From: Eledone cirrhosa
Taxonomy: Eukaryota
NCBI GenBank assembly: GCA_964016885.1
Contig: OZ024745.1
Coordinates: forward strand, 54,250,001 to 54,314,000
Length of the DNA: 64,000 nt
Reading direction: 5' to 3'
Shown here: positions 1 to 64,000 of the stretch, one piece after another
How positions within the stretch are numbered: position 1 is the stretch's first letter
Layout of the letters: every line of letters starts with the position of its first letter
Translations under genes and position numbers: made by a program
The notes under the pieces: generated by a model
Seen by the model: the letters and a program-made list of their open reading frames with translations, nothing else
Databases searched by the model: none
Told to the model about the DNA's origin: nothing

Positions 1-215
1 TGTATGTATGTATGTATGTATGTATGTATGTATGTATGTATGTATGTATGTATGTATGTATGTATGTTGTAGGTATGTATGTATGTATGTATGTATGTAT
101 GTATGTATGTATGTATGTATGTATGTATGTTGTAGGTAGGTATGTATGTATGTATGTATGTATGTATGTGTGTATGTATGTATGTATGTGTGTATGTATA
201 TATGTATGTATATAA
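1..215. repeat. (TATG)n microsatellite
   Basis: Directly visible tetranucleotide run; explains the MYVC ORF. Confidence 0.97.
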
Positions 216-934
216 GTATGTATATATCCATAATGTATGTAAAAGGTGACTGAAAAGATGGGACAGGCCGTTCTTTACGTTGTCATTGTCTTGTGTGGCC
301 CCATTATTTAGATAGATATAAATATTCATGCATCGAAGTTGTATTTGCAGCCTGGCAACACAAATAGAATTATCTGAGGCAAATACTCAGTGATGCAAGA
401 AATGAATTGATTCCCTCTATCAGAGTCGACTCATTAGGCTATTCCAGGGAATCACCATGAATAATATATAGGCCGGGTGTGTCAGTAATAGTATATAAAA
501 ACAATGAATACCAAAGGTAAAATAATTTCTTTCCCAGCACGTCATGAATTTTGATGCACAGCTGCGCAGTCAAAAATTGCTAGTGCGCGTTCGCAAGCCG
601 TAAGGGCATCTTACCTAATTAGAACAGGCTACATCATCAGTAGGCATTCGTTCGATTTATATCCGAATTCGATCTAGGTACTAAGATATTGCCAAGCACT
701 GTAGAAATCCAGTAGTATTGTTGTATCACGTAGTTTGAAAAGAGGTAAGCTACTAGATATTTACTGAACCCATCTTCTGCAGCCAAATTCCCTGTTTGCT
801 CTCTTCAGGAACATTTGATTAAGCATTAGCTAGCCAAAGGCTGTGTGTGCTAAATTTAATCATAGAAAGAGGATTCAAATAATATATATAAACTAATCAA
901 TATACATTAAATCGGAAGCTGCTCTTCTCTTTTA

Positions 935-1043
<109 letters not shown>

Positions 1044-1076
1044 GTGTATATACATATATATGTGTGTTGTGCATAA

Positions 1077-1110
<34 letters not shown>

Positions 1111-1117
<7 letters not shown>

Positions 1118-1481
1118 TAAAATAACAGATTAAAGTTTAAGCAAAGAATCGCTGCTTTCACCCTTAACGGGACCTTCTGAAACTAACAAAGTCAATCTAT
1201 ATTCGTTTTTTCCCGTTCTTTGCCAGGGAACGTTTCCACGAACCAAAGTATCGTCTTCCTGTCTTCCCCCGGTTGCAACGTTTTTTGAAATATCCACTTC
1301 TGCGTTTACAGATTGACTTTGTTAGTTTCAGAAGATCCCGTTAAGGGTGAAAGCAGCGATTCTTTGCTTAAACTTTAATCTGTTATTTTAATAAATATTT
1401 GCTCTACGGTTCTTATATATTTGATATATATTTATCCTTATCGAGCCCTCTGTGGATTTTAGTCTTCAAATTTATTATTAT

Positions 1482-1484
<3 letters not shown>
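1111..1484 (+). mobile_element. Truncated PLE pLTR insertion, family A (inverted arm, sense arm, tail) in (TA)n
   Basis: 1111-1198 is the reverse complement of 1310-1398; unpaired tail 1399-1484; (TA)n on both sides; same family at 21435, 29132 and 42876. Confidence 0.8.
1324..1374 (+). ncRNA. Candidate type I hammerhead ribozyme with CAGAAGA core variant
   Basis: AGTTT-CAGAAGA-TCCC gttaa GGGT-GAAA-GCA..TGC-TT-AAACT. Stems I and III pair; core position 4 is A instead of U. Confidence 0.5.
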
Positions 1485-1558
<74 letters not shown>

Positions 1559-2535
1559 TATATGTATATATATGTTTATTTTAGGTAAAAAAGGGAGCTT
1601 AGTTACTCTGTAGTTTCGCCTGTTTATCACAGGGCCATCAGACAGTGGTGACCCTGTAATAAGACTCACTTTTTAGCCTTAATAAAAATGAATATTAAAA
1701 ATCTACTTCGGTATTGAGTACTCCTTTGTCTCAACCGTCAACCACACACACACACACACACACATACACACACGCAAATATATATATATATATATATTAT
1801 ATTTCTGTACAGGCTTATATATTTTTAGTGCTTGCCATTATAGGCAATATAGGTTTTCTTTCACGCCTTACGTTTTTATTAACAATTCTCTCTTTCTGAT
1901 AAATACATTTTCGCTTCCTCTCCTTTTCATATTACCATTTCCTTCTCTCTTTCATTTTCTCATCCATCCTTGTCTCACAATTTCTATATCATTTTTTAAA
2001 ACTTCTCTCTCATTTACTTTTCTCACTTTTTACATTTTCACTCTCTCACCTTCTCTTTCACCCACACCCAACCACACCCACTCATACACGCACGCGCACA
2101 ATCACTCACACACATACACATACATACATACACACACACACACGCTCTCCTCCTCCCTCTCTCTCTCCCTTTCTCGTTCATCTTCTTCCATTACTTTCAC
2201 CTTTTCACCCTTCCCACTTCACCTGTCTATTTTCCATATTCAACTCTATACGTGCGTCTATCTGTCCATTTCCACTTGACTGCTTTCTTTGAGTAAACTT
2301 TCAGCTTTCTAGTGAGGATTTTAGGTTGTTTCGATCTGTCTTCTACTGACATACACATTTTATACTCATTCCTTTATACTTTATACATTTTTTCATTACT
2401 TTATTCCGTATATTTGCTATTTTTTATGTCATTATTGTGTTTTTTTTTTTTTTATAATTTTACGATTCCTTCTTATTACCATTACCTACGTCTATCACTT
2501 CACTTTTTCCTATTTTTCCCTTCTCCTTACTCAAT

Positions 2536-2595
2536 CTTCTTCTTCTTCTTCTTCTTCTTCTTCTTCTTCTTCTTCTTCTTCTTCTTCTTCTTCTT

Positions 2596-2658
<63 letters not shown>
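2536..2658. repeat. (CTT)n(ATT)n compound microsatellite
   Basis: Directly visible. Confidence 0.95.
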
Positions 2659-2659
<1 letters not shown>

Positions 2660-4036
2660 CCCCTATCCACCCACCTCTGTAGTAAACAAAAGAAGTTTTG
2701 ATGTTTGAAAGAATATATCTGGGTGTTTAGGTCCACAATTTTTTGGCGAGATAGTAATTTTTTTGTGTCAAGCTAAGATGAAAAACCAAAGAACTTTTAG
2801 AATAAATGTTTCATCGATTTTCTATTTGGCTCCAAGATAAACCACAGAAATCAATGACGCAACATTTACTTTGTTTATTCTAGTCTTTATGTTTAATGTT
2901 TAATTCATGTCCTTCGGAATGTGAGGTGCTATGGGATATTGGATAAGGTGTCGAATGAAAGTATGAATTTAGGCGTTCTTTTGTGTATTTATGGTCAATA
3001 TAGAACTTAGCTCAACTTGTACCTTAGCCAAGTGTGCGCAAGATAAATTGATGTATTCTTTGGATTAGAGCAGCAGGAGAACAGAATGGTTTATTGTGTC
3101 ACCTTGGATACGTGAACTGAAGCGTGATTATTTTAGATGGACATTGAATTCTAAACCGCACAATTCTACACAATAGAGAGAGCCTTTATCTGGTGGCTTG
3201 ATCTGCAAATAGTAGCAGATTGTCTCCCTCAAGTTATACTCTACAGTGTATGAACAAATAGGCTACAATGCATAATATAGATTTAATTAGTGCTAAAAAA
3301 ATGGGATCGTTTTAGCTAGGGTTCCTTTAATTATAAATCTCTCCAGTCAGATTTGAACTGTGACGAAACAATTGTTGCAGCAACAAGGATGCAAAGTTTT
3401 CATGGAAATACGAATTCAGTAATTCGTATTCATTAAGCTAATGCATTCATCAAATAATAAATGTTATCAAACTCACACTGTCTCGAATAAAAAAAACAAA
3501 CAAAAACAGACAGGTATAGAAAAGTGTACCCCGCTTTCAATGCCTGACTAGTAATTTATCATGCTTAAAAGGTTAAGTTAATATCAGCGGATTTGAACTC
3601 AGAAACGCAAAGATCCCGAATAAATACTGCAAAGCACTTTGTCCAACGCCTAACAGATCTTCTCGTCTAACACTCTAGATCAAGAAATAATAACGATATA
3701 TGTTTGTCAGTTCATAAAAATCATTGCTTAGCTTCAATAGTTATAAGAAATTTGTCTTTCGCAGGAAAACACTTCCAAAACATCTGCTTGCTTTTCTCGT
3801 TTTATTTTATCTATGGCTTTGCCTAAAAAAGGGCGGAAGTGTTTCTGACATTAGTAGGTATTCCGTGAGTGGTGAGATTAATATGGTTTGTGTACAACTT
3901 TAGTATCTGAAGTATCGAATTGATATTCAGAGGTGGAAGATGTGTAGGGTATAGTTAAAGCGAATCCTGTCAGATGAGTAACTCTAGGTTTTACACAAAA
4001 ATAGAGACCATTACTGTCGTAATAAAAAAGTGAAAT

Positions 4037-4124
<88 letters not shown>

Positions 4125-4245
4125 GACAGTGCATCTCTAGGCTAAGGTTGTAGTGTATTGGTAAGTGTATCTTTGCCGATCTAATGTATTATTCAAAAAC
4201 AATATAATATAATATAATATAATATAATATAATATAATATAATAT

Positions 4246-4425
4246 AATTGTTTCTACTTTTGGCACAAGGCCAACAATTACCCAGTGCATTACTGGTACT
4301 TTATTTTATCGACACCGTAAGGATGAAAGGCAAAGTTAACCTCGGTGTGATTTGAACTCAGACCATAAAGGGCCGTAACTCTTTGCTGCAAAGCATGGCG
4401 TCCGACCCTCTACCGATACTGCCAA
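4246..4425 (-). mobile_element. tRNA-derived SINE (family with TTTGCCTTTCATCC...GTCGATAAAATAAAGTACC body)
   Basis: Minus strand has an A-box-like GGCAGTATCGG, a B box GAGTTCAAATC and an AGTAGAAACAATTAT tail; many copies in the window. Confidence 0.85.
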
Positions 4426-5181
4426 AATATAATATAATATAATATAACACTATATTATGCAATATTACATAATATCATATTGCATTATACAATCTTATAT
4501 TTTATTATATAATGAAATATTTTACATATACAGCTTGTACTACACGCCACTCCCTTTATCAGCTGTCAATTGGACACCGTAGCAATTTCTACACCTTACG
4601 GCAGTATAGATCACTCGATCATTACTTAGCAATATTAATGGTACGAGGGAATTTCTGAGATCTTTTGCCTCACAGGGTAACACAGGATTTCATTGAACTA
4701 TCTATGTAGACAACACAATTATTTGCTCAACTGTAATCATTCGTACTATGTAAACATTATTTTTTTTTATTATTCGTTTCCCAAATCCATGCAGAAACTT
4801 TCTTCTGTTGTCTCCAGTTTACGAACCAATACTCTGCTCTCCTTCCAAAATCAGATGCCTATCTGGTAGGATATAGTAAATCCTCGCACCAATTCATGAC
4901 GTCCCATCTGTTGAAAACTCCCTAATGTGCCATTCTCCTATTTTACACGATTTCCATATTACTTGGTTCTTTTTTACAGTGTGTGTTTGTATATGTTTTA
5001 TGTGATAAGACTGGATCGTTTAAATAAAGTGTGCAGTCCTTCCGTCCGTCCGTCGGTCTTCCAAACAATTAATTCTCACAAGACTAGGGTTGACCAGAAA
5101 CTATGGAAAAAGATACTTGCCAAATGTGGTACGCAGCGGGATTGGAGGCGGATCTATACAATTACGAATTAATCTTCTAAC

Positions 5182-5296
<115 letters not shown>

Positions 5297-5297
5297 C

Positions 5298-5376
5298 GCT
5301 GCCATGTCAGCGATAATGAGGGACAGAGACCGCTGGAGAGAACTCGTCCATGGATCTCGGGAATTTTACCGGCCTT

Positions 5377-5378
<2 letters not shown>
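5298..5378 (+). mobile_element. RTE-like LINE 3' end fragment
   Basis: Translates MRDRDRWRELV, matching the RTE C-terminal A.DR..WR..V pattern; followed by (TA)n. Confidence 0.4.
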
Positions 5379-5421
<43 letters not shown>

Positions 5422-5422
5422 G

Positions 5423-5711
5423 TACCGTATTTCCCGGCGTCAAAGACGCTACTTTTTTCCTAAAATAAGTCTCAAAAATCTACCATGCGTCCTGGAGGCC
5501 GAAGCTTGTTTATTATTATTTTTCAAAGCCGCCAAGGTTTACTTTGCCTTTCATCCTTACGGGGTCGATAAAATAAAGTACCATTAATGCACTGGGTAAT
5601 TGCTGGCCTTGTGCCAAAAGTAGAAACAATTATTATTTTTCAAATTTTTGGTTGTCAAAATTAAAGTGCGTCCTCGAGGACGAAGCGTCTTCAGCACTTG
5701 GAAAAACGGTA
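5423..5711. mobile_element. Tc1/mariner-type MITE interrupted by a SINE
   Basis: Termini TACCGTATTTCC ... GGAAAAACGGTA (TA-flanked inverted repeats); SINE fragment inside. Confidence 0.7.
5528..5628 (+). mobile_element. 5'-truncated SINE with 16 bp target-site duplication
   Basis: ATTATTATTTTTCAAA at 5512-5527 and 5629-5644 flanks the SINE 3' half. Confidence 0.85.
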
Positions 5712-5929
5712 ACTAAAAGCCTGTACCGTAAACATGCCCTTGTTTCATATCATAGTAGTTATACAGTGACATAGACCTTTAGCTATTTTCCCAAATAACA
5801 TCTGAAACAACACCAACTAAACAAAAACACTAAAGAAACAATATATTTGGACCTCCAACGGTTTCAATGACGGTCTTTCCCTTCCCTGAATAACAGAACA
5901 TCCGTTACATGAAATTAATGGGTAAATGA

Positions 5930-6135
5930 CTGGTCTTTCAACTGACATGCAGTTCTCAGGGAGATTCAGAATGATACAATATGAGAAAAAGAGTGGCTCT
6001 TTAAATTATAAGTAGAATTGTGTCTGTTGTATGGACTGCAATTAAGTGTGTGGCTCAAGAACAATACGTGCTGCCGGAAATTGAACTCACGACCTTATGA
6101 TCATGTGCAAAACACGCTAACTATTAAGCCACACG
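5930..6135 (-). mobile_element. Older tRNA-derived SINE of a second family
   Basis: AAGTGTGTGGCTCAAGAACA...TTGAACTCACGACC (reverse B box); related degenerate stretches near 17440-17570, 36600-36790 and 40640-40790. Confidence 0.5.
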
Positions 6136-6362
6136 CTTTCAGAGCAGAAGTAATAACAGTGATGACAACAACAAAAACAAAAATAAAATAAACATAACAA
6201 CAAATACAATGCAATAAAAAATAACTTATATAAAATATCACAAATTAAATATTTCCATCTTGAATGTGTAACGATCTCTGCTTTCTATCCCAGTATGGCT
6301 GACCACCTTTCCACCACACTCCCATCACTCGAAAAACCAGAACACACACACATATACCCACA

Positions 6363-6420
<58 letters not shown>

Positions 6421-6452
6421 TTATCATATATATATATAAAATAAATATATAC

Positions 6453-6496
<44 letters not shown>

Positions 6497-6544
6497 AATA
6501 CATATATACATATATATATGTATATATATAATATATAATATATA

Positions 6545-6598
<54 letters not shown>

Positions 6599-6695
6599 CA
6601 TACATATTCATATATATTCATATATATATTTATATATATATATATACATATATACATGTACACACTCATACAAATGACCTACTTGAATCACTCAG

Positions 6696-6730
<35 letters not shown>

Positions 6731-7358
6731 TCACCACAAAATAAAAACAAACACAGGACATCAAAGACAACAACAAGCACCACAACGATGGCAAATGCTT
6801 TATATTACATTAATATATTAATTCAATCGATAACACTATTATTATATCACCTAGCCGCATGCTGTTTGTGCTACTCCTCTACTAGACTTTCTTGTTAATG
6901 CAAGATTCATAATAATGACGACGTTCGCGTCACAATGATCATCATGAAGCAACAATAAGAGCAACAGGACTAAGTACAGCAGTAACGACAACAGCAATAA
7001 TAGCAGCATAAAAACAATAGCAACCATCGAAACAACATCAACAGCAATGCCAACAATAAGGGTATCAATTACTAAAAAGAAAATAATGTTATTATTAATA
7101 ATAATAATGACAGCAGTAATAAAAATAAGGAAAAATAATCCTAATAGTTCTTTTTTATTAGCCACAAGGTGTTGCATATAGAATGCAGTAAATATTATAA
7201 ACAAGTGGGTTAAAACACATTTAGAGTTGGGGAGACAACGTTATATAAAAACGTGGGTAGGAGCAATGACGTTATGTAACAGATTAATTTGATCAAACAT
7301 GAAATAATTATAAAATTATTATAGAATTATTATAACATTATTATAAAACATTATTATA

Positions 7359-7885
7359 ATCCGCCGAGGTTAACTTTGCCTTTCATCCTTACGTGGTCGA
7401 TAAAATAAAGTACCAGTAATACACTGGCGTAATTGCTGGCCTTGTGCCAAAAGTAGAAACAATTATTATAATCTGCCGAGGTTAACTTTGCCTTTCATCC
7501 TTACGTGGTCGATAAAATAAAGTACCAGTAATACACTGAGATAATTGCTGGCCTTGTGCCAAAAGTAGAAACAATTATTATAATCTGCCGAGGTTAACTT
7601 TGCCTTTCATCCTTACGTGGTCGATAAAATAAAGTACCAGTAATACACTGGATAATTACTGGCCTTGTGCCAAAAGTAGAAACAATTATTATAAATTGAA
7701 TTGGCAATATCGGTAGAGGGTCGGACGCCATGCTTTGACGCATAGAGTTACGGCCCTTGCTATTCTGAGTTCAAATCCCGCCGAGGTTAACTTTGCCTTT
7801 CATCCTTACGGGGTCGATAAAATAAAGTACTAGTAATGCACTGGGTAATTGCTGGCCTTGTGCCAAAAGTAGAAACAATTATAAT
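7359..7885 (+). mobile_element. SINE cluster: three tandem 112 bp truncated copies plus one near full-length copy
   Basis: Units start at 7359, 7471 and 7583; near full-length copy with A and B boxes at about 7697-7885. Confidence 0.9.
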
Positions 7886-9045
7886 TAACAAAAAATATGT
7901 CATACAACAAACAAAGAAAAAAAACATTTAGGGTTTCCCACTCAACACAAGTGGAGTCCACTACGCAATATATAATTCCAGATCACCAAAATGCCCCCAT
8001 AAGGATTTCTTCGGAGGCTTCATCAACAAATGCATCCCATCTTCTGGGCCGAATATTTTATCTCTTCTTATACTTTCTTTTAGAATTAAGAGTTAATCAC
8101 ACCGGAGCTTTTGACAGCTATCCTATATTTTCGAGTCCACGATATATTGCGTGGGTTTTTCTTCTTCAGTTCATACGTTTTGTTAAACAAATCATTGTTG
8201 CTGGTTTTATAGAGCGTGTATTTGAAGGAATCACGCTGTTTAATGTCAATTTTCGGAGATCTCTGACAGCTGGTTTTGGTTTTATTTCGGTTTCTTTTCT
8301 ATCTTTTCTGCGCCTATTGCAACAGTCAGCCGCCTTACTTCCCATTCATTCGCATCATTACTAACGGATAAGACGGTACTGCACCTTTCACCTCAGACCA
8401 AGCGAGCTGTAGTTTTCTCTGTTATCTCAGGATTAAGAAGAGGGGCTTCGGAATTGTTCGTCGCAGGAGTTTGTGCCAGTGAGTTAATGTCAAACGCGTT
8501 CGCCCACGGGCGTTGTTGATTTTGTTGTTATTTCTGTTATTTGTACTAGGAAAATTATCATTTTCGGACCCAAGATTGCGTGTATTATTCGATTTATTTA
8601 TTTTTTTGTTAGTCTTTTTGTAAACTCATTTTAGTATTCTAGCCAATTTTTCAGTCTATAAGGGTATTTTACCAAGCTATTATTTATAGCAATCAACTGT
8701 GTTAACAGTTATTTTCAGCCTTCGAGATTATCTAAATTTTCTAAGAGTTTCAATTCACTCGATGCTCCGGTGGTTTATTTATTAATGTTGTGTCATTTCA
8801 GTATATTTATCGAGTATCGCTCTGGTTTGTTTTGATTCAGAGTCAGACATGCCAGATTTTCTCATGTTCATACATGCTCATAAACATGTCAGATCTTCAC
8901 AGTAACAAGTAATGTTGTCCGAAAAAACAGACTTTACGTTTATCCCAGATATTAGGATGGATAGCCCGATCTTTATAAGTTCATTTTTTTGCAACAACCA
9001 CAATAATAATGATACTACTACTACTACTACTACTACTACATATAA

Positions 9046-9665
9046 TAATTGTTTCTACTTTAGGCACAAGGCCAGCAATTAACCAGTGCATTACTGGTAC
9101 TTTATTTTATCGACCCCGTAAGGATGAAAGGCAAAGTCAACCTCGGCGGGATTTGAACTCAGATCGTAAAGGACGTAACTATGCTGGAAAGCATGGCGTC
9201 CGACCCTCTACCCATACTGCCAATCCACCGCCCTACATATAATAATGATTTAGGCACAGGGCCAGCAATTTTGGAGGCGGAGAATGTCGATTAAATCGAC
9301 CCTTGTGCGTTATTGGTGCTTTATTTTATCGACCCTTAAGTATGAATGGCAAAGATTACCTCGGCGGGATCTGAACTCAGAGAATACGTAAAGAGCCATA
9401 ACTCTATGCCGCAAAGCATATTGTCCGACCCTCTACCGATACTGCCAATTCACCGCTCTTTATATAATCATCATAATAATTGTTTCTACTTTTGGTACAA
9501 GGCCAGCAAATATCCAGTGTATTACTGGTACTTTATTTTATCGACCCCGTAAGGATGAAAGGCAAAGTCAACCTCGGCGGGATTTGAACTCAGATCGTAA
9601 AGGGACGTAACTATGCTGGAAAGCATGGCGTCCGACCCTCTACCGATACTGCCAATTCACCGCCA
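9046..9665 (-). mobile_element. Three head-to-tail SINE copies (middle one a divergent subfamily)
   Basis: Copies at about 9046-9230, 9250-9455 and 9478-9665 share GATTTGAACTCAG and ACCCTCTACCGATACTGCC-like motifs. Confidence 0.88.
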
Positions 9666-10379
9666 ATTACACATATATAATGTCGGCTTGACACAGTTGG
9701 TCGGTAGCTGTATGAGACATAACATTTTATTATATTTTGCATGGGGTTGTTTTCAGCAAGTGAATTGACAAGATGGCTAACGTTAACAACTTATTCATGA
9801 TAACGCTTTAAAACACACATATAAAATGTTGTGTGAGTAGATGATCGATCCAACATAAATTGAATGGTGATGGTAATATCGAAGATAAATACAACTACAC
9901 TTTCAAATACTTTGATATCGTATAATATTACACATCTAACGGTCTACATCAGAAAACGATACATGAGTATACCACCACACCAGACAAAATTATGAGAATG
10001 AGAGCAAAATGGGAATTTTTTTTCTCGGATAAGAAACACAAAAACGAACATTTCGATATAGCCGTGACAAGTTAAATCAATTTGGTCGGGTTATACATCC
10101 TACAAACACTGACAAATAGAACAGAATTTACAATTAAAAGAATTTACAGGTATGTGGGTCTAGGGCATGGCCAGCATGCTATGGATAAATTCAGAAGAAA
10201 AGAACATTAATTTAGTAAAAAAACTTTAATTTAAAATTCATAATAAATACACTCTAGAAGAAAGTACATTTTCTAGACGCAACATTAAATATACAAACAT
10301 ACGAGTTCAAATCCCACAAATGTTCAGCGAAGACACAATAAACATAAAGAGGAAATTTAATCGCACGCTCACGAACATA

Positions 10380-10871
10380 GATCACTTTCAGACAGTATTA
10401 GACGGCATAAATCTAAAACAGTGGATACAGAAAAATTAAATAAACCTTCCGCCTACAACTATAGAGCCTTAGGTACTAGTGGGTTTAATGACAAGATACT
10501 CGATATCAATTAGTACTTAAGCTAAAAAACAGCGAAAAATCGCTCTTGTTCTTGGGTCCAAAAGAATAGATGTGATGTCTCATTTTAGTTTTCTTTAAGG
10601 CCATATACGTATTTACTCCGACGGAATTCATGTTTGATCTGTTTACTATTTCTTTCGACAAACATATCTTAACCATAGAGAAACTAGTCGCGCCTCTACA
10701 ATTACAGATATGGGTGATTATTGTGTCTTGCTTATGAACTTTAGTTGTGTTTGACATTTTTACTGCTATATTCCTCATAGAGATATTGTTAGATTTAAAA
10801 CATTTATTAAAGGCATTTCGATATCGATGTGAAATAGGAAGAGGCGTACTAATCGGTGTTACAAAGATCAT
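10380..10871 (-). pseudogene. Degenerate PLE GIY-YIG endonuclease fragment
   Basis: CNCRGATS..KICLSKEIV..TY...KMRHHIYSF parallels CNCPIRTNCPLSNFCLDKNLVY of the 47.3 kb copy. Confidence 0.55.
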
Positions 10872-10874
10872 TTA

Positions 10875-11057
10875 GATTGGCAGTATCAGTAGAGAGTCGG
10901 ACACCATGTTTTCCAGCATAGAGTTACGTCCCTTTATTGACCGAGTTCAAATCCCGCCAAGGTTACTTTGCCTTTCATCCTTACGGGGTCTATAAAATAA
11001 AGTTCCAGTAATGTACTGGTAATTGCTGGCCTTGGGCGAAAACTAGAAACAATTATT
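10875..11057 (+). mobile_element. tRNA-derived SINE
   Basis: GGCAGTATCAG, GAGTTCAAATCCC, family body and AGAAACAATTATTA tail. Confidence 0.85.
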
Positions 11058-11241
11058 ACTTCTGATAATATGAAATTATATTATTACCAGATGAAAGTTT
11101 CCATTTCTATATTTAATGACATTTAACATGGGTTGTTCTGTGTATTTCAGTGTGATTGAAATGTGGCTGGCTTTCCGATTTATTTATACAGTTGTTACGT
11201 TGGGTTTACTGTAGCGGTATTGTTTTCCTGCTTTTATATTG

Positions 11242-11471
11242 CCCTTTAGCCTTTAGCATTTAAACCGGCCATAACCGGCCAGATTTCCTCACCTCTTTCT
11301 GTTCAAACTAGCTGTAACTAGCCACTCACACTTAGGTTAAGGTATTGTTCTCAAAATAAATAATACCAAAATCTCATAGATTCAATATTATGTGAGATAT
11401 TATGTAAGATAAAGCCTTTACTGAGAAAATACAATAGTATATATAAAGTAATGTAAATGCTAAAGGGTTAA
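11242..11471. mobile_element. piggyBac-like MITE
   Basis: Left CCTTTAGCATTTA and right TAAATGCTAAAGGG followed by TTAA. Confidence 0.5.
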
Positions 11472-11870
11472 TAAAATCCTTAAAAAATGTTAACTAGTGA
11501 ATTTCAAAATTTGTCCATATTTAAGTGTCTGGTAAAGTGATGTAGGGATATTGCCGAGTCCAAACTAACTGACGAACAGTGAGGTGTCTGCATTCCATAT
11601 GCTATTGATATCAGTCTCCGTATATGATTTCTAAACAAACATTCGCCGGAGATGTTCTTAGACTGAGAATGTTTTATATTGTACAATATCGAAATATTTG
11701 GTGAATATGCAATAGGATTTGTCTCCATCTTTATTAAACTAGTTCATTGTATGATTATTGTGTTTTCATAGTGTGAAGTTTGATGTATCCTCTCTTATTT
11801 TTACGTTTATAGTTTGAAGTGACTGCTCACACCCTTCTCCCTCACAAACCCGCTCAATCACACACATAGT

Positions 11871-11901
<31 letters not shown>

Positions 11902-12338
11902 GTACGTATGGATTCACCGAACATTTATTATAATGCTCGGTGTGTTTGTAAACAAACATCCCGAATTACGCCGTACAGTGTTTAGGCAACCACGTCACCT
12001 TTTTGTTCAACATTGACACAGGAACGTTGAACTAGCTATCGTCAGCATCGTATACCTTCCTGCCAGATGGTTGAACGTCTGAAAGTATATATTTTCCCTA
12101 TGCATATTAACGGCTGAGCAGCCTAATTTGCATATCGAGTGAGTTTAGTTGGCCGGGCGCACCGAAAACGATAAATGGAATAGAATGAAACGAAATTTCA
12201 TTTCTCACTTTTAGTACGGCACTTATTTAAATGTAAGTATGTATGTATATGTACACACATTCAGCACTACTTGATTTGATAGATGCCTTAAACCCATTGG
12301 TACCAAACATTATTTGTTCAGTAGTTCGTGTGTATGTG

Positions 12339-12790
<452 letters not shown>

Positions 12791-13144
12791 CACACACACA
12801 CATATATATATATATGCTTGTGTGTGTGTCTTTATATGTATGTTTGAATGCATGAATACACTGAGCTTTAGATTTAGTAGAATGTACAACCACTGATTCC
12901 AGCTGTTTATACCATCATATAATTTGGTTTCTATTAATTCCCTGGGGAATTCGTTGACCAAACGTTTTGCTTAATTGTTTTATTTATTAAAAAAGAAATA
13001 TTCTTTCTCTCAGACTGAAAGCTAAGCATTGGCACTTAAAATACTACAGTGGACCCTGCAACGCTACAGCGGGTCCTTGCAATGCGATCGTGGGCCCCTG
13101 GGGCCCATTTGCCATTGGGCAACCTGCCAACCTGGCCAGTCCGC

Positions 13145-13875
<731 letters not shown>

Positions 13876-14127
13876 ATCTTCACGCACAGGCATTGCACGA
13901 TAGAATTAATTAATAATTATTAATAATTGTTTCAACTTTCGGCACAAGGCCAGCAATTACCCAGTACATTACTGGTACTTTATTTTTTAATAATGGTATA
14001 CCGTGCAATGGCCAAATTCGATAACGGGAGGACAGCCATCATATATATATATATACACCACCTTCACCACTAATTGATTTGACAGATATCTTTAACCCAT
14101 TGATACCAAACATTATTTGGTCAGTAG

Positions 14128-14292
14128 TAGAGAGTCGGACACCATGCTTTGAAGGATAGGATTACGTCCCTTTATGATCTAAGTTCAAATCCCGCCGAGG
14201 TTAACTTTGCCTTTCATCCTTACGGGGTCGATAAAATAAAGTACCAGTAATGTACTGGGTAATTTGCTGGCCTTGTGCCTAAAGTAGAAACA
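14128..14292 (+). mobile_element. SINE with 16 bp TSD
   Basis: ATTATTTGGTCAGTAG at 14112-14127 and 14293-14308; empty paralogous site near 12308-12324. Confidence 0.9.
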
Positions 14293-14325
14293 ATTATTTG
14301 GTCAGTAGTTCGTGTGTATGTGTAA

Positions 14326-14402
<77 letters not shown>

Positions 14403-14729
14403 TATATATGTATACATGAATGAATAGACAATGCTTTAAATTCAGTAGAATCTACAACCACTGATTCCAATAACTTATACCATCATATATTTTGATTTCT
14501 ATTAATTCCCTGGGGAATTGGTTGACCAAATGCTTTGCTTAATTGTTTTATTCATTAAAAAGACAATTATTCTTTTTCTTAGACTTCAGGTATTTTTAAA
14601 ACTAAGTATTGGACCCTTAAATACTACATGGTCCATGCAATGCTACTGTGGGCCACTGCAATGCCACCGTGGGCCATCTGGAGCTCACTTGCCATTGGAA
14701 AACCTGGCAACCTGGCCAGTCCGCCACTG

Positions 14730-14761
<32 letters not shown>

Positions 14762-15264
14762 CAAAGCACACACGCATAATTATAATGTTAAAGAGTCCGT
14801 TTCGCAAACATATGTTTTGTCTTATGTCTCGCTTCGTGGATCTTGGCCAAGTGTTCACTGACATATTCTCGTGATATTCATCACAATTATTTCCATTATA
14901 GTCACATACACACCAGTAATACATTGGTAACAATTCATCTAATTCCAATGATATGTTTAATATATGTCTTGGGATTGTTTGATACGCAACAAAAAAGAAA
15001 GAAAATGAAACGCCACAAACGAAAAAAAAAAAAAAAAAAAAAGAAAGAAAACAACAGACATACAAACCAGAGAATCCTATTTTCTCATTGACGAAGTTAA
15101 TGAATCTAATCAATAAATGATGTTTACAGCTGATTACAGAACATACACACACACACACACTCACACACTCACACATATATACATACGCATTCTCACACAC
15201 AGACATATATATATACTGTATATACTGTATAAGCTGTATATGTGTCTGTACTCACGCACATACA

Positions 15265-15305
<41 letters not shown>

Positions 15306-15429
15306 GTATATATATATATGTGTGTTTGTGTGTGTGTGTATAAGGGCAAATCAAGAAAATATGTCTGACATTTGTCTGTGTCACTATTTCATCCGAGTGG
15401 GAATTAATTAGTTTGCTAATTTGTCTGAG

Positions 15430-15810
<381 letters not shown>

Positions 15811-16170
15811 GCTTTGAAATATTCCGGTCACTTGAGTATATAGGACGAAACGATTTACAGTCATTTCGTATCTGAGTTCAAATCTCATTCTTTCGGTCTT
15901 GATAAAATGAAATACCATCCCAGGTCAGTAGATTTGTGGCACAGTTAGACCGTCTCATAAGATCATGTGTGATGTTTGTTGTATCTGAAAATATTCAGAG
16001 TTTAAATTCCTCTATGACCTATTTGGATGGTTTAACATATCACTTAGGCCTTGGGTGACTTTAGTGGAGTCCACACTCTTGCAGGAATAGGGTTTGGGTT
16101 TCAGGATACATTTTTTTTACCTCACTAGTCATAGAGGTCTTGAAAATCGACATGGGTATTGTGCCTCCTG

Positions 16171-16206
<36 letters not shown>

Positions 16207-16774
16207 TTATCATTCTATCTCTCTATATATATAAATTCCTCTGTTCTATCTCCGAAAAACCATTAACTTGCAGACCCCTGCAAGTGGATTTTGTCGATTT
16301 CGGATTTACAGAAACCTAGCGGAGATATTATATATTATATGTGATATATATTATATAGTATATATTATGTGTTGTGTATGGTATCGACGCGATGGTCCAG
16401 GCTTGTCATATTTTATCCTGAGTTCGGTTTTTTTCGTCGCTTTGGTCACTGCGGCCCGTCTATCGGTCGTTGTCTTCAATTTGCAAAGCTGTCTAAACGT
16501 AATGTTATAACTATAAGGTAATATACCTTATTGAGTGCTTAGCTGCACAACCCGACAGCATTCGTTAGCTTGGCTGCAACCAGAGCTTCGATGATGCTGT
16601 AGTAAATTTTGTATATATATATATATATATCTGTGTGTGTGTGAAACCATTTAGTATGAAATGTTTGATTTTAACATTGAAAGTGTGAAAGTGCAAGAGA
16701 AAATCGGAATTTTCATGCTTAAGGACCCCTTATATATTATACACACCCACTCTCACCCCCACACACGCACGCAC

Positions 16775-16845
<71 letters not shown>

Positions 16846-18052
16846 TATATACACACATATGCATGAATGTATGTATGCATGAAAGGTCACTCTCGGGTGC
16901 TACTAGTAACCGAGTGCTACATGTAACCCAGTACAACCTGTCTCATGGTCGGGTCGTCGACGACTAAACCGGCAACCCCACCAAGCTTGCTTGGTGAGGA
17001 GGGTGATATTTGGACACCCTGCGGGATGAAATACAAGACTTGGCGAAAGGCGGAAGAACTCAGCAGAGTCAAAGGCCATCAAAATAGTATTTCTTTTTCA
17101 CATGGGAGTGAAAGGGCCCCAGTTGTTGTCACAACACCTTTCTAAGAGAGGGAAACTGGAAAAAAAAAAAACCTGCGGCTTCGGAAACATCCGATGATGC
17201 TGACCAGTTCTCCTTTTCGGGTAGTATTTTCGATGCTCAGAGAGTTGGATTGGTAGAGTGCAAGTCCTTTCTCCACTTAAAAAACCTTCAAAATACAGGC
17301 ATTGCTTGTTCAAGATATGTTACAGGTTCGTGTGGCTGGCTGTAGCCTAAAGGTGCACCATTTTCTGTAACCTGACAAGCAATTGCAATACTCTTAGCAG
17401 AGTTTGCAGCCACCATGCATATATGTATGCATACGACTGGCTTCCGCTGTTTCTGTCTACCAAATTGCATCCATAAGCATTAGTCATCCCGAAGCTATAG
17501 TAGAAGACATTTGCCCAAGTTAGTGTGCAACAGAACCATGTGGTTTCAAAGTGTGCTTCTTAACAATACTGCTACGCACGTGCAGACACACACACACGAG
17601 CACACATACACACACACACACGCACAAACACACACATCTACACACACATGCACCCACAGAAATACAGACAAACACATACACATAGATGTATAGCGAAAAT
17701 AGCAAAATGAAAGAACGCTCTCTCTATATAAACAGAGCTAATATTTACTTATTATTATTCATACTCATACTCACGATAATATATTTGCAACAAATGGTTC
17801 CATGTGCTAACAAAGCTTGCAGAGCTTCATATCATCCTACGAATATGCATAAATTTGGCTGAAGCCGACATTGCTGAACGTCTCGTGGGAAAGGATAAGA
17901 ATAAACATGAAATAAGTGATGTGATAGGATGGAGGTAACTCTGGTTTGAAAAACGTTTCTCTTGGAAAATAGCTGAGAAAAAAGAAACAAATTCTGAAAA
18001 TTAGTCTCTCGTCTAAAATCACATATATTATGAATATATATGTATATATATG

Positions 18053-18087
<35 letters not shown>

Positions 18088-18866
18088 TCTCGTATACGCA
18101 TGCACATCCGTGCCAACATATACGTCTATCTGTGTAGTGTGCAAATAGATCTTCGTTTGGATGACTATATGTATACATGTTGCATGTGTATTACGATGCA
18201 GCTCTCAAAGTCAATTTGATTCCATCTATATCCCCCCGCTTACTATCGGTAGTTTGTATTTTATAATTTTGATTTTACAGCACCGGATATCTTCAAGTAT
18301 CCTGTCTAGTATCCTAAACGCTGGTGCTGACATTAGTATTGCAAAAGCATTTCAGTCTTTTTGAATGTAGATACGATTCTTTTCTAAGTATGTTGAAATA
18401 TTCGTCTATCACTAACTTTAATCACAGCATTGGCATATACAACATTCTCACAAAATTCCGAGATACTTATTGCAGACATTGTAGAAAGGGAAGAAAGCTA
18501 GTCTATTTGAATCTGTAACTCCAGTTTGGCCAACAACCTTTCTTCGATCGACTAACGAATATGAATACTTATCCTGACTTTATTTAACATCACCACCTGG
18601 CTCTTAAGCATCCCTCGGGAAGTCCACTGTTTTGCTAGTGCTCGGGATTAGTCTCCAGTTTGAAGATACAATCATCCCTCCCTCTCACTCGTTTCGGAGG
18701 TTTGTAACGATTTATGGGCACTACTACTTGTCCTAACTAAACGTTGAGGTCACATCTATATCTAAGAGGTGAAATCTTTGTCTTGCACTTTTAACACAAA
18801 ACGGGGGCTTTTGTGATAGTATGAGTATGTCGACAACAACTATTCATGTATTCATGTATTATGTAC

Positions 18867-18988
<122 letters not shown>

Positions 18989-19651
18989 ACGCACACAAAA
19001 ATATGCATATATGAGCACGCGTATTTATGTGGCGTTCGTGTGTGTGTGTCTGTGAGTGGTGGAATAAGCCAGACCAAGATGCAAGCATCCGAAAACTTAT
19101 ATCAATTATTGATGAGTTTTATGATTCGCTGACATCTACAAGATATGTTGACTTTGTTTTAGGCGGCAGTGTCTCTACGAAAACGAACAAAAATAACAAA
19201 GTAGCTACCTAAATATAGAGACACACAGACTCATCACTCATATACACACAAACACATCTACGTACACACACATATATACATATATATATATACTTACATA
19301 GACACTAAGTTACACACAAAATCTATTTTCAAAAAAGGGAAAACAAGAAAAAAAGGAGGAAACTTCTTTTAGTTTTGATTACATTTCTGCTTACTTTCCC
19401 TTGTGTTCCCTTGTGGATTAAAGGTTCAGGGTTTGTCCACTATGATTTTATTGCTCATTTCCATCTTTCTTTCCAGCCTATTTGTTGATTCCTTTACTTT
19501 CATCTATCTTTCGTCCCTTGTCTCTCTGTTTCTTACATTTATTTTCATTACCGTCCTTCCATCTCGCCCACCACAACTATTTCTCTCTAACTGTCTCTGT
19601 CGCTCGTTCTATCTGTGTATGTAGCTACCTACCAATCTATCTATCTATCTA

Positions 19652-19695
<44 letters not shown>

Positions 19696-20310
19696 AAATT
19701 TATCTATCTATCTATATATCTCATTTATTCTGACAAAACTTACTTTTGTTAGTTGTTTGGCTTCATTATCTCACTGATCTCGCGACGTGGCTCGCCAGTG
19801 AGTGACTGGGTAATCTTGAATCTGTGTCCAAAGTGTTATTGAGCAGCGAGGCAAAGGGAAATCGATGTTTGTGTACATCAGTGCGCGTGCATGTGTGTGT
19901 CTGTGAATATATGTGCACATGTGTGTGTATTGGGATTTTGTAAGACATAACCTTGCCAGAGTTACGATTCTTAATCAATAATGAATTATCAAATCTTGGC
20001 ACAAAACGTCTATTCATAACAAAAAACACATGGATGCGCGTTGAAGCATCAGACCTGATAACAAATGTTCATTAATATGGCTTTTGCTTTAATGGTTAAT
20101 CTGCCGGTTTCTGTGATATAACACACAACCTGAAGGTATTTTCTATTTTATTATCTATTTTCTCGTCCTTCTATTTCCTTCTTCTCCCGCTTTTTTCTCT
20201 TTAATCTTTCCGAATCCTAAAAGTTTTGAAGTAGATTAACTCTTCTAGGACATCGTTAGATTAGTTATTTGAAAGTATATAACTACACACTAACACGCGT
20301 TATCTCTCTC

Positions 20311-20680
<370 letters not shown>

Positions 20681-20697
20681 GATGACATATATATATG

Positions 20698-20760
<63 letters not shown>

Positions 20761-20816
20761 TATATATATATAATATAAAACGAAAAATCAGTGATGCATC
20801 TGGACTCAGTTTATTG

Positions 20817-20906
20817 TGTGTTACAATTGTTTCGCCGGCAGATAGCTCGAGACACGATCATTGTATGGATCTGTCTGATTCTAGATCTGCAGGTTCGTCG
20901 GACACA
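20817..20906 (-). ncRNA. Candidate type I hammerhead with long stem II (family B)
   Basis: TGTGT-CCGACGA-ACCTGCAGAT...ATCTGCCGGC-GAAA-CAATTG-TA-ACACA. Confidence 0.65.
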
Positions 20907-20983
20907 GGCAATACTTTCGGAACAAATTTTCTCACTTTTCTCAACAGGCATACCGCCTATGGAAGCATCATAGTTACCATTAA

Positions 20984-21074
<91 letters not shown>

Positions 21075-21075
<1 letters not shown>

Positions 21076-21263
21076 CCCGGATTCAATCGGGGGTAGCCAC
21101 AGAAAGTAAGGTACTCAATACATAGTAGAGTTTATACAATCTTTAATATAGAAATGTCTTCTACAAGACTAGAACCGTTTCATTCGAAGGAAACCATCAG
21201 GTCTTTCCTGATGATTTTTTTCGAATGTAACAGTTTCAGGTTCTGTAGAAGCAATTTCTATAT
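21075..21263 (-). mobile_element. PLE-type inverted-arm insertion, family D, with degenerate hammerhead at 21165-21205
   Basis: AAGAC-CTGATGG-TTTCcttcGAAT-GAAA-CGGTTC-TA-GTCTT; homologous to 57305-57495. Confidence 0.65.
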
Positions 21264-21383
21264 CAAATATTATATATATATATATTTCGTTTCTGAATTT
21301 GTTTAGCAAGATTCTTTACCTGAAAACGTGTGTTGAAACCGATGCGTGTGTTTCTTATTGGCAACATGACCCTCCCAAAGTAT

Positions 21384-21434
<51 letters not shown>

Positions 21435-21437
<3 letters not shown>

Positions 21438-21667
21438 ATAATAAATTTGAAGACTAAAATCCAAAGAGGGCTCGATAAGGATAAATATATATCAAATATA
21501 TAAGAACCGTAGAGTAAATATTTATTAAAATAACAGATTAATGTTTAAGCAAAGAATCGCTGCTCTCACCCTTAACGGGATCTTCTGAAACTGAGTTTCA
21601 GAAGATCCCGTTAATGGTGAAAGCAGCGATTCTTTGCTTAAACTTTAATCTGTTATTTTAATAAATA
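21435..21667 (-). mobile_element. Family A pLTR insertion
   Basis: Tail 21435-21517; arms about 21518-21592 and 21595-21667 form a near-palindrome; (TA)n flanks. Confidence 0.8.
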
Positions 21668-21700
21668 TATATATATATATGTATATTTGTGTGTGTGTGA

Positions 21701-21752
<52 letters not shown>

Positions 21753-22729
21753 TGACTTTGTAATGGATACAAATGGATTTTTTTATGGGACATTTTCAAT
21801 AAATAAATGAATGAATGAATAAATGAATGAATAAATCAATCAATAAATAAATGAGCCAAAAAAAAAAACAAATAAAAAACACGATATAGGTAAAACACGA
21901 TTTGAAAGTCTGAAATCGGCTTAAACGGCAACAACAACCATAGTTATTGAGTTAAATATAATAGTATGAAAGGTAAAGTCGACCCTAGTGAGATTCGAAC
22001 GTGGGATAATAAAAGTCATTATACTCTAAGTTCACTTCTCACCATATACTTATTTGTATAAGAGACTAAAGGGTGTATATATAAATGCGGGTGGTAAGGT
22101 AAAAAATATCTAGAAAAACGAAACTTATTGAAATACACAGATTCTGTCATTCTGTAGATAACCCAACGATACTTCCTGCATTAGCCACTATACCTTCCAG
22201 GGTTCTGACTTGATGTTCGATAACATTATCTTAATTTAACAGAAAAGAGTGGCATTCCGAAAATCGAGAACGATGATCTTCATTGACTCGTGCTTAATAA
22301 TATCTCGCTTCTCTGCCCAGCGAATATCGGGTTCCAAGTCCATGGAATAGGTCTACCACTGGAAAATGTATCAAAAGGTGTGCCGTGTCAGATGAGTCAC
22401 TTCCTTCATCCGAACGAGTAAACGGACGAAACCACTAAACTCCAATATTGAAGGTAGTGTCGAAGCTCCTTTAATATTCAAGGCGGAGTCGTCAGGGAAG
22501 CTTTTTGCCCTGCTACGACTAGAGAGCGACTGTAGTCGGAACTTATAGACAGTAGCTCCAAAGTGGCATTTATCACGCTCAGATACGCCAAGTCACAGAA
22601 GGCTATGGTAAATAAATTACACCATAAATGCTAAACTGATGCTGCGGAAATTAAAGTATTTAAGCACAAGAAACTGAGTTTCATTCACTACAACTACCAT
22701 ATATTTCTATTCTACTTTTCCCACTGGAA

Positions 22730-22795
<66 letters not shown>

Positions 22796-23037
22796 GTGTG
22801 TGTGTGTATGTGTGTATGTGTATGTGTGTGTGTGAGTGTACGTATCAACAATTTCTTATTCTTATGCAATGTTTTTCAATCCCTCCCCTCACCATCTCAT
22901 TCAACTTACACTCATTTTATTGCATTCTCCTTACCTCTCTTTCTTTACTGTTCTTTTCCAATCTCTTTTCTTCTTCCTATATCTACACCACACTCGCTCG
23001 TTTGCTTCCCTCACACTCTTTCCTTCTCTTTCTTTCT

Positions 23038-24288
<1,251 letters not shown>

Positions 24289-25335
24289 ACTTTGTATACT
24301 TTTCAATTTCTTCACAAAGGTTTTTCAAAACTCCTTCTTTGTTTCCTTGTCTTTAGAGATCAGTTTACTACGTAGTATTAACGGAAGATGGAAATACTAG
24401 CCAAGAAAACGAAAAAGTATATCTGCAAATTAGAATAGAAGGAAAGAAAGAAAAGAAAAATAAAGAGAGAAAGGGAGTGAAAAGGGAAAAGGAAAAACAA
24501 AGTGAAAATGAAACCTTTTACGAGATCGATAACAATAATATTAGTGTCCATAGTCAGCCAAAACCTATCCTCATAAAAGCACAGAAGCCGGCTCTCCTAT
24601 AGCCAATAGGTGGCTAACTGGCTATCAATAGACTCTAGCCAAGTACTGATAGTCAAAGCGGCTGGAGTGTGCCCAGCTGTCAGAATACCTGATAATCACA
24701 AAACTGATTGCTATCGGAGCAAAAGGCTCATTTTATTTTCCTTATATTATCTGTTGCAACATAAAACCTTTGTAATGACCACTCTAAACAGTAAGAAATA
24801 TCAAATAACACATTCGCACACATGAATACAAGCACACACAAACACGCACTTCTCACTCCTTTTCCTCTCTTTGTCTTTCTGTGTATGTTCCAACTCTAGA
24901 ATTGCCATTCTCTCATTCCCACTAAACCATAACCATAACCTAACTAATATAAGTTTTTACAGCTCATACTTTATCCCTGCTTCCAGCGCTGTTCACTCCT
25001 CCTCACATCCCACTACCTTCTTTTTATGCACTCACTTTCAACTAGTCTTTATTTCAAAACTATAAGAAATCTTCATTTACCCCTTCCCACCAACTAAAAA
25101 TTCTTTCAGTTTTCTATAACACTTAGTGCCAAATGGCCGATCAAATTAAATTTTGCTTATTCACGTGAAAATCTACACGTTTCTATACGGTTCGTATGCT
25201 CCTACCCCTTCTTTCACAGCCCCTCCCCCCTCTCCCCCCTCTCTTTTATTTCAGTACACACACAGATATGCGCATATATCACATATATTCTACTCGAATA
25301 ATATTCAGAAACTCTTGCATCTCACTCCCACTCTC

Positions 25336-26165
<830 letters not shown>

Positions 26166-26218
26166 ACATATATATATATATATATAAAAATAGAGAATAT
26201 GTAATATTGAGGAAGCAT

Positions 26219-26288
<70 letters not shown>

Positions 26289-28562
26289 ATGCTTCTCTAT
26301 CTTTTTCATATGTATCAACCAGTTACTCAAAAGCACATGTACATACATACATACGCAAATGCACACACACACACATGTATGTATCATGTATATATCCATG
26401 TATGTGTACAAATACATACATACATTCTTACCTACAACACCTTGTATACAAGCTCACATACATTGATGTACATATGCATATCTGAAAACTTAAAATAGTA
26501 TACCTTCCACACACATAACATACTCAAACACAAACAGACACACCCATTCATTATATATCTTTCACACACCTAACATATTCAAATACAGACAAAGACACAC
26601 ATACGTTCAAACATACGCAGATATACACACACACAGCCATACATTATATAACATATACAACATAACATATTCATTAACACACACATACTCCTAGATACAC
26701 ACACATAACCATACATTATACATATTTCACACACATAACATATTCAAACACAGACACACACACACACATATATACTCCTATACACATACACAGTCATACA
26801 TTATATAAATTTTGAGCGTTTTAACTAGAACATCATTTCACACCGCTTTGTATCTTGGCACTACACACTACATTACTTCATTCTTTGAAATGTTACTAAG
26901 TCTTGCAAGTGTAATTGATATTTAGAAGTGATAATACTCCCCATATGATAGGGTACATATTCCAATGGTCGACAGCATTAAATATGCTTCATTAACACTT
27001 CACTGAGCTGATAGATTTCCTTAAATTTTATTCTATTAGAACTTAACCGCTTTTCTTTCAAAATCTATTTACTATGTGGGTGTGTAGGTGTTTTACACAC
27101 ACACAAAGGGAGAGATAGAGAGAGAGAGAAAAAGAGAGAGAGAGAGATAGAGAAAGAGAGAGAGAGAGATAGAGAAAGAGAGAGGGGGAGAGTGAGTGAG
27201 TGAGTGAGTGAGTGAGTGAGTGAGAGAGAGATCGAGAGATCTGTATATAATTTATTTATTCAGTTGGGTAGGGTTATGCAAAGTATAGAAATGGAAATAA
27301 ATAGAGGCGTATATGAACGTGTATGGAATATGTTTATGTATAGTAAGTAATACATAAGTCTCATTGTAGGTATTTTAAGGTGTCATCATATCACAATTAT
27401 AGAAGTAGCCGTGTGAGAACGTCAAATACGAACATTTCAGGATTTTTATCCATCTTTAGTGACGTTTACTTACTCGATACCGAAGCAAAATTAGCAATCA
27501 CATTATATAAATCTTTGCAAATATTACATTCACGGAGGTACACATTTGCGTATAGTGCAGGCCTGACGGATTGGTATCATTTAGCAGAACTACTAACATA
27601 GTGTGATACATAATAGAGACGTATACAAAAGCATATACAGTATGTTTACTCACAATAAACATATATATATATGTCTCTCTGTGAGCATTTTAATCTTTGA
27701 TCATATCCCACTTACTTGTGGGTATATGAGAATGATATACATATATACACGTACACCCACCCCATATATATATGATTATATATATACGAGCCTGTTATTT
27801 GGTAAATACGATGAAAACTCTGGTAATGATTCGGTCTATTTAGACACTAATGGATTTTCTCTCTCCACGGGTGTTATTTCTGTCGCTAAAAATTCTTTGA
27901 CGTTCGCTCAGTACCGGCACTTAATTATATATACTTTATACAGATGGTGTCCCTGGGAAACTTTCGAATATCATTATAATATATTGCTTATGCAATAAAT
28001 AATTTTCACCTGCGTGCACACACAGACAAACAGATAGTCCGACAGACAGTCAGACAGACAGACAGACAGACAGACACACACACACACTCAATCGTTCTAA
28101 TATCCGATAAGTACGTGGACTATTTTTCGTCGAGGAGGTATAATCATGTCCGCGGTTTCCCCCTACTTACCGAAGATTAGTCGTTCTCCTAACTGCGTGT
28201 ATCCATTTAACTTTTGATCAATTTGAATTTCGGAGTTATCTCCGTTGCTATGCCTCACAAGAATTTTCGTTAAGAGTGCCAACCCTTACCTATGGTCATA
28301 AATCTTGAGTAATGACCGAAAGAATACGATCACAAATTCAAGCGGCCGAAATAGGATTCCTCTGAAGGGTCTTTGGTGAAACGTTACTCGATAAAGTGCG
28401 TAACCCGGAGATCAGAGAGTCACTCCAGGGAGAGTTGCTACTTCTCCGAACTGAGAGATCACACCCGCTGGATGGAGTGTTTGAGGACTCTGCCCCCCCC
28501 CCCCACACACACACACACACGACCCGCTCATGAATAAGTGGGAGAAGAAGAAGAAGAAGAAG

Positions 28563-28593
<31 letters not shown>

Positions 28594-29131
28594 GTAACTT
28601 CATTACGGTGTATAAGTTGGTATACAGTTGCCCTATTTTCTAGAATGCAAGGCGAACCGCTGTATAATAGAGGAAGCTTATTTTGAAGAAAAATGTTTAG
28701 GAGACAAAGGTTCACTAACCTCTCTACTTATAGGTGGCTTATGTATAGTATAGAAATATTTATATATTCACATCAACGTTCGACATTGACAGACTTCACT
28801 TAATCTGGACATTACAGCCATGATTCACAGACTATTAGCTACACTATTAAACATTCTCTGAATAAACAAACAACGTGATCCAAAGTTTTGTACGGAAAGA
28901 TAATTTATACAATAGATCCACATTGAAGAATTACCGTGCAGATAATCCTGGCTAGAGATATACTGCATTTCACTGAGAGCTTCGCGCGATATATACGGCG
29001 ATAGTATATAAATTCTATATACGTACATAAATTCAGATAGGCATACACAATATAAGTATACGTGCAGGCGCGCACAAACACACACATGTATATATAAATG
29101 TATATGTATGTATATATATATATATATATAT

Positions 29132-30414
29132 AGTAATAATAATAAATTTGAAGACTAAAATCCAAATAGGGCTCGATAAGGATAAATATATATCAAATAT
29201 ATAAGAACCGTAGAGCAAATATTTATTAAAATAACAGATTAATGTTTAAGCAAAGAACCGCTGTTTTCACCCTTAACGGGATCCTCTGAAACTAACAAAG
29301 TCAATCTGTGAACGCAGAAGTGAATATTTCAAAAAACGTTGCAACCGGAGGAAGACAGGAAGACAATACTTTGGTTCGTGGAAACGTTCCCTGGCAAAGA
29401 ACGAAAAAAAAACGAATATAATACGTCATTATTTGGAGCGGTGAAAAACAATTACACGCAAAGACAAAACCACGTTTATGGTATAAAAGAAGTCATAGAC
29501 TAATATTCTATTAGGTGGTTCATAGAGACGTTCTCTGGCATTGAACAGAAAAAACGAACATAATACGTCATATGTGGAGCGTGGAGAACAATTGCACGCA
29601 AAGACAAAACCACGTAAATGGTATAACTGAAGTCGTAGACTAAAATTCTAACTAGGAAACCGAATGATTCTCGGCTTCAGAGTTAAGAATAAAGTAAATA
29701 AAATACAGAGGCAATTGAAATTAAATAAATACATACACGCATCCATATACGTACATACACAAGCATACGCGAAAACACTCGCCATACGTATACAAATACA
29801 CGCACATATAAATATGTATGTGCGTGTATACAAATAATTAAATAAACGTATATAAATAAATAAGTACGTATATAACAAGCGCACACACATACCTACATAT
29901 AAATACACATATGTTCGGAGACGTACGTCAACCAAAACACGAAGTACACATATACACACACCCTACATACGTACGAACCCGCATACTCACATAGACGCAA
30001 AACTCACGTATACCAAAAGTATATGTACCAGAATATATAAAATATACGCCATAACATATACAATCAAATATACGTACGAGAAAGTATATGTACCTTCACA
30101 AAACATACAGGTAATATATACTTACCTGTACAAATAAGTAATGGTATAAACATAACATATACTTAGCTACCACATCAAGACGTAAAATATCCGCGTATAG
30201 ATCGTACTATCCGTCAGGGTATAATGTGGGGCTGTAATACAGGAAAGTTTTGTGCAATTTATGTTTAGAAGCAGAAATTGCCTCAGAATTTTTGTTGCAA
30301 CGTTTTTTTTGAAATATTCACTTCTGCGTTCACAGATTGACTTTGTTAGTTTCAGAAGATCCCGATAAGGGTGAAACTAGCGATTCTTCGCTAAAACTTT
30401 AATCTGTTATTTTA

Positions 30415-30421
<7 letters not shown>
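29132..30421 (-). mobile_element. 5'-truncated PLE, family A, with ORF C-terminus, 3' UTR, pLTR and inverted arm
   Basis: Minus strand near 30240-30292 encodes KNSEAISASKHKLHKTF, aligning with RTDLFGLCNHKSYKTF at the end of the 47.6 kb endonuclease. Arm 30294-30421 inverts 29219-29346. Internal ~140 bp duplication at 29381-29650. Confidence 0.78.
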
Positions 30422-30449
<28 letters not shown>

Positions 30450-30580
30450 GATAAATCTACCAAGAGTTTACGGTAGTGTCCAATCCGTATGAAGAACTCA
30501 ATGTAATCCGGATATCATGGAAAGAAGAGATGCAATGAAAAATCACTTTCGGTGAAAGATAAACGGAATACAGAGTCAAG

Positions 30581-31007
30581 ATAAAATATTAAAAAAATAA
30601 TGAATAAAACAATGAAACAGTTCCTTATATTAAACAAAAAAAGTTCATTATTTAACGATCGTTTCTAGGATATATATGTGTTAGAATTGGCATGCATATT
30701 CAACAGATCTATGTACAAAATTATACAAAATTATACAAACTATCAAAATTAAATATACATACCAACACATATATATGCCGTCTTCAGAAATAAATTATTT
30801 CTGAAGACGGCATATATATGTGTTGGTATGTATATTTAATTTTGATAGTTTGTATAATTTTGTATAATTTTGTACATAGATCTGTTGAATATGCATGCCA
30901 ATTCTAACACATATATATCCTAGAAACGATCGTTAAATAATGAACTTTTTTTGTTTAATATAAGGAACTGTTTCATTGTTTTATTCATTATTTTTTTAAT
31001 ATTTTAT
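30581..31007. repeat. Palindrome with two 213 bp arms and a 1 nt spacer (PLE-type inverted pLTR, family F)
   Basis: 30581-30793 reads as the reverse complement of 30795-31007. Confidence 0.9.
30795..30940 (+). ncRNA. Type I hammerhead with ~115 nt stem II (mirror 30648-30793 on minus)
   Basis: TTATTT-CTGAAGA-[..ATATATATGTGTTGG...CTAACACATATATAT..]-GAAA-CGATCG-TT-AAATAA. Confidence 0.7.
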
Positions 31008-31112
31008 ATATATATATATATATATATAAATGAAAGGTATAGAAAACATTGTAGCAAAAAGCCAATATATATATATATATATATAAGTGGTTACACAACA
31101 GTTAGTTCACCA

Positions 31113-31155
31113 TACCGAGAACAATTGTTTCACCTTAGCGGATCCTCAGCTCGTA
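31113..31155 (-). ncRNA. Minimal type I hammerhead
   Basis: TACGAG-CTGAGGA-TCC gctaa GGT-GAAA-CAATTG-TT-CTCGGTA, inside an ~80 bp island between (TA)n runs. Confidence 0.72.
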
Positions 31156-31165
31156 ATGGACATGG

Positions 31166-31218
<53 letters not shown>

Positions 31219-32355
31219 CACATATTTAAGTATGCATGGCTATATGATTCATCATCTGTATAAGACGTCTCATATCAGCGATGCCTGTGCTTGAAGCTTT
31301 TTTAAGTGAGGAAAGCCTTTGCACGGAGCTAATCCCCCTCGCTGAACATCCAATGCATTTATCTAAAAGGTAGGACTGCTCTACATCAGTGGATGTAAAC
31401 GAACTCGCAGGTTTTATATCAGAGTGACTTTGTCCTAGAGATATGTCTTAATGGAGATTAAGGGTCTCTCACTCCCTACTCCCCTGAAAAATATATATAT
31501 ATATATATTCATACATACACACACGCATATACATATATACATACTAACATATATATATATTACTAGTACAGCGTGGGTTTATGAACTTATGAATAATTAT
31601 AATACATCAATAGAATCCGAGGTAACTAATGATGGTATTTTATTTAATTGAAACTGGAAGACTATAAGACATTGCGAAGTTCATTGCGATGGAATTTGAA
31701 ATCAGAACATATTTAACCGCAACAAATACAGCAAGTAACTGTATCAACGTCCTAAAATTGTATCAGATTAGTCCCTTAAATAAATAAATCAAACATTGAC
31801 TAGTCTAATCTACTTACCAAAAAATGTTGTTTAACTTCATGTGAAGTCTGATCGAAGGAGTTCCAACTGTGTTAATGTCGTTTTTTATTTCGGGGAGGTG
31901 GATCACTGTATCGATAACTAAATAAGTGTTCCATTCTATAAAAGTATACCATTGCAACATGTGGTATAACGATTTTTACCCTGTGTAGTAGCAAATGTTG
32001 AATTTCCGTGACTGGCAGCTCCGAGACAAGGCTACATTCAATAGACAAGTGTCTTACCCAGGAGTATATTTATCTCATGTTCGTATATGGCTGTTAGAAC
32101 TGAAGCTAAAGTACTGGCGCAATAGTTATTTACGATTGGGGAAATATGATGTTAGTAGAGAGGTCGGATAGAAAAAAATTGATCAAAGGTCATTGAAACT
32201 ACGACTTTTATTCAGACATATTATATCATGTAAGACTACATTTATCCAATCTATTCTTTTTTGGGAAGTGTGCTTTGATTGAGATTTTACTGCTATTTCT
32301 ATCATGCAACTCGTAGAGACACTAAATCGACTCAATCATTGCTAGAATTTAGAAG

Positions 32356-32386
<31 letters not shown>

Positions 32387-32599
32387 GAAGTATATATGTG
32401 TATATTATATATATATATAGTGAAGACAAACGATTATAGCAATCTTAATACATAACATAACTTATTGTTAGCCTAATCTTAATTCCCAACGAACATTTTT
32501 GTTTGTTTTTCTTTAGAAATAAATATAATCTGTCGCATTGTATCCTTTGTGTAATGCTAGTCATAAAAATAAACGCTAATATAGAAAAAAACATATATG

Positions 32600-34920
<2,321 letters not shown>

Positions 34921-35221
34921 ATATGTATATATATGCATTTGTGTGCGTATATGTTTATGTGAGCGTAAATGTATAGGTGTATGTGTATATGTGCCTATAC
35001 ATTTGCCTGAGTGCGTATGTCTTTGAAAAGAACTAGAAGCAGCAGACACCCTACCGTATTCATCAATATTCTAGACTTGAAATGAACAATCTTCAGAAAT
35101 TGTTGAAGCGGCACAACGATTAACTGGCTTTGTTGGATATGCAAAGCTTTGAACGGAACATTATTCAGCAGAAGAATAACAACAAAAACAACAACAAATT
35201 CAACAAGCAAAAAGCAGGGTG

Positions 35222-35237
35222 GCTGCTGCGGCTACTG

Positions 35238-35320
<83 letters not shown>

Positions 35321-35330
35321 TCTGCTTCTG

Positions 35331-35386
<56 letters not shown>

Positions 35387-35790
35387 GCCGCTGGTGCTTC
35401 TGCTGCTGCTGTTGCTGTCACCGCCGCCGCACCTACTACTGCAACTACTACAATAACAACATCAACAGCAACAACAAAAGCAACAGCAAATAGAACGACA
35501 ACGATAAAAGAAAGAAATGACAGCTTCTACGAAGCTGTAATATCAACTAGAGCATTAAGGTGGGGGTAGAAGTGACTGTAACAACAACAGTAACAACAAA
35601 AATAGGGGTAACAGCTATTACAACAGTAATAACAACTGTAACAACAAAAGTAGGTAGTAACAGTCATTTCTATAGCCATCACTACTACCATCACCGTTAC
35701 CATTATCATCTCCAGCATTATTACAACAACAACAACAACAACAACCTCAACAACAACAACAACGACAACAACAACAATGCAACTGCAATA
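35222..35790. repeat. (CTA)n/(CTG)n/(ACA)n trinucleotide low-complexity tract
   Basis: Directly visible; gives poly-T/L/Y/V ORFs. Confidence 0.93.
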
Positions 35791-36141
35791 GCAACCATGT
35801 CATAGCTATAATGGAATTTGACTGTGACTGTAAGATGCGTCAATAATGTAAAATTGTCTTTAAAATGACTACTACTTAACTTTTAACGTCTTCATTCTGC
35901 TATTTAAAGAGTTTCCTGTTTATTTTCGCTAACAGACGTTAGTAACTCTAAACGACCTACATGGAGAAGATGAAACAACGTCGACGACGACGACGACGAC
36001 GACGACGGCAACAATAACAACAACAATAACAATAAAACCCAAACACAATCAAGTAAATAAAGTGTTTGAGCAACACGAGGTAAAAATCTATCAGTAAGAG
36101 ATTCACATAACTAGGTAAATGCTACGTGTGTGCAATGAATG

Positions 36142-36198
<57 letters not shown>

Positions 36199-37024
36199 AT
36201 AGAAACACACACGCACATACTGATGCACATACACATAGACGCACACACACACACACACATTTAAATATATATTTATAAGAATTTCTTATTCTTTCGAACG
36301 CAGTAAAATAACATTTTCCTATTTCACTCAATGAAGTCTTATCTACACAATTAGTCTATGTAATAAAAGTACCAACCAAATATCCCTCAAGATCATAAAA
36401 TATCTTTTAAAAAATGCAGAAGATATTTTTATTCTAGCCACATTACTTAGTGACTATCATTTGCTGAAAAATATCAGTTGCTTTCCCCAATTTAGTGTAT
36501 AGCCATGCTTCCCTACCAATGTTTTAGACCAGCCTATGCCATAGGAGTTCCATTCTTTGTTTCATTCTGATTACTTGAATACACGTAAAGGTAGTTTCCC
36601 TCATGCGAGTACAGTCTTATATGTCTGAATTATGAACTTCCGTCAGTTTCGACGATGAGTGTTCCAGTTGTTCGATCATGAAATTAATGTTGAAATAATT
36701 GCCGGGCATTCCACAGACATGTGATTCTCAGGGAGATTCTGACACATTGCATGGTAAAACTGACCATTTGAATTAGAAGGAGAACCCATCCGATGAGCTT
36801 CGAAATAGATTTCTTATTCTGTTTAATTTCACTCACAAGGTCAGGTGATGACTCAGGGTTATAGTAAATGAAACTCGACAAACGTGTCACGTGATGGGAT
36901 CGAAGGCGGGACCTATTGACAGTGAAGCGATCTTCTTAACCATTCGTCTATGCAACGTCCACTCAGTGGATTGAACAAACAAACACACACACACATATAC
37001 ACGCATGCATGTGCACAAACACAA

Positions 37025-37134
<110 letters not shown>

Positions 37135-37364
37135 GCACACACACACACATCGTCACATAAATCCACGTCCATCCATTTGCACAGCTCTATAACATGTTCA
37201 AAGCCATCGGCTATGATTATGAATACAGTAAAATATAAATATGTGTATAGCGAAAACATTAATCGATGATAACAAATGTCCATGAAAAAACGTTTCGAAG
37301 GCAAGGAGACATACTGCCAGACTTTACGTAAAACAATACGAAGAGGAGTCAGAGGTGAAAACAT

Positions 37365-37401
<37 letters not shown>

Positions 37402-37949
37402 GAATCGTGTAGCTTGGTAAAGAATATCAAAAGTTGGTAGAACACTCCACTCAATCTGTGGAAAGATTTGGTATATAGAAGTTTATTACACTAATCTCTG
37501 GTGTCACTTAGGTACAATTGTTTTGTTAGGCTACGGCTTCAGGTCTTATACTGAGACGAGAGTTTCGTACAGCAGTCTCTATTAACGTGATTTTATAATG
37601 GTCGTACTATTGTTCTTCAAATGTGAAAACGCTCCAAGAAAAAAATGATGAAATATTGAAAAAATATTGAGTAGGGGTGTTTTAGGTGAAATCAGGTAAT
37701 TTGGGAGGTTACTAGAAAAATACATGCAACATGTCGATGAAGAACTAAAAGGAGCTAAATGCTAGATGACCAATATCTAAATGTTTGAAGCATAGGTGAA
37801 AAGGAAGAAAATAGAAACATAGTGTGGTTTAAGTTTGTAAAGAAGAGACTACATTGACTTAATTAGGAGATGACAGTGGTCAGTAGATGGAATCTGCGGT
37901 ATCTAGTGTTGTTATCCTGGTATGGAAGGAGGTTTTCCGTTCTTGAGTA

Positions 37950-38495
37950 TATATCTGTATTTGTGAGTCCTCGCGTTAAGACAATTTCCATCGTTCAGCC
38001 GTACATAAGTGTCACATAATCGAGCCATTTGAATAGGATCTAGTCATTCCACGGAGAAATTCGTACCGCTGTCCTTGATATTCCAAATGTGACTGGCGAT
38101 ATTTTTCCGGGTATCTGAAGGTTGTTTCGTAGTTTCGAAATTTCTGCGTAGGTTTTAAATTCCTGTTGGTTTGCTCGCGTCGAAGTGACCTCAGTTCATA
38201 CAAAAAGGACGCTGCGTTACATACTCAATCTCGGAAGCATGTCACTTGTTTTCTGCATGAGAAATCTAATGTATAGGATCTCATAGATTTGCTGGTGGTG
38301 TTGCGTTTCTGGTACAGGAGTAGCCATTTTTAACAGTATCTTTGTTAAAAATCTTTCTATATTTATGGCTCATAGGGAAATGCTTGTCTACAAGATCTAA
38401 GAATATGTTTTTCCTACATTGGTTTTGAAAGATATAATGCGATAATATTTTCTTTATGTGCCCTCTGTGCTCTACTGCCCATTGGAACATACCTG
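37950..38495 (-). pseudogene. Degenerate PLE fragment (RT-EN linker and GIY-YIG)
   Basis: FLDLVDKHFPMSHKYRKIFNKDTVKNGYSCTRN matches the PLE linker FL.L.DKHFP..HK..KIFN..TVK.SYSC; frameshifted. Confidence 0.7.
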
Positions 38496-41451
38496 CTAGA
38501 ATTTGTTAGCTCAACTTTCAAACGTAACGTTTTGTGTGTGTGCGCGCGCGCGTGTGTGTGTCCCCAAGAACTAGAACAATTACTTGAAGAGCTTTTTTCT
38601 AACGCTTTAACAACTCTAGCAATTCAGTACCATAATAATAAAATACGAAGATAAAGGGTAATATTATTACACTGTGGTTTCTAATGTTATATATATATAA
38701 CACGTTAGCCATTGTTTGAAAATTCGTTTAAATTCTTGCAGTTAAGTATCATCGGAAATATCGAATGTAGGTGTAATACCTTTCAATGCTGGACATTAGT
38801 AAATGTAGCTGGTCCTACTGTGCTAAGTGGCTGACCGATTATTCGTGATATAGGCGAGATACCTGGTGAGATTATAAAGTTCAGTTAGAAAAGAAGATAA
38901 GTAATTCTATACTTAAATTGAGAAGGAGAGGAAGCACACTCAGTGTGAGGTAATTGGTAGTGCAGTCACTCAGTAAACGATAGTTATGCAGTTTTAAGTC
39001 CTTTTTCGAAGAATTTTTCCTTGGTTTCTCTTTGCGATCTCAAATTAGCATTTAGATGGGTATAATGTGTAATATCGTTTACATATGTGTTAAGTGGTGG
39101 ATTGGAAGAGTCATTAGAGTCATAGAAGCTGCTCTGCGGTATTTATTCTGTCTTTGCGTTCTAATAGCAACGTATATAACGATATTAAACCCAACTTGTA
39201 TCGGGCCAAATTTTTCCCCAAGAGAACATCAATGGCTTAGAGTGCATAGATATGCATGAGCAACTACTAAGTTTTCTATAAATCCCTTGGCCAGTTCTGC
39301 ACCACAGAGAAATTTCCAGGTGTAGATCCAAGTTCTCACATGTGTACTTTTAGCTTAATTGCTATAAATTAATATTTTATCTTTTGTCCCTTACTCCTCT
39401 GGACAGCGTTTGGCTTATGTCAGTCGCTGTGACGCCGGATAGACTAGCAGTACCTTTGGTAGGTGTCAAAATTGCCCAAAGATCAAATTCAGATATAGAA
39501 AGGGGATAATCTAAAATATATGTTTATGTACACATAGATACGTACATGTTATATAGAGTCGTATATATATATTTATATATTATATATATATAATATGAGT
39601 GACGACATTACTTTGCACACCCACACATGCATACATAAACACACACGCACACACACACAAAGAAACCCACAAACACACACACATATATCTACATCTATCT
39701 CTCTCTATATATATAGAGAGATACACACACACACACAGACACACACACACATACACACACATATTTATATATATACGGCCACCCCTGCATATGTCTGCAG
39801 TCAGCCAATCTCTTCTCTATAACAACAATATTTTTAATACAGCAATATACACAAAAAAAAGCTGAGCTTGAACTGTCCAGAAACAGAGGAATAAAGAAAA
39901 TGGGAAAACAACAACAATAATAACAACAAAAATCAATGAAAAGATCATAACTCAAAATAATTCTAAACTAAAACATCTAATTCAATCTGAAAATATAATG
40001 TAAATAAAATATCTGAAGGAAAACGAATAATATGAATTTAATTAATTATATTTTGACGGCCCAGTGCTTCTTCTATATCAGAATGATAATATCGCACATG
40101 AGAACAATTCCTACATTTGTAGGTAACTCGATTGAATAGATACATGTAATTGATTGCTATTTATTATATAAATCTCGTAGAGGGGTATGGACGTGTATGT
40201 TAGTATTATTAGATATAGCTGCTAAACCTCCTTCAAATCATATTCTGCTATCTATATGATAAATGTAAGAGATTAATTACATCAGGTAGTCCTAAACATT
40301 CCTAATATTGAGGGGGAAATTATGGATGGATCCTCTGCCATTATATGTCTCAGCGGTCAGCATTGACCTGAAGCTAATCAAGGAGAACAAAAAACAATGA
40401 TCACAACGAGAATACAAATAACAACTTCAGTAACAGCCTCTATGAGATGGAAGTCCTAATCAACATCTGCAGTATTTAAACTGAGTACATAGGTTGTATG
40501 TTTTCTGTCTTCAACTTAAAAATATTTTACTTACATAAGCACAAAGCCAGAAATATCGCTAAAGGTTTCTCGATCCTTATCGGGCAGCTACTTATATGGG
40601 TTTATCTTGGATTACGTTAATACTTAACTGCTGTTGGAACTCATTTTACGGCTGAGTGAACAGGAACACCGTAAAATGGAGTACCTTTGTTGCCCAAGGA
40701 TGCTTCATGCCACTTTTTTGATTTCAAATCACAATCTTAAGATTGAGCACCCAAAATTCTAACCACTAGGTCATGTACCTTCACCAGCACCTAACCTGGG
40801 CGGATGATATGCAAATTCGGCATCAGTACTATTGTAAATGGTAGTACAATGAATGTTGTGGAACAGTAGAGTATCAGGCCTTAGATGTACGAAGAAAAAA
40901 TAAAACTGAACATACAAAAATCGAAAAATAATTAATTAATTCAGAATAATCTAGTTTTAAGTAAGATGTTGTGGTACTCATGGTGGTTTTAGAGAAAGCG
41001 TAATACAACTAAAGTGGTTCCATCAGGAAAAAAATTGAAATAATAACTAAAAGATAACAACAACAATCGAAAAGGAAAACAACTAAACTATGAATTTAGT
41101 ATCTCAAAATTATTGCCAACTGATTGCTGGTTGGCTACCAATTAAATGGGTCCTGTAAATTTGTCTCGAATGCTATAAATGCCATTAAAAAATAGAAAAA
41201 ATAGTAGTCCGTATTGATTGGTTGAAAATATTGAGTGATGTTTTAGATGTTATGGTTTGATGAGTAGAGACAGAGGACAGGAAATGCCTGACAGCAAATT
41301 TGAAAGATAAAATGATGTGGACAACGAAATAAAGGGAGCGAGTGTTGAATATAATGAAAGAGTTGGCAGTAAGCCAAGTGTAAAGAAATGTATGTTGATT
41401 TAATATGGTTTAAGACTAAAAACACTCTAGATCTCATAAACACACTTCACA

Positions 41452-41548
41452 TATACATACATACATACATACATACATACATACATACATACATACATAC
41501 ATACATACATACATACATACATACATACATACATACATACATACATAC
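41452..41548. repeat. (ATAC)n microsatellite
   Basis: Directly visible. Confidence 0.95.
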
Positions 41549-41705
41549 GTAATACACACACAGAAGCAAAAACAAAAGGGAAAACAAAATTAAAGCTGCA
41601 ACAATGCTGAAAATATAAAATAGAAATATCAAAACAATGAAAAACACTAAGACATACCGATTTGATAAAGTTACAGAGTTGAGATGAAAATAAGAAACAA
41701 AAAAG

Positions 41706-41760
<55 letters not shown>

Positions 41761-42008
41761 CAAATATATATATTTCTATGTATGTATATTATACTTCCAT
41801 GAACCCTCCCTTCATTCTTTTCATTCTTTTATCTGTATATGTGTTGGTGAATATAAGCATGGATGTCAGCGTGCAAACATAATTCTGTTATGTATGCTTG
41901 TTTATATATATATATATATAGGAAAAAGGTATGACCCACTCTACTACCATAAGTATTGAGTACGCTGGTGCGTTATGGTCCATCTGGTTCCTTACCACAA
42001 TTCCATCG

Positions 42009-42060
<52 letters not shown>

Positions 42061-42063
<3 letters not shown>

Positions 42064-42520
42064 TTCAAAATATTAACAAATATAGACATTCGTGTGATCA
42101 AGTATATTTTATTATACATATTTCAGAGGTACTGAGCTATTTACAACAGTACGTCCTCATCAGATAAAATAAGATGATGCTTGACATACCTTGACTATGT
42201 TGATGGTTAAAATTCAGTCATGGCATGACTGAATTTTAACCATAGTCAAGGTATGTCAAGCATCATCTTATGACTGAATTTTAACCATCAACATAGTCAA
42301 GGTATGTCAAGCATCGTCTTATTTTATCTGATGAGGACGTACTGTTGTAAATAGCTCAGTACCTCTGAAATATTTATAATAAAATATACTTGATCACACG
42401 AATGTCTATATTTGTTAATATTTTGAATTAATATTAATAACTTCGGAAAACCATAGCAGTGGAGTGCTTCTAATCTATTGTAAAACTTTATTCATTGATT
42501 TATTCATTGAACCTTGTTTA
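42061..42520 (+). mobile_element. PLE-type inverted-arm insertion, family G
   Basis: 42061-42221 is inverted at 42270-42430; partial extra copy at 42225-42270; tail to about 42520; (TA)n flanks. Confidence 0.82.
42106..42170 (-). ncRNA. Type I hammerhead (mirror 42321-42385 on plus)
   Basis: ATTTTAT-CTGATGA-GGACGTACTG...CAGTACCTCT-GAAA-TATGTA-TA-ATAAAAT. Confidence 0.75.
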
Positions 42521-42528
42521 ACATTTAA

Positions 42529-42626
<98 letters not shown>

Positions 42627-42841
42627 CACACATATACATAAATATATATATGAGCGTGTGTGTGTGTATGTATGTATGTTTGAATGTATTCATGTGTAGA
42701 CAAATACTTATATATCACATTGTACAAGAATGCAATAAGAGAAAAGAAGGAAAAAGCAAGAAGAAAACGAAGTGGCGTAAGAGAACATTTTATATATTGT
42801 ATAAATTTGACGTAGAGTTTAACAATAAATATTTTGTGCAA

Positions 42842-43135
<294 letters not shown>

Positions 43136-43536
43136 CATATGTATATGTGTATATATGAATGCGTGTTTGTGAGTTTGTGCACCAAGAAGAAGAAAAATCA
43201 TCTATACACAGTACTGTCATCTTAGTAAAGGTTTATAATTAATTGTTCGTCCGGCATATTGCATAGTTAGTCAAACATTTTCTTTAAACTTGGTATGTTT
43301 GTGTGTTTCCCTCGATTTATATCACAAAACTCTACTGTAATTCAATTAAAAAGGTGTCATTATTATTTTAATTCAAGAAAATGTGAAATACATTTCTAGA
43401 ACCATGACTTCAGATTGAAATATATCTATGATATCTAATGATATTTTAAAATATATTATGTTAAAAACTACATAAAATATGTGAACGTTTAGGATATTGT
43501 GATTAGCTTTTATTTATATATATAGTCAGTATATAT

Positions 43537-43990
43537 AGCCAGTAGCTTGAAATGCATAGACAGTTATCCTCCGCTGCTTCTACTGGAATCCGCTAGACGG
43601 CACTAGCCATCAGCCTTTCAATAGCTGGGTTTTCAAAATGTTTATTTATTAAACATACCATTTATCTTTAGATATATGAAATTCCCATACATATATGTAT
43701 ACAGCTATGCCGAAGCTAAATTTTAATTCTACTTTTAGGTTGAGCCAACTTATACAGCTTCGTATGCAAATGAGGCTAATCAGCGCAACTACACAGGCAA
43801 AAAGACATTATATTTTCGCCTATTCCAAGTTCCAGCAGAGAGCAAGGGAAAGCACTGTTCTGATGAGAACCACTAGCTCGAAATGTATACACAGTTATCC
43901 CCGGTAGTTTCTGCTGGAATCCGCTAGACGGCGCTGGCCATCAACCTTTCAGTATTCATAGCTGGACTTTCAAAGTGTTTATTTATTATA
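43537..43990 (+). mobile_element. Retrozyme-like tandem, 331 nt period (about 1.4 units)
   Basis: GAAATGCATA at 43549 and GAAATGTATA at 43880 start ~110 bp direct repeats; hammerhead at 43854-43895. Confidence 0.6.
43854..43895 (+). ncRNA. Minimal type I hammerhead, slightly degenerate
   Basis: ACTGTT-CTGATGA-GA..TC-GAAA-TG(T/C)A-TA-(C/G)ACAGT when both tandem copies are combined. Confidence 0.65.
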
Positions 43991-43994
43991 CTGC

Positions 43995-44260
43995 ATATCT
44001 TTGGTTGAACTTGATTGTATTCCTGTGAACACAACATGCTGCGCTCTGTTTGACCTGAACTATTTGATCTATTATAGTAAATTTCCAGAGATATCAATGC
44101 TGGATAGAATTTTCATCAGGAAGTTGTTATCAACCCTGTCAAAAGCCTTGTTGAAATCAAAGTATATGACATCTGTTTTAGAGCCCTCTCACAAAGCTCT
44201 TATAAATAATCACATTGATGCGGGAGCTGCGTTAAGCAATCCCTTCAATTACGGAACCCA
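43995..44260 (-). mobile_element. CR1-like LINE reverse transcriptase fragment
   Basis: Minus strand encodes DVIYFDFNKAFDRV, the D.IY.DF.KAFD.V RT motif. Confidence 0.65.
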
Positions 44261-44379
44261 TGTTGGTTGGAGTTAATCGGATTGTTACTTCCAAGGAAGT
44301 GGTGATCTCACCACCCTCTTAAATACCTTAACGAGTGATATAGGGTGGTAATTCTCTGCAAGGGACTTGTTCCCTTATT

Positions 44380-45220
44380 GAAAACTGGGACAACAGCCTG
44401 GGACAGGAAGGTTTTCAGGGGTATAGCCAGCGTCCAATAAGTTCCTCCACGGATTAGCTAGAGGAGATGCAGGCTGGTGTCGACACACCTTCCGGACACT
44501 AACAAGGAATATATCGGGGGCCTACTGCTGAAATGCAATATCTATATTCGCAAATGTCTAGGTTGGCTACGAACGTTTGCATAGGCAAATTGAAGTTTTG
44601 TAAAGAAGAACACTGCAAAGCAACCACAGTAAGAAGATAGATTCCAAATGTGAGGGGATTTAGGAGGTTTAGCTGATCTGGATGGCAAATACCATTCCCT
44701 CGTTTTCAACAAAATAACACTTGACCTCGTCTTGTTGGGTAAGGAAAGGAATGTTGTAAAGATGGTGGAGTTAACAATCTCTTGAGATGCAAACTTCGAG
44801 GATGAATTCAACAAAAATATCACGATAGGAACCATCATGTTTCCTTGTAGAAATAGATGACAAGGGATTAGTCCCTTGGAGGGTTGACTCGTTGCTAAGA
44901 GCACTTGGCGTGACGGCTAAAGGAAACAAATTTCGAGGGCATTATCTGAATGAGCTGCAAAAGCGATGTACAGCACTTAGCTTAAAAAAGAAAATGGTGT
45001 GCCTGACTATCACTCGGAGTCACAACCTGACTCACCTAAGATTATGCAATTGTGCAGCAGTTTCGTCACCTAACTTGGAAGTTGGCTCCTAGTAGTTCCG
45101 GTGTCACGCCGGAAGGGAACAAAACGCCTAACATGTTTCTTCACCGCCTGTTGAAACATCGAATCCTGCATCCGGAGATGGAGTACAACATCACATTCAG
45201 AACGTAAGTGTATATACCAA

Positions 45221-45222
<2 letters not shown>
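44380..45222 (+). mobile_element. Decayed RLE-type (Hero-like) non-LTR retrotransposon 3' end
   Basis: ADLDGK...DLVLLGKERNVVKMVELTIS*DANFED and LLRALGV...RALSE*AAKA resemble the PDLVL...IELTVPWE.N.E restriction-like endonuclease C-terminus; ends at (TA)n. Confidence 0.55.
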
Positions 45223-45278
<56 letters not shown>

Positions 45279-45368
45279 CAAATTTATACGGAAACAAAAC
45301 AGAGAGACAGACAAAAATATATATATATAGTAAAAATGCAACAAAAATGGTTATAAGAGTTCCATATA

Positions 45369-45434
45369 TTTTACTATACGTATTTCGAATACAAAATCAT
45401 CCTGGGAGAGATGTTGTGTTCTCTTCAGATAAAA
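45369..45434 (-). ncRNA. Type I hammerhead in the inverted pLTR
   Basis: TTTTAT-CTGAAGA-GAACACAACATC...GATGATTTTGTATTC-GAAA-TACGTA-TA-GTAAAA. Confidence 0.82.
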
Positions 45435-45593
45435 AATAAGGTACAATGATATGCACTTGTTTATAGGAAAATGCTAAGTCTACATATGACAGAAATATAT
45501 GTGTTAATACTATAGTAAGAAATAGATAGGAAAAGAGAAAGGAAAGAAGAAGAGAAAAAAGGAAAAAGAGAGAGAAGAAAGAAAAAAGAAGGA

Positions 45594-45650
<57 letters not shown>

Positions 45651-45776
45651 TTGATCAGGGACGCTGTCAAATTGAAAACAGCTGTAAATAACGGTTAAAA
45701 AATGAATTGATGATGTGTATGTGCGAATATTATAGAAGGTATTCAAATATTACAGGTCTAAATATAGAAACTGGCT

Positions 45777-45870
45777 GGGGTTGACTTTGCCTTTCATCCT
45801 TAGAGGTCGATAAAATAAAGTACCAGTAATGCACTGGATAATTGCTGGCCTTGTGCCTAAAGTAGAAACA
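45777..45870 (+). mobile_element. Truncated SINE present only in the left arm
   Basis: SINE 3' half; the right arm reads through the site uninterrupted at about 48115-48135. Confidence 0.85.
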
Positions 45871-46029
45871 ATTATTTTATATTGGGTTTAAATACTAAAA
45901 ATTGGTTTAAGATGTGTAAAAATGTATTAATAAAATAAATATGAAAAGATTTTTATAGAATAAAATAGTCTATCTATGTCAAATTTAATAATTTCTAGTA
46001 AAAATATATATTTAAGTTTTATTTTATGG

Positions 46030-47707
46030 TTGGGTTCATCTGAAGTAATAGACTGGTTCAATGACCTAAAAAATCAAAACAAACTGTAATTTATTCAATT
46101 AGGCATTGGTAGCTATTACTCTTCTATTTCTCCTTCACTCCTAAACAAGGCTCTCTTATGCTTTAAAATATACGGACATTACTAGTGATGAAATAAACAT
46201 CATTCTCACCGCTAGGAAAACCATCTTGGAATTTAAGAACGAATATTGGACAAGAGCGCATACTTCCAACAATTTCGACATCACCATGGGTTCTTCGGAT
46301 TCAGCTCAACTGACCGACTTAGTTGGAATTTTCATCTTGAATTCTTTAAACTGGAAAATACCCCAACTTTGCGGTGGGACTTATCGTGATGATGCTCTCT
46401 TTACTGTCTCTAATTGTAACACTGTAAACTTTAATATACTTAAGAAAAAAATACTTGATCTATTTAACCATCTTAACTTAAAAATTGAATTCGAGAATAA
46501 CGATAAACTAGCAAATTTCATTGATATATCCCTTAATCTAGATACCGGCCTATATTACCAATATCATAAGGATAATGAGAACTTAAATTACGTTAACTTT
46601 AAATCTAACCACCCTAATGACGTTAAAACTGCCATAGTCAAAAGCGTAGAAAAAAGAATTTATAATTTATCCTCTAATAGGAATATCTTCGAAGTTAATG
46701 CCAACTATTATAATAATGCGCTATCTAGAGCTGGATATCTAGACAGAATTAGGTATTCCAAAGAACATAATCTTAGTAGAGGTTATAATAACTCTAGTAA
46801 TGTAGCTAGTAATAATCATACTGCTAACAAAAGGAAGAGACCTAGATATAAAAATATTCTTTGGTACAACGCTCCCTTCTCTCTTTCCGTTATTAATAAT
46901 ATCCCTAAATTATTTTTAGGGCATTACATAACAGCTCCTCTCCTTCACATACATATAGCAAGATTTTCAATAGGCATACTATTAAATTCTCGTATTCTAC
47001 TACTTCGAACATTTCAAAAATTATCTCAAGACATAATTCTAAAATATTAAATAATAACTCATATGCATCCAACCACGAGAGTCATAATAATAACAGTATA
47101 AGGCCCGACGTCGATGTAAACTCTAGTCAAAATAATAAGTATAATACGACGTCAAACGTAACTTTGAGGAATGCTTCAAATAGTAATGTAAATCTAGAAA
47201 CTTTAGTACCTCTTTTAGTTAATTCCACCACTCCTGATGGTAATATAATTAATCCTGGGCCACTTGCCAATACCTCTGTAAATAATCTTAATCGTAAATG
47301 CAACTGCCCTATTAGAACTAATTGTCCTCTTAGTAATTTCTGTCTCGATAAAAACCTAGTATACGAATGTAAAGTGGTAACCAGTACCAATTCCTATACC
47401 TACATTGACTCTACTTCTACCTCCTTTAAAGCAAGATTCTATAATCCTTTTTCTACGTTTAAATCTCCACTTAAAAGGATTATCAGAACTTATTTGGTCC
47501 TTAAAAGACAAAAACATAAATTACGAAATTTCTTGGCGTAAAATCTACAACGCATCTCCATACCTTAATGCTAGTGTTTGTAATTTATGTCTAGTTGAAA
47601 AATTTACCATTATCTCAAATTTCAACACAATAATAAATTGAAGAACCGATTTATTTGGACTTTGTAATCATAAATCCTACAAGACCTTTCACAAAATATA
47701 TAGCTGA
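46030..47707 (+). pseudogene. Penelope-like element polyprotein (RT + GIY-YIG), 5'-truncated and frameshifted; probably Naiad-type
   Basis: VIDWF, YYSSIS..LLNKAL, FDITMGSSDSAQLTDLVG, TYRDDAL, NFIDISLNL, SNHP, ILWYNAPFS, CNC..CPL...CL...LVY...YID, CNLCLVEK, LCNHK. Stops and frameshifts lie between ORFs 46226-47050, 47164-47541 and 47405-47641. Confidence 0.9.
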
Positions 47708-47983
47708 TGTCCTATAACATATTCCATGAGTCACTGTTATCCTTACACATCTTTCATTATATTCTACAATGTATTATTTTGGTTTTCTCATTATATATTA
47801 AGCCTTTGATCTTCGTTTGTATAGCCTTAGATTTTCGCTGAAACCTTCGTAGATTTTGTAAACAAAAGATGACGTCATATTATAATAGATTTTCTCTACG
47901 TTTTTTCTACGTTTATAAATCCTTCTAGCAATTTCCTTTATTTACTTGATGATATAAAATAAAACTTAAATAGTCTACTCCAC

Positions 47984-48250
47984 ATATATATTTTTACTAG
48001 AAATTATTAAATTTGACATAGATAGACTATTTTATTTTATAAAAATCTTTTTATATTTATTTTATTAATACATTTTTACAATTCTTAAACCAATTTTTAG
48101 TATTTAAACCCAATATAAAATAATATAGCCAGTTTCTATATTTAGACCTCTAATATTTGAATACCTTCTAATATTCGCACATAAACCTCATCAATTTATT
48201 TTGTAACCGTTATTTACAGCTGTTTTCAACTTGTCAGCGTCCCTGATCAA

Positions 48251-48327
<77 letters not shown>

Positions 48328-48602
48328 TCCTTCTTTTTTCTTTCTTCTCTTTCTTTTTCCTTTTTCTCTTCTTCTTTCATTTTCTTCTCTTTTCCTATAT
48401 ATTTCTTACTATAGTATTAACACATATATTTCTGTCATATGTAGACTTAGCATTTTCCTATAAACAAGTGCTATTATGTCTCATATCATTGTACCTTATT
48501 TTTTACCTGAAGAGAACACAACATCTGTCCCAGGATGATTTTGTATTCGAAATACGTATAATAAAATATATGGAACTCTTATAACCATCTTTATTTCATC
48601 TT

Positions 48603-48668
<66 letters not shown>

Positions 48669-49059
48669 TTGGTATATATACTTACGTTCTGAGTGTGATG
48701 TTGTACTCCATCTCCGGATGCAGGATTCGATGTTTCAACAGGTGGTGAAGAAACATGGTAGGCGTTTTGTTGTCTTCAGGCGTGACACGGAACTACTAGG
48801 AGCCCACCTCCAAGGTAGGTGACGAAACTGCTGCACAATTGCATAATCTTAGGTGAGTCAGGTTGTGACTCCGAGTGATAGTCAGGCACACCATTTTCTT
48901 TTTTAAGCTAAGTGCTGTACATCGCTTTTGCAGCTCATTCAGATAATGCCCTCGAAATTTGTTTCCTTTAGCCGTCACGCCAAGTGCTCTTAGCAACGAG
49001 TCAACCCTCCAAGGGACTAATCCGCTGTCATCTATTTCTACAAGGAAACATGATGGTTC
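47984..49059. repeat. Right arm of the inverted repeat (sense pLTR plus inverted copy of the left flank)
   Basis: See left arm; the pLTR tail resumes at 49060-49162. Confidence 0.92.
48501..48566 (+). ncRNA. Type I hammerhead in the 3' pLTR
   Basis: TTTTAC-CTGAAGA-GAACACAA...TTGTATTC-GAAA-TACGTA-TA-ATAAAA; one stem I mismatch. Confidence 0.78.
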
Positions 49060-49158
49060 TTTATTTCATCTTTACTATATATACTCCAGTTCTACCAACT
49101 GTTGAGTGCTCCTTGTCTGATTTATGCATAGTTTTATTGTTCTACAATATTACTCACC

Positions 49159-49218
<60 letters not shown>

Positions 49219-49298
49219 TTGGTTTATACTTTACACACACACACGCACACATATATATGTTTATGAATGCAAACACACAGACACACACAGACACACAC

Positions 49299-49439
<141 letters not shown>

Positions 49440-49652
49440 AATATGTGTGTGTGTGTGTGTGTGTGTGTACATACATGGCTTCTGAAAATGATTCTGGTCA
49501 ATAAACTGCTTTTGCCAAACGTAGACTGCATCCAGCGGGATATAACCGAAGTTGGCTACGTTCGCTATACTGTTGAATTAATTATAGATTACTATGAGAG
49601 CGCGGGAGAGGAGAAAGAGAGAAAGAGGGGGGGGGGAGAAAGAGTGAGAGAG

Positions 49653-49719
<67 letters not shown>

Positions 49720-49924
49720 GAGAGAGAGAAATAGTACCAGGGAGAAATAGCAGCGTACATCATCTTTGTTATTACACGAAATCTCATTTTTTTAAATGCA
49801 TGTATCCGCCCTCCCCCCTCTTTTTCTGTATATATATATTCCTACGCACTTATTTAAATCTTTAATTCTATATGTTCGGAATACATGTATAATGTTTTAT
49901 GAATCAGTTGATGTATATATATAC

Positions 49925-49957
<33 letters not shown>

Positions 49958-49979
49958 CACACACACATATATATATATT

Positions 49980-50010
<31 letters not shown>

Positions 50011-50104
50011 GAAAAACAAGGAGAAGAAGAATACTGCATGGTTGCACATGGATTACATATTATAAAATTAGTCCCTCATCAGTGATTTTGCCAACCATCA
50101 TTGG

Positions 50105-50161
<57 letters not shown>

Positions 50162-50429
50162 TATGCAGATGTGCAACGAAAGATTTATGTAAATTATGTA
50201 AACTATATATATGTGTTTGTGTCTATATTGTATCTGTATTATTTTTGACCGTCGGTCAGTCAATGGCAACATTGAGGACCGAGTAAGTTAGATCACAGAT
50301 ATAAAAGACAGCGAGAAGCGAAAACCAACCAAACAGTGAGTGTGTTCTGTTATTAATTCTGGCAATATTACGCAAATATGACCCTCCCCAAATATAACAA
50401 TATAAATATATGTATATATATATATTCGT

Positions 50430-51050
50430 TTGTTTTATAATTTTAACGTTATGGGTATAGTTGAGGGTCTATTTAGTGTGTTGGGTTGTGGTTTGATATC
50501 AATTTCGTTTTGGATATATCTTTCTTAAGTAAGTTGTTTCAAGTATGATCATGATTTGGTTAATAGAAATTACGAACGTTTGATTTAGTTGGTTCTGGTT
50601 TTGTTAAACGAATTGTATATTTCAGTGAGAATGTTTGCTATAAGATTAGTGGTATTTTCTTGTGAAATAGCGGTCGAGTGAATATAATATTCTAATTCTC
50701 TGCTAGCATATGGTTGCAATTTTCTAACTGTTGCTTCTTCTGGTTCTGTGTAGGTGCGAGCCTGATTATGTATTAGAGTAGTAGTGGCTCCAGATATATA
50801 GAAACTACGTAATATGGCGGTTTTAACATGATGACATCCTTCACGCCTGTGTTTGTATTTATTATAGGTTTGGTTAGTGTTGTGCATGAGATTATGCTTT
50901 GTGGGTATAGTTCTAATGACTTTATTACAAGTGTGCTATACATATGGTACATTAGTCCGGATTGAAATGTATGGATTGTATTTAAATTCATGATTAGCGT
51001 TGGCTTTGAAACAATTTGTTTGCATTTATGTCATTGTTTTAGCAGCCATC
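50430..51050 (-). pseudogene. Possible decayed retroelement coding fragment (PLE-like)
   Basis: Overlapping minus ORFs 50585-50887 and 50773-50991 with non-repetitive composition next to (TA)n; no unambiguous motif. Confidence 0.3.
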
Positions 51051-51357
51051 GGTATATACATATTTGCCCACTGTTCAAGGCAGATACAAGAAGGATACGT
51101 TTCACAGTTGAAATATTATAAAGCCGAAACATGTTCGAGCCATCACCTTGCGCTTGTAACCATATCAATTAAATATTATGTGAAATAAATTATAAACTTT
51201 TTTAAATTGCCAGACACGAATTTTGTTTTCAGTCTCCAAGAAGAAATTCTATTCCTTGAGAAGTTTTGCATGCGTAATCCAATTTTAAGTCCCATACCTG
51301 AATTAAGACACAGCAGGTTATTGCAAAGTGCATGAATTAAGTTATTTTCCTTAGCAT

Positions 51358-51442
<85 letters not shown>

Positions 51443-51512
51443 TCTCTCTCTCTCTCACTCTCTCTGTCTGTCTCCCTCTTTCTCTCTGTCTCTCTCACTC
51501 ACTCTTTAAATA

Positions 51513-51568
<56 letters not shown>

Positions 51569-52037
51569 CCCTCCATAGAACCACATTGGCATACGGTTGC
51601 ATAAAACCTGTATACCTATATGTATTTTTTACACGTAGGAATTCATACTTTATTATTATTAATCTCCCCTAAGGTAGAGATAAAACTTCGCCGTTTGGAC
51701 TGCTGCTATTTCTAGTGGCAGGACATTGACCTGTCTACCCTGCCTTTTGTCTTTGCACATGGCACCAGACGGAATTATTTCTTTTATCATTCATTCTCAT
51801 CTGGGAATGGGTTTGTATTGCGTCAGTTTGTGATTTGAACTCGGGAATTTTATATTCTCCGAGTGAGAAGAGCCTTCTGAAGATGGTTCCCTTCTTAATG
51901 GAAGTCCGCTTGGAATATCCGTTTATTCTGGAACTTGAAACCGCGGTAAAGGCACATATAGTAAGTAAAGCGAAATTTTTAAAGATTATTTTAAAAACTT
52001 TTTCTCTATTTGCTAGACCTTGATTATATATATATAT

Positions 52038-52132
<95 letters not shown>

Positions 52133-53107
52133 CATACTTCTTTCTGTCAGTATGAAACTCCAAAAATTACAATTACAAAAAGAAAACAAAAAAAAAACAA
52201 AGAAAAAAACCCAGCTGCTTTCCTAAGTAAATACATACTTAAATACATTTACAGACACACACACACGTTAAAAAGAAGCAACAACTAAAAAAAGAAAACA
52301 ATAGACTAAAAAAAAAAGCAAAGAAAAGAAAACAAGCTGTTGGTGACCTTTCATAGAAATTTGGCACCAAACAAGGTCAGAATATTGTTGAATTGAAATA
52401 GATATCTATGTCGAAAGGAAGTCGATAAATCAATTGACTTTGTTCTCACCTAATAGCTACTAGTGAGAACTTCCGACAAAAAACACATTCTGTCTCTCAC
52501 CGAAATAACAAAACAAAACAAAAAGCAAAGTAGCCAAATAAATACATGATAAAAAAAAGACAAAGAATTCGACTAAAAAATTAGCACCCCCTCCCACTTC
52601 CTAAAAAAAAATTAAATAGCTTCCGTTGTTTTTCTTGGTTGGTGTACAGTTTGGTAGTTGCAAATTTTCCTTTTCTTTTCGTTTTCTCAAAAATAGGTGG
52701 TGTTGATTGCAGGAAGGTGTGGGTGGTAGGGTGGTAGTATTAACGAACGAAAAGGTGTGATCAAAAATAAAGAAAAGCTTATCAAATTCGGAAATAAAGT
52801 ATCTATTTATTTGTTTGTATATGATCGTTATCAAGTATTTTGTTTTAAATTTTTTATTAGATTTAATAAGATACGCAACGAATTATGTAGTCTTACTTTC
52901 AGCGTAGATTGTCTACAGTTCTATGTTTTGATATGTCTTAGTGCACACTTAACTGTGTATGAATATATTTCAATCACTTTCTTATAATGATTAAGGCTCG
53001 ATTTTATTCTCTGAATTCTATCTTGAGCTGTTTATAGAGACAAGACATATGTTTGATTTTGTATCATTCATGACACCCTTTACTTTGAAAGTAATAATAA
53101 TAATAAT

Positions 53108-53270
53108 AATTGTTTCTACTTTTGGCACATGGCCAGCAATTACCCAGTGCATTACTGGTACTTTATTTTATCAACCCCGTAAGGATGAAAGGCAAAGTTA
53201 ACCTCGGCGGTATTTGAACTCAGAATGGCAAGGACCGTAACTCTATGCATCAAAGCATGGCGTCCGACCC
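53108..53270 (-). mobile_element. tRNA-derived SINE in (AAT)n
   Basis: Family body and reverse B box TTTGAACTCAG. Confidence 0.87.
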
Positions 53271-53319
<49 letters not shown>

Positions 53320-53320
53320 T

Positions 53321-53532
53321 AGGCGCACTAGGGACTATCTCAAAAAGTTTCCAGGGATGGTTAAAGAAAATTGGCCCCTTCACGCTTTTTGGAACGATTC
53401 AAAAGGCATGCTTGCTGGGTACAGCAAGAACCCTCCGATACGTCCTGAATATCTGAGGCTGCAGGTAGTGGCTTGATATTCATCTCAACAAACTTTCCAG
53501 TTAACTAACATCAATGACTGAGACTCAAAGAG
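53321..53532 (+). mobile_element. Dong/R4-like non-LTR retrotransposon 3' end in (TAA)n
   Basis: Encodes GALGTISKSFQGWLKKIG..TIQKACLLGTARTLRYVLNI*; (AAT)n on both sides, the known Dong target. Confidence 0.75.
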
Positions 53533-53539
53533 TAATAAC

Positions 53540-53591
<52 letters not shown>

Positions 53592-53615
53592 TATATAATA
53601 TAATAATATATATAT

Positions 53616-53644
<29 letters not shown>

Positions 53645-53646
<2 letters not shown>

Positions 53647-54480
53647 AAAATTAGAATTGGAGCTCTGAAATAGCAATATATATATGGATGTATATATAAT
53701 GCATTTTGCAATACACTTTATGCTTAATTAAAAGCATTTTGAAGACCGTAAGCTATTGTTTTAAAGTAGTGACAAATTCACTCACTTTGATCTCAGCAAA
53801 CAGGGGAGATAAGCCGACAAGACTTGTTTCGCTTTGGTTGAAGTTTATCAAGGCCAACTACCCCACCTGTCTACTGAGATCATTGATGTTATATTCTTAT
53901 AAAAATCTAGTAAATAATCAGGAGCTGATTATGCAGAGCGGTTGTTGGTCAGGCAGAAATTAAAAATTAGAATTGGAGCTCTGAAATAGCAATATATATA
54001 TGGATGTATATATAATGTATTTTGCAATACACTTTATGCTTAATTAAAAGCATTTTGAAGACCGTAAGCTATTGTTTTAAAGTAGTGACAAATTCACTCA
54101 CTTTGATCCCAGCAAACAGGGGAGATAAGCCGACAAGACTTATATATACATCCATATATATATTGCTATTTCAGAGCTCCAATTCTAATTTTTAATTTCT
54201 GCCTGACCAACAACCGCTCTGCATAATCAGCTCCTGATTATTTACTAGATTTCTATAAGAATATAACATCAATGATCTCAGTAGACAGGTGGGGTAGTTG
54301 GCCTTGATAAGCTTCAACCAAAGCGAAACAAGTCTTTTCGGCTTATCTCCCCTGTTTGCTGAGATCAAAGTGAGTGAATTTGTCACTACTTTAAAACAAT
54401 AGCTTACGGTCTTCAAAATGCTTTTAATTAAGCATAAAGTGTATTGCAAAATACATTATATATACATCCATATATATATA
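53645..54480. mobile_element. Retrozyme-like 316 nt tandem unit (1.6 copies) plus an inverted permuted copy
   Basis: Units start at 53645 and 53961, break at 54141; reverse-complement unit at 54142-54480; (TA)n flanks. Confidence 0.85.
53803..53864 (-). ncRNA. Type I hammerhead with U3-A8 core (mirror 54291-54352 on plus)
   Basis: GCC-TTGATAA-(G/A)CTT caacca AAGC-GAAA-CAAG t CTTG-TC-GGC, extended by GGGG/CCCC. Confidence 0.75.
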
Positions 54481-54633
54481 TGTTTGTATATAAAATAAAT
54501 GGAGAATAGGAAGGTTGTATAGTTGGTAGTTAAGGTAGGCTTAAAATTAAGAAGAAAGCAAGAACGGGGAGGGGGGATTTTCCCTCATCAGTTATCTACT
54601 GGGGGTCACGGATATTTCAACGCTTTAAACAGT

Positions 54634-54680
<47 letters not shown>

Positions 54681-54889
54681 CATATATATACATATATGAA
54701 GTAATTCCGTCGGAAAGGTCCAGGAAAAAAGAGTGCTCTATGTAGGTTACAGAGCTTAATAGTTATGTAATAAACAACATAAGGTAATTTTTTCATTTAT
54801 CAGTGGTTTCTTGAAAGCAAACAAATTTTGCTTTCAATCATCCGAATGAAAAAATCCTAATGTATTTATCGACATTGGATTTTAAAAAC

Positions 54890-54921
<32 letters not shown>

Positions 54922-54961
54922 ATATATATATACACACATATATGTTCACATATATACATGT

Positions 54962-55156
<195 letters not shown>

Positions 55157-55458
55157 GGAAAATTAACAGAGGAGACAAAGATCGAACGAAAACAAGGTAA
55201 AACGAAAAACAATTTATTAAGGGGAACCTTAAAACATTGCTTTTTAAAAAAAATATGAATAGAAACGCAAGACACAGAACTCAAGGTGCATCGGCCGTTT
55301 TGACCTCTATCAACAGTTCTGCTAGTACACACAAGCCAAACTCTGCCCAGTGGAATAAGAGACGAAGGGTAAAACATTAATTTATAGTCATTTATGAAAG
55401 TATCTTGGCCAGATATGAACTTTTCAGGGACTCTCCTACACATACACACACACACATA

Positions 55459-55489
<31 letters not shown>

Positions 55490-55490
<1 letters not shown>

Positions 55491-55768
55491 CCAGCCTAGT
55501 TCATGGATGTTATCCAACCATTTTCTTCGGGGTCTACCCTTCGGTCTCTTGCCTTTCGGTTTTGCCCGTAAAGTCTCTCCAGCGATTCTTTCCTGAGACA
55601 TTCTAACCTCATGTCCATAGTATCGGAGCTGTGGTCCCTCAATTCAGAGATTAGCGGCTCTACCTAGAGTGACTCTCTGATATACGAGCTACGCACTCTA
55701 TCGAGTATCTTTACACAAACCCCAATTTGGCCGCTTGTACTCACGATAGTATGCTTTCGGTCATTAGT
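55490..55768 (-). mobile_element. RTE-like LINE C-terminal fragment
   Basis: LRYYGHEVRMSQERIA...KGKRPKGRPRRKWLDNI, matching the RTE G.RP.GRP..RW.D motif. Confidence 0.75.
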
Positions 55769-55991
55769 ATATATATATATAAATAAAGATTCAGCGAGAA
55801 TCGTATTTCGGCAGGAAAAGCGAAGCGAAACGCAAAAATCAGAAATGATACAGGCAAATAGCTCAATAGTTAAAAACCAGAGCTTAACAATGTGTTAGGA
55901 AGCCATACAAAACTGAAAAGGTGGTCAAGAAGGCATTAACCACCCAAGCCAAAAACCAAATCAAGCTAAACAGGTCAAAACAAAATAAATG

Positions 55992-56024
<33 letters not shown>

Positions 56025-56085
56025 TGTATGTATGTATGTATGTATGTATGTATGTATGTATGTATGTATGTATGTATATTTCTAT

Positions 56086-56137
<52 letters not shown>

Positions 56138-56893
56138 GGATGACCTATCAATTACTCCATTTTACAAATGGATTTGGTGTTAGTCAAATATTCCTGCTTA
56201 GCAAATAACTTCATAGCTCATGCACAAATTATAGTTCAGCCAATAATTATTCTCTGCAGTAATTATGCTGTAATTTTTAAGATGTTTAGAAGATTATTGC
56301 GAATGCTGCATTTATTTAAAGTCCCGTCTTGTAGTAAAGTATCTTGATTAGAATTATAACGAGTCCTATTAATGGAAACTAATGGACATTTTATGTATTT
56401 CACTACAGATTTGAGATCGTTTATTTTTGGTACAACTTGAATTACTTCTCACCCACTCTCTTTGTCTGTCTCTATCTATCTATCCTTCTTTGTCTTTCTC
56501 TGTCTCTTTTATCTCGCTTTCTATTTTCACCTTTCTCCCACTGTTTCTTATTCAGTTCCTCACCATACACAATTACACGTACACATATATTATGTATGCA
56601 TGCATAGATACATGTGTGCGGCTGTACAACGTCTTAATTATTCCTCGATACATTTCTAGCAAATGCTACGTGATCACTGATGGGGAAAATATATTTTTTA
56701 AGTTTACTTGAAGTATCTCAAGTGCTTTAGGTTACAAATAGCTCTATAGGTTTTTTTAGCCATCATTACAAAAGCCTTGCTAGAACATAACATTCATAAT
56801 GTAATCATTTCTTTTTACGTTATTGAAAAGTATGATATCAGAAAATTAGAATAAATAATTTGCTTTACCCGAAATGTATGCATTACACACACG

Positions 56894-56924
<31 letters not shown>

Positions 56925-56931
56925 ACACACA

Positions 56932-57298
<367 letters not shown>

Positions 57299-57304
57299 AT
57301 ATAT

Positions 57305-57495
57305 ATATAGAAAAGCTTCTACAGGACTAGAACTGTTTCATTCGTGAGAAATCATCAGGAAGCTTCCTGATGATTTCTCACGAATGAAACAATTCTAGTC
57401 CTGTAGAAGCTTTTCTATATTAAACATTTATACACTGCTATGTGTTGAGTACCTTACTTACTGTGGTTACCCCCGATTGAACCCGGAATAACTTT
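57305..57495 (+). mobile_element. Family D insertion: ~115 bp palindrome plus tail
   Basis: Palindrome centred on AAGCTT near 57363 containing CTGATGA-TTTCtcacGAAT-GAAA; an older copy lies near 58180-58310. Confidence 0.78.
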
Positions 57496-57511
57496 TATTT
57501 ATATATATATC

Positions 57512-57622
<111 letters not shown>

Positions 57623-57937
57623 ATGTGTATTGGACCTCCGTCGGTTCCGACGATATTGGTAGAGCTGTTTGAACGATGAAACAGACTTCTCGAAAGATTA
57701 ACGAGCAAGTAAGATTTTCAGACACAAGTGCCTCCCCTGAGACAAACGTACAATTCATTTTAATAAGTGAAGGAAAGCAATGTGAAAGAAAGGGCCAGGC
57801 TAAAAAAACCCAAAAAACTAAGCCTCGATGGGAATCCAACTTACGACCTTATGATTGTGATCGGAACACACTAACCACTACGTATAGCATTTTTATATCG
57901 CGCATAAACACATGCACACACGCAGATATGCACACAA

Positions 57938-57975
<38 letters not shown>

Positions 57976-58601
57976 TTATATATAGTAAGAAGTATCTGTA
58001 TAAATACAGAACATGTAACCGAGACAGCACCAATGTTTATAAATATATTCACGTATCTAATATATAGACATGTAAACATGTCAGAAGATACGAATTTCTC
58101 CGTAAATTTCAAAACAATGATACACATATATATGTGAATATATTTTCATTTCTAAATACATATTTATTTATTTCATTTAGAAATTACTTCTACAGGAGTA
58201 TATCTGTTTCATTTGTTTGAGATCATAAGAAATGATCTGATGATTTCAAATGAATGGGACAGTTCTTGTTCTATATTAAATAAATATGTTTCTTCTGTAG
58301 TAATGTTTTCAATACCTGAGTAGAGGATTTAAATGGGGTTTCTCCCGTACACCTTCGAAAAACCATTGTTAATTATACATACACCCCCACACACACAGAT
58401 ATATGTATATATATAAACATCCATATATGTATGTATATATATATATATATATATATATTATAAAAACATCCATATATATGTATATATATATATATATATA
58501 TAAACATCCATATATATATATGTATATATATATAAAAACATCCATATATATATGTATAAATATATTTACACTAGCTCTGACAGTTGGCAGGTAAGCAGTA
58601 T

Positions 58602-58648
58602 ACTGTACTGATGAAGGGAAATCACCCAGAAACATTAATGTCTGCAGT
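58602..58648 (+). ncRNA. Minimal type I hammerhead
   Basis: ACTGTA-CTGATGA-AGGG aaatca CCCA-GAAA-CATTAATG-TC-TGCAGT; palindromic stem III, GUC cleavage triplet. Confidence 0.8.
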
Positions 58649-58709
58649 TCTATTTACATGCCAACACAAGAGAAAGGATGACGGAGGTCATTCTACTCAC
58701 ATGGCTTAA

Positions 58710-59974
58710 GAGGGCGTTTGCATAACTGAAAACGAATCGAATATTATCTCTCTATATATAAAACAGAAGATGTGTGTGTGTGCGTCTGTCTGTGTCGGTA
58801 AATCCCTAAAACTACCCGATCGATCTTTTTCAAACTATACACCATGCGTTACTTATATTTCTTGAAGTGCAATAGGCTAAACAAATTTTAACTTTTTCTG
58901 CCCTAGGGTCCGCATTAAGCGAAACACCGCATTTGTTTTGGCACTTTTAGGCTTTTTTGAAGCGTAACTTAAAGATAATCCAGCCGATTTCCGCAAAATA
59001 TGCAGCACACATTGCTGTGGACAAAAAGAATTTCCGATTCTAGAACATTTCCAGTTTCTAGGAAATTTACGAATTACCATTGGCATTACATGCCATTTTC
59101 ATTTTCAATATAAACGTTACTTAAACATCGTAAGTAGCGTATAATATTTCGTTAAAAATGTGGTTTATTTAACAGAGGACACAACACTTACTTTTAAGCA
59201 GGACCATTTTCGGGGGATTGAGGAAATGTGGAGGACCTTAAAGTTTGTCGGCGCTCTGTTGACGCCTCGCGCTTTCATCACGCGCAAATCCGGGCCCTGT
59301 GTACGTTGACGTGTTATTGACACCGTAAACGCACATCTGTGCTACTTCTACTAAGACCCCTTTTGTTGCACCTACACCGCAGTATGAACGCCCTGCGCAA
59401 GTACGCCGAACAGCGGTGTGCTAATTCCGCGGTGAACCCTCTTTTGTCGGACCTATGTTGCTGTGTAAACGCAGTGCAACCAGTGCCGCCCAGCGTTTGT
59501 GCTAATTGCTCTATGACCCTCTTCTGCTGCAGTTGCGTTGCCATGCTGATTTCGTCATCTCAATATCCCAACTTAAACGTACACCTCTACTTGGTTTTCA
59601 CACAATTGAATACGTCACTCCTTCAGACTGACGTGTGTTTCCCATCCATGACGTAATTCGTGAACAGACTTACGACACACATCGCCCCACACCACTTACT
59701 CCTTTCGCATACAGGATTTCCGCAATCAGCCCACTGACACAGCTACTACTGGATTCGGCCTGCTGGTGTTCTACGTTTCCAGTAGATGAACAATCATTCC
59801 CTGAGAATAAGGGAATTCAAAAAGTACACAGCTATATTGCTCAATCTTTGCATATACGTGTTGCTACCCCGTGCAACGCCGGGTCCTGCTTCTAGTTATT
59901 AATATTCGAAAAACTCAGATTACACTTTTTGTATTCAGCCATGTAGAGTAAGAAACTATTTGTTTGTTATATTC

Positions 59975-60007
<33 letters not shown>

Positions 60008-60106
60008 GGAACCAGTAAGACCCCGACAGCTGAGCTCAAGCCGTTTCGACGGCTAATGTACTTTGGTGCGTTATGGTCCACCTGGTTCCTTACCACATTT
60101 CCTTCG

Positions 60107-60192
<86 letters not shown>

Positions 60193-60304
60193 CAAATAGT
60201 TTTATCGCTCAATACAAAAAATGGCTGAATACAAAAAATATAATCTGAGTTTTTCGAATATTAATAATAATATTCGATTCGTTTGCAATTATACAAACAG
60301 CCTC
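58710..60304. mobile_element. TTAA-flanked MITE (Kolobok-like termini) with nested insertions
   Basis: TTAA|GAGG...CCTC|TTAA; left TIR = 58710-58746 + 59896-59942, matching the right TIR at about 60221-60304. Confidence 0.72.
58747..59895 (+). mobile_element. Non-autonomous Helitron
   Basis: 5' TC start, subterminal hairpin ACCC..GGGT at 59866-59884, CTAG 3' end, inserted between A and T with no TSD. Confidence 0.88.
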
Positions 60305-60354
60305 TTAAGCTATGTGGGTAAAACAATCTCGTCATTCTTGCTGTTGGATTTGTG

Positions 60355-60448
<94 letters not shown>

Positions 60449-60523
60449 GGTAAACAGAAATAACAATCGGTACAGTATTAGAAAGGTATATATTAGGTTA
60501 ACGGTTGATAGCAGGAAGAGGGT

Positions 60524-60556
60524 ATTAACGTTTCGGACGCTAGTCTTTCATCAGAA
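60524..60556 (-). ncRNA. Penelope-type minimal hammerhead-like motif
   Basis: CTGATGA-AAGAC tagc GTCC-GAAA-CGTT; stem I is weak. Confidence 0.45.
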
Positions 60557-60893
60557 GAAAGAATGAGAAATAAGATAGATTGCAGGGACGGGCGGGATGG
60601 AATTGGAAAAAATATCTTTAGATAAAAATAACAGGTCCATTCATGTTGACATCTCTTGCAAAATGGTTGGTGCTGGCGCTTTGTGTATGATTTATTTTTT
60701 TTAGAAAAGTGGATGATAGAGTGTGTTTACCTATATATACATAAAGGTATATATATATATGTAGAAGTTATATTTAAATTGTTGGGATACAACAAGCAAA
60801 TATTTTTATAACTGATATAAAGCACTCAACAAATTATTGGAGTAAAAATACTATATATTAACAAATGGAAACTATATTTATAAAACCATATTT

Positions 60894-60956
60894 ATTTCAT
60901 TATACATATTTCAAGGACACCAAGTCAAATTATGGTGCGCTTTCATCAGATAAAAT
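60894..60956 (-). ncRNA. Type I hammerhead in a pLTR remnant (about 60750-61010)
   Basis: ATTTTAT-CTGATGA-AAGCGCACCA...TGGTGTCCTT-GAAA-TATGTA-TA-ATGAAAT. Confidence 0.8.
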
Positions 60957-61083
60957 ATAATATAGATCAGTTTTATAAATAAATATTGACATACCCTTAA
61001 AAAAAGTTATATATATATATATATAAATACACACACACATATATATATATAAACACCCATATATGCATGAATGTATATATATA

Positions 61084-61169
<86 letters not shown>

Positions 61170-61522
61170 CTGTAATATATATATGTATACTAAATATATA
61201 TATATACTGTAATATGTATGTATGTACGGGTAAGTTGCACATGCATGTTTGGCACATAAGATAATACATACGTGAATAAACAAACACTAATACAGAAACT
61301 CACTAACACACACATACGCTCTTACATTTTCTGATAATTTCTTCATGTACATAATAGTGAGAAAGAGTTATCTTTAGTTGAAATATTTTCCAAACGTTAC
61401 CATACATATTGAACAATGAAGCGTAACCTACTATCAACAACACCTGTTATTTTCTATTACTATTAAATTATATATACTTGTGCATGTACACACACAGAAA
61501 CATACCCATACGTACATACGCA

Positions 61523-61925
<403 letters not shown>

Positions 61926-62200
61926 CACATAGGCGTAGAAGACATATGTTTCTAGGGCCACGTATGCGCGTGTGTATCTGTGTGTACGTGTGTATAAAAT
62001 GGCATTTTGCTATCCAGAATCAATAAGGAATTATCGATTATTTCTTTATCCATGTGTCATGTCATCCATGAAACGTCCAAACTACTGCATAGGAGGCTCT
62101 GATTATAGCCTCACACACATATATATACACATACTCACATGTCAATGCGCTCTACGTGTTTGTTTCTGTTTGTACGTGTTCTCTCTTTCATGTTAGGATA

Positions 62201-62262
<62 letters not shown>

Positions 62263-63657
62263 TGCATGTGGTCTATACTATACGGTTATCCAGAATTAAT
62301 TATCCATATTGAAATGATATCTATGTAACCTGAAAATCCTATAAGATATCAGACTATAGGGAGTTGACATATGTTTGTAGAATGTCAACGTATATGTGAA
62401 ATGTGAACATGAGAGTAGAGTACAACATATATAGATGAATAGATAATTAGATATATAGCTAGGGATAGAAAGGAACCATGAGAAAGCGAATGAGAGAAGG
62501 AAGTAGAGGTAAGGTTTTAAGTATACTTATTTTAACGGCTAGGACCATTGCTGATTTTGAGCAAGTTTCGATCTTTTCTAGAGACCTAGAAGTATTCATT
62601 TTAACATAGCTTTATTGGCGTGACTATATATCGCCATCAGTGAAATGTAGTTCAGTTAATCGAGCTCTTGCAACCGTTAAACAAATCTTTCTTAAATTCT
62701 ACCATACTACATTAAACAGAAACCTAGAGAGTAGGATTGGGTTTGTGCAGCATCCTGTTGCATTCAGATCGGTAGGTGAAAGAATGCACTAGATTCTCTG
62801 GTCGTCTAGTCATCTAGCATTAGTTCGTCTATGATAATTTCAGAGGGGGAAACAGAGGGAAATAGATGGATAGATAGTAACACTATATCATCAATTCGAG
62901 ATGTTGTCATAATTCATTCATATCATTCATGATTAATATATTTAAACACCTTCATGTGCGTCAATTTTTTCTTATTACGAGTTCTAAAAGAAAGCATTAT
63001 AAAGTCAGAGCAGCATTAGATACTGACATCTTCTGAATTAATCAGGTCAATTTAAACTAGCGAAGCCCAACTAGCAAAGGATAAGGAGTGTAGATGTGAA
63101 CGAAGCACAGAAGGCCAACAAAACACAAATCAATTACACAATGCTTCTACTCTTCTTAGCATTAATCTAATTCAATGACGGCAAATCTAATATTGAAATG
63201 ACGAGAGTTGCATAGTGGAAGTAAATTAAGAGAGGGATTACGTGACATATAACATCAGCTCGGTTCATTGGTCAGTTGGTGCCTGTTCATTGACAGATTG
63301 TCTATGAGAGTTAAGTGTTTTAGTCTGAGATACACATAGAACACAAACGATATTATTTGAACGCATGGTATTTTAGCCGGAAGACTCAACACCTATCATT
63401 CGAGTGATGCACTAATCTCAACTGATTTTTAAGCGCAAAGGTTATGTAATAACTTCAGGGAAATATATACGTTTTCACTTTTTATTTCATTATCACAAAA
63501 GGAAATTAGTTCTTGGAGATATTTCATAAATCGATATATCTGTCTCCATCATGTAAAGGAAAATACGGTGTGGAAAACACAAAACAAACACACATTCTAA
63601 CATTTAAATGTCCAAATACATTCCAGTAAAAATGTTATACAATGCATACGTGTATTA

Positions 63658-63661
<4 letters not shown>

Positions 63662-63717
<56 letters not shown>

Positions 63718-63759
63718 TATCTATATAAATATATATACATAACATATATATATATTATT

Positions 63760-63790
<31 letters not shown>

Positions 63791-63842
63791 AATATATATA
63801 TAATATGTATTTATATAAATATATATATATATATATGAATGG

Positions 63843-63873
<31 letters not shown>

Positions 63874-63951
63874 CATTTCATATATATATATATATATATC
63901 TATATATATATATATTTATATAAATACATATTATATATATATATATACATT

Positions 63952-64000
<49 letters not shown>
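63662..64000. repeat. (TA)n-rich tract
   Basis: Directly visible. Confidence 0.95.

Follow-up and report, generated by a model that had tools for sequence, protein, structure and literature searches.

How does a stretch of host DNA come to lie, inverted, inside the pLTR of a retroelement? The question is raised by a Penelope-like element (PLE) of Eledone cirrhosa, analysed here within a window of 64,000 nucleotides (contig OZ024745.1, positions 54,250,001 to 54,314,000), in which the sequence to the left of the element recurs in the opposite orientation within its right pLTR. We consider it probable that a single insertion in (TA)n carries an inverted copy of its left flank that arose from a local template switch during integration. 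The locus is laid out as follows (positions are those of the window):

44829–45221, plus strand: F, the donor flank, in which an old and decayed retroposon family has its 3' end (20 relatives, mostly 67–77% alike, with coinciding ends)
45222–45275: left (TA)n, the target microsatellite, read in the sequence
45276–45317: X, a 42-bp solo fragment from a different TA-targeting repeat family, found only in the left arm (genome search)
before 45330: (TA)6 between X and P'; the tail-less P' is joined onto it
45330–46027, minus strand: P', the inverted tail-less pLTR (self-alignment)
45777–45870: short repeat of ~94 bp, an insertion confined to the left arm (the window has at least 10 further matches)
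46023–47710, plus strand: ORF, 5'-truncated and frameshifted, with putative reverse transcriptase, CxCX5C linker and C-terminal GIY-YIG-type endonuclease (motifs, family copies)
47954–48605, plus strand: P, the part of the right pLTR mirrored in P', ending at the internal TA site (self-alignment)
near 48500–48570: hammerhead-like motif within P
48606–48667: (TA)31, separating P from the flank copy
48668–49059, minus strand: F', the left flank copied inverted (self-alignment, genome search, read contigs)
49059–49083, plus strand: p, a 25-bp repeat of 48589–48613, with the element's own rare C at 49075
49084–49161, plus strand: family tail, 78 bp
49162–49217: right (TA)n
49218–49229, minus strand: f', a second inverted match to the end of F, 12 bp (11/12)

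The inverted copy of the left flank

The sequence-only reading had taken 48668–49059 for a nearly identical inverted copy of the left flank, and self-alignment agrees: F (393 bp) and F' (392 bp) differ by 12 substitutions and one 1-bp deletion. With the pLTR arms they form a single inverted repeat in the self-alignment, 44829–46027 against 49059 down to ~47954, which runs through F and P' on one side and F' and P on the other and is broken by microsatellites and by two left-arm insertions; P' and the element body overlap by five shared bases (46023–46027). A genome search with F returned 22 matches, two of them the window copies (100% and 97%), and the other 20 are 67–77% alike, except for one 66-bp match at 83%. 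F' is thus closer to its own flank (97%) than to any other genomic copy (67–83%), and the young family with equally similar copies, which the sequence-only reading had set against its own claim, has no counterpart among these matches. Next-best matches as distant as these argue that F' is not an independent insertion. The relatives of F stop where F stops, which identifies F as an old family's natural 3' end, with (TA)n following it. From its translation the flank may be Hero-like; Pfam gave no match for F and the atlas none for the flank peptide. F' starts at the target (TA)n, and its template adjoins the insertion site. F' is a local copy, and it is old.

Copy and pLTR are joined through a direct repeat of 25 bp, CTTTATTTCATCTTTACTATATATA (48589–48613 and 49059–49083). 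Direct repeats around the copy had been noticed before and are indeed present, the string then given being too long by one base, a T. The pLTR tail does resume after the copy, as had also been claimed, since 49084–49161 is the normal continuation in the family. P', P and p all carry a C at a position at which T is found in 78 of 85 other family ends and C in one (only identical contexts having been removed from this count), and three copies of the exact 24-mer containing the rare C exist in the 3.0-Gb genome, two of them here; p therefore appears to derive from this element and not from a second family insertion. F' begins at the internal TATATATA, where the tail-less ends of the family meet host (TA)n, and this insertion has two tail-less junctions, both made at the internal TA site and both placed behind a copy of F. 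Two bases are shared at the F'/p junction, and a 7-bp inverted match brackets it (48583–48589 and 49052–49058).

Several other repeats lie in and near the left arm. Four derived substitutions fall within 12 bp next to X (45335–45346); a related family was considered as their source and had no match in any fetched locus except the window's own. X-type sequence of 40 bp, sought among the best 40 of 717 first-look candidates, stands alone between TA tracts in many places (window 45276–45317, loci L084–L094) and could derive from a different Penelope family that targets TA, as its solo tail. The short repeat of ~100 bp has at least 10 copies (window 4236–14299, 45777–45870 and 53100–53203) and splits the pLTR at about the same spot in several other family copies (among them L025, L030 and L033). 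Older pieces of a related pLTR family, 73–82% alike, are found at 25434–26067 and 42011–42124 of the window, and another short repeat has two copies 81% alike at 43539–43654 and 43870–43991.

The element and its family

The element, a PLE truncated at its 5' end, has Hydra-clade motifs and belongs to a large family that targets (TA)n. In the genome its pLTR end, tail and ORF each had >1,000 first-look candidates, the best 40 of which were scored in each case, with matches 88–97% alike; the element body is 3.1% off the family majority (57/1855). Nearly all of the family ends listed lie in (TA)n. The reverse transcriptase motif G-x-Y-R-D-D is found both in the window and in the family, and the endonuclease motif YIGSTSTSF in 24 of 41 sequences (the window copy reads YID). 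DKT stands in place of DKG, as VLVHSDKTNNLYGI, in 13 of the 41, the window copy being truncated before this motif. The CxCX5C linker, which 13 of the 41 have in all, reads CNCPIRTNC in the window. Judged by eye and unaligned, the endonuclease is without CCHH, having one cysteine only before YIG, with CNLCLVE in 17 of the 41 and GLCNH present; CxxC and CxH around a conserved E and N are there and look Hydra-like, again by eye and not against reference proteins. At the place of the N-terminal RWK two of three longer copies have RLRWIA and the third a stop, and RWK itself was not found. The set published for the Hydra clade comprises DKT, CxCX5C, RWK, CxxC/CxH, absence of CCHH, a hammerhead and (TA)n (available part of PMC8557442); our label follows it in DKT, CxCX5C, CxxC/CxH, the lack of CCHH and (TA)n, and is thus motif-based. 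Pfam gave no RT or GIY-YIG match in the window or in a longer family copy. Across 69 loci, hammerhead core motifs gave 26 matches, of which at least 15 have a perfect 6-bp stem I; Rfam returned no hammerhead match, its only other matches being microsatellite-driven microRNA ones far under the cut-offs, and the window copies did not fold into a hammerhead. A hammerhead-like core with a 6-bp stem I occurs in loci L024–L052 and L120–L159 too, and the right copy of the window has a change in the hammerhead-like stem I at 48506.

Longer family copies (40 stretches) include pLTR–tail–ORF–pLTR tandems as well as inverted arms, the pLTRs being in tandem in L124 and inverted in L126, L137 and L150. The family pLTR continues unbroken via TATATATA into the 78-bp tail; at the internal TATATATA the tail-less ends break off and border on host (TA)n. 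A complete copy pairs a tailed end with a tail-less one, and many tailed arms end 30–120 bp past the internal TATATATA, as p does. Many members are ORF-less hairpins of 150–700 bp made of a tailed and a tail-less pLTR end (L054–L082, L160–L184).

Within this family the capture of flanking DNA is a one-off. The genome has 25 exact tail-less ends, and no other than this has a same-strand tail within 1.5 kb; in 35 other opposite-end pairs (overlapping loci not removed) at most 8 of 12 outward bases are shared. A survey of 98 family loci, many of them one-ended, so that sensitivity is limited, showed no further inverted host copy next to an element. The suggestion that such captures are a way for PLE inverted repeats to grow and to resemble a TIR element is not borne out by one case in 25 ends and none other in the 98 loci. 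The TIR-like resemblance fails as well, since the search with F revealed no daughter copies of the captured DNA in the genome and the 78-bp tail lies outside the inverted repeat. As regards a TIR transposon or fold-back element, the repeats here do not lie at the very ends, and the flank arms have no other copies.

Short TA-centred fold-backs look like a common event in this host genome. Palindromic flanks of 13–46 bp, well off background, accompany 8 of 231 (TA)n tracts that have non-simple flanks (L148:8366, L150:8552, L151:1966, L151:9564, L184:2543, L087:1494, L093:1552 and L043:1997). Our first view of f' as a second capture in the same event is weakened by these tracts, which imply that f' may predate the insertion.

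Age and origin of the copy

The sequence-only reading had proposed a comparison of flank and pLTR arms, and their divergence proves to be equal: 12/391 substitutions (3.1%) between F and F' and 20/491 (4.1%) between P and P' (p = 0.47; rate ratio 0.75, 95% interval 0.34–1.62). The capture thus appears to be about as old as the insertion, the intervals being wide enough to allow a switch somewhat after it. The proximal 149 bp alone (10/149; ratio 1.65, 0.69–3.69) give the first capture at least some 0.7 of the age of the pLTR arms. A single doublet is all that differs in the distal 244 bp (distal against proximal part, Fisher p = 0.0015, with a boundary picked after looking at the data), and longest-run simulation of the distal tract gives p of 0.001–0.01. 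Polarised by the old relatives, the changes between F and F' fall four on the left and six plus the deletion on the right, with two unclear; those between the pLTR arms fall 13 on the left and seven on the right. CpG decay was rejected as the cause of the uneven divergence (7 against 8 CpG). The uniform distal tract suggests a later exchange between the arms; the tract would be accounted for by later gene conversion as well as by a second extension.

In short-read contigs of runs X1 and X2 (one sample, perhaps the source of the assembly and hence not independent of it) both versions of 48713–48845 are present side by side, one being exactly the right copy and the other having 8 differences and a gap. 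The distal contig, shared by the two arms, carries the left alleles and has a depth of 8.2 in X2, against 4.3 and 4.6 for the two proximal versions, whose depths are similar. This bubble in the proximal part and its absence in the distal part indicate that the uniform tract is probably real. None of the contigs listed for the two runs crosses 49059/49060 or has the right-copy bases at 49024–49025, so that the junction itself is known only from the assembly. An assembly artefact would suit that gap in the contigs and the lacking right-copy doublet, but it is very improbable in view of the separate proximal contigs, of the X2 depths and of the derived changes present in both arms. A read joint between 48838 and 49032 was rejected as another allele, as it belongs to an old flank relative with 204 other letters between. 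The RAD-seq runs X3–X5 barely cover the copy and are uninformative on an empty allele.

A template switch is the simplest cause of the copy. The sequence-only reading had placed such a switch between the arms; a switch is supported, as is a local origin of the copy rather than an independent insertion flanked by a target-site duplication, and the passage from arm to arm becomes one of two routes, the equal divergence speaking for the time of insertion and not for growth afterwards. We favour a switch during integration because donor and break would be neighbours only at that time, as we infer, and because the ages agree. All of the synthesis steps we likewise infer. Along one route, to which we give slightly more than an even chance within this reading, the right DNA end would prime cDNA at the end of the tail, and after ~103 nt the cDNA would shift via the two shared bases onto the left broken end and copy 393 bp as far as (TA)n. 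The new TA end would then re-prime on the element RNA at the internal TATATATA, repeating 25 bp, and the re-primed strand would go on to give the long ORF-bearing strand, the left end meanwhile priming the inverted pLTR at the same site. This route fits the family, in which short tailed arms are frequent. Along the other, slightly short of an even chance, the second strand would fold back at TATATATA along the P/P' hairpin, copy the single-stranded left flank and return 25 nt behind its point of departure. Both routes yield the identical sequence. The insertion is a scar on a dead copy, with no function in view.

Host polymerases make inverted duplications by fold-back and template switching, and the main rival to a switch during integration is a later event of this kind along the pLTR hairpin, in the course of replication or repair after an ordinary complete insertion, which was the version of the sequence-only reading. 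It may have taken two steps, possibly an early one of ~150 bp and another, much later, of 244 bp. For such a fold-back a 650-bp inverted repeat was on hand, the copy starts exactly where the P/P' homology ends, and f' is a second 12-bp copy from the same flank end; the common TA-centred fold-backs (8/231), lying away from such junctions, demonstrate that a host route exists. The nearly identical distal 244 bp suit a later step (ratio 0.2, 0.02–0.83), and with their one doublet they weigh against a single clean event, but gene conversion accounts for that tract equally. The proximal copy, moreover, is no less diverged than the pLTR arms, so that a first step would not be much younger than the insertion; X would have to be younger or to have been skipped; and the 98 family loci, several with inverted arms, hold no other case. 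On this balance we regard the later fold-back as unlikely, if the most serious of the alternatives.

The remaining alternatives change the nature of the template or of the inserted piece. The reverse transcriptase could have copied a leftward host transcript through the flank instead of DNA, returning to the element RNA at the TA site; one LINE-1 case of such a kind, with the same geometry, is given in the available part of PMC10191854, but the DNA beside the break is the simpler template, and we think this improbable. It is scarcely credible that F' was retroposed independently, as a TA-tailed fragment that entered the pLTR and produced a 25-bp target-site duplication: the order repeat–body–TA–repeat fits formally, but the assembled genome has no close relative other than the flank 4 kb away, and the flank family is old and decayed.

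Relation to known insertions

As far as the available parts of PMC8557442 and PMC3846280 describe them, EN+ Penelope-like insertions have inverted pLTRs and a tail on one end, of 30–40 bp in print. This insertion shares with them the 5'-truncated body, the inverted truncated pLTR, the one-end tail and the (TA)n target, and differs from them in the host flank inside the right pLTR, in its two tail-less junctions and in a tail of 78 bp. The Penelope-like protein of PMC11167929 cuts and extends both strands, two RNA start sites defining the tail. The anole protein described there starts in vitro without homology to the cut DNA, which, set against the TA pairing supposed here, counts against the favoured model. 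In Adineta vaga, Penelope elements have captured host DNA as spacers (PMC3846280, in part). These captures likewise place host sequence inside an element and beside a pLTR, but they consist of a unique spacer or a gene moved in trans, and no inverted copy of the adjacent flank is described in the portion available.

The closest parallels come from LINE-1, for which the accessible portions of three reports give 22 templated insertions, typically <250 bp and no more than 15 bp from the site (10.1101/2024.08.27.596794), 3 + 1 fold-back duplications of 52–220 bp upstream of the target (PMC10191854), and three templated and three inverted cases (PMC11702581). Like the present copy these are rare, duplicate the DNA adjacent to the cut, involve few shared bases and are explained by template switching. 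Here, however, the enzyme is of another class, the copy of 393 bp is longer than the typical cases, it lies 103 nt away from the element's 3' end and not upstream of its 5' end, and it is fixed in an assembled germ-line genome, whereas the LINE-1 cases are somatic. By analogy, the accident would be of a kind already described for human LINE-1, and Penelope-like elements would, like LINE-1, be able to duplicate target host DNA. Duplications by host polymerases also start at a self-complementary tract and return over few shared bases, but the present one is tied to a retroelement insertion by its place and its apparent age. In the literature covered, mostly non-subscription papers, we found no inverted adjacent-flank copy inside a pLTR.

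A single dead copy from which the direction of synthesis is unreadable is a small clue and no new system. The available parts of PMC8557442 and PMC11167929 nevertheless state as open how Penelope-like elements form inverted pLTRs and one-sided tails, and a rare mis-joined copy reveals the ends and sites in play during integration. Tentatively, the locus may even be a fossil of a Hydra-clade reverse transcriptase that ran from RNA to DNA and back to RNA within one strand, an idea to which we give a modest chance. Such an enzyme would prime by TA pairing at two fixed RNA sites, the tail end and the internal TATATATA, would be able to copy the opposite broken end and would re-prime from the copied TA, and the repeat would later be lengthened or renewed by exchange between the arms. 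If true, this would provide a testable model for inverted pLTRs and one-sided tails, unlike the homology-free start of the anole protein.
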